Part shown: positions 1-64,000 of the stretch, piece by piece
How the letters are laid out: each line of letters starts with the position of its first letter
How positions within the stretch are numbered: position 1 is the stretch's first letter
Assembly: GCA_951406725.2 (NCBI GenBank)
Contig: OX597822.1
Coordinates: forward strand, 89,652,001-89,716,000
DNA length: 64,000 nucleotides
Reading direction: 5' to 3'
Origin: Octopus vulgaris
Lineage: Eukaryota
Made by a program: the position numbers and the translations under genes
The notes under the pieces: generated by a model
What the model was told of the DNA's origin: nothing
Seen by the model: only the letters and a program-made list of their open reading frames with translations
The model's database searches: none

Positions 1-999
1 GAGAAGTAACAAATATTTAATCCTGTATGTTCTCATACACATTCAATTTAAAGGTGCATACTTCATGTATATGTATTAATATATGTGCACACATAACAAC
101 ATAATGTTATACTGAAGAGAACTTTTCCTCAGAAAAGTTTCAGGACTGTACATATTGATTTCTAACATACAAGGTGAAAGCAACTCAATTTACAAGATTA
201 GCAGGATGAAAAAAATTCTTATGTAACCAAAGAACTTTTTATAAGTATGTGTGTGTGTACACAAACACACACACATGAGCGCTCAAAGAGGCAGCCAGTA
301 AATTAGAGGCTAAGAGTTCTACTTGAAGCATCTGATGAATGAGGAGATAAAATGTAGAGGAAAACTGGGAGTTTCTACTGGATAACTTGCTAAAGACCAT
401 GGACCAGATGTGTAGTCAGAGCAAGGATTCAGTTTGTGGCACAGCTGGAGTTAATGTCTGCTCCAGGTGATACTTTTATAAGAATGGCACTTTTGGGTCT
501 GCTGTATATACCTATGTAGAGGGCAGGAAGAGGCATCAAACTCAATGGGTATCCTGGGCTGACCACACTCTAGCTTTATCACTGGCCTCAGACAGACAAA
601 ATGTGGCATAGTGGTAGGATAGTATTGTTCATAAGGTTATAAATGATGAGACAAGCTTTGGCAAACTGGATGAAAGGAGATGACAGGAGTAAAAGTTTGA
701 CATCAGGTAGAATTGCACATGCTTTTTTGGTGCACAGATCAGATTTGCAAGGTGTTCAAAATAGCAAGATAGTGTACTAGAGACAATTAAGCTCTCATCA
801 GAGAGTAGTTTAATCACACACTGACACTGAAAAGAAAGAGGTGTGAAACTGCATGTGACAATTGCATGGGAGAGCCAGAGTTTACCCCAAGTAGACCAAA
901 GAGAGTGAATTGACCATTCAGGTTGACAGTAGTATGGTAGATAAGGCAGGTAAGGATGTGATGGCAAGGAAAGCATCTAGCCCATAGAAAATAGTTGCT

Positions 1000-1730
1000 G
1001 AGATCCTTAAAATATTAAGTGAGGTAGGCTATGGTTTAATCACCTGAATAGTCAGTCAGGTAATACCAGTGACTGTTGTAGCAGCATTATTGCAAACTGT
1101 TATAAAATCAGAGATACTCTGGACAGATGAAATTACAGAGACATCAAACTGTTGGACCAGGTCATAAAAGTTACAGAAAGAGTTTTCAAAATTGATTTGG
1201 AACAGGATTAGCCAAGATGAGATACTGCTTAGTTTATCTTCATAGTGAGACAGCTGCAAGAAAAAGACTTAGCTAGAAGTAATAAGTAATCCTCTGTACC
1301 TGGTATTTGTTGATGTGGAGAAGGCTTTAAACAGGGTGCCTTGCTTTGTCATCTGGTGGGCACTTGGGAGTTAAGGGTAGATGAATGACTAGGGAGGGAT
1401 GTACAAGATATGTACATAGATGCAGCCAGCAAGGTGAGAGTTAATGAGTTCAGTAATGAATTTAGTATGCAGGTAGGGTTCCATCAGAGTTCAGTCCTCA
1501 GACCTTTCTTTTTTATTATAATCCTCCAAGTCATAACAGAGGAGTTCAAAAGTGGATGTCCCTGGGAACTTCTGTATGCTAATGACCTTGTTTTACAGTG
1601 AAATCTGTGGAGGATTTGAAGAAGAAATTCCAAACATGGTAGCAAAACCTGGAATTGAGGCATCTTAAGGTAAACTTAACCAAGACTAAAGCTATACGTA
1701 GAAAATAAGGAAAAACTGATGCCATTAGGA
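1000..1730 (+). mobile_element. Degenerate RTE-clade LINE fragment (RT region)
   Basis: Frameshifted RT motifs NYR.IKLLDQV, LYLVFVDVEKA, QVGFHQSSVLRP, WELLYAND; clearly homologous to the younger copy at 40724-42981. Confidence 0.85.
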
Positions 1731-2118
1731 AAATCACCCCTACCACTTCATCCCTCCCTTTCTCACTAACACCTGATACTAATCTTTGACTCCTTTCCCC
1801 TTTTCTTTCCATACACTTTCTTCTCTGTTTCTCTCTTTGCTATGATGCTGTCCCAACTATACATTTGTTCCCCTTATAATTTTAGCCTCTCTCTGTGTCC
1901 CCCTCTGTCTTTTATTCTTTTTTTAGTCATAGAAGCCTCTTTGTGACCTTTAGACTTGGACTTGACACAATGACCTCACTAGTGTTGGTGCCACAAAAAA
2001 GAAAAAAAAGCATCCAGTACACTCTGTACAGAATGTTGATAGTTACACAAATCCTTTACATTTCTATAGTTTTCCTTCAAGAAATAATAATTTGCTTACT
2101 TTTCACAATCTCTTTCAG

Positions 2119-2184
2119 AATGACAAATCTCAAGGTTCCATTCAAGTTATTGGTGGTGACCGACTGGAAAATTTAAAAGGCAAA
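2119..2184 (+). CDS. HPRT1: Hypoxanthine-guanine phosphoribosyltransferase, internal exon (equivalent to human exon 4); upstream exons lie outside the window
   Basis: tttcAG acceptor, GTGAGT donor, 66 nt, translates NDKSQGSIQVIGGDRLENLKGK (human [22 protein letters not shown]). Confidence 0.93.
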
Positions 2185-2459
2185 GTGAGTGGATAATTTT
2201 TTTTTTTTTTTTACAGAAAACAACTTTGAATGTAAAAAATTATTTTCATTTCTTCTTTTATCAAAATTATTTCCAGTTAAATTCTGGAAAAGTGGAAACT
2301 TTTTCATGTCACAGATAAGAAGGTAAATAGAAATTTGACAGTGCATTAAATTTTAACAATCAGTGACTCCTAGAACTTCAAGTAATAATGATCTAAGAAA
2401 ATATTCCTGAAAATAAAGGAGGAAATGATGATGCTAAAAGCTAAGATATTAATTAGGTC

Positions 2460-3990
2460 TTTGTAAAACCCCATGTAATTTATGCACTTTTTTTCACAAA
2501 AAAATAAAAACTTTAGCGGGGGCATAAATTACATGAGTAGATCATTTCCAGAATTTTTTTAGAAATTTTTTTGTTGGAAAAGGACTTACAAATGTAAATA
2601 TTCGTATGGGAAGTTGACTCATTTAATGTCAGAATACAGAAAAAATGTAATGAAGTAGTCTTTTATTTATGCTGAGTGGTATAATGCTTACTTTTACTGT
2701 ATAAATTTACTAAAACCATTAAATGGTTAACTACTTTTTGAAGTTTGACATTCATGCTGGTAATCACGGTCTGAGCCATATTTTACATTGCTTAGAGTTT
2801 CTACCCATAGCAACGGAACCCAGCAATTCCTTAAATAGATCAGTTTTTCTCTACTTAGGGAGTCTAGCTTGCATTTGCACCAGGAAGCTATTTGCTTGCT
2901 TTCTCTATGTTACGGCACAATGAAACTTCTCACTGCTGATATCGCCACTATCAGGTCTTACTGCATCTAACATCAACATCATAATTCATCCTTGCGCATG
3001 TAAACTCACTAAGTGAATATGACTTAGCATTCCCACAGAAACCTTCATTTACCTTATACGATGTTTAATGTCATTTCATATTCATGTTGAATTATGCTGC
3101 AATCTTATGTTCTCTTCATAGAACACTTGTAATGTATGTATTAGCAGTTCTTTTGGTATAGCAGATTTTTGCTATTCTTGTTTATGTCTCCTAGTAGAAG
3201 TGTATATTCTAACGAGTCGCTTCTTAAATTTCACACCTCTCTTGTTCAATAAACACTGAGTTAAACTTGCAAAGCTCTTTATTTTGGTTGGTTACCAAAC
3301 TATCAGTTTGGTCTCCCAGCTAAAACAGTAATGACAAATTTTTAAGTTTGTTTGACATTTTATAAGTGTGAAAGGGATTAAAATTTCAATACTCTGTATC
3401 AAAGGTTCCGACAAGAATAGGCAGAAAATCAGAGCTTGAGACAAGACACTTTCGACCAATCAGAATTCTGTTTACATAATCAGTTTGATCAGTCACCTTC
3501 CTGTGTTGATTGAGTAAAGTGTCATCCAAGCTGATGTTTATTGGTAATTAAACTTATTTTGCAACACTTGTGCATATATATCAGCTTTGTCTTCGTTGAT
3601 AAGAATTATCAAAAACTTTTCTTGTGATCGTGATTTGAGATGACATACAGAAGTATGCTAAAGATTGGATATAATCTCTTGTGGGCAAGAAATATAAAAT
3701 AAAGTTTATTATAAACAACACAAACACCTCGCAATTTAATATCTGTCAATGTGATACCTGTTAAGCAGAAATTATTTTTATTTAATGAAAATTTAATAAA
3801 ATCTAATCATAAGTAAGTGAAATTATGCTAAATACAACTAAGACCTTTTCTACCTGGCCATACTGGCAATTCTGAAAACTTTTGGGTGTGAATTTTACGT
3901 GAGTAGAAGCTTTTTTTTTTAACAAATTTTATCTTGAAAATCACCTGCATAAATTACACAGGTGCACAAATTACATGGGTTTTTACAGTA
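2460..3990. mobile_element. Decayed TIR DNA transposon, possibly pogo/Tc2-like
   Basis: ~27-bp inverted termini TGTAAAACCCCATGTAATTTATGCAC / GTGCACAAATTACATGGGTTTTTACAG-TA with subterminal AAATTACA repeats; no intact ORF, so the family call is tentative. Confidence 0.5.
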
Positions 3991-4279
3991 ATTTTAAGTT
4001 AAATATATTTCCCCATTGTTAGATATGTTTAAAGCAGAATATTGGAAACGAATGACAGTGACATTCATTTACAACTATCATGTGCTGTCAAGAAAAAGGA
4101 GACACAAAATCACACACTCTCATGCATGTATGTTCCATACATACAGACATGTGTGTGATAGTGAGTACGTGTATATTTGTCTCTTCTTGTCTTGACATTG
4201 CATGAAGCAAAAGGTAAAAATTTGCAAATGTCCTGTAACATGAGAATCAAAGGTGTGCCAGATAGTGTAGTAGAGATAA

Positions 4280-5580
4280 TTGAGAAATTATTGGTGAGAA
4301 GTATATTCAGAATGATGCTGGCAAGCTCACCATGGATTTAGAAGATGAGAAAATGACATGGAAATGCTATTAGGAGAGGCTAGCTGAATATAAAGAATTC
4401 CTAGGATAAAGCAGGCCTACCTCCTGATGATACAGAGGGACCAGCAGTTCAAGTTTACAGCAATGTGGTAGATAAAGCAATTAAGGATGTGAAGTGTGGG
4501 AAACGTGTGACTCCATCTGGAATATTTGCAGAGATGTTCAAAATATTTGGTGAGTTAGCTAATCCAGTTATATAAGGTGTCATATCCAATAACAGACATT
4601 GCAGTATGGTTGTAAACTGCTACAAAATCAAAGGAGATGCCTTAACGAGAGGAAACAACAGAGGAACCAAACTACTGGGTTAGATTATGAAAGTCATGGA
4701 GAGCGTCATAGCTGAATTGACCCATGATATAAAACTCAGGTGTGATGCCATTTGGCTTTGTGCCCAAAGTAAGTACCACAGGTGCAATCCTCCTTGTGAT
4801 GAAACTGCAAGAGAAATAACTAAATAAGATTAAATCACTATTCCTGGCATTCATTGTCTTTGAGAAAGTACTTGACATGTTGCCATGTTCAGTAATTTGG
4901 TGGTCACTAAAGAAACTAAGTCTAGGGTGAATGGTTTGTGAGGGCTGTACAAGCAATGTGCAAAGATGCAGTAAGTAAGAGTCAACACTTTCAGTGATAA
5001 ATTAACATGAAAATAGGAGTCCATCAACGCTTAGTCTTCAACCCTCTTCTATTCATCACATTCCTACAAGCCATCACAGAGGAGTTTAAAATTGGTTGTC
5101 CATGAGAACTCCTATATGTTGATGATCAAGTTTTCATAGTAGAATCTTCAGTGGAATTAAAGGAGGAAATGGAAGCTAAACCTACAATCATGAGGTCTTA
5201 AGGTAAACTTAGCAGGAAAGAAGACAGGACCCTAGTATCTTCAAGGTCTTGCTTGATATGCAGAAAAAGTGTAGGCATAAACTCCGTACGCTATACTCAA
5301 TATAAGCTATGGACACGTAAGTGGTGTAGTTGAACCACAGGTAGACTAACAGGGAGTGAGTTTTTATCTGTGAAGGATGCACAGGAGCAGTATATACTAT
5401 GAGCAAACTAGAAGTAGATTCTCTTAAATGCATTGATGACTCACTAGGAGTAGATGATAGCTTTTATTTTCTTGGAGACATAATAAGCAGGAGAGATAAT
5501 TACTCCAAAGTATAGTAGCCATGGTAAAAAGAGGCTGGAAAAGTTCAGGAAGCTGCTACCACTAACAACAAGCATCTCAT
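4280..5580 (+). mobile_element. Degenerate RTE-clade LINE fragment
   Basis: Interrupted RT motifs (MPFGFVP, ELLYVDD) and remnant of the Cys-rich insert (CLICRK...FICEGC). Confidence 0.85.
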
Positions 5581-6020
5581 TCAGTTCAATGTTAAATTAA
5601 CATTTTAAAAAAATGAACATTCTCATCTTTTGAACAGTCCTAGTTATGTCAACGGACATGTTTTGATTTTCTTGGACCTTTTCATTGATCAATAGACGGA
5701 GGTTCTTCCATATGTGAGAACAAGAGAGAAATAAAAAAGAAATTTTTAGATATATTTTATTGTATATATTTTCAGATATAAAGATCTATTTTCTTCAACC
5801 CATCATTTTCTGTCATTGACTATTAATATTAACTTTCTTTTGTAAGATGAAAATGTAGCATTTTCTAAAGAAACTGCTTGCATTGCATATGCTTGATATA
5901 AAATCTAATATGTCTTCCTTATTTCCAGTTTCATCTCTATTATTTCTTTCTATATTTGTCATTCAAATATTTCTTACGCTTTAATGGTCATCAGTAGCTT
6001 ATTAAATCTCTATTTCACAG

Positions 6021-6121
6021 TGTGTTCTCGTAGTAGAAGATATTATAGATACTGGTGGAACTATGATCAAACTAAAGGAATTGCTTGCTAAGCATGAACC
6101 AAAGTGTGTTAAAGTAGCCAG
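6021..6121 (+). CDS. HPRT1: HPRT1 exon carrying the PRPP-binding motif
   Basis: cacAG acceptor, GTAAAT donor, 101 nt, CVLVVEDIIDTGGTMIKLKELLAKHEPKCVKVA(S); type I PRTase VEDIIDTG signature. Confidence 0.97.
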
Positions 6122-6196
6122 GTAAATATTTTTATTCTCAAAAGTGCTTTTGTAAATTTTAGTTCATCATTTCAATTTCCTTTTTTAAAACAATTC

Positions 6197-7570
6197 TACT
6201 GATCCCAGAATGAATAGATTATGCAAGTCTGCATGATTTTTGATGTTTAAATGTCTACATAACTTTTTAGGATAATTTTTAATGCTGATTTCAGATATGT
6301 TATTAGTTTTTCTCCATTAGGTCTAGTTTTTCTGTAATGAAGCTTTGATTTTTTTCTGTATTATGGTACCAGAAAATCAGATGACAGTAATTATCTGATT
6401 TATTTTGCTGAACAAAATAGATTACTATAAACCAATGCTCACCTAATATTAGTAAAAGTAAAATAGCAGCCAATCAAACAGTTGTTGGCAACTCTGATGG
6501 ATGATGTGACCTTGAAATGCTGTGTACATGATTGCTAACTGACGCTTTAGTGTTGTTTTAGTAGTTTCAGAAATCAGTTGTGATATTTACGTATAAACTC
6601 CATTTAAAATGTGTACATATAGATGTAAGTGCGTGAACAATCCAGTCATATTCTGCTGCATTTGTGACAGATATGTTGTCATTAAGCAGGGGCAAAATAT
6701 AACTGATCTTGTAACAAGTCTATACTTTGCTTATTTTGGTGTTCAACTCGGTTATGAAAACAAACCTTGGGCTTCACGGAAGGGCTGACACTCTGGAAAG
6801 CTAGTAGAAAAGATGAAATGCCCTTTGGAATACCAATGGCATGGTGAGAGCCAAGTAACCACGCTGTTGATTGTTATTTCTGCATTACTAAAGTTGATAG
6901 GTACAGTGCAAAAAATGAACATAAGATAGTGTATCGTAGTATTCCCTTGGTTATACGGCCTTTTGCACATGGGGTTATCATTCGAGTTCCTGTCCACACA
7001 TTTGCTTTGAAGAATGTTACATCAGATTGTGATGAAGAAGATAAATGTGAAGGTGATGACTACACTCCTGACAAAGTCAAAAGTTATTTACAAAGGAAGG
7101 GCTCACTGGTTTGGTGAGAGATTTGAACCTACCGAAGGATGCAGTGGAACTTCTTGGTTCTAGGCTAACAACGAAAAAGCTTTTGTTACTGGGGAACCTT
7201 CTCTTGGTACCATCACAGGAAACACGTGTTGTTACCATTCTTTGCTGAGGATGAATCTGGTGTTTTGCCGTAATATTCCAAACCTGCTAAACTATTTTGA
7301 GATTGAAAGCAATCCCTTAGAACAGAGGCTATTCATTGATTCCTCCAAAAAGCGTTTGAAGGCTGTCTTGATAAACAATGGAAATAAGTCTTTGTCCATT
7401 CCAGTGGCACATTCTGTACAACTAAAGGAGACATATAAAATAAACTTTTGTAAAAATATAAAGTATGCAGAATACCGCTGGCAAGTGTGCAGAAATTTCA
7501 AAATTATAGGCATGCTTTTAGGCCAGCAGGCAGGCTACACAAAATTGTTTCTTATGTGAATGGGACTTGT
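6197..7570 (+). mobile_element. Decayed DNA transposon with transposase remnant, Chapaev3-like (CMC superfamily; family assignment from memory)
   Basis: Broken motifs CVNNPVIFCCICD, MPFGIPMAW*EPSNHAVDCYFC, RLFIDSSKKRLKAVLINNGN, IPVAHSVQLKETY, IGMLLGQQAGYTK; truncated at 3' end. Confidence 0.6.
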
Positions 7571-7679
7571 GATTTGTCTGTTTTCCTACTTACTAGAACT
7601 TCAGTTTTTGCTAATTTAGCTCTAAGGCCCTTAGATGTCAGGCCTTGTTACCACACCTGAAATTTATTCTCTAGGTCAG

Positions 7680-7850
7680 GTAGTGATTCAGCAATAAGAA
7701 CAAGATCATCAGTATAGGGGAACTCTCAGGGACAACTGGTTTTGAATTCTTTTAAGGCTGGAGGACTAAGATAAACCAGAGGGGCTTAGAACTGAGTCTT
7801 GGTGAACTCCTACCTGCACATTGAATTCATTGCTATACTCATTGGGTTTC
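7680..7850 (-). mobile_element. Short RTE LINE fragment
   Basis: NEYSNEFNVQVGVHQDSVLSP and downstream YTDD-like motif on minus strand. Confidence 0.75.
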
Positions 7851-9054
7851 TTTTTATTGTGTTTCCTTAATTTCTTAACATGTTGCATAAAACTTTCTTT
7901 TTTTAACATATACAAAATATTAATTTTTAAAACCTGAAGACTAGAATTGCTACAGCCTAATCCTTTTTTTATTTTCAGCTTATATTCAGTTAACACAACT
8001 TCAATAGCTCTAGTGAAACATACAAGCATGAAAGTATCATCCAATAGTGATTTGACGATGTTGTCTCTTGTAACATTATCAAATGTAAGAAAAGTAATGT
8101 CAACAACTCAGAGCTATAGCCTCCATAAGTGCTCAGGTTCAATATGACTCCCTATAACCTTTTGTGGCAAACCTATATAATGCACTTAAAAAAAGATGTT
8201 TATTCTCACCTAAACCCCATAAATTCTATCCCCTCTTGTATTTTTCTAAGCTAGTAAGACTGGGATGCTTTTACATTTTGCTGGTGCAATCATTTTTACA
8301 GTTGAGTGCATTTATTTCCACTACTCAGCTGACAATAGGATAGTAACAAAAGCAATGGTTGAACTAATCTTTGATGAAAAGCATTTTTATGACTTTTATC
8401 TTTTTTTTTTCCACACGGTATGTTCAGTGTGTCCTTCTTGTTTGAAAATAGTAAGGAATGATTTTAGGGTGATTTGCCTGCTATTTTTAGCAACTCAAGT
8501 ATCTATTAAGGTTCCCAAATTGGTTGTACAATCGGTTGTTAGTTGAATAAACTGGAACTCAATGAATTTGTACTTTGACCAAGGGTCAAATATAGTGCAT
8601 CTATGTTCATTTTAATCACAGATGTATTTGTCTTTGAGAATTTGGATAATGATATATCTTCTTTAAATCATTTTGTATACTTGTATAATATACCTTTCCT
8701 TGACATTGGGTCTCCAGCTTCCTAACAAAAGCAATGATTCCTATGTCTGTCTAGTTGTGAATGACTATTTCTAACTGAAACATTACATTGCTTGCTCTGT
8801 ATAGATAGCTTTTGCAAATGAAATAAAAAGATTCTAATAAACTTCTTCTGTTCCCGTCAACAAATTTATTGAACAACTTAAAGCTGTTCAATAAATCTTT
8901 TCACAAATAGACAGTTAAGATGCCATCAATTTAAACTTGTTTACATTGGAACTTAATTTAAACTTTAATTTCTTTATTCTGAATTTGTTAAATGACTGAT
9001 CATAGCAATTCTTTCTTTCTTTTTTTTCTTTTTTGTGTGTGTTAATACTTCTAG

Positions 9055-9101
9055 CTTGTTGGTGAAGCGAAGTGCTCGCAATTGTGGATATAAACCTGAC
9101 T
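9055..9101 (+). CDS. HPRT1: HPRT1 exon (equivalent to human exon 7)
   Basis: ctAG acceptor, GTGAGT donor, 47 nt, (S)LLVKRSARNCGYKPD; phase matches neighbours. Confidence 0.95.
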
Positions 9102-9799
9102 GTGAGTAATTCACCCCATTATCTTTTGTAATGAATTTTTTTGATAGTCAGTAAAAATCACTTTCTTCTAACCTGACTTCAAGTTAGCAAGAGAAGGAGC
9201 TCAGACTATAAAAGACTATTAATGTGATTTAGCATAGTTAATTGAAGTAAGTAGGAATGTGTTTGATTAGATTTATAAAATGATATAATGTTGAAAAATA
9301 GACTGTTTGTCTGAAATTAAATTTACTATTTAATAATGAAGTGGAAGTTGTCTGATACTTTGGCTTCAAATTTATGGTGCTTAATAATTCAATAGGCCTA
9401 AGTTTTCAAAAATGCCAAATTTCATAGGAAAGAGTTTTTGATGATTGTTTAAATTCAAGCAATTAATCTAAGTTTATATCTCTGAATTGAAACTTAGCTT
9501 CAGACTAATGTGCATGGACTGTAAATATTTGTAAATTATGAGATTTAGTAAAGTAAATTTCTCTTCTCTTTCATGTTCACAATGGAAGAAGAATGATTTC
9601 TCTTTAATTATTTAGTTAGAGATAATTATAAATGAAATACTATCATTTTTTTTCAGTGTTTATATTTTCATTGTTTTGTTATATTAGTGATAATTGCAAA
9701 GATTAATCCCCATCCTCATTTTTTGTTTTCTTTACATCAGGTTATACAGTATCCATATGAAATGTGTTTTATTTATTTATTTGTAATTATGTCTTACAG

Positions 9800-9876
9800 T
9801 TACAGGCTTTGAAATCCCTGATGAGTTTGTAGTTGGATATGCTCTTGATTATAATGAGCATTTTAGAGATTTGAGT
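9800..9876 (+). CDS. HPRT1: HPRT1 exon (equivalent to human exon 8)
   Basis: tacAG acceptor, GTAAGT donor, 77 nt, (F)[25 protein letters not shown]. Confidence 0.97.
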
Positions 9877-12045
9877 GTAAGTATTTCTAATATATTAATA
9901 GTTCAGTCATTCTGCATTCTATTCTGCTTTTGAAAATTTTTAAATATTGAAATCAATATGGATTATTTTTCTACTGCAGTGAAAAGAAATATGCATTTGT
10001 ATGTTTGTGTGAGAGAGAATAAAAATTCTATTTTACATCTTTTAGTTTGACAAAGTCTTTTTTTGACAGGGTCCACACTCTTTTATGTTCAAAATTGTCT
10101 GTGAGAATTGATAATATAGTGTGGTTCTTCCCATAAATAATTTAAGTTTCTGTATGAATATATTGCCAGATTTACATTGACAGAGGTGGTTATGTTGATG
10201 AGGGCTACTAATATATAATACTGACCAACATTGAAAACAAACTAGCAGAATGGAGGATTGTTTCATCAGAATAGGTATGGGAGGAATTAGTGATTTGTTA
10301 TGAAGGATCAGCTAATGATAAATTTTGAATTCAAGTGTTGTAATCCAGAAAAGGAATTTGTTGAGGGAGTTTGTGTACTACCTTTTATGTAAAGTATATG
10401 ACTATTTATGTGTCGTGTAAGAGAAGGTGAAATTCAAAGATAAGTTAATAAAGGGAAGAAGGGTAATATTTATGCCCTTTGCAAATCCTCCCAAACAAGT
10501 AAGAATGATGCAATTGATGTTTGATTTGATTTGTAGGTCAATGTTCAAGAGAATTGTAGTTCTGGAGAAGGACCGCATGTGTGTTTGTATGGGGAAAGTG
10601 AGGCAGTTAGATACTCACACTTATCTCTGATCTCCATAAAGACACCCTCTAATCTCAATTTTATTAAATTACAACTGTCTCTACACTTATGACATCCTAT
10701 CACCAGTATTCAGTCATGACTACCTACGCTGACAGCCAATTAATTATTACTGGCAACAAATGGCCTTCACCCTTTGACAAATAGTAAGCAGGTAATCAAA
10801 ACCATATTCTGAGGTATGACTCTCATACACCTCACATAACCAAAGCTTATCACTCAAATCCCAAACTAGTTTACTTAGATACACTGTAACAGTACACATT
10901 GGTAGAAGGGATGTGTGACTTTTTTTTCAAAGTATTGAAAAAATGTCTCACCTCTGCCAAATGCCTCTTATTTATTATCACAACTCCTGAAAAAATACCA
11001 TTCAAAGGCATCTTTTACTTTACCCTTCATAAAACAAAAATAGTCTTCATGCATTGCACTGCCTGCAAGTTCTCCCTGCACTAAAATAGTAACTGGACCA
11101 TTTGATGCCTTACCAAAAGAATCTACCAATGTTGCACACAGCAAAACATCCGTTCACAACAAGGAAAAGCTAAGGGAAATATTCATTGGCAACAATCAAC
11201 AAATTTATTACTTGATGGTCCTTAAAAATCAATTTGTATGCAGTCAAAAGAGTGCATACATCTGATGAACTGATGTGGGTTTTGAATAATAGTATCAGGG
11301 GACTCTGTAAATGTATTGCATGTCATCCACTAAAATGAAAGATTTAGAAACAAAATGTGCCAATCAACTTTGTCATGCTAAGCTAGCAGAGAATTGGGGA
11401 ATTTTAAAAGATATGTAACAGAATAGTATGAGTTCTGATCTTCTGTATGATACTTTCTCATTGATTTCTGATCAGTTATTAAGGGAAATCGTCTGCCTAA
11501 CAAAAAGTAGTGTCACCTTTTGATAACCTCAGATATTTCATAAGCCTTTTTCTCTACCTTACAATGCTTTTTCTCAAGGGAACTGTATCAAGAAAAGAAT
11601 GCTACAGGCCTGCCATCTTGATTAACTGTAGTTCTAATGGCAGCCTCTGAAATGACTATTTTTAAGTCATTAATAAGAGGTTATATTTTTTTTCAGAAAA
11701 GTGAGAAACTCATTGGGAAAAATAAGCAAACACAAGTTATTTGAGATAAGGATTGTTTATTAGCAGGTTCAGGCATGGTTTTTTTTTTTCAGCTGACTTA
11801 AATAGGAGTGACTTGTGACACAATTCAACATGGCTAATTTGATAACTTAGAATGCAGACAGATTTAATTGATAATTTACATTCATTGTTGTTCACTGACA
11901 TGAATTCTGTCATCAACTTTCTCTGATTTAGATAGCTTCTTTTTTTTTTTTTTAATTATGTTCCTCTGTGGTATTACCATGTACCCTAAGTCTGGCTGCA
12001 TCCGAAAAATTATATATTATGAAACAAAAATAAACACAAAATTTA

Positions 12046-12243
12046 TTACACGAATCTGTTACCACCACGACAGTCAATTATTTGACGCCGAACATGAGTT
12101 TGATGTTGAATACATCCACGAATTTTCCGCTCAGATAGCTCTTCCCAAGACTGCAAGACGGCTTTGTGCAATTCATGCCTCATTGTAGGGTTTTTCAGTT
12201 CAACTTTATCGGCCAAAGTTAATAATGATTCTGCTAATTCCAC
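12046..12243 (-). mobile_element. Possible Tc1/mariner transposase C-terminal remnant
   Basis: ELHKAVLQSWEELSERKIRGCI...RRQIIDCRGG resembles the L..A...W..I...R...I...GG transposase tail; no TIRs identified. Confidence 0.35.
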
Positions 12244-13884
12244 GTGTAAACATGTGTTGAATAGAACTCACTGAATAAATCTTAATTAACTGTGTTGTCA
12301 ATTGTATGCATCTGACATATGCTAACGTGTATGCAGCCAGACTTTTCACACATATTGCTGTATATGTTTTCCAACTCATTTCCACAAATATCATTATCTA
12401 CAATTCAGTGGAAACACAATGCTACTTATTTGTACGATTGAAATAAAGAATTAATGCCATAATAGCATGTGCCACATTAATCAATAATAACTTTCTTGTA
12501 AAATGTTTTGTTAACCAAGTCATCTGAGTAAGGTGAGTTTATTAATAGTTTAGGAGTAATCTACTACTTTCCTTTTGCTGTTACTGTTAACAAATGACTT
12601 GGCTTAATAATGTCTTCTCTGAACATTCTGTTTATTTCTGATCAAATAAAATTGGCATCAGATAATTTAAATTTCCAGGTTTAATATCTGGTGAAAGGGT
12701 AGAGATAAATCTGGGTAGATCAATTTTAAGTGAGTCCAGATCTCCAATTCCATTTTTTGGTGGGGGCATCAAATTGAATTTTGGTATTCTTTCTCATCAC
12801 TTGCTGAGTGTGGAAGAAGGAGCAGAACCTGCGACTTAGGCAGGCCCTCCAAGAGAGGTGAGATTGATGCCATTAATATTCCATTTGAGCTATTGCAGGT
12901 CAACATCTGCAAGACGACAGTTAGTGTAAGGAAAGGGGAGTTGGATGCACCAAGAGTGAAAATAGGTGGAGAAGCAAGTGGATTTTTGTAGGGCCACTGA
13001 ACTGATTGGTACTCCATTACAAAAGGACACACTTAAGCCTCTGGTACACACCTATGTACCCAGTTGGGTGGCCCTTCTCTGGATGTGATCTAGGGTGTTA
13101 GCTGTTGGAGGATGAAATATTTTCTGAACCTAAAAAGAAAAGCTTGTCACTTGTTCTTAGCTATGCTAAGTATGTGTTTCATCAGAAGAAATTTTCTGTA
13201 ATGATGAGCTCAGCATTTGGATTGATTATAAGGGCTCTAGTTGAGTGCCACTTGTAATTATAGGAGTGTAATATGGTAGTGTTTTCTTGATATAAATGTT
13301 TGCTCAGAAAAGAAATATCAAAAATAGCCTCTAAGCTGCGGTTGTGTAGCACATACAAGTGTTTGCCAGACAGGCAAGCTTTTACTTCTAAGTTTTGTTC
13401 ACAATATTTCTTGGTGTAGTCAATCAGTATAATATCATTTTTTAGCCAACAACCTTAGAGCATGCGCAATTAGTTTACAGATGAAATTTTTTAAACTGTG
13501 TGTCAAGGAGTTCTTTTAGAGAAGTTCTGTGAACTTCTAAGTCAATGTTAAAATTTTAAATTAGTTTTCTAATTAGAACCTTTTGTGTTTAATAAATGTG
13601 TGCTGCAAATATTTCTATTCTGTCCTTCAGCAGATGAAAATGAAATAAAAAAAAAAAACTTTTCAAAATTGGTTGAATTTATTTATTCATTGTAATTAGA
13701 ATTATTCTGTTAAATTCTTAGCTTATACTGCATGTTCTTTTGTTGAATATCATATTTCATTGTACCACTAAAATCTGATACTTTTATTAACAATAAAAGA
13801 TGTTTTTACTTTATATTGTTTTGAATATTATATTAAAAATATGCTGAATTAAACATTCATATATATTATATTTTATATTTATAG

Positions 13885-13938
13885 CATATTTGTGTGATTA
13901 ATGAAAATGGAAAGAAAAAATATGCTGTGGCATCCTAA
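13885..13938 (+). CDS. HPRT1: HPRT1 last coding exon
   Basis: atAG acceptor, HICVINENGKKKYAVAS* (human HVCVISETGKAKYKA*); AATAAA signals follow (e.g. 14082, 14380). Confidence 0.95.
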   Translation, partial: HICVINENGKKKYAVAS

Positions 13939-14965
13939 AAATCTGAGACAGCCTATCTCAGATGTGAAATGAATCTGACTTTTTTTTTGTCAAAAGACAT
14001 TTAACACCTAGTGACAAAATATATTAAAATCTTATTTTTCCAATTACTTTCCTGATTTTATTTTTTATTTATTTTTTTTTCAATAAATTTTTGAGAAATA
14101 TTGTTAACTTAATCTATATTCTTCTATCTTATCTAATTACATCTGAGTAATGATCTCAGTTACTCTTATTATTTAGTTTCTCATTTTACATTGTTTATTA
14201 GTTAAGAGGAAAAAAAAAACTGCATTTAGTCAAAAGTGAGATTGTAACATTACATTTTTTTCATTCATTAAATTAATTTTCTTCATACAACACTTTTTAT
14301 TTTCATGCAGCTATTTGTGACTAACAAAAAAATATTTTGAGTTGATACTGATCCTCATGTAATGAAATCTTGGTTTGATAATAAACTGCACAACTGTTTA
14401 TGTTTGTTAATTTGGTATTCATTTATATTAGATAAAAATCAGATGTCTTCCTTGAATTGTAGATTGTTCAATAGTTTGTAGTGGACAGGTATAAAGATGA
14501 TGGAAATCGAAACCAATTGTTGTAATTTCAGAAAATACTTGAAATAAATATCAGCAAAACATATTCTTACAAATACACTCTGTTGAAATAAATGGTAATA
14601 AAATTTTTATTCTTTTCTGACAGTCTTGTATTTTGTTTTGATTCCATACATTTGATATCTCATATAATTTCATCAGAAATAAAATCTTTATTATCAGTTT
14701 CGGAAAGTGGATTCTAGCCCATTAAAATCTACAAAAGTCTTTTCAGTAATTAGTATTTTTTTAAACCTTGAACACAATAAGCCATGATTATTTAAATTGT
14801 ATTCTTTAAAACTCATTAATGTTATAGTATAAAAATCTATTCTATTAACCAAATTCATTTTAGTTTTGTAATTGACAAATTTTTGTTGGAACTTTCTCAA
14901 AGCATTTCCTCTAACCACTAACATTTCTGGAAAGGACATCTGACTGAAAGCTCTTTTGGTAAAGA

Positions 14966-15310
14966 GGTGCAGGTGTGGCTGTGTGGTAAAAAGCTTGCTT
15001 CCCAACCACATGATACTTTGGGCAAGTGTCTTCTACTATAGCCTCAGGCCAACCAAAGCCTTGCAAGTGGAATTGGTAGATAGAAACTGAAAGAAGCCCA
15101 TTGTATATATGTATATGTGTTTATCCCCTCATCACCACTTGACAACCAGTGTTGGTGTGTTTACGTCTCCATAACTTAGCAGTTCAGCTAAAGAGACTGA
15201 TAAAATAAGTACTGGGCTCAAGAAATAAGTCTTGGGGTTGATTTGTTCAACTACAACTGTTCAAGGTGGTGCTTCAGCATGACCACAGTCAAATGACTGA
15301 AACAAATAAA
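14966..15310 (+). mobile_element. tRNA-derived SINE, family A (B box deleted)
   Basis: A box TGGCTGTGTGG, shared body and CAGCATG.CC.CAGTCAAATGACTGAAAC tail; >10 copies in window. Confidence 0.85.
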
Positions 15311-15809
15311 TTAATAAATGTTCCAATTTGGAGATTTATATATGCCGCATTTGAATAGGAAAATAGATTTAACAAACAAATCATTTTTATCTTTACAATA
15401 GTTGTACTTAAAGTGAACAAACTGAAATCTACTGTTGCCCCAATGTTTTTACGCTTTTTCTTTTAAAGAAATTACATGATTTAAAGGCTATTTTATGAAT
15501 ATTGATTATTGGCTTGATTATTGCTATAATTTTGATCAGGATAAAATAACTTATAGTGATTGAAATATTATTCTAATACCAAACTGATTACAGGTTTCTT
15601 TGAATATTATTTTAACTTTTTTTTTGGCATAAGATGTGTGAAATTTTTTATCTATTCTGTGTGCACTTACTTGCCTACACATTTGTTAGTATTACTCTTA
15701 GTCTTTCATCAGTTGACACAAAAGACAGATCAAAACTTATGTCTTAAGACAGGCTGGATACATTTTACTATCCCACAGTCACTAAAGAGGTTAGAGTCCC
15801 TTTTATTTC

Positions 15810-16061
15810 TTAGCCTCGCCTGGCCCCCATGCCGGTGGCATGTAAAAAGCACCATCTGACCGTGGCCGTTTGCCAGCCCTGTCTGGCACATAAAAAGCAC
15901 CCACTACACTCACGGAGTGGTTGGCGTTAGGAAGGGCATCCAGCTGTAGAAACATTGCTAGATCAGACTGGGCCTGGTGCAGCCTCCTGGCTTCCCAGAC
16001 CCCAGTTGAACCGTCCAACGCATGCTAGCATGGAAAGTGGACGCTAAATGATGATGATGAT
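15810..16061 (+). mobile_element. RTE LINE 3' UTR fragment with (GAT)n tail
   Basis: Near-identical to 42730-42981. Confidence 0.9.
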
Positions 16062-18439
16062 TTGGAACTTATTACCTCTTCCATGAATTATCTATAGTGT
16101 TACTTAGATGAGGTGGTGGTGGGGGGCATCAGAGGTTAGATATTGTCAGCTGCTTTAGTGGATAGTACCTATGGAAGAGGAAGATATAGGATGACATGGC
16201 AAAAAGATACAAAAATTACAAGTGATGACAACAATTAACAACATGCTGCATAGCATAGAGTATGCTAACAAGAGGAGTAGTTGGGGTGCTCCTCCTGCCT
16301 CTTCTTTGGTCCCCTTTAACTTCTTTTACAGCATTCACTTCCTGTCTCGCTATCCTCTGCCCCCATGAAACTTTTCTTATCACTTTCTCATACCCCATCC
16401 ACTCTTGTTCATCTTTATAGTACTGGATTCCTCCCATTCCTCTTTCTACTCTTTCTCATTAACCCTTGATGCTACCCTTTCCCTGCCCCTTACATTCTTC
16501 TGTCTCTCAGCAGTGGCTCCTCTGTTATTTTCATCATCTCTCCTATTCTCCTTTCAGCTGTGATTCTTTAGTCTTGCCAGTACAAGGCAACCTCACTAGT
16601 GCTGGCACCACTAAAAGGCATCTAGTATTTTTTGCTAAATGGTTGATATTAGAAAGGACATCCAACTGCAGGAACCATGTCAAATCTGAGTCATTGGAGC
16701 ATGATGCAGTTCTGACTTGGAATCCAGCTGAGCTGCCTAACCCTTTTCAGCACGAAAGGTAGATATAAAATGATGATGATATATTTCCACTTGCAAAGTT
16801 TTGATCAGCTCAATCTATGTTAAAAAGCATTTGCACAATGGGACCAGTTGCAAAATAATTTAAAAAACACAGCCTACTCAGATAAGATGTATTGATTTTC
16901 ATAAAAGAGAAAAAGAATTTTCCTTAATATCTGAGTTTTTTTTTGTTTTTTTTTTTGGAGGGTGGTGGATCTTGGCTGGCATGGATTGGATAAGTCACTT
17001 GTTCACATTCCTTTACCAGCTTGCACACAACCAGAGAGAAAATCTGGTTGTCTTATTGTGTATTTTTTTCCATAGGTTTTTTGGCTGCCTTTGCATTCAC
17101 TTGAAATGTGGATTGGCATTATAAAGAAGGTTCCTCTTTCAATACTAGAGTTTCATCTCTGTTCCTTCCTTGTTAAAATAGATTTAGTTTAGCTTTTGTT
17201 GTTGTGTTTAATTTGGGAAGATATGATTTATTATATTCTAGAACAGTGGTTCTCAATATTTTTCCATTCTTAACTACTTCCTAAACCTAATCTATCTCAG
17301 ATAAAACTGTAAAAGTTTACAAAGACTGTCAAAAATCAATTTTAATAATGCATACTTTTTTTTACAAAGGAATTGTTAGAAACAAAATATTCTAATGATG
17401 TGCTTGAATCTTGCTTCTGCTGTTTGATTGCGCTGTAACTTAGAGTTTTTCCTGTAATGTAATGTCAACATCAACTGCATTTATTTGTCCCAGATGGATC
17501 CACCACCAAACTGGGAATGCTTGACTTATGTAAGTCATAGTTTCATAAGGAGTAAAATAGGAATAAATGCTGTAAGATAAACATGTACAACTAATTTCAC
17601 TATATGCAGTATTCAGGTGTTACCAAATATATTCAGAAAAATTGTTAAATACTATTATTTCTGTATAATTTGCTGGTGTCTTTTAATGAACTATTTTTAT
17701 GTTTGTACTAATTTCAATTAGTACAAAGAATAAAATATGAGGGTTAATGCTTGTCAACAATGAAAAAGTGAGATGGCCTGTGATTAATAATCTGTTCCTA
17801 GATCATCATTTTATATTATATCAATATGATGCTTCCTTGCTTGAATTTGGTGAAGATGAGGTATCAGGGTATAACTTCAAGGCACAAAAAGGTGGATAAA
17901 GAGAGAATAGGGACAGAGGATCTTGGATGGGTAGGTTTGTGAGAGTGAAAGAGTAACATGTTTAAAGATGAATGGAAAATAAAGGCGGTGGTGATATTCA
18001 GTAGTGAATATTAGTTTTTTGCCAGCAGGAAGGTGAAGGAAATAGTGGGTGAAGAAGGAGATAAAACTAGATAAATGAAAAATAGTGAGGGTGAGAGGGG
18101 TGCATAGATACAGTGTAGAGGTGGAAAAAGGGAATGATAAAGGTATTGGGGATGATTGATGGCGACATTAAAGGATGTACATGGTAAAGGGACATTCAAT
18201 GGAAAATAAAGTAGTAAAGGCAGAGATTGAAAATGTTTGAATGGTTAACAAATGGAAGTGGTTTTAAGAAGAGGGATAACAGGTATCACAAAAGTAGATA
18301 TGGAATATGTGCAATTCTACTCTCATATAATTACAGCACTTGAGTAAATAGTGCTCTAGTTAGATGGATGTTAGGAAGGTGAATTGTGGGGAAGGCATGA
18401 AAGAGACAGATTGGCTATGGGGACATAGGCATAAACAAT

Positions 18440-19160
18440 ATGCTTTTAGGACCATTTTTTGTTGAGGATGATGATGATGCATTGGTTTTTTTCAAGTACA
18501 GCAAACTGCCAATCATCTGGTTTATCATCTCTTCCATAAGGCCCAGCATCCTGAAGTTAATCTTTACTACCTCAGCTTTTGTCTTCCTAGGTTTCTCTCT
18601 TTCACAGGACCTATCCACTTTCAGTGATTGGCATGTCTTTATACAGCTGTCCACATCGCATGACCACAACAGTACATTTCTCACTTGCACACTACATCTG
18701 ATAAATTTTATGCCCAATTTTTTCTCTGTGTTTGCACTTCATTGTACATGTTCACTGATGTTGCACATCAGCCATGCAAACTATTTTCATTTATTTCTAG
18801 TTTTCACATGTTCTCTGCATTACAGCCTACATTTCACTTTCATGTACTATTGCTATTCATATGGAAGCTTCACACAATCTAATTTTCACTCTGAAGGAGA
18901 GACTTTTTGTGATCAACAGAGGTAATAGGTGTCTGAACTTTTTCCATCTAGTTGTTATTCTAAGAACTATACTTTCAAAATGTTCTTTTATACTGCTTAT
19001 TAGATTACAGAAATTACCTCTAAGGGCTCTTTTGATTATTTGAGAAAATGTATTTCTCGTTGTGCATTTTCCACAACGACTACTCTCTCTCTCTGTTAAT
19101 CTTGTGATTTCACTGCACCCTGTATATGTCCATAGTTTGCACTGGGTACATTGTATGGAA
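18440..19160 (-). mobile_element. Degenerate RTE LINE C-terminal fragment
   Basis: Minus-strand similarity to 41700-42470 (KPRKT..EVVK, SFRVK). Confidence 0.7.
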
Positions 19161-19789
19161 TTTCAGACATATTGACACTCTAAATACCACTGATCTCTTT
19201 CTCACTTCCTAACCCAGCCTCTGCCATCATCATCTCTACACCAAGCAGGTCATCTGATCACTACTTTAGCAAAGTAGTTAAGACAGAAAACAGACTACAA
19301 AGTTTGTAGTAAGTCACCCACCTCTACAAACTGGATAGTTTTCACTCTACATTACCAGCCCTAAATATCTATCATCCAAATTGTAAAGACTGCTTCTGAG
19401 CAGCTCATTGCTTTCCTAAACTGAAGCTGAGTGGCTAAGAACAAATGTTCTTCATGAAAGCAACATAGGTTACTGCTTTTTCAGTAACTGACTGAAATTT
19501 AGAATTCCTCCATATCCTGAGTATGATGGTTGTGAACTGATAGCAAAGATCTTGGAAATTTGTAGTGCTAAATTATTTCTTTGACCCACTTATAGATTGC
19601 ATTAAGGTTTTGCTGTAGGTTTGCAGTAGTAGTGGGGGGTTCTTTATTACCTGAAATTCATTAGTTTCATCAGCAAAGCTAATGAGTGGTTGTTTGTATA
19701 AATGGGGCTTGTCAGACAGAGTCACCACAAACTGCACTGGGCTGTCTGTAGGTGCTGTTGTTGAAGTTAAAAAAATTATTTTGTATAAC

Positions 19790-20060
19790 CAGAAAAGTCA
19801 TTTTATCAGTGCACCAAGGAACTTAATTTATGTCTTCAAATGTGGCAGGTGTAGTGGTGACTACATAGGTCAAATGAGCTTGACCTTGAGGGACAGAATG
19901 ACTGTACACAGGCAACAGGTTTGGGACCCCACAATGAGGAAAATTCCTATAAGTAAACACCTAGATGAATGTCCCTCTTTATCAATGCACTGGAAACGCT
20001 TCAGCCCAAGTCCAATTAAATAAGGAAAATATGTTTATCAAAAAATATAAATCACAACTG
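19790..20060 (+). mobile_element. Penelope-like element remnant, GIY-YIG endonuclease
   Basis: NLIYVFKCGRCSGDYIGQ...LRDRMTVHRQ...ISKHLDEC. Confidence 0.8.
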
Positions 20061-21038
20061 AATATAGGATATAAAACAAGAATTTATTCATGGAAGACAG
20101 CCAGGGACAACATATATAAATCAAAAGTTTAAGTAACAGGCTTCCTCGGGGATTCAAAACCCTAAATTCAAACTACTGTACAACAACATACCTTCTCAAA
20201 CATCAGTTGCCCATGTCACCCCAGACTGAGCCAATGAGATTGTTCTCTGGTCAAATCCTGGAACCTTAAGACAAATAAACACTGAGTTAACCAAACTAGT
20301 GGCCTTTTAAGGGAATTAAATAATGCTAGATGACTATCAGGAAAAAGCAAGTTACCAAGTTCTTTGACTTAAGCAGAAAATCACCCAGCCAGAGCATTGG
20401 ACTTCTACTGATCAAGAACAAGGAATCAAAATGTTCAACCCACACATAAGTGACCACGAAAAGAAAATGACTCTCTCCAGACACAACAGAATATGCTTCA
20501 ACACATGAACTCACATAAAGAATCTTGCAAACCAAATCCAAAAACGAAACATTTTAAACTTACCAGCAAAACCATTCATGCACTGTAACAGAAAGTGTAA
20601 AAACGTTTTTCTTCCTCTCCATTAATTTCTCTTACTCTTTTTAAAAACTTTGTATCTAATTGTTAATATAATTCAATGTTTCTGAACTTTCAATCATGTA
20701 TGACTGTTATGAACTTCATTGAACATTTGATCTCATATTACTGTCTATCTCTGTGAAACCTGCTAAACATGTAATTTTCAACTCTCCCAAACCTTTTTCT
20801 TATTTACTATTTTTATTTTTAACATTCATAAACAAAAAATTGTCATAACCAGTTTGACATTTGAATAAGTCTATTACAAAATTTTATAGTGACATGTTTT
20901 GAAATTTAGGTGCATTTTGAAACCTCAAAACAAATTCTCCTATATTCTTTCCTGTGTGGGAATACACTTCTTCTCCCTACCCACCCTCTCTTTCTCTCTC
21001 TCTCTCTCTTTATATATATATATATATATATATATGTA

Positions 21039-21765
21039 GGCACAGGTGTGGCTGCTTAGTTAGAAGTTTGCTTCTCAAGCACATTGTTCCAGGTCTAGTC
21101 CCACTGTGTGACACATTGAGCAATGTCTTCTACTACACCCCCAGGCCAACCAAAGCCTTATGAGTGGATTTGAAAGACAGAAACTGAAAAGAAGCCCATC
21201 GTATATATATTCTTTTATTCTTTTACTTGTTTCAGCCATTTGACTGCGGCCATGCTGGAGCACCACCAGTAGTTGAGCAAATGAACCCCAGGACTTGTTC
21301 TTTGTAAGCCTAGTACTTATTCTATTGGTCTCTTTTGCCAAATCACTAAGTTATGGGGATGTGAACACACCAACCTCGATTGTCAAGTGATGGTGGTGGG
21401 GACAAACACAGATACACATACACATATATATAAAACAGGCTTCTTTCAGTTTCTGTCTACCAAATCCACTCACGAGGCTTTGGTCAGCCCGAGACTATAG
21501 TAGAAGACAAGGTGCCACGCAGCGGGACTGAATCTGGAACCATGTGGTTGGTAAGCAAGCTACTTACCACACAGCCACTCTTATACTTTTTTGTCCTTCA
21601 CCACCATTTGATAACTGGTTTTGGTTTGTTTATGTCCCTGTAACTTAACAGTTTGGCAATAGTAACTGACAGAATAAGTACTAAACTCGAAAGAAGTACT
21701 GGGATTGATTGATACTCTTGAAGGTCGTACTCCAGCATGGCCACAGTTGAATGTCTGAAACAAAA
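21039..21765. mobile_element. SINE A (+) split by a second SINE A (-) at ~21211-21580
   Basis: 5' half 21039-21210 and 3' half ~21585-21765 on +; full antisense copy between them. Confidence 0.85.
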
Positions 21766-21819
21766 TATATCATCATCATCATCATTTTACATCCATTTTA
21801 TATGCTAGTATGGTGTTGT

Positions 21820-22640
21820 ATAGTGAAACTATATACCCAACTCAGTAAAAAGTGGTAGGCACCAGCCATTATAAATAGACCAGTAGCCAGTCGTCAAAGA
21901 AGGATCCAGAGCCAAAGAGTCGAGAGTCAACATTTGTAGTCAGTGTCTATCAGCGATAATAAGACAGAAGTTAGTGTATTACAATTCCAGTATGAAGAGA
22001 TACAATGGTATCCGATGACTAGTAACTACAGTTCTATATTTAAGAGATGGGGAATTATGTACATTATTTACACGTTTCGGCTGATATACCCTCCAGCCTT
22101 CATCAGGTGTCTTGGGGAAATTTTCGAACCTGGGTTCCTAAGGTATTTTTTGATGTTTTTGTTATTGTTAATTATTATTATTATTATTATCATTCAGGCC
22201 ACTTCCTGGAATCGAACTCGGGGTTAGCCCGCACTCTTAACCACTATGCCATATGCCTGTGGGCAATTATGGAGTGAATTTTAGGGCTTATAAATCTAAT
22301 ATTTTCCTATCCTTCCTCAATGCCGGTTCCCATATGCTATTCATATCTGCACTTGGTCTGCTTAGGAGATTGTTGTGTCCTAGCATATGTGCCCCTGTGG
22401 AATGAAGTTAAAATGATAGACAGAGAACACCACTGGAAAATACAAAAAACTAAAAGAAGCAGCACATAATAATAATAGTAATAATAATAATAATAATAAT
22501 AACATCAAAAAATACCTTAGGAATGAGAACCCAGGTTTGAAATTTCCCCAAGACACCTGATGAAGGCTCGAGGGTATATCAGCCAAAACATATTAACAAC
22601 AAACAAGATGAGTACAAATATCCGTCAAATGTAAATAATG
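21820..22640. mobile_element. Rearranged Penelope-like 3' end with inverted tails, tRNA-like segment and hammerhead-like motifs
   Basis: + strand PLWNEVKMIDREHHWKI(fs)KLKEAAH and - strand AHMLGHNNLLSRPSADMNSIWEPALRK* look like two halves of a GIY-YIG C-terminus; inverted copies of CCCCAAGACACCTGATGAAGGCT.GAGGGTATATCAGCC. Confidence 0.7.
22069..22106 (-). ncRNA. Minimal hammerhead ribozyme-like motif
   Basis: CUGAUGA-A-GGCUG(gaggguauau)CAGCC-GAAAC-GU-GUA; stem I 3' strand appears damaged by a deletion. Confidence 0.6.
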
Positions 22641-22916
22641 GGCTAGTAACTATTTTGGCTACTAGCGTAAAACAGCAACTACAGTACACATAGCACATCA
22701 CACCAGTGGGAGGAACCCATTTTACAACACATGTCGAACAGTTTATCAGGAGCTGGCCAGCTGAAGAGTTGCCCAGGCTCCATGTCTGTTTTGGCATGGT
22801 CTCTATGGCTGGATGCCCTTCCTAACAGCAACCACTTTACAGAGTGTACTGGGTGCTTTAAATGCAGCACCAGCACAGGTGGGTTTTTTATGCTGACAAT
22901 ATACTAAATGGTTTAG

Positions 22917-23448
22917 CATTGATGTCTGTCACTCCAAGAAAGGACCTGGTGTGAGTTGTTTCACTTCACTGTGACTTAATTTCAGATGTCTTATATGTTA
23001 CACCAGGCACATAGAGAATATATCCTCTTGTGCTAAAAACCACAACTGACCCATGAACTAACAACACACACTCTATGTATGTGTGTTCGATTTTGTTTAT
23101 ATACTTTGAGCTACTTCTAATTCGTATTTGAAGTTTTTCTGTGGCATGAAATGGGACATCACAGCAGATGATGTTTAAACTCTTTAGCATATAGTTATAG
23201 TTGGCAATATGGCTTGCAGTGGGCCTTGTTAGGTATGTGACATTGATAAGTCAAAGCAATGACCAAACATTGATGTCCTTCACTCCAAGAAAGGACCTGA
23301 TGTGAGTTGTCTCGCTTGACTGTGACTTACTTTCAGGTGCTTTTTACACCAGGCACATAAAGAATATATTCTCTGAAGCCTAAAAACCGCAACCGACCTA
23401 TGAACTAACAACACACATACCCTGTGTATGTGTGTTCGATTTTGTTAT
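22917..23448. repeat. Diverged tandem duplication of a ~185-bp unit (period ~350 bp)
   Basis: CATTGATGTC..TCACTCCAAGAAAGGACCTG...TATGTGTGTTCGATTTTGTT at ~22918-23100 and ~23268-23448. Confidence 0.85.
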
Positions 23449-24160
23449 AATCATCATCATCATCGTTTAACATCCGTTTTTCATGCTAGCATGGGTTGGA
23501 CAGTTCGATCGGGGTCTGGGAAGCCAGAAGGCTGCACCAGGCTCCAGTCTGATCTGGCAGTGTTTCTACAGCTGGATGCCCTTCCTAATGCCAACCACTC
23601 TGTGAGTGTAGTGGGTGCCTTTTACATGCCAGGCGAGGCTGGCAATGGCCACGATCGGTTGGTGCTTTTTACCTACCACCGGCATGGAAGCCAGTCAAGG
23701 CGGCACAAGCATCGGCCACGTTCAGATGGTGCTTTTTACGTGCCACCAGCACAGGGATCACAACAACAATTTCCATTGATTTTTGATGTTGATGTACTTG
23801 ACTCAATAAGTCTCCTCAAGCACAGGGTCGAAATGGTGTTTCTTTACTTACCACCTGCACAGGAGTCAGTCCAGCGGCACTGGCAATGGCCGGGTGCCAG
23901 TCATCGAATTTGGTTCGATTTCACTTGCTCCAACAGGTCTTCGCAAGCAGAGCTTAGTGTCCAATGAAGGGAGGTTGGCATGGGTGCCAGTCGTCGAATG
24001 TGGTTCGATTTCGATTTCACTTGCCTCAACAGGTCTTCGCAAGCAGTTTTGTGTCCAAAGAAGGAAAGGTATGCATAAGTGGGCTGGCTACATCCTTGGC
24101 AAAGGCCATAGGTTATGGACTCACTTGTCCTGCCAGGTCTTCTCACGCATAGCATATTTC
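23449..24160 (-). mobile_element. RTE LINE 3' UTR fragment
   Basis: (CAT)n tail then reverse complement of 42470-42981. Confidence 0.9.
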
Positions 24161-24199
24161 CATGCTTTAGAGTGTCTTCTTTTTCGGAGATAAGAAATA

Positions 24200-24360
24200 C
24201 TGTGCTAAGAAGCTTGCTTCCCAGCTACATGGTTCCAGGTTCAGTCTCACTGTGTAGCACTTTGGGCCAGTGTCTTCAACTATAGCCTTGGACTGACCAA
24301 AGCCTTGTGAGTGGATTTGGTAGACAGAAACTGAGAGAAGCCCATTGTATATATATATAT
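24200..24360 (+). mobile_element. SINE A, 5' half
   Basis: B box GGTTCAGTC and family body. Confidence 0.8.
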
Positions 24361-24382
24361 AATTATATACATACATAAGTAT

Positions 24383-25160
24383 ATCATCATCATTTAACAT
24401 CTGCTGGCATGGGTTGAACAGTTTGACTGAAAACTGGTAAGTTGGTGGGGTAGCACCAGGTTCCAATCTAATTTGGCAAGGTTTCTACAAATGGATGCCC
24501 TTCCTAACACTAACCACTCTGAAAGTGTAGTAGGTGTTTTTTTACATGTCACCGGCATTGGCCATGACTATGGTCTCGCTTGGCTTGATAGGTCTACACA
24601 AGCATGGTGTATCACCAAAGATCTTGGTCACCTACACTGTTTCTGAGGCCCAACACTGTTTTTTTATGTGCCAGTCAGACAGCACTGGCATCGGCCACAA
24701 CTATGATTCCACTCAGTCTGACAGGTCTTCACAAGCATAACACATCGTCCAACAATTGAAGAGTACTTTCAATGGGCCAGTTATATGACATGACTACAAT
24801 CTCACTTCTCAAGTGTGGCATATCGCCAAAGGTCTCAGTCACTTGTCATTGCCTCTATGAGGCCCAACATTTGAAGATCGTGCTTCACTACCTCATCCCA
24901 TGTCTTCCTGGGTCTACTTTTTCCACAAGTTCCCTCCGCTGTTAGAGTGTGATACTTCTTCCCGCACCTGTCCTCATCCATACATATCACATGATAATAC
25001 CAGCAGAGTCGTATCTCTTACACACCACATCTGATGTTTTTATGTCCAACATTTCTCTCAGGGCACTTACATTCTGTCGTGCATGCATACTGACATTACA
25101 CCCCCAGCGGAGAATACTAGCTTCGTTTCTTACAAGCCTGTGCATGTCCTCAGTAGTCAC
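24383..25160 (-). mobile_element. Degenerate RTE LINE 3' portion
   Basis: Reverse-complement similarity to 42090-42981. Confidence 0.8.
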
Positions 25161-25426
25161 AGCCCATGTTTCTCTGCAAGAAGTATGCCCACACCACCTA
25201 CTCCATCACTGTTACCTTCCCAGAAGATTTTATACCTATCTGTCTTACCTGTGAGGAATCTGGCTGAAGCTCCTCTCCAACATACATCAATGCACCTCCA
25301 TTCAAGCAGCTCTACAATTTCATGGAAAACGGACGTTAAATGATGATGATGATATTTAATAATGAACCATGTAATTCACACTCTCGAAAATTTCTGTAAA
25401 ATGTTGGGAGTAGGTAAAATATCCAA

Positions 25427-25931
25427 GGCTTCCACTTCACCCCACCCCACCCAGTTTTCTGGATTGCAAAAGGGTTTTGTAGCACTGGAATTCATTAAAA
25501 AAAAAAAATTCCAATGATTCCAGGATATTGGGGGAGGGGTTCTGGTTTCCCACCCCTTTTTTCAAAAACAAAGTAAAGGATTTGCAGCTTATTAGGAGGT
25601 CAGGGTACTTGATTCCACGCAAAAAAATCCGATTTTTATTTTTTTACCCTTAGTGAAAATAGTGCGGGTGAAATGATCAATGGGGTGGGCGTGAAATTTC
25701 TGTGGCTTCCACCTCACCCAACCCCGTTTTCGGACCTCAAAAAGGGTTTTGTAGCATATTAGGTCACAGGAATTCATTCAATGAAAAAAATTTTTTTCCA
25801 ATGATTCCGGGATGGGGGTGGTCACCCCCTTCCTTCTGAACCAAAATATGAGATTTGCAGCATATTAAGTGAGGGTAATTGACTTCACGCAAAAAACCCA
25901 ATTTTTTTCCTTATTGAAAATCGTGCAGGTG
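25427..25931. repeat. Two diverged tandem units, period ~277 bp
   Basis: GGCTTCCAC.TCACCC...AAAAGGGTTTTGTAGCA...TTCCAATGATTCC...GATTTGCAGC.TATTA...CACGCAAAAAA at 25427 and 25704. Confidence 0.8.
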
Positions 25932-26159
25932 TTAATATAAAAATTTATCCCCAAAAGATCACCTGACTGATTGGCACGACGTTTTTGGTGGCTAACACAT
26001 CGACGTCGGAATTCCCTCCCTGTCCATTTGTCTTCTGCAACCGTCAACTTGTAGCTGTTGGTCATATTAGTTAGTCTCAGAGTATTTGTGAAGGCCACAA
26101 ACACAATACTAGGCGAGTCGTTTTTCTGGATTGAGAGGACACAGCTCTGCTATAACGGA

Positions 26160-26350
26160 CAAGGGATTAGAATGCCATAGAAAAGAATTGTAAAACAAAT
26201 TCTTCAAGCTGAGCCATCCAGCAGGAGACCTAGGGGTAGACCAAGAACGAGATGGTTGGATAATAGTTTCAGTCACCGTTGGGAATCTAGTCAGGAAGTC
26301 TAATGACAGCTGCTTTTGATAGTATCCTACAGAGATGTCTGAAGACTCTG
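26160..26350 (+). mobile_element. Old RTE-type LINE C-terminal fragment (different subfamily)
   Basis: RIVKQILQAEPSSRRPRGRPRTRWLDN. Confidence 0.6.
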
Positions 26351-26666
26351 TTCTACAAACTTCCCTAGAAAAATTAGTAGAGAAGACGGATGGATTCTCT
26401 AAAGAAAATAACAAGAGAGAGATAGAGAGATAGAGAGTGTATTTCTTTATTCACCATAAGGTTGAGAAAAAGAGGGGACAGACAAAACAAACGTTGGGGT
26501 CAGGGTATCGAATGAGACGAAATGTATGAATAAACAAACAATTAAAATATATACAATTAAATGAGAATGAGTGAATAACAAAAAATGAAGCAGAGGATGC
26601 GGTGTTGACCCCACAAACCACATACTCACACTGAAGACTTTGCTTTCTCCTTTTTTACATTCTCGA

Positions 26667-29600
26667 TTAAACAGGTTCTTTCACTCGCAACATACTTGCT
26701 ATATACTTCCATCTTTTACGAAACATACTTTGTGACAGGCATTTCTTCTCCAGCTTTATTTTCCGTTTCATGTGGAAAACGAAAAAGTCGATTAGCTCGA
26801 GACTGGAGATAAACATGCCTGTTGCAATTCCTTTCACTCTCGTCTTCCATACTACTTCTTTCACCATAGCAACTACCGAGAGAAAACAGGCTCGCTCCTC
26901 CCTATTCAGGGAGATCGGCGGAACTATCTTAATTACAGATTCGCTCGACAGTTGTACTCTTCTCGAATGCGACAGCAGGTGTTCAACATAAGCCCAGAGT
27001 TCAGTCACCTTGGGGCATTGCACAATCGCGTGCAGGACAGTTTCACTGTCCCTCTCACATCTTGCACAAACTGGCGAAGGTGCACACCCATGTCTAAAGA
27101 GCTTATCTCGAACCGGTAAAGCTCCTCTGTAACATTGCCAGGCCAGGAACTTTTGGTAATTATCCATAGGCCCCGGACTGAATGTTCTTTGGAACAGGCT
27201 GGCCAGTTGATTTTCGTCGAAGCCCAGGGTTTCTCCCAGGACGTCGTCACACTTAAACTCTACTAACCCTCTATAGAAGAACGAGGTAGTACCCCTGCCA
27301 CCGGCGTTGCCCGACTCGGAGAGAAGCACGAGTGCCTGATGGCACTCTACATGCCACACGCCCAACCTCGGTCTACACTTGATCCATGGGTTCAGTTTGG
27401 TAAGCGATGTGAACTGTGGAAATAATAGCTTGACGAACGGAGACCACACCTGCTCATTGTCCAGGTAAAGCCAAAGGTGCCTAAGCCTGAGCGCATTTTT
27501 ACCCACGGCATCCCTAACCCCCACTTCAGCGGCTATTGGCAGCAAATAGAGCACCTTACAAGAGGTCTGCTGCCCCTCCACAAAAAGCGAAAGAGCATGC
27601 GTTCCAGTTTGTTCAGCCACGAATTGGGGCAAGGCACGACGGTCAGGCGGTAAGTGATTACAGAGGTGATAAACACCTCTGCAACCTCCGCCCTCCCTTT
27701 CAAGGATAGCTTCCGCTCAGACCATGTCTGAGTTAGGAGAGCCACCTTTCTTGCCACCTAGCTCCAGTTCTTCTCTATCTGAAGATCTGGACCTAACCAG
27801 ATTCCAAGCATTTTCACTGGTCCTTCCGTCCAACGTCCTACGACGCTGTCCGAAGTCATCGACTTGCCCCTCTAGGTGCCGAGTTGCAAGCCGACCGATT
27901 TATCCCGGTTGACTTTCGCTCCTGCCACCACTTCGTAGTCCCTTAAGGCCTCACCCACCCACTGTAGGTGCTCAACTCGGGAAACGATGACGGTGATGTC
28001 GTCTGCATACGCCGAAGCTGACTTTCCACACCCTAGATCTTGCGGAGTGCCTCTCATAGTTTCCAACCTCCTCAGCAACGGCCAAAACGTAGAGAAGCAG
28101 GGAGAGACAACACCCTTGACGTACCGAACGTTCAATGCTGAACGGCTCCCAAAGGAAACCATTTACCCGAACTACCAATTCGATGTTGCTGTATAAAGCG
28201 ATGATCCATCCGCGGAAGGTCGGGCCGAAGCCAGCTGCCGCGAGGACCGCCGCCAGATACTGATGGTCCACCCTATCAAATGCTTTCGATTGGTCCAAGT
28301 GGACCATAACCCCACCCTTGCCAGGAATCCTATTTACCCTTTCTAAGGCATAGCGTAAAAAGTGGAGATTGTCATGGATGGTCCTTCCAGGGATGGCGCA
28401 AGTTTGTGCCTCGCCAACAAATTCACCCACGACCCACGCCAACCTTTTTGCTAAGACCTTGGCCAAAATCTTCAGCTCTGCATTAAGCAGAGTGATGGGC
28501 CGAAAATTATCAATTAAATCCCCCTTGTTTGGGTCCTTTCTTAACAGCGCTACCACCCCTCGGCTCACAGACTTAGGAATTCTCCCGTTCTGCTGCCAGT
28601 TGGTGTACACGCATGCATGTAGGTGCCCAAACAAGTCTGGCATGCTACTATAGAGTTCGTAAGGCAGACCATCGAGTCCCGGCAATTTGTCCCCGCCGCA
28701 GTCTGCCAACATATCCTCGACTTCTTTGGCTGTGATCGGCACCTCACAAGATTCCGCGAACCATCTAGGAAGTCTGCGAGCTTCTCCCCGCGCTCCTTCC
28801 GAATAGCTGGGCGAAATGATCATGAAACACCTTGCACATCTCCTCGGGTTCGTTTACTAATCGACCATTTGGGCCAGTCAAGGATCGAATGGTTGAGTTG
28901 TTGCCACGCTGGCCCTCTACCACCCGGCTGCGTTGATCCCTTCCTGTCTCATTGCACGGATCTTAGCCCTAACAATGCACCCTTCATGTTTAGCTTTGAG
29001 ATGTTAGTCGAGTGCTAACCTCGCCGCTAACACTTTCGATGCACTACCTGACCTCATTGCCTTAACTAGTTCCTTTTCTACTTTGTTTCTAGCACTAGCT
29101 AGTTCTTTGCTAAACCTAACTGACTCAAATTTGATGGTTCTTTTCAGGGCGTACCACCATTTGTTGTTGATAATGGATCCGGTTAACGCCCTCATTACTA
29201 ATTGTTTAATCCGATTCCTGTAGGCTTCACAGTCCAATAGTGACTTGTTTAGCTTCCAGTAACCCTGGTACCTCGTCTACACATGCTATCTATGTCGAGC
29301 GTACAGGTCACTAATTTGTGATCGCTATAGCTGACGATATGGTGTGTGGACAGCTAAGTATTTTCTTATCTTTCCTTCTAGTTATGATTCTATCAATGTA
29401 AGATCTGGACGACCCGTCGTTTCTTGCCCAGGTCCACGCTGGAGTATCTGGGTGGTCCAGTCTGAATCTATCTGCCAATTCGAAACGACTTAGCATATCG
29501 TTGAGGTGAGGTAATCCCCTCCTATTCTTTCTCGAGCCAACATAATCTACGCTTGCATCGCAAATTATGTTGAAGTCACCAAGCAATACTAACGTGTTCG

Positions 29601-29999
29601 ACGTGCCAAGAAAATTCTCTAGGCTTTTGAAATACTCTTTCTGCCCGGCTTTTCCTTCGCAGGGAGCATAGACAGCGACCAGCCTGAACACTTTACCACT
29701 GCTGTGCGTCACATCCAAAACGACCAACCTGCCTTCGGATCTATAAAGACAGTTCTAATCTCTAAATCCAGGTTTTTCCTGACCAGCACTGCCACTCCTC
29801 CTCCCCCTCCAGGTCGACAGGGAGAAATGTATTTCTCATAGCCGTTTAGAAGGGGCGAAAAAGCCTGCAGCCCACTCAGTCTGGATTCGGTAATTACCAC
29901 TATATCCAAACGATGCGACCTAAGGTCGTTAAGGAGGTAGCCTTGCTTCCAATACGACCCCAGGCCGCGAATATTCATACAACCGAGTTTAAACGAGAA
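26667..29999 (-). pseudogene. Tx1 ORF2 (APE endonuclease, reverse transcriptase, C-terminal CCHC/zf-RVT), multiply frameshifted
   Basis: MNIRGL, VITES, VYAP, LLGDFN, YIDRI, SDH, GYWKLN, PGLDGLP, FRPITLLN, LDQSKAFDRV, SVRQGC, AYADD, CARC...ETVLHAIVQC spread over several frames. Confidence 0.92.
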
Positions 30000-30320
30000 T
30001 GTGAAAGATTAATCGAATGTTTAAAACTTACTGTTTTAACAGAAGCGAGGGTGTAGTTTCACCCTCATCTTTTCTGTCTGTGAGTGTTGTGTTTTGCGAG
30101 GTCAGTTTTTTTTGCGAATTGCTTGTACAGATGGCTTGAAAAGTTCATCTGTAACGGGCCTACATCCTCCGCAAAAGATTTTTTAAATCAAAATAATCAG
30201 CGTTATCTATTGTATAAAATTCTACAATTTCAGATATAGTACTATTTATATCTGTTACGATATATTTTTTCGCCGATTTCAGTAAAATAATTTTTTCTCT
30301 TAATGTGTTATTGTTTTTAT

Positions 30321-31595
30321 TTATCGCCGTGAGGGTCTTTTTTTTTTTTTTTTGTTAGGCGATTGTGTGTGTGGGGTGTTTGTGGGTGTGTGTGTCTGCT
30401 TGTAGAAGCGTGGGTGTTTGTAGGTGTGTGTGTGTGTTTGTGTGTGCTTTTTCCTGTGTGTGTTTTTTTTGGCTACGTGTGTGTTTGCGACTGTATTTGT
30501 GGGTGTGCTTGTCTGTCTCGGAGTATAGTCCTGTGTATCCGAAGAGGGTGGATTTTTCCGTTTCCGTCTTCTTTTTGAAGGTTCTATGGTGACCCACTCC
30601 TGGATGTTGTTGTTGTTTTCTCCCGTTGTTGGCTGAACTTCGGCAATTGGGGTGCGCGACGTGGCTGCTATTTCTAGCAGTGTAGTAGTTGTTTTCGGCG
30701 TCGTGCTTGCCTCTGCAGTATTTTCTTTGGCTGTCTTCTTGCAGCTCGACCTTATGTGGCCTTTCTCGCCATATTTATAACACCTAGGCTTTCTTCCCTC
30801 GACTATTACCATCATGCTGGTATTATCTCCAATGGTGAGGGGGCTGGGCAATTTTTCCAAGTCCGAGGGGTTTGCTTGGATCACAAGCTCTAAGTCTTGT
30901 CCATACCAGGTCGTGGGGCGATATCTCTTAGACTGAAGAATGGCAATTTCTTCCTCTTTGCCTAAGAGAATCGCTGCTATTATAAAGTCCACATCTATTT
31001 CGGGCGGAATGTCCGTGACTGTTATCCTGGAAGTTCTCATTCCTAAATAAAACGGTAAAAGAACTACCTCGTCTGACATCAACGTTCTTGTTGAATGTTC
31101 CCTAGCTATTTCTTCGCTAGGGAAACGCACCTCTACCGTGCCGAAGCGACTACCCCTTGTTATATAAATAGTTTGTTGCCATATCGGCCTCAAACATTTT
31201 TCTATGGCTTCTCTCTGCACGAAGTCAATTTTCCTATTTTTCACATTATATGTCTTGTATATGACAGTTTTTCTCTCCGTCGCGTAAATTAATTCACTGG
31301 GGGGGAACAACTTCACATTACCATCTTCTTTTTTTAATAAACTTTGATACTTCTTTAATCCTTCTTTGTTAATAACGATGTTTTCACAGGGGCGAGTTGC
31401 TGCACTCGCAAAATTTATTTTGGCCTTTTCTTGTCGTTTACTAGCTTCGCCAGACATTTTCTCTTCTGCTTTTGTAACGCGCGCGTGAGACGCCTCTTTA
31501 CTTTTACCTTCCTCCTCCCGCATTTTCGCCTTCATGTCTTCAAACAAATTTTCAAAGTTTTCCTCCGACTCGGAAGAAATTGGTGGCAAATTCAT
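30321..31595 (-). CDS. Tx1 ORF1 (gag-like nucleic-acid-binding protein)
   Basis: Open frame from MNLPPISSESEEN; RRM-like middle region, degenerate knuckle CYKYGEKGHIRSSC (second Cys is Tyr), basic low-complexity tail. Confidence 0.85.
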   Translation of the reverse strand: MNLPPISSESEENFENLFEDMKAKMREEEGKSKEASHARVTKAEEKMSGEASKRQEKAKINFASAATRPCENIVINKEGLKKYQSLLKKEDGNVKLFPPSELIYATERKTVIYKTYNVKNRKIDFVQREAIEKCLRPIWQQTIYITRGSRFGTVEVRFPSEEIAREHSTRTLMSDEVVLLPFYLGMRTSRITVTDIPPEIDVDFIIAAILLGKEEEIAILQSKRYRPTTWYGQDLELVIQANPSDLEKLPSPLTIGDNTSMMVIVEGRKPRCYKYGEKGHIRSSCKKTAKENTAEASTTPKTTTTLLEIAATSRTPIAEVQPTTGENNNNIQEWVTIEPSKRRRKRKNPPSSDTQDYTPRQTSTPTNTVANTHVAKKNTHRKKHTQTHTHTYKHPRFYKQTHTPTNTPHTQSPNKKKKKRPSRR

Positions 31596-31814
31596 GTTTT
31601 TCGTCGCTTCCCCCGTGAAACAAGGGGGAAAACAGCAAAATTCTGATGCAACAGCAGAAAAGAAGTGGTCTCGACGACCAAAACAGCAAATTTTCAGCAC
31701 AAAAACAATCTTTCATTGCGGAGAAAAAGAATAACACGACTGATCAGAGAGAGAGAGAGAAAGAGAGAGAGAGAGTCTAATATTGATAGAATTTTAAAAA
31801 TAAACGGAAATAAT

Positions 31815-31850
31815 ATAGACGCATGCGCACTCGTAGGACCCGGAAGTATT
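31815..31850. promoter_or_regulatory. Putative MPLKIP proximal promoter (NRF1-like and ETS-like motifs)
   Basis: CGCATGCGCA at 31820-31829 and CCGGAAGT at 31840-31847, ~100 bp upstream of the ATG, in a locally CpG-rich region. Confidence 0.6.
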
Positions 31851-31947
31851 AGATTTTTGTGTGAATTTCTTTATGTTCCCAAATTGAATTTGATATTTAT
31901 CATTGTCAGGATCATATTTACCTATCCTTAAAATAATTGTATAAATC

Positions 31948-32394
31948 ATGGGAGAGTCTCCTAGTTGGGGTTCACCCGCATTGTTTAACGTCAGTCGTGG
32001 ATCGAGTGATGATAAGTTTGGAGTTCCAAATACTGTTAGTGGAGACAGTCCTGCAAGTGGAGGAAGCCCTTCAAAATTACCATGGGGTTCGCCTTTTTCA
32101 CCAAGTAACCAGTCATATGTTTCGCCTTTTTGCTCCTCGAGTCCTAATCTATCGTCCACTGATTCGGGTCGATCCCTTGGACATGACAATCGCAGTGGAA
32201 ATCATTATTTTCAACAAAGACATCCTCATCGAATAAACTCACCAATTTCAACCCCTTACAATTGTCGCAACCCCTTGCTTCCTCCACGTTCTGCTTACCC
32301 TCATTACCAACAAGATCAAAATTGTCATATTCCTCGATGTCCTGCAACTAGAAACGACAGATACTCCCGTCAGAGTACTCCTTATAGTTCTAAA
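31948..32394 (+). CDS. MPLKIP: M-phase-specific PLK1-interacting protein (TTDN1), exon 1
   Basis: ATG in ATCATGG context, 149 codons rich in SP/TP, G and R, ends AAA|GTAGGT in phase 0. Confidence 0.8.
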
Positions 32395-33254
32395 GTAGGT
32401 ATTTACTTTTTTTTTCTTTGACGTTTCATTTTCTTTTATAAAGAATATTGAATGAGAAGTCGGACTATCTTTTGGAAATTCTCAATAACCTTATATTGCA
32501 TTCGTCTTTATTTTAAAATAATTTTAACTGAAAAAAAAGTTGTTGTGTATGCTCGTGCGCGCGCAAACACGTACATATATGTGTATATATATTGTGAGTG
32601 TTCAATAAAATTACAGAACGCATTCAAAGAATTAAGTTTTAAGATCTTCGAGTAAGTATAGTTTTAGTAGTTATATTCACCCCGATTACTGTTTCTTGCT
32701 GTCTATCAAACATTTATGACTCCAGTAGTCAATTAGAGGGTCAGAAGTTTCACTTCGTGTATTTTCCATTCATATTTTTGGGGTGGGTGGGGGGAAGCAT
32801 AGAAAGGGATTATGAACGAGTGAGTAGATGTGTGTTAGATGAGCCATATGTGAAACTTGATATTCATTGTAGATCACCCGAGAAAACAAGTGGTTATAAG
32901 AAGATTTAAAAAGCAGCATCGAAAGTCGAAGATACTTAACAATAGCTTGCAATAGGAAAAAAGAAATTAATAAAATTCGTAAATTATACCTTACGATCTT
33001 ACTTTTGAACTAAAGTTCGTGATTTGATGGGAATTGTAACGTTTTACACAAACTGATCCTTGGATGGATTCGGAAAAAATCTTTGAATAAAACATTTTTC
33101 AAGCAAAATATTGGAAGTGGTGGTGGATTCTCTGTCGGCTTCGATGATTAACATTGAATTATTCTGTTAACTTGTGAAATGAACATAAGGCCAAATTAGT
33201 ACGACATAATGCGTGACAAGATTGCAATTTTGAATTCCAGTTTAGAGAAGAATC

Positions 33255-33420
33255 GGTTCCAGTATTAGAGTAGTGCTTTATTTATTGACTCCGAACATTT
33301 GAAAGGCAAAGTCGACTCGGCGAGATTTGAACCAAGAGCTTAGTGAGCTGGAACGATTACCACCATCCATTTTAGTTGACTACTCTTACAACTCAACTAA
33401 CTTGTCACCTTGTAAAGATT
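33255..33420 (-). mobile_element. Degenerate SINE family B
   Basis: GAAAGGCAAAGTCGAC.CGGCGAGATTTGAAC core. Confidence 0.7.
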
Positions 33421-33855
33421 CTTTAATAAAATTGTACTCTTTCACTGCGTAGTATTATAGTAAACTAAAGACAAATAATAAATTAATGCAATTCGACGAA
33501 ATTGGGAATGTATAAAACATGTTGCTTCACATGAAAAACCGAAACGAAAACAGAATAGCGTTTACTACCGACAGTTGTGATGCTGGGCTTGCAAATGTCC
33601 TTAATTTATATTATTTACTGATTTTTTTGTTCAGAAAATTTTAATATTTACTTATTAGTTTTATATTAATCACAGAGATTCTGGGTTAGGGTAATGTAGG
33701 AACATTACATTTACACGTGTTTTTAGCCCCCACGCAACAAAAACATTATGAACAAGAAAAATAAGTATTTGTTAACTTAGGATTCAGTGACTAATTATTT
33801 GGCGGACAAATTACTTGAACTTGCATTGCAAAGTATTTTCTTTTTCTACTTTCAG

Positions 33856-33963
33856 GTCAGTTTTAATAACAGCAGATCTTTCAGTGATGATAATATTGCA
33901 AATTATTTTAAGCCATCTATGCTAGAAGATCCTTGGAAAAATTTGAAGTGTAAGTTTAGATAA
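33856..33963 (+). CDS. MPLKIP: MPLKIP exon 2
   Basis: ttcAG acceptor, VSFNNSRSFSDDNIANYFKPSMLEDPWKNLKCKFR*; YFKPSMLEDPW is the family signature; joined protein 184 aa. Confidence 0.9.
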   Translation, partial: VSFNNSRSFSDDNIANYFKPSMLEDPWKNLKCKFR

Positions 33964-34177
33964 TAATAATTATAATTATAAGCAATTTCAATATTTTAAG
34001 AAAAAGTTTAATTTTGACCTTTGATATCTTCAGTTACAGGCAATTTTTTTTATTGAATTTGAAATAAGAACATTAAGTACCAATCATGGCAACTTTTGTA
34101 AAGAATGGGTTTAGTTAATTGAATAAGTCCTTGTATGTTTTAATTTTCTTTATATATAACGTTTATAGGTCCTTTGA

Positions 34178-34980
34178 GTTTGATGCTGTTAATGTTCCTT
34201 TTAAACTTTAGCAGGTCAACACCTGCAGAAAAGACATGAGAAGGAAGAAGATTCCAGAGGGAAGATGTAATTGGAAGGAAGGGCTGAGTGTAATGGTTAA
34301 TGTGGAGTAAGTGGGATAGTATGAAACTAGTCAGCTTTGAGAAACAGGAATCATTATAGTAGTGATAAAAAGGGGAGACAGCAAATCTGAGGATCAGAAC
34401 CTGGAGTGTGTCAGTGATTTAATGCCAATCAGTTAAGTGACCTTTTTCTGGATCTGTCTATGTAGCAGTAGCACCATCCTAGATGTAAGAGCAGTACACC
34501 ATTGTGGCCCTCAGTCAAGCCTTACTGAGTGCCAATAATTATTGTGACTGAAATATATTCTGCTCTGAAAAGAGGGGCCAGTCTTCACATCCTTATTAAG
34601 GATGTGCTTTTACCAGACAAGATCTTTGGTGATAGTGAGGCCTGCATTTAGAGTGACCATGAGGTCTTTACCTTTGTGCTTAGAGAGGTGTGTGGTGATG
34701 TTTTGTTAATTTTTTTTTTTTTCTATTAAAAAGATTGATACCTCCACTATCACCACCACAACTGGAGGATGCTTTTTGTGAAGTCACTGCAAGTTTGGCA
34801 TGTAGATGAAGCATGTTTGGGAAAGGTTAGAGAGAAATGAAAGGTTATATCAACGGCATCAAGGTGGGAATTGTTGGATGTGGTGACAAATAGTTCATTG
34901 CTTATTTGTGCTGGTGATATGATAAATGAAGTGAAACTTCTAAACTGTCTAAAGCTGTTGTGTGCATCAGTATCATTGCC
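34178..34980 (-). mobile_element. Degenerate CR1-group LINE 3' fragment
   Basis: Minus strand TQPFLPITSSLWNLLPSHVFSAGVDLLKFKRNINSI, typical CR1/Zenon-like C-terminus. Confidence 0.65.
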
Positions 34981-37900
34981 CTAAATAAAATAAAGCCTAA
35001 AAAATTATGAAAAGTTTAGAGGGAAAAGTAAAAGGACACTAATGATAAAATGTTTTCATAATTAAATTTCAGAGTAGTAAAGAGGTGTTGTCTGACAGGT
35101 TTTTGGTTGAACATATTGGTATTCTATATAAATAGAGCAAGAATGTGAAGATCAGAATATTTTAAGAAAAAGTTAGTTTTGACTTTTAATGCTTTCAATT
35201 ATAGACTATTTTTGTTGAATTTTGTCTAACTTTAAACTAAAACATGATGTACTAATCATGGCAAACTTTTGTAACATATGGGTTTAGTTAATGAAGTTTC
35301 AATATGTTTTTTCTTTTATATTTTCTGAATCTGGAGGAATAGAAAGTGCCATGACTTTTATAGGTCCATTGAGACTGTTCAGTTAATGTATTGGATAAAA
35401 ATGCAAAATTTAAGATTAACAACCCAGAAAACAAGCATTGCGGAGAAGAAAAATACTTCTCTGTATAAATCTTTCATCTAAAGAAGTAGTAGAGAACTTC
35501 TTTTTAGTACCTTGAGTAAATTGGTGTTGAAAAAAATAATGAATCTTAAGTTTCACAAATTCATAGATTTGAAATTATATTAAATTAATTAATAAATTAT
35601 ATTAATAAATCAATAAATTATATTAAATTAATTAATGCATTTTTTCCAAATGGACTTTTAAAGACTTCATCTGTCAGTGGTCTTCCAAATCAATCTAAAG
35701 TATATTTCTTGTAAAATCTCCCTGAAAAATGAAACAAACTAATTTCATTTTTGAGCTTCATTTAGAATTTAACATCTAAAACTTTTCTATTTTTCAGCTT
35801 TGAATGAAAAAGAAAAGGCTGTTTGATTCTTACCTTCTTGATTAGTCAAGCAATTTTTCTTCATTCTCTAACACTGCCATCATTTTCAACTTAAAGTCTT
35901 TCAACAGTTTTCTTAATGAACAATACTGAGTAATTCTTTGATATATGTTTCTTTGCTTTAGTTGAAAGAAATCATCATTTTACATATTTTAATAATTGAC
36001 TTTTACTGGCCAAAAGTCATACAGACTTCAAAACATTCTGTGTCATTTTACAACTTTTCATTGTCTTAAATCCATTATATTGACAGACATAAAGAGTGAT
36101 ATTTTTTGAACGGCTCATTGAATTCAAACATCACTTCTTCAGTAGGCAGCATTGCTAATATGAGAAGCAGCAACATTTATTGTGCTTGTATAAATATTTT
36201 GTTGATAATGTTAGGATAGCTCCAGTTATTGTCATTTTGTTATGTTAAAAGAAATTCCTCTATTTAAATTCAGATATTATAGTGACCAGTTTGATTTATC
36301 TAGCATGTAGGGTGTGGTTGCTCAACTTGCTAGAAAAAATAACCAAATTACACCCTGTGAGCTTAAGAAGGAAGGGCACATTGCATTGTGTTAAAACATG
36401 CTCCTAAAAAGAGTGGTCCTGGTTAAATTACTATTTTTGTCAATATCTGAACTTTGCAGAAATACACAACACTTGCGAGTGGAAGTTGCATATCCCAGAA
36501 AAATTCAAGAGGAAATGTTAGGTCATTTTATATAATAAACTTTCGTGTCTATATTACTAAGTCAGATTTACAGCAACAGTTGTCTTCTATTATTGAAGAG
36601 GTATGCATCAAAATATGTCGGTGTTTTTGTGTAAATGAGTATGATACTTTCCCTACAAACTCTTCACTCTATTCTTTTTGACACAGCTGTTTGCTTTCTG
36701 TAAGATACGAAGATGGGGTGAATAAAAAATAACTATATCTAATGACATAGCATTGGCTCTCCTTGTAGGAATAGTGAGAACATTTACTTGTTTAAAGATA
36801 TATATTTATTTTTCAAGTATCATTTAATTTCTCGGTATAATGGCTACTAGAAAATTAAAAAAGAAAAATAGAAAACAAGATTATCACTTTTTTTTTTTCA
36901 AAGAATTTGTATATTTCTTGTTTTCAGATTTGTATATTCTCTAAAATTCTGTGTTTTAATTTACCTAAATACCCATTTTAGCATTTAAGTATTTTGAGTT
37001 TACCAATTAATTGCATGTTGGTAAGATTACATTATTGATGACATATTAATTTCACAATTGCTATTTTTTATTCACTGAAATTTATAGAGTAGTTAAGAAA
37101 TTAGTATTATGTATTATTTTCCTTCTCACAAAAATAATGAGTGCCAGCAATTTCTTTATTAAGAAATTGAAAAAAAAATCAAACAGTTTGATATATTTAC
37201 TGCATGTCACTGCCAAAAGGAAATTGATTTAATTTTTGATATATTGTAAATAAATATTTTTTTTTATGAACATGAACTATTTGTTTCTGAGGTTTGTGTA
37301 TCTTGATGAAACCGAAGTAAATAAAAAGGCATATTATTGTAAATACATTTATAAGCAATAAGTTATAAATAAATCTATACACTGTGTTACATATATTGTG
37401 GTTTTATTGTTGAGTTTTCACAGTGAAATTTTGCACTGGGGAGTGACATCATGAATTACTCTGTATGTATCAGCTCTCAATATATAACAAGTTTCAAGTG
37501 TTTCTTGATAATGTAACTAAAACATACCAGAAAGACTAAACCAAACTACTTTTAATGATTCATTGAAAGTGGTAAGTACACAAAGAATTTAAAAGAAGTC
37601 TTAATATACCTTAGCTCTGGGGAGAAAAATAGAGCAGCAGCTAAAAATTACAATTTTTGTGAAATCTGTAAGAATGCATTGTTTTATGCAGCAACCCATC
37701 AAATCAATATTTACAAGTATCAGGTCACCAAATAATTAGAGCTTGTCAGTACAAGGAATATTTGAAGTTACAGAGTGTAAGCTATCTGAAAAGACTTGGT
37801 GTGTTCTTTAATGCCATAATGGTGATGTGACAGTAGTTTTTATTGCTAAGCTAACACTGAATGAACTAGTTTCATTTTCCTTGCTATGTCTGAAATAGTG

Positions 37901-38064
37901 AATAAATACTTGTAAATTTTTCATCTCTGTACAATTTACATGAAGCTCACCACAAAGCAGAATTCTAATTAGTGATAGCAGTAGTATTCTCTGTTTGTTC
38001 CCGTTATTTTGGAATGTTAAACCATGATCCAGAACCTTTAAGATAGTCATTTGATTTGCTAGAA

Positions 38065-38382
38065 ATCATCATCGTTTAACGTCCATTCTCCATGCTAGCA
38101 TGGGTTGGACAGTTCGACTGGGGATCTGGGAAGCCAGAAGGCTGCACCAGGCTCCAGTCTGATCTAGCAGTGTTTCTACAGCTGGATGCCCTTCCTATCG
38201 CCAACCACTCCGTGAGTGTAGTGGGTGTTTTTTACGTGCCACCTGCACAGGTGCCAGGCGAGGCTGGCAATGGCCACGATCGGATTGGTGCATTTTACAT
38301 GCCACCGGCACGGAAGCCAGTCAAGGCGGCGCTGGCATCGGCCACGATTCGGATAGCGCTTTTTACGTGCCACCGGCACGGA
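38065..38382 (-). mobile_element. RTE LINE 3' UTR fragment (young)
   Basis: Near-identical reverse complement of 42665-42981. Confidence 0.92.
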
Positions 38383-39320
38383 ATATCATTAAAATAAAAC
38401 CATAGAGTTTTAAAAATGGAAAGCTGCTTTGTTGATGTGATCCCACTGAAGAAATCCTTTGTAAACGATGACCTTTCAGAATTTCAGTGTGGCTTTCATT
38501 GAGGTAGAGAAACATCTACTGCAGAAGTGTCTCTTCTTCAGGCCCTTATAAGGTGGTGATAAATGTCAAGACGGCTGTTGTGGGTTAAGCCTAACTGGTG
38601 TGAAATTATTATAGATTAAGTCGGCTGCATGTGTTGTAAACAGGATTTTTTAGAGACGTAGGATATAGAGATGGACTTCTTGTGTCTAAATTCTACAGGC
38701 ATTAATGGTTTACTCAAGAATGAATTAATCTTGAATGAAAATTAGGAGGTGAGTTTATCTAAGTTGATTCAGAAAAAACTTGCATGTGGCGAGAAATGAA
38801 ATGACATATTTTTAACTGCATTTACTCATCTTGGAGATGTGAGACCACCTTATCTTATTGAAGATTTGTCCTTGATTCACTTGGTAAGAGCTAAGGTGAG
38901 TTTTCTTTGGGTACTCTCAAAACTCTGCACTTTTTTTACTGTGAAATTGCTTATCATTAGAGAAAAGAGAGTGAATCACAAGGACATTAACTGTCATTTT
39001 AATTCTATGGTGTGATCTCCTGCAACCAATTTGTCAATAAATAAGGTGTTTCAACTAAAGTTCACCAATGGCACTAACCTGATTATTTAGAAAAAGAGGT
39101 TTGAATTGTAGGGCTCGCAACACTTCCAAATTCTGAGTGAGCCTCTGGGCAAATACAAAATGAAAACACATAGATCACAGGCAATGAATAAACTAAGTCT
39201 ACATACAGTTCTCCAGAAAATACAGTATTTAGTGACTGCAGAATGTGAAGTGAGTAAGTGTATTTGAAGCCAGTTTATATTTTTAGAATAAATATGCTAC
39301 ATAGTAAAGTTATTTTAAAT

Positions 39321-39684
39321 TCTTTTACTTGTTTCAGTCATTTGACTGTGGCCATGCTGGAGCACCGCCTTTAATCGAGCAACTCAACCCCGGGACTTAT
39401 ACTTTGTAAGCCCAGTACTTATGCTATCGGTCTCGTTTTGCCGAACCGCTAAGTAATGGGGACATAAACACACCAGCATCGGTTGTCAAGCAATGCTAGG
39501 GGGACAAACACACACACATATATACAACGGGCTTCTTTAAGTTTCCGTCTACCAAATCCACTCTCAAGGCTTTGGTCGGCCCGAGGCTACAGTAGAAGAC
39601 ACTTGCCCAAGATGCCATGCAGTGGGACTGAACCTGGAACCATGTGGTTGGTAAACAAGCTACTTACCACACAGCCACTCCTGT
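39321..39684 (-). mobile_element. SINE A, full length
   Basis: A box TGGCTGTGTGG, B box GGTTCAGTCCC on minus strand. Confidence 0.92.
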
Positions 39685-40439
39685 CCACAAAAACAATACT
39701 AAAGAGCTTGTTAAGGTTTCATCAACCATGCTGATTTAACACTGCAATAAAAAAAAAGTACAGGCATTGTACTCTTCTAGCATATCTAACCCATTATAAA
39801 TGGCAGCGAAATCATCAGCTTTGAAAAGGAATGACATTGTCCTTGATGCACTGAACAAAAAGAAATCAGAATTATTTAATCAAAGTTGTGCTGGATCAAG
39901 GCTAAATGGAATTACTGCAACATACATGACAATTCAGTGAAGTGTGTTGGGCGACGACTGGAGAAACTAACAGCTGTGATGCTCCCCCACTACTGCTTGT
40001 GGTCAGAGATGCACATGTCGTCAGCCACTAAGGGACATGCTCAACTGGTTATTATGGTCAAACAACTGACAAGCAAATCTGTGGTATTGAGCAGAATATT
40101 TGCTGTAGCCCATTATTATTATTATTATTATTATTACCAATACTAATTTCACTGTTTCTATACCATAGGTTACTATTTTTGTTGTGAATATTTGCTTTTG
40201 CATAGCTGCTCTTGTTATTATATGTGTTTACCTGTTCAGATATTTATATGATGTGTTTAGCAGTTATTTCCCTTGCTTCGTTTTCTTTGTTAACTTTATT
40301 TTTTTCTGGCTAACCACAAAGTGTGGGTGTTACTGTAGTTACTGTAGCTTTTTAGCCCTAGGAGATCATCGTCTCCAGTTGGCTTTAGACACACTTTCTG
40401 TGCCTTGAAGTATTTGCGAAGGGAGGCCATCCCTTCCTC

Positions 40440-40701
40440 GCAAGCCTGAGTGATACGCACGGACCGGTTTCGAGATTATTGTCTCTTATCAATGGGTGGT
40501 AACCACCAGGTCACGATGAAAGACAAGGCCTGCTTTGCAAATATATAAGAGTTTTTCTAGTGACGTCTGCTACTGATTTCGAAAAACTGACTGTAAGCAT
40601 TATTAAAGCAGGCCTTGTCTTTCATCGTGACCTGGTGGTTACCGCCCATTGATAAGAGACAATAATCTCGAAACCGGTCCGTGCGTATCACTCAGGCTTG
40701 C
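40440..40701. repeat. Foldback element: 97-bp inverted arms (1 mismatch), 68-bp spacer
   Basis: 40440-40536 is the reverse complement of 40605-40701; ATCCCTTCCTCGCAA direct repeat at 40429-40443 and 40704-40718. Confidence 0.95.
40649..40679 (+). ncRNA. Minimal hammerhead ribozyme-like motif, U3-A8 variant (mirror copy at 40462-40492 on -)
   Basis: UUGAUAA-GAGA(caauaa)UCUC-GAAAC-CG-GUC; stem I only partly paired. Confidence 0.55.
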
Positions 40702-40723
40702 AAATCCCTTCCTCGCAATTTGC

Positions 40724-42981
40724 AATGCCACTATGAAAGGTTGCTGAATAAAGAAAATGAATGGGATAAAGAGAGTCTGCTGAATGTCAACCCAACAGAG
40801 GGACCAGCCATCCGAGTTGAAAATTCTTTGGTAGTAAAGCAATTAGAAGCATGAAGACAGGGAAAGCCCCAGGCCCATCAGGAATTACTGCAGAGATGCT
40901 CAAAATATCTGGCAGTGTCGGCTATAACCTAGTCACCCGTATAGTCAACCAGGTGATACACGAAGGAGTCATACCCAATGACTGGTGTAGCAGCATACTA
41001 GTCAACTGCTACAAAGGTAAGGGTGACACCCTAGATACAAATAATTACAGAGGTATCAAGCTGTTGGATCAGGTAATGAAGGTTACGGAGAGGGTCATAG
41101 CCCAACTAATTAGAGAGAGAGTTAGTTTAGATGAGATGCAGTTTGGGTTCGTGCCAGGGAAAAGTACCACTGATGCTATATTCCTGGTAAGGCAGCTGCA
41201 AGAGAAATACCTAGCCAAAGATAAGCCCCTGTACCTGGCTTTCGTTGACATGGAGAAAGCCTTTGACAGGGTCCCCCGATCCCTTATCTGGTGGTCAATG
41301 AGGAAACTAGGGATAGATGAAAGGCTGGTGAGGGCTGTGCAAGCCATGTACAGAGATGCCGTAAGTAAGGTTAGGGTTGGCAACATGTACACAGAAGAAT
41401 TCAAAGTAGAGGTTGGGGTCCACTAGGGTTCAGTACTCAGCCCCCTCCTATTTATCATAGTCCTCCAGGCAATTACGGAGGAATTCAAGACAGGTTGCCC
41501 CTGGGAGCTCCTCTATACTGACGACCTTGCTCTAATTGCTGAGTCACTATCAGAACTGGAGGAGAAGTTCCAGGTGTGGAAGGAGGGTTTAGAATCGAGG
41601 GGCCTTAGAGTCAGCCTAGCTAAAACCAAAGTACTAATAAGTAGGAAGGTAGACAATCCACAAATGTCTTCAGGAAGATGGCCCTGCTCGATCTGTAGAA
41701 AAGGTGTAGGTAGAAACTCTATAAGATGTACCCAGTGTAAGCTATGGACATATAAGAGGTGCAGCAATGTCAAAGGTAGGCTAACTGGGAAGATAGTTTT
41801 TGTATGTGGCAGATGCTCGGGAGCATTAACCTCCGAAAATCTGCAGAAAACAACTTCCGTCACTTTCCAGGGGGAATAACTAGAAGTAGTTGATAGCTTC
41901 CGTTATCTAGGTGACCAAGTCAGTAGTGGGGGTGGGTGCGTTGAAAGTGTAACTGCTAGAATAAGAATAGCCTGGGCAAAGTTTAGGGAGCTCTTACCTC
42001 TGCTGGTGACTAAAGGCCTCTCGCTCAGAGTAAAAGGCAGACTGTATGATGCATGTGTACGAACAGCTATGCTACATGGCAGTGAAACATGGGCCGTGAC
42101 TGCTGAGGACATGCGTAAGCTCGCGAGGAATGAAGCCAGTATGCTCCGATGGATGTGTAATGTCAGTGTACATACTCGACAGAGCGTTAGTACCTTGAGA
42201 GAAATGTTGTACCTAAGAAGCATCAGTTGTGGTGTGCAAGAAAGACGATTGCGCTGGTATGGTCATGTGGCGAGAATGGATGAAGATAGGCGTGTGAAAA
42301 AGTGCCAATCCCTAGCAGTTGAGGGAACCCGTGGAAGAGGTAGACCCAGGAAAACCTGGGACGAGGTGGTGAAGCACGACCTTCGAACTTTAGGCCTCAC
42401 TGAGGAAATGACCAGCGACCGAGACCTTTGGAAATATGCTGTACATGAGAAGACCAGGCAGGACAAGTGAGCCCAGCCCACTTATGCATGCCTTTCCTCC
42501 CTTGGACACAAAGACCTGTTGAGGCAAGCAAAGTCGATATCGAACCTCATCCGACGACAGGCACCCATGCCAACCCCCTTTGCTTGCGAAGACATGTTGG
42601 GGCAAGTGAAATCGAAATTGAACCAATCCTATGACTGGCACCCAGCAGATGCCAGGACGCCTGGACTGGTGGTACGTAAAAAGCACTATCCGAATCGTGG
42701 CCGATGCCAGTGCCGCCTTGACTGGCTTCCGTGCCGGTGGCACGTAAAATGCACCAATCCGACCGTGGCCGTTGCCAGCCTCGCCTGGCACCTGTGCGGG
42801 TGGCACGTAAAAAGCACCCACTACACTCACGGAGTGGTTGGCGTTAGGAAGGGCATCCAGCTGTAGAAACGTTACCAGATAAGACTGGAGCCTGGTGCAG
42901 CCTTCTGGCTTCCCAGATCCCCAGTCGAACCGTCCAACCCATGCTAGCATGGAGAATGGATGTTAAACGATGATGATGATG
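40724..42981 (+). mobile_element. Young 5'-truncated RTE LINE (RT, PHD-like insert, C-terminus, 3' UTR, (GAT)n tail)
   Basis: Single reading frame 40851-42470 broken only by stops at 41424 and 41877; KAPGPSGI, NYRGIKLL, QFGFVPG, FVDMEKAFDRV, LYTDD, FRYLG, GRGRPRKTW. Confidence 0.96.
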
Positions 42982-43189
42982 TTGGTATTCTTCTCTATAC
43001 TATATATCCATTCATTTTACCTATCTTTATCTCTATTACTCTTATAATTATAGACATTATCCTTGGATTTTAAGTTATTTCCCTTATTAACCTCATTGTC
43101 TGGATCTATATATATATATATATATATTTTTTGTGTAAGTTCAATTTTTTCTTTATATCCTGGCTTACTAAATGCTAGGTTATAATGGT

Positions 43190-43530
43190 TTTCATTTTGT
43201 TTGAATACTTCATCTACTGATAGGTTTGAAATACATGAAACATTTTCAACTATTTTCTCTGTTATGCTTCTAGGATGATTGCTGTTTTATTTATGCATTT
43301 TAAGTTACTGTTAGGTTAATGGTACAGTTTATATGTTCCTTCACTAAGATCTAAATTAATATCAAGGAAGTTAGTTGAATTGTGTTCATTTTCAACAGAT
43401 ATTGATAGTCCTATATTTCTAAAGAATTTGAAGAGTCTTTTCTTATACTTCTCAATTTGGCTGTTAGAGTGGTTACCCAGAGTGAATAGTGCATTATCCC
43501 TGTATAGATCGCCTCCTAGCTCAGCAAATT
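43190..43530 (-). mobile_element. Penelope-like RT remnant
   Basis: GDLYRDNAL...KKRLFKFFRNIGLSI...NFLDINLDL..GTYKLY. Confidence 0.8.
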
Positions 43531-44168
43531 CCCTATTTATTGTAAACAGTATATATATATATATATATATATATATACTACCATTCACCACTTGAAGGAT
43601 AAAGTACATTTGCCAACTACTGACCTATTCTTGGGCAGCTAGTCACTTATTTTTCTAACCAGCAGAGTTGAAACGGTCAGAATTTAGGCTATTTTTAGAA
43701 TACTAAAATGTGTATGGAATATTTTGGTTGGACTTGTACTTAGTTCAGATGGGATCTAAAATGCTATTAATAGCACCCTGAAGAAGCAGCAATTAACACT
43801 AAAATGCACACCAAGATGCAAAATTTTGCAATGTGCATAAAACTGTGGCAGAAATGGAAGGATGTTGTTGACTGCAGAATAAAAATGTATATATAAATCT
43901 CTGTTCTCCTTATTATTAATACATTATTTCTTCTCTACCGACAACATATGTCTCAATAGAGACATGTGGATTTACTAATGTGAAGATTTATTTAGGATAG
44001 TTAAATAAATTAAGTGGAGTTTTTAGCCAGCATTATTAACTGGTAAAAGTTAATATGGTACTCACTAGGATTGTATGTCCCTACCAACCTAATTTAGAAA
44101 TTTACCTCGGCACTAGTTGCCATGACAGATCGTTAGCCACTACACACATTTTTTTCTCCTTGTTTTTT

Positions 44169-44196
44169 CTGTAGAAGAGCGTAGGCTCGAAACGTA
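44169..44196 (+). ncRNA. Hammerhead-like motif with non-canonical position 6, in a probable Penelope-derived tail (~44100-44290)
   Basis: CUGUAGA-A-GAGC(guag)GCUC-GAAAC-GUA flanked by UUUUU / AAAGA stem I. Confidence 0.45.
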
Positions 44197-45031
44197 AAAG
44201 ACTTTTTCTATTCTTGAGCGTTTACATCTGTTTGTTTTGTACACCACCTGTCTTCGTCTTTTGTTTTTTTCGTAAACTCTCCCTAGATATATTATACATT
44301 TGGGATGCTGACATTATTAAAAGTGCACTTTTAAAAATTTTATCTTAAAAAAGTTAGTAATCAGTTTCAAATACTATAGAAGATAGAAAATAATTTGTTC
44401 TTCATCGTTTCAGATTTATATTTGTGAAATATTCAAATTTTATACTGCACATTTTATAATGTTTTAGAAAAATTAAAAAGTTTAATAGAGCATAATGCCA
44501 GAATATTTTAGCAATATAAACAAATTTATATATGAAACAATGAAAGAATAAACTATTCTCGATTCTCTATGATACTGCATACTTAAATTTTCACTCATTA
44601 CTTAGTCTGCTCAGACTACAGAATATAAGTCACTCTTCAGGTTGAGGAATGTAATATAGAAGTTGACTGTTAGCTCAGGGTTTTATTTTAAAAATACATT
44701 CTTAAATTTCTTTGTAGAGCATTGCACAGTGTTTTTGGATAATTGGAAATGTAAGATATAATCATTTTCTTAAATAAATATACAATTTTAAAATCACTGT
44801 AAAAAATCTCACTATATGTTTATTAAAAAAAGCATACCATTTTTTCAAATTATATTCTTTATATAGACAATAGGAACCAGGATTAAATTTTGAGGTAATT
44901 CTTAAAAATTATATTTCATAAAGATTCAATTCTACTAAGGATATAAATATTAATTATCCAAATTTCACTTCCATAAATTTTGTTGGGGCTAAAATTTGTA
45001 TATTGCTTTAAAATGGAAAGTGATAAATTAA

Positions 45032-45251
45032 CCCTTTTGTTATTGTATTTATTGTGAGATGCTCTGTATTTCTTTCAATTACTTTAAATATAACAAAGAA
45101 TTTAGTAAAATAACTTAGTTATCATTAAGCTGGTGTTAGGAACATAAATTGTGACTAAGGTTTCGTGGAAGATTTTAATTCAAAACTTATGAAAACAAGA
45201 CATTTGTACTCAGAGCCAGAGCCAGTTTCAGCTGGGTTGGTAACAAAAGGG
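45032..45251. mobile_element. piggyBac-type MITE
   Basis: TTAA duplicated on both sides; TIRs CCCTTTTGTTA / TAACAAAAGGG. Confidence 0.85.
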
Positions 45252-45728
45252 TTAATGTAAATATAATTTTTAAAATTTTGTGATTATTATTTTTAAATTA
45301 CATTATGTAATCACAATGTTGCAGCTCCATAAGGAAGAAGAATTAAAGTGTATGATGATCTTGTTTCTTTCAAAGGCATCAGAGACTTAAATGAAGTAAA
45401 CTGGCACCGACGAAATACTGAAACCTGGTATTCAGGAAAATAACTATTTACAGCAACAATTCATGAAAATTTAGCAAATCAACACCCGAGATAACAAAAA
45501 AAGTTGTTCAAAAAGAAAATTATAAAAACTAAAAGGAGTAAAAAGATCTCGGAAAAATTTTCAGTTCCTGTTTTTCAGATTTCACTTCCATACCGTAGGT
45601 GCATGGGTATGTAAATACAAATTTAAATTTTCATGAATTTTCAAACTGTAAGACAACAATTTTTTTTTTTATTTTGTAACAGAAATTTCAATTATTAATT
45701 TCAAAATATAATGTTCACAACAAATCTG

Positions 45729-45877
45729 TCAGTTTTCAAGTTCTTTCACTTTAGCTTGCTGCTCAATAAACTGAATATAAGCCTTCTTTTCTAAGGACGT
45801 TGATGGAACATAATGGCCACCAGCATGCTGAAGTATTGTACAGTTAGTGTAATTTTCTAAAAGTTCTTCACTCATAC
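45729..45877 (-). CDS. OVCA2: OVCA2/FSH1-family esterase, last coding exon (catalytic His)
   Basis: ttTAG acceptor, (S)MSEELLENYTNCTILQHAGGHYVPSTSLEKKAYIQFIEQQAKVKELEN*. Confidence 0.92.
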
Positions 45878-46315
45878 CTAAAATAGAAAGAGACACAAAA
45901 TAATTAAATGAAAAACAATTGAAAATAGTTTTGACAATTGAAAATGTAGCAAGATGCAACACAAATTAAAAAAAGAAAAGAAAGAAATTGAATAAATAAT
46001 TATTCTTAAATATCTTTCCTATACTATTATATGACAACTGAATACTAAATCTACCTTGAGTGTAAGACACACACACCCATATATATATAAGAGGGCAAAA
46101 TGTACGTATGCCGCTATATATATATATATAAAATACAAAATGGACAAGAACGCAAAATATCCGGACAGCTAGGTGATACAAAAAGGGACAATAAAACATC
46201 CAGATAGACAATATAAAGAAAACAAGGACAGGTCATTTGAAGTTTTCTATCCTCAGTCAAGCACCAGATTATCCTCACAATTTCGGCTGATATATATATA
46301 CATATATATATATTA

Positions 46316-47192
46316 CAGGGTAGGTGAAAAAGTAAGTAGGCATTGAAAATTGGCAATAAAATCCATATTCTTTTTACAAATTTATTGAAACAAATGATAC
46401 GTGTTCTTTATTACATGGGAAAATGAAAGTAAATCTTCATAATTCAACGTAAGCATCGGTGGCGTCAACAAGTTTCCTGAAACGACCAGGGATGGAATGA
46501 ACAAACTTTTGAAGGACATCGTCTGGGTTATCATTGAGAACCGCCTGAATCAGCATCTCCAAGTGGTCCAGTGTGCAAGGTTTTGTCTTGTACACCTCTT
46601 CTTTTGTGTAACCCCACAGGTAAAAATCACATGGAGTGAGTTCTGGACTTCTGCAGTCACAGTCTTCAGGTTTTAGATCCTGCATGTAATGGAGTTTCCA
46701 TGGACGAAAATTCAATTCTTTATGCAACACCATTCTTATTGTGTGTCTTGTTAGTCCACTTTCATGAGCTGCTTGACGTGTTGATTTTTGTTGGCTTCGA
46801 TTAAGCATTTCCTGCACTGGTGCCACATTCTCTGCTGACGGGATGTAGTTGAGTGGCCACTTCTTCTTGTATCATTCAGAGAGCCTGTGGTCATCAGCTT
46901 TGCATGACAATTTTTTATTGTCTTCAGATGTAGTGTTGCATGCTTACCTTTCCATGCATGCCACCATCTCAGAACCAAAACAATGGAATTCCACACTTCA
47001 TAGTGTGCTGCTATCTTAGCTTGCTCCTGATCAGTCAAGAGACTGGTCATCTGGAGAATAAGAAACAAGAAATAAGAAAATAAGAAATTCCCATTAGTGT
47101 TGTTTGTTTAAAAAATGTTTTCGTCATGACTTCAGTGATACTAAAAATTCTATAAGCGATTTCTAATGCCTAGTTACTTTCTACCCACCCTG
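46316..47192 (-). mobile_element. Tc1/mariner element, internally deleted
   Basis: TA duplication, imperfect TIRs CAGGGTAGGTGAAAAAGTAAGTAGGCATT / AATGCCTAGTTACTTTCTACCCACCCTG; N-terminal HTH, KSTRQAA, joined directly to RSPELTPCDFYLWG. Confidence 0.92.
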
Positions 47193-47539
47193 TATGTGTG
47201 TGTGTGTGTGTGTATACATACATACATACATACAAAGGGAAGTATTTGAAAAAGTGAAATGGCTTTATACGTGGTGTTATGGCTAAGTATGTTAAAGAAG
47301 AGATATATAGCTACCTTATACCATATAATGGTGGGTGGAAGCAGCTGCGAAGGGGATAAAAAAAATAATGGTAGGGTGCCAGAGGAAACACTCTAGGTAC
47401 AAAAAGGTGAGGATGTGAAGGGTGGATCATTGGAGGAGAGAGGGATAGTTTCCTAAGAGTGTGAGAGGAGAGTAAAGATAGAGATAGGGGTAGAGGTGAA
47501 TGTAGTGTGTGCTAAACAAGGGTGGAGGTGCACTTCCTG

Positions 47540-49080
47540 GCCCTAACTCCTCTACAAGTTCCATCCACTTTAAGCAAGTGACACCATGCTAGCATGGAAA
47601 GTGGATGCTAAACGATTGTGATGATGATGACACTTCTTCACGCAGCTATCCTCATGACCAAACCAGTGCAGTTTTCTTTCTACATCTGATTCCACTTATG
47701 CCTAATTTTTCTGTCAATACCTTAGTATAGTAGTGTACATATATACAGACATTGTACATTTTAATGGAACACTTTAGCTTCACTCCTCTCTAGTTGTTAC
47801 ATGTCCACTGCATTCAGAGCCCAGGTCTCATTACTATGTAGCATTGTTGTTCAAACACAAACATCATACAATCTACCTTTTACTCTGAAAGAGAGACAAC
47901 TTTTTTACCAACAGGACTTTGTTCATGCTATTTTTATTCTATCAACTATACATTTAGAACATCCTCCTCCACTTCTAAGTAGGTCACCTAGGTAACACAG
48001 TAACTACCTACTACCTCCATGATATATGAGAAAACCTGTGTCCATAGTTTGCACTGAATATCATATGGAATTCCTGCCTGTACCATTCCTACATATCTAT
48101 CTGAGGGGAGTGGAGTCCTGTCAGTTTTCTTGTTTACTTTGGTCTTTCATAAGTTAACTTTAAGGTCCTTTGATTCTGAGTTTTGGAATTTTTTTTCCAA
48201 TTCTACTACAGATTTCACTATGAGACTGAGGTTACACAAAGGTAGCCTGTCTTAAATTCCTGTTATGGTTTGGAGAACAATGACAAATAAGAGAGGACTG
48301 AGAGCTGAACCTTGGTAAACTCCTACCTGTTCCCTGAATTCATCACGGCTAACTCTCATCTTACTGATAGCACCCCTGTATATGGCTTTCACAATCTACC
48401 CCTAGTTTCCTTAGAGGCTACCAGATTACAGAGCAAGGGACTCTATTGAAGGCTTTCTTCAGGTTAATGGCTTACTTTTAGCTAGTCCTCCCTGACACAA
48501 AATAAATTTCATCTCATGTAGGATAACTTTCTTTCAAATTTATTGGGCTAGAACTCTTTCCATAATTTTCATGACCAGGCCCTGCAATTTTAAACCTCTC
48601 TAATTACTTCTAAGGTATTTCCTAAACTATTGCAGTAGCTGACAATAATGTTACTACACCAATCATTTGGGATGACAACTCCCTATACAACTATATGAGT
48701 GACTAGGCCATATACTACTCTGCCAGATATTTTCAGCATCTTAGTGGCAATTCCTGATGAACTAGAGGCTTTCCCTGCCTTCATATACTTAATTGCTACT
48801 GTCATTTAGGACAGTTGGTCCCTCTGCTAGCTGCATACTATGAAGACTCTCTTTCTCCCAGATATTCTTCATGTTTAAAAACCTTTCATAGTGGCATTTC
48901 TATGTCTCTTTCTTCTCAGAATCACTAAGTGCAAGTGCACCTTTATTTATCTACAAACACTTCTTACCCACAACATTTTGATTTTCTCTGATACACTATC
49001 TTAATCTAAAAAAAACTTTGATACTCACACTGTACAACATTGGAAAATCTACTTTCTATTTCTCCCTTTGCTACATAAAC
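47540..49080 (-). mobile_element. Degenerate RTE LINE
   Basis: Reverse-complement RT motifs (VGVYQGSALSPLLF, KAFNRVP, GKASSSSG). Confidence 0.8.
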
Positions 49081-49139
49081 CTGTCACAGGTGCACTAGAG
49101 CAATACACTCCAAGAAAGACTTTCTTAAATGCCCTGATA

Positions 49140-49680
49140 CTTCACTGGAAGTAGTTGCTAACTTCTATTACTTAGGTGATATAATTAGCAGGCAAAGTGG
49201 TTGTTCAGAAAATATAGTTGCCAGGATAAAAGCAGGTTGGTAAAAAAATTCATGGAGCTACAACTGCAGGCAATGAAGGTTTTTTTTTCCTTCAGAATGA
49301 AGGTATGACACAATCATTCATGCTGAATAATAGTGTGATGTGGGCCTTGAATGTACAAGTCTTGTAAAGGCAGGCATGCTCTGTTGGATGAGTGATGTGA
49401 ATATGAATGAATACCTGTGTATGAATAAACTACGAGAAAATATGAATGCCTGTGTATGAATAAACTACGAGGAATCAGGTGTTGATAAAATGCTAGTCAG
49501 TGTCGGCATGTGATGCACATGGAGGATGATTGTTGTATAAAGAAGGGCTGAGCACTCCAAGTTATGGAACCTACAGAAGAAGAAAACTAAGGAAGACTCA
49601 AGACAAAATGGTGAAAGCTGATCTGAAGATGACAAAGGACCATCACAATTGGCAATATGCAGTGTTGTAGAAGACTTGTC
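49140..49680 (+). mobile_element. Degenerate RTE LINE C-terminal fragment
   Basis: LEVVANFYYLGD..., weak similarity to 41880-42470. Confidence 0.6.
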
Positions 49681-49861
49681 CACTCATGGCCAATGTACTC
49701 TTAATTCAAGGGTAATGTTTAGTAGCTGCGATATTTGTCCCTTGTCAGGCCTATATTTGTTGTCCTTTTATCTCACATCTGTGACTTCCTCTGTCAATGT
49801 CTTTCATCTCCCCAACCATTTGCATTGATCCCTCTCTCTTTACAACCATATATATATATTC

Positions 49862-50075
49862 TCTCTCTTTTACTTGTTTCAGTCATTTGACTGTGGCCAT
49901 GCTGGAGCACCGCCTTTAATCAAGCAACTCGACCCTGGGACTTATTCTTTGTAAGCCTAGTACGTATTCTATCGGTCTCTTTTGCTGAACCGCTAAGTTA
50001 CGGGGACATAAACACACCAGCATCGGTTGTCAGGCGATGTTGGATGGGACAAACATAGACACACAAACATACACG

Positions 50076-50111
<36 letters not shown>

Positions 50112-50275
50112 CGATGGGCTTCTTTCAGTTTTCCGTCTACCAAATCCACTCACAAGGCTTTGGTCAGCCCGAGGCTATAGTAGAAGACACTTGCCCAAGG
50201 TGCCACACAGTGGGACTGAACCCGGAACCATGTGGTTGGTAAACAAGCTACTTACCACACAACCACTCCTGTGCC
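49862..50275 (-). mobile_element. SINE A, full length
   Basis: A/B boxes and complete body, central (TA)n/(CA)n tract. Confidence 0.92.
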
Positions 50276-50503
50276 TGGTGAGCTGGCAGAAACGTTAGCA
50301 CACTGGGCGAAATGCGTAGCCGTATTTCGTCTGCCGTTACGTTCTGAGTTCAAATTCCGCCGAGGTCAACTTTGCCTTTCATCCTTTTGGGGTTGATAAA
50401 TAAAGTACCAGTTACGCACTGGGGTCGATGTAATCGACTTAATCCCTTTGTCTGTCCTTGTTTGTCCCCTCTATGTTTAGCCCCTTGTGGGCAGTAAAGA
50501 AAT
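50276..50503 (+). mobile_element. tRNA-derived SINE family B (Nin/Deu-like core)
   Basis: TGGCAGAAACG A box, GAGTTCAAATTCC B box, GCCTTTCATCCTTT.GGGGT.GATAAA core. Confidence 0.92.
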
Positions 50504-51242
50504 ATATATATATATATCATAATCATTTAATTTCCACTTTTCCATGCTTGCATAGGGTTGGATGGTATTTACTGAGGCACATTTTCTATGGCCAGATGCT
50601 CTTCCTGTCACTTGTTTCCAAGCAAAGGTGATATTCCCCCATAGGCAGATATGTCCTTGAAGAGTATTGGAAATGAGTGACACTTCTTGCATGACAGTGA
50701 CACTCACTCACAACTATCATGCAATGTTAAAGCAAGAAAACATAAACACACACACACACAGAAGCTTCTTTCAGTTTCCATCTATTAGATCCACCCACAA
50801 GACTTGGCTGGCCCTTCTATTGAAGAAGACACTTATCCAAGGTGCCAAGCAGTGGGACTGAATTTGGAAACACGTGCTTCTTACCACACAGTCATGTCTG
50901 CACATACATATTTATATCTAACACACATTTTTAATGTAATTAGCTCACAATTTTTTATGCTTGTGTTGTGAAAAGCAAGTTAATATGAATACATTTTATT
51001 AATCATCTTGAACATCATAAAGTAAGGAGATTATCCTAGCATATCTCAAGGCTGATTCTCTGCTCTTCTAAACACATACACCATCTCACTCTCTTACACA
51101 TGAAAAACTTATCAATGATGGCTATGCAAATCAGACACAAACAATTACCTATCAGAAACAGTGATAGTCTTGCTATGAAATTCTCTTCATAGGCAGAAGG
51201 GTAAAGAACACTTGTCCTTTGAATAGACTTTTTTTTACTTAC

Positions 51243-51383
51243 TCTTTGGAATGACACGGTCTGTTTCTCCAAAAACATGCAGTGTTGGAATGGTAACTTT
51301 TTGTTCATACAATGACTGATGTTGTAAACTCTTACTTTTAAAAGAAGCAACCATAATTGCAAATGAAAATTTCAGGTCTCCAT
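51243..51383 (-). CDS. OVCA2: OVCA2 exon (catalytic Asp)
   Basis: tacAG / GTAAGT, 141 nt, (D)GDLKFSFAIMVASFKSKSLQHQSLYEQKVTIPTLHVFGETDRVIPK. Confidence 0.95.
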
Positions 51384-51957
51384 CTGTAATAGAATTATGA
51401 GTAAATCATACAATAAAATTTTATATTTTTTTAATAGTGAAGTACAATGGCTCAATGGTTCAAGACGTGAGTTATTCGAGAAATATGCTGGAAAGTTTTT
51501 TGTAAAAATTGTATCATTGTCATCATTAAATGTCTGTTCTCCATGCTGGCATGGGTTGGACAGTTTGACAGAAGCTGGTCAGCTGCCTTGACCCTATTTA
51601 TCTGTTTTGGCATGGTTTCTATAGCTGGATGTCAATTTAATTTTTCCAATTATATCATGGTTTGAAAATGTACTCTGTCTCAGCTCCCTTTGCTGAAAGT
51701 CCGCAGCTGAATATCTATTCCACAAGTAAATGTAATTCATTATTGAATCACATGCATGACCCGAAGCCAAAACCAGACTGCATGTTATGCAGATAAAGTA
51801 ACATTGAACTATTCAGATCCACTCAAATAGATATCTGTCCCATATACATCATCTCAGATTCTCTTTTCTGATATCTATGATTTTTCTTAGCCAGGAATCA
51901 CATCAATCTGTGACTTCATACTTTGTATTCACAATTTTGAATGTTCTTCAATTTTCA

Positions 51958-53700
51958 TACAAAGGTAAAGGTGACATCTTAGATAGAAATAATTACAGAG
52001 GTATCAAACTGTTGGATTATATGATGAAAGTCACAGAGAGATGGTATATTTCTGGTAAGGTAGCTGCAGGAGAAATATCTAGCCAAAGATAAACCTCTGT
52101 ACTTGGCTTTTATTGACATGGAGAAAGCCTTTGACAGGGTCCTTTGATCCCTTATCTGGTGGTCAATGTGGAAACTAAGGATAGATGAATGGTTGGTGAG
52201 TGCTGTACAAGCCATGTACAGGGATGCTGTAAGGTGAGGGTTGGCAATGAGTATAGCGATGAATTCCAGGTACAAGTAGGGATTTACCAAGGATCAATCC
52301 TCAGCCCCCTTTTATTCATTATAGTCCTCCAGGCAATAACAGAGGAATTTGAGATGGGCTACCCCTGGGAGCTCCTCTATGCTGATGACCTTGTTCTTAT
52401 AGCTGAATCACTACCAGAACTAAAGAAATTTCAGCTGTGGAAACAAGGTCTGGAATCAAAGGGCCTTAGAGTTAACCAAGCAAAAACCAAAGTTTTAGTA
52501 AGTAGGAAAACAGACAAATCACAAATCCCTGTAAAAAGGCGTAGGTAGAAACTCCATAAGACATACCCAGTGCAAGCTATGGACACATGAGAGGTGCAGC
52601 AATATCAGAGGAAGATTAACTGAAACAATAGTTTTTGTGTGGAAGGTGCACAGGTACAATAAACACCAAAAATGTACAGAAAATCGACTTCGTGGGGTAA
52701 GCCAGAGGTAGTTGATAGCTTCCGTTATTTAGGTGACTAAGTCAGTAGTGGAGGTGGATGCTCCAGAAGCAAAGCTGTGAGAAGAGGAACAGGCTAGGCA
52801 AAGTTCAGAGAGCTCCTACCTCTGTTGGCAACAAAAGGCCTCTCCTTCAGAGTGAAAGGTAGACTGTATGACGTCTGTGTGCAAACAGCTATGCTACATA
52901 GCAGTGAAACATCGTTTGTGACTGCCAAGGACATGCAAGGCTTGAAAGAAATGAAGATAGTATGCTTTGTTGGAAGTGCAATGTCAGTGTGCATGTGCGA
53001 CCGAGTGTAAGCGTCTTGAGAGAAAGGTAGAGCATAAGAGGCATCAGATGTAGTGTGCGAGGGAGATGACAGCACTGGTGTAGTCATGTGATGTGTATAG
53101 ACAAGAACAGCTGTGTAAAGAAGTGTTAATCTCTCACTGTGGAGAGAACCTGAGGTAGAAGTAGACCCAGGAAGATATGGGACGTGATGGTGAAGCATGA
53201 TCTTTGAACATTAGGCCTCATGGAGGCAATTATTATTGACCAAGACCTTTGGCGATATACCATGCTTGAGAAGACCCATCAAGCCAAGTGAAATTGTAGT
53301 CGTGGCCAATGCTGGTGTCATGTAACTGGCATGTAAAATGCATCATTTGAGCATTGGGCCTCATGGAAGCAATACCAGTGTTGCATAACTAGCATGTAAA
53401 AAGCACCTTTTGAGCACCGGGCCTCATGGAGGCAATGACAAATGACCGAGACCCTTGGCAATATGCCATGCTTGAGAAGAAGACCCATCAAGCCAAGCCA
53501 AACTGTAGTCATGGCAGATACAAGTGGTATGTAAAAGCACCCATTACACTTTCAGAGTGGTTGGCATTAGGAAGGGCATCCAGCTGTTAGAAACCATGCC
53601 AAATCAGACTGGAGTCTGGTGCAGGCCCTCAGCTTACTAGCTCTGGTTGAACCTTCCAACCTATGCCAGCATGAACAATGAACATTAAATGACGATGATG
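51958..53700 (+). mobile_element. 5'-truncated RTE LINE, antisense in OVCA2 intron
   Basis: NYRGIKLL, WELLYADDL, QCKLWTHERC, 3' UTR and (GAT)n tail. Confidence 0.93.
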
Positions 53701-53844
53701 TTCTAAACACCAGTTTATTAACCTTTGATTAATACCAATGATTGGTTTTTCTTTCTATAATTCTTAATGATTTTCAAAATAAATAAAAACATGAGTATTT
53801 GAAATATGTTTGCAAAAGGGTTAAAAATTATAATACTATCTTAC

Positions 53845-53926
53845 CAGGATTTTGTTCTCTTAATCCACATAAGAGTGATACTAAAGAAGCACCCTGGCTA
53901 AATCCAAATAATCCATCAAATGGTCC
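53845..53926 (-). CDS. OVCA2: OVCA2 exon (nucleophile Ser)
   Basis: gtAG / GTAAGA, 82 nt, GPFDGLFGFSQGASLVSLLCGLREQNP; GxSxG motif. Confidence 0.96.
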
Positions 53927-54998
53927 CTACAAACATGAAATAGAACTCTAACAAATTATCTAATAAATTAAGGCTTAAGGGAATAAATTTAATATATATT
54001 AGTTGGTGTTAAATTCTAATTTAAGGCTTTTTACATATTTTATATTTGACAAATTTTATACTTCAAAATCTTTCAATTTTAATCATCAAACAAAAATATG
54101 GAAAATAAAAGATAGTTTCATTCCATAATAAAAGACCATTCTAAATCAATTCATTAAATAAAATGAGTGCTGGAGAATTTTTTTTCTTCATTCTGAGACT
54201 AGAATGCTTTCTCCTCTTTATTTCTTCTGTTAACTTCAACTTATACAAAGCTAATATCAGGGTCACTACTATGTCCCTACTGCAGAATATTCTTAGATCT
54301 CTATTCTTATTTATTTTTTTACTTGCCGAGTTAGGAGAGCTGGACAGTGTCTATGGCTCAGAAGTAATACAAATCTGATGAGGGTTGTCTGCTTTCCATA
54401 TTAAGGACACATCTATGCAAAAGATTGTGAAAGAGTGAAATGTGGTATCACCTGCATGTTTCCATCAACAAATCTTTTGATTACTTCTAAACTGAAAACC
54501 TAAATTGCCAACTTTTGAATTCTATCAATATCTTACATTCTGTATAACAAGTTTACTGTCTGTTTGTACCATCAGAGTATGTATCAATAGGGCACTCTCT
54601 GATCTCCATTCTATCTTCTCAAGTGTGCTTTGTTTGATTATGTCTCTTTTGCTTTCAATAACCAAACAAACTCCTATGAAAATAATACCATCTTCATTCT
54701 TTCATAATCTTTGCATAAAGCCATTCCACCTGCAGTCTAGAAATATACCATGAGGTTTATATTACATGTAGAAAAATTACCTCAAGAACATCCTGATTCT
54801 AACTTCAAATATTTAGTTACATAAGCAATAATCAGAAAAAAATATTTGTAAACGGAATGAAACAAAAAGAAGCACAGTTTTTATTAGAAATCTAGTGAAA
54901 ATATTTCTCTTTAAAAGAATAAAGTTAAAAAATACTTAACAAAATTTTAAATCAGTTTTTTAAATAATGAATGAAAAGTGTAAAAGTTTCATAGAAAC

Positions 54999-55123
54999 CT
55001 GTTCTTTCAAGACGTTTTTAATCATTTCTATTGATTGTTCATAACCAATACAACAATTTGTTTCTTCTTGAGCATGGAAATATTTGTCTTCTCTTGAAAA
55101 CCACCAACCTCTTTCATCAATAT
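54999..55123 (-). CDS. OVCA2: OVCA2 exon
   Basis: tccAG / GTTTCT, 125 nt, (D)IDERGWWFSREDKYFHAQEETNCCIGYEQSIEMIKNVLKEQ; RGWWFS is conserved in the family. Confidence 0.94.
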
Positions 55124-55792
55124 CTGGAATGGCAAACAATTTTAAAATGTTCTGTACAATAAAAGGCAGATATGTAGTTATGTATACTGTTATAACTGCT
55201 AACATTGCAGAAGTGGTCTGGACAGCAATTAGCAAGTGTCAGTAGTTAATACCCTATCATTCATACAGTGATGCAATAGGACAGTTTTTAATAGCTAAGT
55301 TTACCTAATTAAATAATTCATGGATACCAACTGCATGAAAAACAATTAGCAAGCTAGTGTTAATATATTTAAGTAACATTAAACAAACTGACTAGAAATA
55401 ATAATGCAAAAAAGAAGAAAGAGCAATATTTGTCAATGGCTAATATTATTTTCATTTCACCAAGAAATAAAGATGAGATTACATGATATGTTTTACTTTT
55501 ATTCTGACCTCATCAGAAATACACCCTTTATAATACCTGCCAAAATAGTCACTAGTGAATCATTAAATATATTTTACCACTGTAAGCAGTAATGCTAAAT
55601 TGCTAACAGTTTCACAAACTATAGTGCTAACTTCAGTACCACTCATGGTAAATGAGAAGAGTTTTTGGGTTTCACTCATTAAGGATACACGAGTAAATAG
55701 ATAAGAGTAGTGAAGTTACTCACACTCATGCATAAGAAATGCTTTAGGCTTTTTTCATTTAAAATTTAATTTTATTCATATATGTATATATG

Positions 55793-56013
55793 TTTCTTTA
55801 TTACCCACAAGGGGCTACACACAGAGGGGACAAACAAGGACAGACAAATGAATTAAGTCGATTACATCGACCCCAGTGCGTAACTGGTACTTAATTTATC
55901 GACCCCGAAAGGATGAAAGGCAAAGTCGACCTCGGCGGAATTTGAACTCAGAACCTAGCGGCAGATGAAATACGGCTACGCATTTCGCCCAGCGTGCTAA
56001 CGTTTCTGCCAGT
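55793..56013 (-). mobile_element. SINE B
   Basis: Reverse complement of 50281-50503 with few mismatches. Confidence 0.92.
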
Positions 56014-56156
56014 TTCATATATGTATATAGCTCATATCCACATCTTACTTTGGCTTTGAAAATTGTTTAATTTCTTTTTTAATGGCTTCCACACTTACAT
56101 TAATGGGACTTAGCTGAAGTTAACCATGATAAGCATGGTTTGCTTAGAGTGAAGTC

Positions 56157-56572
56157 TTGGCAACTGACTTGGCAGACACCCATAAAATTATTAACCATCT
56201 TACAAACAATAACTCTGAGCACCTTTTCAAACTCCACCCGTCTAACACCCGTGGACATATTTACAAAGTCAGAAAACAGCACAGCTCCCATGACTTTAGG
56301 AAACATTTTTTCACACTGAGAGTTGCTGAAGCATGGAACAAACTGCTGGCATCAGTTGTTAATTGTCGGAGCACTGCATCCTTCAAAACTTCCATGCTTT
56401 CTGAGATTCGCCAACACTACACCTGATTTTCTCCTCTCCATACACACACAAGCATGTATCTGACTCATACATTGTTCGCTTTCCAGACATTTGTACATTA
56501 CTGCATATACTTTATACGCACTTTCTGACAAGTTGTGGTGCACCTGAGCACTGTATACAATAATTTCATTAT
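56157..56572 (+). mobile_element. CR1 LINE 3' end
   Basis: NTRGHIYKV...RKHFFTLRVAEAWNKL..SVV...S...FK followed by short 3' UTR. Confidence 0.88.
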
Positions 56573-56966
56573 ATATTAAAACAAAATTAAATCATAAAAG
56601 AACCATTAATGGATTTTGTGAAGAAATAGTATATACTACCTAGTTGCTTGATTTTCTAAATTGTTACTTTGAAAGAGTTGGGCTCCAACTAATTTACCAA
56701 TCTTAACACTGAAATGGTTTTCTTTACAGAGTGAATAAGACCATTTCCATATACTTTTATTTTATTTCTGCATGATTTCATGATTATGCCATAGATTCAT
56801 GTTCGGTTACAAAAACTACTTAAATTCTAACATTCTCACAAAGGGATAAGTAATTTAGTTAAAAAACAGAATACTGAGAGCATAAAACTAAATACCAGAG
56901 CATATTTAGTTTCTTCTGTAATCATAAACTTTGTAAGACACAAATAATGAATGATAGTTTCACACA

Positions 56967-58062
56967 GGTGTAAACGTGGCTGTGTAGTAAGAAGCTTGCT
57001 TCTGAAACATACGGCACCTTGGGCAAGTGTCTTCTACTACTTCTATTGTAGCCTCAGGCCAACCAAAGCTTTGTGAGTGGATTTGGTAGACAGAAACTGA
57101 AAGAAGCCTGTCGTGTGTGTGTGTGTGTGCGTGCATGTCTGTCTGTGTTTGACAACCAGTGTTGGTGTGTTTTGTCCCCATAATTTAGTGGTTCGGCAAA
57201 AGAAACTGATAGAATGAGTACCAGGCTTGAAAATGAAATAAGTATTGGGGTCAATTAGTTTGACTAGAATTCCTCAAGGCTGTGCTCCAGCATGGTTGCA
57301 GTCTAATGACTGAAACCAGTAAAAGATAAAAGATATTAAACAAAACCTCTTATAAGTACTCTTGACCTCAGAACTTTCTTTTTAAAACCTGGTACTTATT
57401 CTATCGATATATTTTGCTGAACCACTAAGTTATGGGGATGTTAACAAACCAATATAGGAGCAGTGGTGATAGGGCAAACACAAAAAGACATGCATACACA
57501 CGTATATGTGACATGCTTCTTTCAGTTTCCATCTGCAAAGCTACTTGCAAGGCTTTGGTTAATTTGGAGCTATAGTAAAAAATACTTGCCCAAAGTGCCA
57601 TGCAGTGGGACTGAACCTGGAACCATGTTTGGGAAGCAAACTTCTTACCACACAGCTAGTTTATAAGGATTGTTTATTCTTTTTATTGTTTTACTTGTTT
57701 CAGCCATTTGACTGCAGCCATGCTGGAGCACTGCCTTGAAGGGATTTTAGTTGAATAAATTGACCCCAGGACTTACTTTTTAAGCCTAGTACATACTCTA
57801 TCGGCCTTTTCCACTAAGTTATGGGGATGTAAACACACCAACACCTGTTGTCAAGTGGTGATGGGGGGACAAACACAGACACAAAGACACAGATACACAC
57901 ATACACACAGATATATATATATGTGACAGGATTCTTTCAGTTACTGTCTACCAAATCCACTCACAAGGCTTTGGTTGGCTGGAGGCTACAGCAGAAGACA
58001 CTTGCCCAAGGTGCTATGCAGTGGGACTGAACCCAGAACCATATGGTTGGGAAGCAAGCTTT
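56967..58062. mobile_element. Cluster of three SINE A copies: + (56967-57333), - (~57375-57657), - (~57680-58062)
   Basis: Family A body and tail motifs in both orientations. Confidence 0.88.
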
Positions 58063-58755
58063 TCTAAATTTTTTAAACATAAACATTTTTAATTATGTTT
58101 TTAAAATTTATTTTTTAATATGGAATATCCTAACCCATACAGAGCATGACTGTAAATCTAAGTCAAGTTAGTGCCATTATATTCAATGTAGTGAGGAAGA
58201 AAAAATATTAAATAATATTTATGCAATGAAGAGAAGAAAATATTGACTGGGTGATTAATATTATTTTAATCTGATTAATAAATCTGGATAGGATTTCAAT
58301 CTTATTAGATTTTCTCAATAAAGCATAGTCATATACAAAATCATGCTAGAATATTACTCCTTACTGCATAAGTATTATTGATTAAATATTTTCCACTATT
58401 ACATTAAGTATGATGGCATTAACAGCTGTTTTTCATACAGAATATGCCTTAGGGTGACTTCTCTCAGTCATTATTCATGTAAATAACTTCAATTCAGAAC
58501 ACAAAATTACAATTATGGAGACAAATTACACAAAATTACAAACAAAATGACACAGTATATAATTTCCAATGCATAGATTAAGAAAAAAGGTAATAATTGA
58601 ACAAGGAAAATATTTATAAATCAATACAATATGTACTGGAATTTTTTTAAAGTGAACAAAATCTACTGTCAGCATGCTAAGCCTGTTCTCACCTCTAAAT
58701 CTGAATAAAAAAGTTTCAAAAATATCTTTTTCATTCTAACCTTTGATGTCTTTAC

Positions 58756-58812
58756 CTTCATGTTCACCATCATCTGTATTCACAGGAATTTTGTTAGGAG
58801 CACTGACAAATA
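58756..58812 (-). CDS. OVCA2: OVCA2 exon
   Basis: tgcAG / GTAAAG, 57 nt, (V)FVSAPNKIPVNTDDGEHE; phase 1-1 fits neighbours. Confidence 0.88.
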
Positions 58813-59449
58813 CTGCAAATATAAATATATGACTTAATATCTCAGAATTTAAAGTCTTTTCTAGAAATTTAGGCAAGCAAACCTACTCGTCTACCATAAG
58901 TTTCCCCCATGTATACATCTTTATGAACATATTGTATTTTGCTCTCTTGCAGAGAGCTCTAGCTCCTCAGCAGTATTTACAGCAACACTTCTAGGAGAGT
59001 AGTAACTGAATAAAAACAGAGAGTAGAGGGCACACTTTAACACTTTAGTCCTAACAGACATCCTCTCTTGTAGTGGTGATAGGTTGGAATACTTCTTTTG
59101 CTTAAACCAAAATATATACTTAAATTGATTGACCCACAGACTGAATTCAAACACATTTGATAAACAACAAAGTTTAACACTTCATTTTTATATTCACTAT
59201 CCCACTTTCCTACAAAAGAATTAGTTAATGGAAATTATTAGCTTGAAATATAACTTATTTTTTATTGTCATTGGTTTAAAATCCTTTCTTAATTAAGGTT
59301 TCCATTTGGTATTCATCTTTCTGCTTGCAAGCTTCCAAGAGTAGAAATATAAAACTTGAGAATCTTATTAAAAACTGCTATGATCTGTGTACTTGATAAT
59401 GAGGACACAAGATTGAAAAAATTATATAAAATAACTGCAAATAATTATA

Positions 59450-59870
59450 CCTCACACCTGTCTATAGGGTCTTACAATTAATGCTACTGAATATGTTGTG
59501 ATGCTGGAGACAATTGTTAAGCCCTGGGTAGATGAAGTATGCAGTGGAAAGTCATATATGTTTCAACAAGATTCAGAACCTTCTCAGAGAACCCATATAG
59601 CCCAAGAATGGATATCAAACAATCTTTATGATCATATAAAACTAAACTTATGATCTCAGAGCCACCCCACCGATTTAAATCTCATGGGTTACTACATTTA
59701 GAACAATGTTGAAAGGAGACTAATCAACATCCTCACATAAATGTAACTTCACTGAAGGCTACCCATGTCCAGGTAATGTTGAAATAAGGATCATTTAGTG
59801 CAGACATATCAATGATACTAGTCCCACATTGCAGCAATAATCAAAGCTGATGGCAGATTCATAGAATAAT
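59450..59870 (+). mobile_element. Decayed mariner/maT-type transposase C-terminal fragment
   Basis: ETIVKPWVDEVCSGKSYMFQQDSEPSQRTHIAQEWI...PTDLNLMGYY with stops. Confidence 0.75.
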
Positions 59871-60085
59871 CTTATATGAAATCTTATCAAGAATGCATGC
59901 ACAAATTTTCATGAAAATACATTTAGTTTTTTTTAGATTAGAGTTAGCTTATTAAATTACCCAATATGTCCTCAAATCAGCCTTGTAGTCTGTATACACA
60001 TACACATACATGCATTTTTGTAAATCGCAACACTTACATAATTGTTCTAAAATTAATAACATTGATATATTTAAGATTATCTTAC

Positions 60086-60156
60086 CAAATTCTACTTTAT
60101 TTTTGAGAAGTTTTCTGAAAGAGCCTGTTTTCTCTCTGAATAACTGAGCATTTTGT
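60086..60156 (-). CDS. OVCA2: OVCA2 exon
   Basis: tacAG / GTAAGA, 71 nt, (R)QNAQLFREKTGSFRKLLKNKVEF (human FREKTGALRKAL). Confidence 0.95.
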
Positions 60157-60272
60157 CTGTAAAAGAAATGTATTATTCTTAGTTACATGTAAATAAATAT
60201 ATATATATACATATTATACTGTTCTGTGATGGTAAGATCAACAAAAAAAGTACTCCATCTGGTGAGAAATAA

Positions 60273-60698
60273 ATATCATTTAACAAACACAATACATGTT
60301 TTTATGTGCTACTATTAGTTTCATGTGATGAAAGCATCTCAGTATTTTTTAACACATCTGGTGCCTTAGCGCAATCTTCAGGCAAAGCCCACATGGCATA
60401 AGTTAAAAATAGGATGATGATGAGACAAAAAACAAAAAAAGGTGAAGAAGAAGGTGATATAAAAGGTGAAAAACTTTTTCATTTTCTGGTTTTTCACTTT
60501 CCATCTTTTATATCACCTTCTTTCTCACCTTTTCTTGTTTTTTCTATCATCCTATTTTTTGCTCGTTATGCCACGTGGGCATTGCCTGAAGATAGTGCTA
60601 AGGCACCGAGTGTGTTAAAAAGTGCTGCCTGAGAAGCTTTCATTGCATGAAACTAATAGCAGCACATAAAAATATATATTGTGTTAATTAAATAATAT
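60273..60698. repeat. Imperfect ~425-bp foldback in OVCA2 intron
   Basis: ~200-bp arms, e.g. TTTTTATGTGCTACTATTAGTTTCATG vs CATGAAACTAATAGCAGCACATAAAAA; centre near 60485. Confidence 0.9.
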
Positions 60699-61761
60699 AT
60701 ATACTCTTTTATTGTTTTACTTGTTTCAGTCATTTGATTGTAGCCTTGCTGGAGTACTGCCTTGAAGGGCTCTTTAGTTGAACAAATTGACCCCAGGACT
60801 TATTTCTTAAGCTTAGTACTTATTCTATCGTAGAAAAGATAGTAGGAAAGCTGTTGAGAGAAGACAATAATGAATACACAGTGCAAGTAATTTGTAATCT
60901 CAGGTAGAATGACAGAAAATCAGGATTTAAAATATGCAAATGTATAAGAGTAGAGGTATTTGATGACAATAGAAGCTATTCAAGAGAGACCAAAACGTGG
61001 CAAGATCAGATATTAGGATGTTGGGTTTCACAGATGTAGTGATGATGGTTCAAGAATTGCAAAATGCCATATAAAAGACCAGAGACATGCCGCCTAGGTA
61101 GGCAGTGCCTACCTTGAATAAAATAGATTGACAGCAACATTTTCCTTTTATGGCAAAATATGCACCTAATTCAATAAAATTATGAAGGTTACTCTGATTA
61201 CTATGCATAAAATGCAAAATATATATTTTTTTTCTAGATTAGGTAGGCATAATTCGCCCCTGCCTTTAAATCTCTGTATTTAAGCTACACATAGTACTGC
61301 TGTAGTACACATGCTGCATACACTCCTACAACACTGTTTTCTTTACGTGCTATAAAGGCAGAAGTAAATCTGCCTTCAACTCAGTCACATGGCTGTGTTT
61401 CACTTATTTTTTTGTGCGTTTTACTACATAAAGGTCACCAACTGCCTACCATGAGTAATTATTGATGGCACGTGTCTGTAAAAGATCTACTGAGCCAATG
61501 TCAACAAGGAAAAACAGTGGTGGCAGTGATGATGATATTGAAGAGTAAATTTTGAGCTTTGTTTTAGAAAGAATATTAACCAAGAGCTGAATAAACAGAT
61601 CTGCTGGAGATGACATAAGCGAGTAAAGCACTAAAAAAAGTAAAACAATAAATAACAAGGCAGATTGTTGTAAAGCTATTGCTTGGGTGCAAAGACTAGT
61701 AGCCAGCAATTCATTGTAGATAGTTATTAAGAGAGAGATGCAAATAATAGTATATTCTTAC

Positions 61762-61784
61762 CTGTAACCATGGATACATAGCAT
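61762..61784 (-). CDS. OVCA2: OVCA2 23-nt exon (may contain the start codon or follow an upstream exon outside the window)
   Basis: tttcAG / GTAAGA, MLCIHGY(R); matches the LCLHGxxQ N-terminal motif of FSH1 proteins; 215 aa from this Met. Confidence 0.88.
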
Positions 61785-61943
61785 CTGAAACAGAATAATT
61801 GTTTAAATAATATAACAAACACTACAGGACTATAATTTATTAAATCAAAAACTATAATGAACGAAAGGAGAATTATGAAAAACAAATATCAAGAGTATTA
61901 CATTTTACATGAATAGCAGCAGCAAATTTTAAAGTCTCTGTAA

Positions 61944-62084
61944 TAGGCATGGCCAAACTTTTTTGAGAAGCAGATCACATAAGACATGGTTTGTCATCAG
62001 GTGGACTGTCCTACTAAAGGTAAGATATTTTTGTTAGGCGTACCATTCAGGAAATCCCAAGGACCACAGTTTTCCCCATGGCTG
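61944..62084. mobile_element. Possible hAT-type MITE
   Basis: Degenerate termini TAGGCATGGCCAAACT / AGTTTTCCCCATGGCTG. Confidence 0.3.
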
Positions 62085-63049
62085 CTCTATAATAACCAAA
62101 CTTTATACTCTTATATTTATCCAGTAGAAATGGAAACATTTAAAATACATCAAAATTAATAAATTAATAACAGCTTAAGAATGGACTACACTGACATATT
62201 CGTGAGTCTTACAGCATTAGCAAATGAATACTTCTCTACACTTTGTGTGTGTGTGTATATATAAAAATGCACATAGATTAGATAATGAACTTTGAATACT
62301 GCATGAAATATAAACAGTGAAAAGGCCTAGCTTGAAATACTTCCTCTTAAAGATTGCTTCTATGCATTCCAGAAAGCAAAAAAATCCCAACCTTTTGTAC
62401 ACAACCACAAATTTAGTTTACCAATTATTTTTGGAGAAATTCCTGCATACTTCGCCAGCTTTTCCGATATACCACTTATTTTTCTCACTACCTGAAAATA
62501 TTTCACTTGATATCCAACCTTCATTCTTAATACAGCCGTCTCCATCCATATTTTACATCGACTACCCTCCTGAACCACTAAATTAGTTCTCCTTCTTCAC
62601 CACCATACATCTCTCACTCTATCTCCACACTCTTACAGCCTACTGAATCACGTCATCTCTCTCTTTCTCACAAATTTATATGTAATGTGGTTACCTCCAC
62701 TCCTATCTACACCTCAACTCTACGCAACCTTTACAGTTGTCACCTGCTCTCTTCCCCACCTCCCCTACTTGTCATTTGATCATTACTTGTTCTTCATTTA
62801 TAATATTAACTCCCTCATCTGTTTCCCCATCTCCTATACACTCTTTCAACCACTACCCACCCATATTCCCTTTCCACTCTGACACCTCATACCAACTATT
62901 TTAATCTCTTTCCAGCCTCACACTCATTCTCCTTTCTATAAAGTGAATAGCCTCTACAGAAAAACCTTGCTCTGTCCTGGTCACTTCTCTTAACATAAAC
63001 ACTCTCTCTCTCTCTTTTTCTCTACTGTAGTCTCACTCAGTCAGAGGAG

Positions 63050-63240
63050 ATCTTAGTCTTGCAAGCTGAATGGTGATCTCATTATGCTAATGCAATTAAA
63101 AAAGCACTTAATACATGCAGTCATAGAAGTAATGGAAAGAAGACATTGGAACATGATGCAATCTTTGAAACTGTCAGATCCTGTCGAACCATCCAACCCA
63201 TGCCAGAAGGGAATATGGACATTAAATGATGATGATGGTG
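63050..63240 (+). mobile_element. Degenerate RTE-related 3' tail
   Basis: CCATCCAACCCATGCCAG...GGACATTAAATGATGATGAT. Confidence 0.65.
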
Positions 63241-63329
63241 ATAACTATTATTAATACAATTGTCATTTGTATCATTAGAAATACATTAATGCTATTATTA
63301 CTATTATTATTATTATTATTATTATGGAA

Positions 63330-63728
63330 AAGGCAGTGAGCTGGCAGAATTGCTTGCATGTTGAACAAAATGCTTTGTGGCATTTCTTCCAGTTTTATAT
63401 TTTGAGTTCAAATTTTGCCAAGATCAACTTTATCTTTAATCTTTTCTGGTTGATAAAATAAGTACCAGTTGAGCACAGAGAGGGTCAACATAATCAACTA
63501 ATTATAATTATTATGGAAGACAGTGAGCCAGCAGAATCGTTAGCATGCCGAGCAAAATGCTTAGTGGCATTTCATCTGTCTTCATGTTCTGCATTCAAAT
63601 TCTGCCAAGGTTGACTTTGCCTTTCATTCTTTCAGGGTCAATAAAATAAGTACCAGTTGAATACTGGGGTCGATGTAATTGACTTACCCGCTCCCAGAAA
63701 TTGCCGGCCTTGTGTCAAAATTTGAAAT
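63330..63728 (+). mobile_element. Two tandem SINE B copies
   Basis: CAGTGAGC.GGCAGAAT heads at ~63333 and ~63521, TTCAAATT B box, ATAAAATAAGTACCAGTTGA. Confidence 0.85.
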
Positions 63729-64000
63729 CATCATTATTATTATTATATGTTTGGCTATTGGTTTGTATTTGTATAAGTTGACTCCAAGTCTCACCTAGAG
63801 ACTTCAAGAGACAACAAGTTAGAAGTTCAAGTTGGAATTATGAACTAGAGTGCCGTATTTTTGGTCCAGAAAATATTTGTCAAAACATAAGAAATTTAGA
63901 AGTTTGTTTAAAAGTAATTTGATTATAAGACGTTAGTATGATCTTAAGATGACAGTAAAAGGTATTTGCTATTATGTACATTTTGACAATGTTTTCAGAT

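What the first reader, a model, noticed from the sequence alone, without database searches (positions are those of the whole stretch)
40429..40718. Young 97-bp-arm foldback with U3-A8 covariant hammerhead core and 15-bp flanking direct repeat
Arms differ at 1 of 97 positions, so the structure is recent. Each arm reads UUGAUAA-GAGA(CAAUAA)UCUC-GAAAC-CG-GUC: both changes from the canonical CUGAUGA (C3U, G8A) preserve the known 3-8 tertiary pair, stem II closes with G10.1-C11.1, and stem III is the palindrome ACCGGU, as in dimer-forming minimal hammerheads. ATCCCTTCCTCGCAA flanks it on both sides; 15 bp is more typical of target-primed reverse transcription than of cut-and-paste transposases. Caveat: stem I (CGCCCA/CGUGCG) has two mismatches including the 1.1-2.1 pair. 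A young RTE starts ~6 bp downstream.
Basis: partly seen in the sequence, partly recalled or inferred. Interest (0 to 1): 0.72.

Follow-up and report, generated by a model that had tools for sequence, protein, structure and literature searches.

The report
Broken retrozyme copy beside a LINE
The hairpin is made of two inner pieces of a 355-base non-coding repeat scattered through this animal genome; that repeat carries a predicted self-cutting RNA and is likely pasted in by Penelope-type retrotransposons, but this copy is damaged, and its fold-back and 15-base repeat are likely scars left when a LINE element inserted next to it.

Summary
Both 97-bp arms are internal pieces (positions 72-168) of a 355-nt non-coding unit dispersed through the genome. 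The unit is a non-LTR retrozyme with a type I U3-A8 hammerhead. The hammerhead is supported at family level: 2374 of 2662 core matches pair positions 3 and 8, homologous subfamilies carry U-A or C-G, stems I and II covary, and stem III stays palindromic. Family insertions show Penelope footprints: partial tandems, back-to-back arms, 8-16-bp target duplications, and one short plus one long 3' end. The 290-bp foldback is not an element. The left 15-mer lies inside the unit. The right 15-mer sits in a 23-bp templated filler at the 5' end of a truncated LINE, and about 525 bp of host DNA is missing. Both local hammerheads have lost the 1.1-2.1 pair and lie on opposite strands. U3-A8 cores, retrozymes and Penelope tails are all published. 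This scan found the same kind of element earlier on other DNA of this genome. No partner Penelope with a matching repeat was found, and cleavage and circular RNA are untested.

The parts
40307..40607 (-). Retrozyme copy, unit positions 1-293 of the 355-nt unit. The 3' end is cut inside the conserved hairpin; 8 differences plus a 9-bp duplication against the family majority.
40462..40492 (-). Hammerhead core of the left arm (U3-A8, palindromic stem III). Predicted cut after 40462; stem I has three mismatches.
40440..40536 (-). Left foldback arm = unit positions 72-168, internal to the retrozyme copy
40429..40443 (-). Left copy of the 15-mer = unit positions 165-179, part of a family hairpin; not a target duplication
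40605..40701 (+). Right foldback arm = second, inverted copy of unit positions 72-168, joined to the left copy by a 3-bp overlap; shares the rare 2.1 G-to-A change
40649..40679 (+). Hammerhead core of the right arm. Predicted cut after 40679; the 1.1-2.1 pair is broken.
40702..40724 (+). Junction filler of three short templated pieces (8, 15 and 8 nt, with 1-4-nt overlaps) matching the retrozyme; holds the right 15-mer (40704-40718)
40725..42981 (+). RT domain with in-frame stops, ATG-repeat tail, 1.07% from the majority of its relatives at non-CpG sites.
40112..40301 (.). Left flank: piece of an old repeat, collinear with the right flank in L088 and L082
42976..43561 (-). Right flank: the same old repeat, with Penelope-like RT fragments (motifs recalled; no Pfam hit). 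About 525 bp between the two flanks in L088 is missing from the window.

Best explanation
The foldback is two internal pieces of one damaged copy of a dispersed 355-nt non-coding repeat, a non-LTR retrozyme whose hammerhead is predicted to self-cleave as a dimer and which is likely copied into the genome by a Penelope-type reverse transcriptase; the 15-bp repeat is not a target duplication but likely repair filler made when the adjacent LINE inserted. Family cycle (inferred): a more-than-unit transcript is cut by paired hammerheads through the palindromic stem III, giving a ~355-nt monomer that probably circularises. A Penelope RT-endonuclease nicks both strands of AT-rich DNA 8-16 bp apart. 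It starts copying at two fixed sites 48 nt apart, one per strand, and the two products meet back to back. Local history (inferred): a copy landed in an old Penelope-like repeat and began to decay. A LINE then inserted with loss of about 525 bp of host DNA. The free end folded back on a 3-bp match and re-copied 97 bp, then switched template three times before joining the LINE. I put the family identity at about 0.92. I put this origin of the right arm at about 0.6, a trimmed original second arm at about 0.3, and a single chimeric insertion at about 0.1.
For: Shown. Unit and mapping. Core counts with the same pattern: U3-A8 1468, C3-G8 906, C3.A8 122, U3.G8 166, against reversed controls of 7, 1, 4 and 5. 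A U-A monomer and a C-G monomer are 89% identical, and the window's subfamily is 70% identical to a C-G subfamily. With one sequence from each of 27 clusters, stem I is 77% paired against 52% shuffled and stem II 80% against 44%, with 0 of 5000 shuffles reaching either value; stem III is palindromic in 16 of 27 against 2.5 expected. The search patterns did not require any of these pairings. Eleven monomers of 353-364 nt fold as circles at z -2.7 to -9.4. A contiguous stretch longer than one unit occurs in 32 of 54 loci. Target duplications of 8 bp or more occur in 22 of 54 loci against 16 of 2862 mixed controls. Of 31 two-arm loci, 19 have one short and one long end, none has two short or two long, and 12 have a non-standard end. 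The same two-end pattern appears in other subfamilies and in an intact 784-aa RT + GIY-YIG element, whose own repeat has a U3-A8 core with the same ACCGGT palindrome. Junction. Literature match: PMC7229834, PMC4209133, PMC8557442, PMC11167929; LINE junction precedent in PMC11702581.
Against: No cleavage or circular RNA was shown. Small subfamilies with C3.A8 or U3.G8, one of them with a non-palindromic loop, have also multiplied, so a perfect core is not needed to spread; PMC11167929 likewise found hammerhead activity dispensable for insertion in vitro. The unit shows no sequence match to the terminal repeats of the three Penelope families examined, so the partner is unidentified. Back-to-back arms with 1-5-bp overlaps are the family norm (31 junctions in 54 loci), so the right arm could be original. 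The LINE and the retrozyme copy cannot be told apart in age: 17 of 1590 non-CpG changes against about 4-5 of about 270. Only one rare change is shared between the arms, and it is at a CpG. The left end stops at unit position 293, not at a standard end, which needs its own explanation. Shuffles do not fully remove relatedness.
Confidence: 0.8

Rival explanations
1. Same family, different local history: the right arm is the remnant of the retrozyme's original back-to-back second arm, later trimmed by the LINE-associated deletion, and only the 23-bp filler was made at the LINE junction.
For: Two-arm insertions are common (31 junctions in 54 loci) and have the same 1-5-bp overlaps. The filler begins like a skip across the family hairpin at unit positions 165-194. 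The ages are indistinguishable.
Against: The arms share a change seen in 2 of 66 other copies, whereas rare shared changes are scarce in other two-arm loci (12 shared against roughly 270 private, summed by hand). A difference of 1 in 97 is below the ~5 expected for two arms of the left copy's age (my estimate).
Confidence: 0.3
2. The retrozyme pieces and the LINE arrived in one event, with the LINE's reverse transcriptase switching from its own RNA to a retrozyme RNA.
For: The right arm has the same sense as the LINE and the ages overlap. A Penelope-retrozyme chimera exists elsewhere in the genome.
Against: No target duplication flanks the composite, about 525 bp is deleted, and both arms carry a decay-type CpG change.
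Confidence: 0.1
3. The 355-nt unit is the terminal repeat of an autonomous Penelope element not yet found, and the dispersed copies are its truncated ends.
For: Penelope footprints throughout. U3-A8 is reported in Penelope repeats (PMC4209133). Retrozyme-terminal repeat homology is reported in Xenopus (bioRxiv 10.64898/2026.07.22.740005). Only three Penelope families were examined.
Against: Copies run round the unit in head-to-tail multimers with no ORF between hammerheads. Penelope protein matches among the loci then held were confined to three fetched regions (L061-63, L065, L066) and the old repeat flanking the window, none with the unit as its terminal repeat.
Confidence: 0.08
4. A 262-290-bp foldback DNA transposon (MITE) with 97-bp terminal inverted repeats and a 15-bp target duplication.
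For: Only the appearance at this one locus.
Against: The arms and the 15-mer are internal to a longer unit, and no second copy of the structure was found. Two other foldbacks, L012 and L017, use different break points.
Confidence: 0.02

Closest known systems
Metazoan non-LTR retrozymes (Cervera and de la Pena 2020, PMC7229834; mussel 350-390-bp repeats)
   Same: Non-coding unit of about 355 nt, GC under 50%, one type I hammerhead per unit, tandem copies, long target duplications, highly self-paired predicted circle.
   Different: U3-A8 core in the window's subfamily. Mostly 1-2.4 units per arm, with frequent inverted arms and two fixed 3' ends; the words 'inverted', 'opposite', 'octopus' and 'cephalopod' occur 0 times in that paper's main text. 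RNA was not shown here.
Hammerheads of Penelope-like elements (PMC4209133; U3-A8 variant in Schistosoma Cercyon elements)
   Same: U3-A8 covariation, G10.1-C11.1, palindromic stem III, dimer model, pairs on opposite strands 100-700 bp apart.
   Different: Here stem II is the canonical 4 bp without the extra base, stem I is 6 bp, and the motif sits in a non-coding circular-type unit, not beside an ORF.
Penelope insertion anatomy (PMC8557442; PMC11167929)
   Same: Partial tandems, an inverted 5'-truncated copy, a tail at one end only, AT-rich and microsatellite targets, two RT start sites.
   Different: The tail is 44-60 nt instead of 30-40 nt. The start sites lie about 175 and 222 nt after the cut site. 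In vitro no strand bias of start site was seen, whereas here the two arms of an insertion never share the same standard site (19 of 19).
LINE 5'-junction rearrangements (PMC11702581, human L1)
   Same: Target deletion, inverted duplication and templated insertion with microhomology at a 5'-truncated insertion.
   Different: A germline RTE-type LINE in an invertebrate; the copied DNA happens to be a retrozyme.

Membership tests
Non-LTR retrozyme | Type I hammerhead once per unit of 150-450 bp, in tandem copies | tested here: met
   353-364-nt monomers between successive hammerheads; multimers listed. The window copy itself is under one unit.
Non-LTR retrozyme | Hammerhead conserved by structure | tested here: met
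   Covariation at 3-8, in stems I and II, and palindrome retention; broken at 2.1 in the window copy.
Non-LTR retrozyme | Non-coding, GC under 50% | tested here: met
   No ORF of 80 aa or more over 40307-40718; GC 0.42-0.49.
Non-LTR retrozyme | No LTR, PBS or PPT | not tested
   No search for a primer-binding site or polypurine tract was run.
Non-LTR retrozyme | Target duplications longer than 4 bp | tested here: met
   8-16 bp in 22 of 54 loci against 16 of 2862 controls; none at the window locus.
Non-LTR retrozyme | Highly self-paired circular monomer | tested here: met
   In silico only: z -2.7 to -9.4 for 11 of 11 monomers, 40 shuffles each.
Non-LTR retrozyme | Self-cleavage and abundant circular RNA | not testable with these tools
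   Only contigs of runs guessed to be RNA were available.
Penelope-mobilised non-autonomous element | Partial tandems, inverted 5'-truncated arm, tail at one end, AT-rich target | tested here: met
Penelope-mobilised non-autonomous element | Sequence homology to the terminal repeat of an autonomous Penelope element | tested here: inconclusive
   None for three families; the genome holds many more (12775 first-look candidates).
MITE / foldback DNA transposon | Inverted repeats at the element ends, a flanking target duplication, several copies of the same structure | tested here: not met

The most novel reading that the evidence does not exclude
A Penelope RT dimer engages one circular retrozyme RNA at two fixed start sites and writes both strands of the cut target at once, one site per strand. 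This cephalopod-like superfamily also records the hammerhead 3-8 pair switching between C-G and U-A through C.A and U.G intermediates that still spread. Together these give a natural allelic series for asking whether ribozyme cleavage matters for retrozyme mobility.
Probability: 0.4. Interest if true: 0.65.

Novelty: new member of a known kind. Interest (0 to 1): 0.38.

Why it matters
The locus itself is a dead, rearranged copy and a warning: a long 'target duplication' and 'terminal inverted repeats' can be junction scars. The family matters more. That Penelope elements mobilise animal retrozymes has been argued mainly from co-occurrence and homology (PMC7229834; bioRxiv 10.64898/2026.07.22.740005, which sampled no mollusc). 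Here the insertions carry the Penelope footprint directly, and an intact Penelope with a U3-A8 hammerhead is present in over 100 young copies. The strict short-plus-long end rule and the natural U-A, C-G, C.A and U.G variants can be tested with the in vitro system of PMC11167929.

Tried and rejected
Rfam: no hammerhead model matched; MIR5020 and mir-71 hits reflect the hairpin only. Folding the right arm alone gave no significant fold (z -1.33). Partner search: three copies at about 6-kb spacing on C9 were a local duplication with a Penelope fragment fused to the unit, not terminal repeats. The Penelope-like ORF between foldbacks in L065 has its own different 3' region. Three Penelope families showed no homology to the unit; the hits in L254 and L256 were a piece captured in another repeat. 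Expression: no RNA holder listed; laying four contig sets guessed to be RNA cannot show expression, ends or circles. Empty site: four further contig sets gave no cover of the left flank and no joint, so no answer. Dating the LINE against the retrozyme copy did not separate them. Rows dropped before the counts: L001 and L019 (the window), seven overlapping duplicates, and L061-L065; one end (L003) was reset by hand from 24 to 14 because the alignment ran into the target duplication. Literature searches: hammerhead + Penelope + octopus gave one work, with a passing mention of Octopus; cephalopod + hammerhead + ribozyme + retrotranspos gave three listed works, none on this family; U3-A8 gave only PMC4209133. 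Subscription papers, Repbase/Dfam and supplements (including those of the bioRxiv preprint) were not seen and may hold this family.

Full report
Observation. A LINE with RT-domain hits starts at 40725. The genome is 2.8 Gb in 227 contigs; I take it to be an octopus from recall of its size and repeats, not from any call.

What the arms are. A genome search with 40400-40730 gave 1914 first-look candidates, of which 40 were scored. The best other copies match query 4-208, that is one arm plus DNA upstream of it, and then diverge. Self-comparison of a locus gave a 355-nt period. On this unit the window reads positions 1-293 on the minus strand (40607 to 40307) and positions 72-168 on the plus strand (40605-40701). 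The left 15-mer is therefore inside the unit, and the arms are not termini. The 26-nt core occurs exactly 96 times against 0 for the reversed control.

Is the hammerhead real? One pattern was run with the four combinations at positions 3 and 8. U-A gave 1468 matches, C-G 906, C.A 122 and U.G 166, against controls of 7, 1, 4 and 5; 2374 of 2662 (89%) are Watson-Crick. These are homologues: a U-A monomer and a C-G monomer are 89% identical, and the window's subfamily is 66-70% identical to C-G subfamilies. The patterns did not require pairing. Among 51 U-A contexts, stem I was 87% paired against 59% in shuffles, stem II 91% against 60%, and stem III palindromic in 40 of 51 against 6.75 expected, with seven different palindromic loops. 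With one sequence from each of 27 clusters the values were 77% against 52%, 80% against 44% (0 of 5000 shuffles), and 16 of 27 against 2.5. Against strict constraint: small C.A and U.G subfamilies have also spread, one with a non-palindromic loop. The family has G at 2.1; both window arms have A, seen in 2 of 66 other copies, and the left arm has a further stem I change. The local ribozymes are decayed. They lie on opposite strands, and a read-through RNA folds into a 97-bp duplex.

How the family moves. Eleven monomers are 353-364 nt, 42-49% GC, and fold as circles at z -2.7 to -9.4. A stretch longer than one unit is present in 32 of 54 loci, up to 867 nt, so the template must be a circle or a multimer (inference). 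Target duplications of 8-16 bp, most often 12, flank 22 of 54 loci, and 7 more sit in TA repeats; mixed controls gave 16 of 2862. Of 90 arms, 36 end at unit positions 318-323 and 33 at 7-17, about 48 nt further on. Of 31 back-to-back junctions, 19 pair a short end with a long end, none pairs like with like, and 12 have a non-standard end. Three other subfamilies show the same two ends, as does an intact Penelope element (784 aa; RVT_1, with GIY-YIG just under the Pfam cut-off; 122 scored copies at 97-100%) with a 34-nt tail. One subfamily also has a third end (L131, L140). That Penelope's own repeat carries a U3-A8 hammerhead with the same ACCGGT palindrome. PMC8557442 (passages) describes partial tandems, an inverted 5'-truncated copy and a tail at one end. 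PMC11167929 (parts 1-2 of 4) shows that the tail lies between two RT start sites, that both strands of AT-rich DNA are cut, and that hammerhead cleavage is protein-assisted and not needed for insertion. I infer Penelope mobilisation. The partner was not identified: three families showed no homology to the unit.

How this locus arose. Both flanks belong to one old repeat that is collinear in L088 and L082; about 525 bp present in L088 is absent here. Between the arm and the LINE lie 23 bp made of three pieces matching the retrozyme, 8, 15 and 8 nt long with 1-4-nt overlaps; the middle piece is the right 15-mer. No other listed copy has this junction. Deletion, inverted duplication and templated insertion at truncated 5' ends are described for L1 (PMC11702581, passages). 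I favour fold-back synthesis at the LINE junction for the right arm (0.6), because the arms share a rare change and differ less than their age predicts. The family's habit of making inverted arms keeps a trimmed original arm open (0.3). Ages do not decide it, and the empty-site test gave nothing.

Comparison with what is known. It works like, and meets the testable defining features of, metazoan non-LTR retrozymes (PMC7229834; passages and section 14 seen). U3-A8 and opposite-strand hammerhead pairs are reported for Penelope elements (PMC4209133; parts 1-2 of 4). The Penelope origin of retrozymes is argued in bioRxiv 10.64898/2026.07.22.740005 (parts 1-3 of 5; vertebrates, insects and a coral). 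PMC6962438 (passages) lists 235 hammerheads in giant squid without analysis. My searches found no paper on this family. Eight earlier notes of this scan describe retrozymes with Penelope footprints elsewhere in this genome. They are unchecked AI notes seen after my own analysis; none lies near this locus or matched this copy by sequence.

Verdict. A real but ordinary decayed copy of a new member of a known kind. Interest 0.38, carried by the family-level two-start rule and the natural 3-8 variant series.

Noticed in passing
L260-L265, L254:1420-1780, L256:9275-9670: A ~410-bp repeat with Helitron-like ends (TC start, 3' hairpin then CTAG; class recalled) carries a miniature two-armed insertion of this retrozyme, with both standard ends and a ~10-bp target duplication. 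Its junction 26-mer occurs 3851 times against 0 control, so a retrozyme piece has been amplified by another transposon.
   Followed up: partly
L188:2870-7400 (G000:C9:10.67 Mb): Young intact Penelope-like element in 4.42-kb tandems: a 446-aa ORF without Pfam hit, then a 784-aa RT + GIY-YIG frame; U3-A8 hammerhead in its repeat; 122 scored copies at 97-100%.
   Followed up: partly
L063:6686-8980; L062:7637-8430: The 5' part of a GC-rich Penelope element is fused directly to the retrozyme unit at about position 345 through a short shared stretch, possibly an RT template switch.
   Followed up: partly
L244-L259: Two more young Penelope families with unusual hammerhead cores in their repeats (CCGACGA, and a CTGTTGAAGAGC variant).
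   Followed up: no
window 44010-44290: A hammerhead-like motif at about 44170-44205 resembling the terminal repeat of the third Penelope family, followed by a T-rich 3' stretch.
   Followed up: partly
window 38065-38374 and 42668-42977: A second, inverted copy of the LINE's 3' end (310 nt, 95%) lies 4.3 kb upstream of the LINE's own tail.
   Followed up: no
window 39970-40136: Another high-copy short repeat (1894 first-look candidates, 92-95% identity) ending in an ATT tail; some copies have inverted pieces nearby.
   Followed up: no
L215, L223 and the lists: Retrozyme subfamilies with C3.A8 or U3.G8 cores, one with a non-palindromic stem III loop, occur as multi-copy tandems.
   Followed up: partly
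L065:1888-7301: Two related retrozyme foldbacks flank a broken Penelope-like ORF inside a larger inverted duplication.
   Followed up: partly
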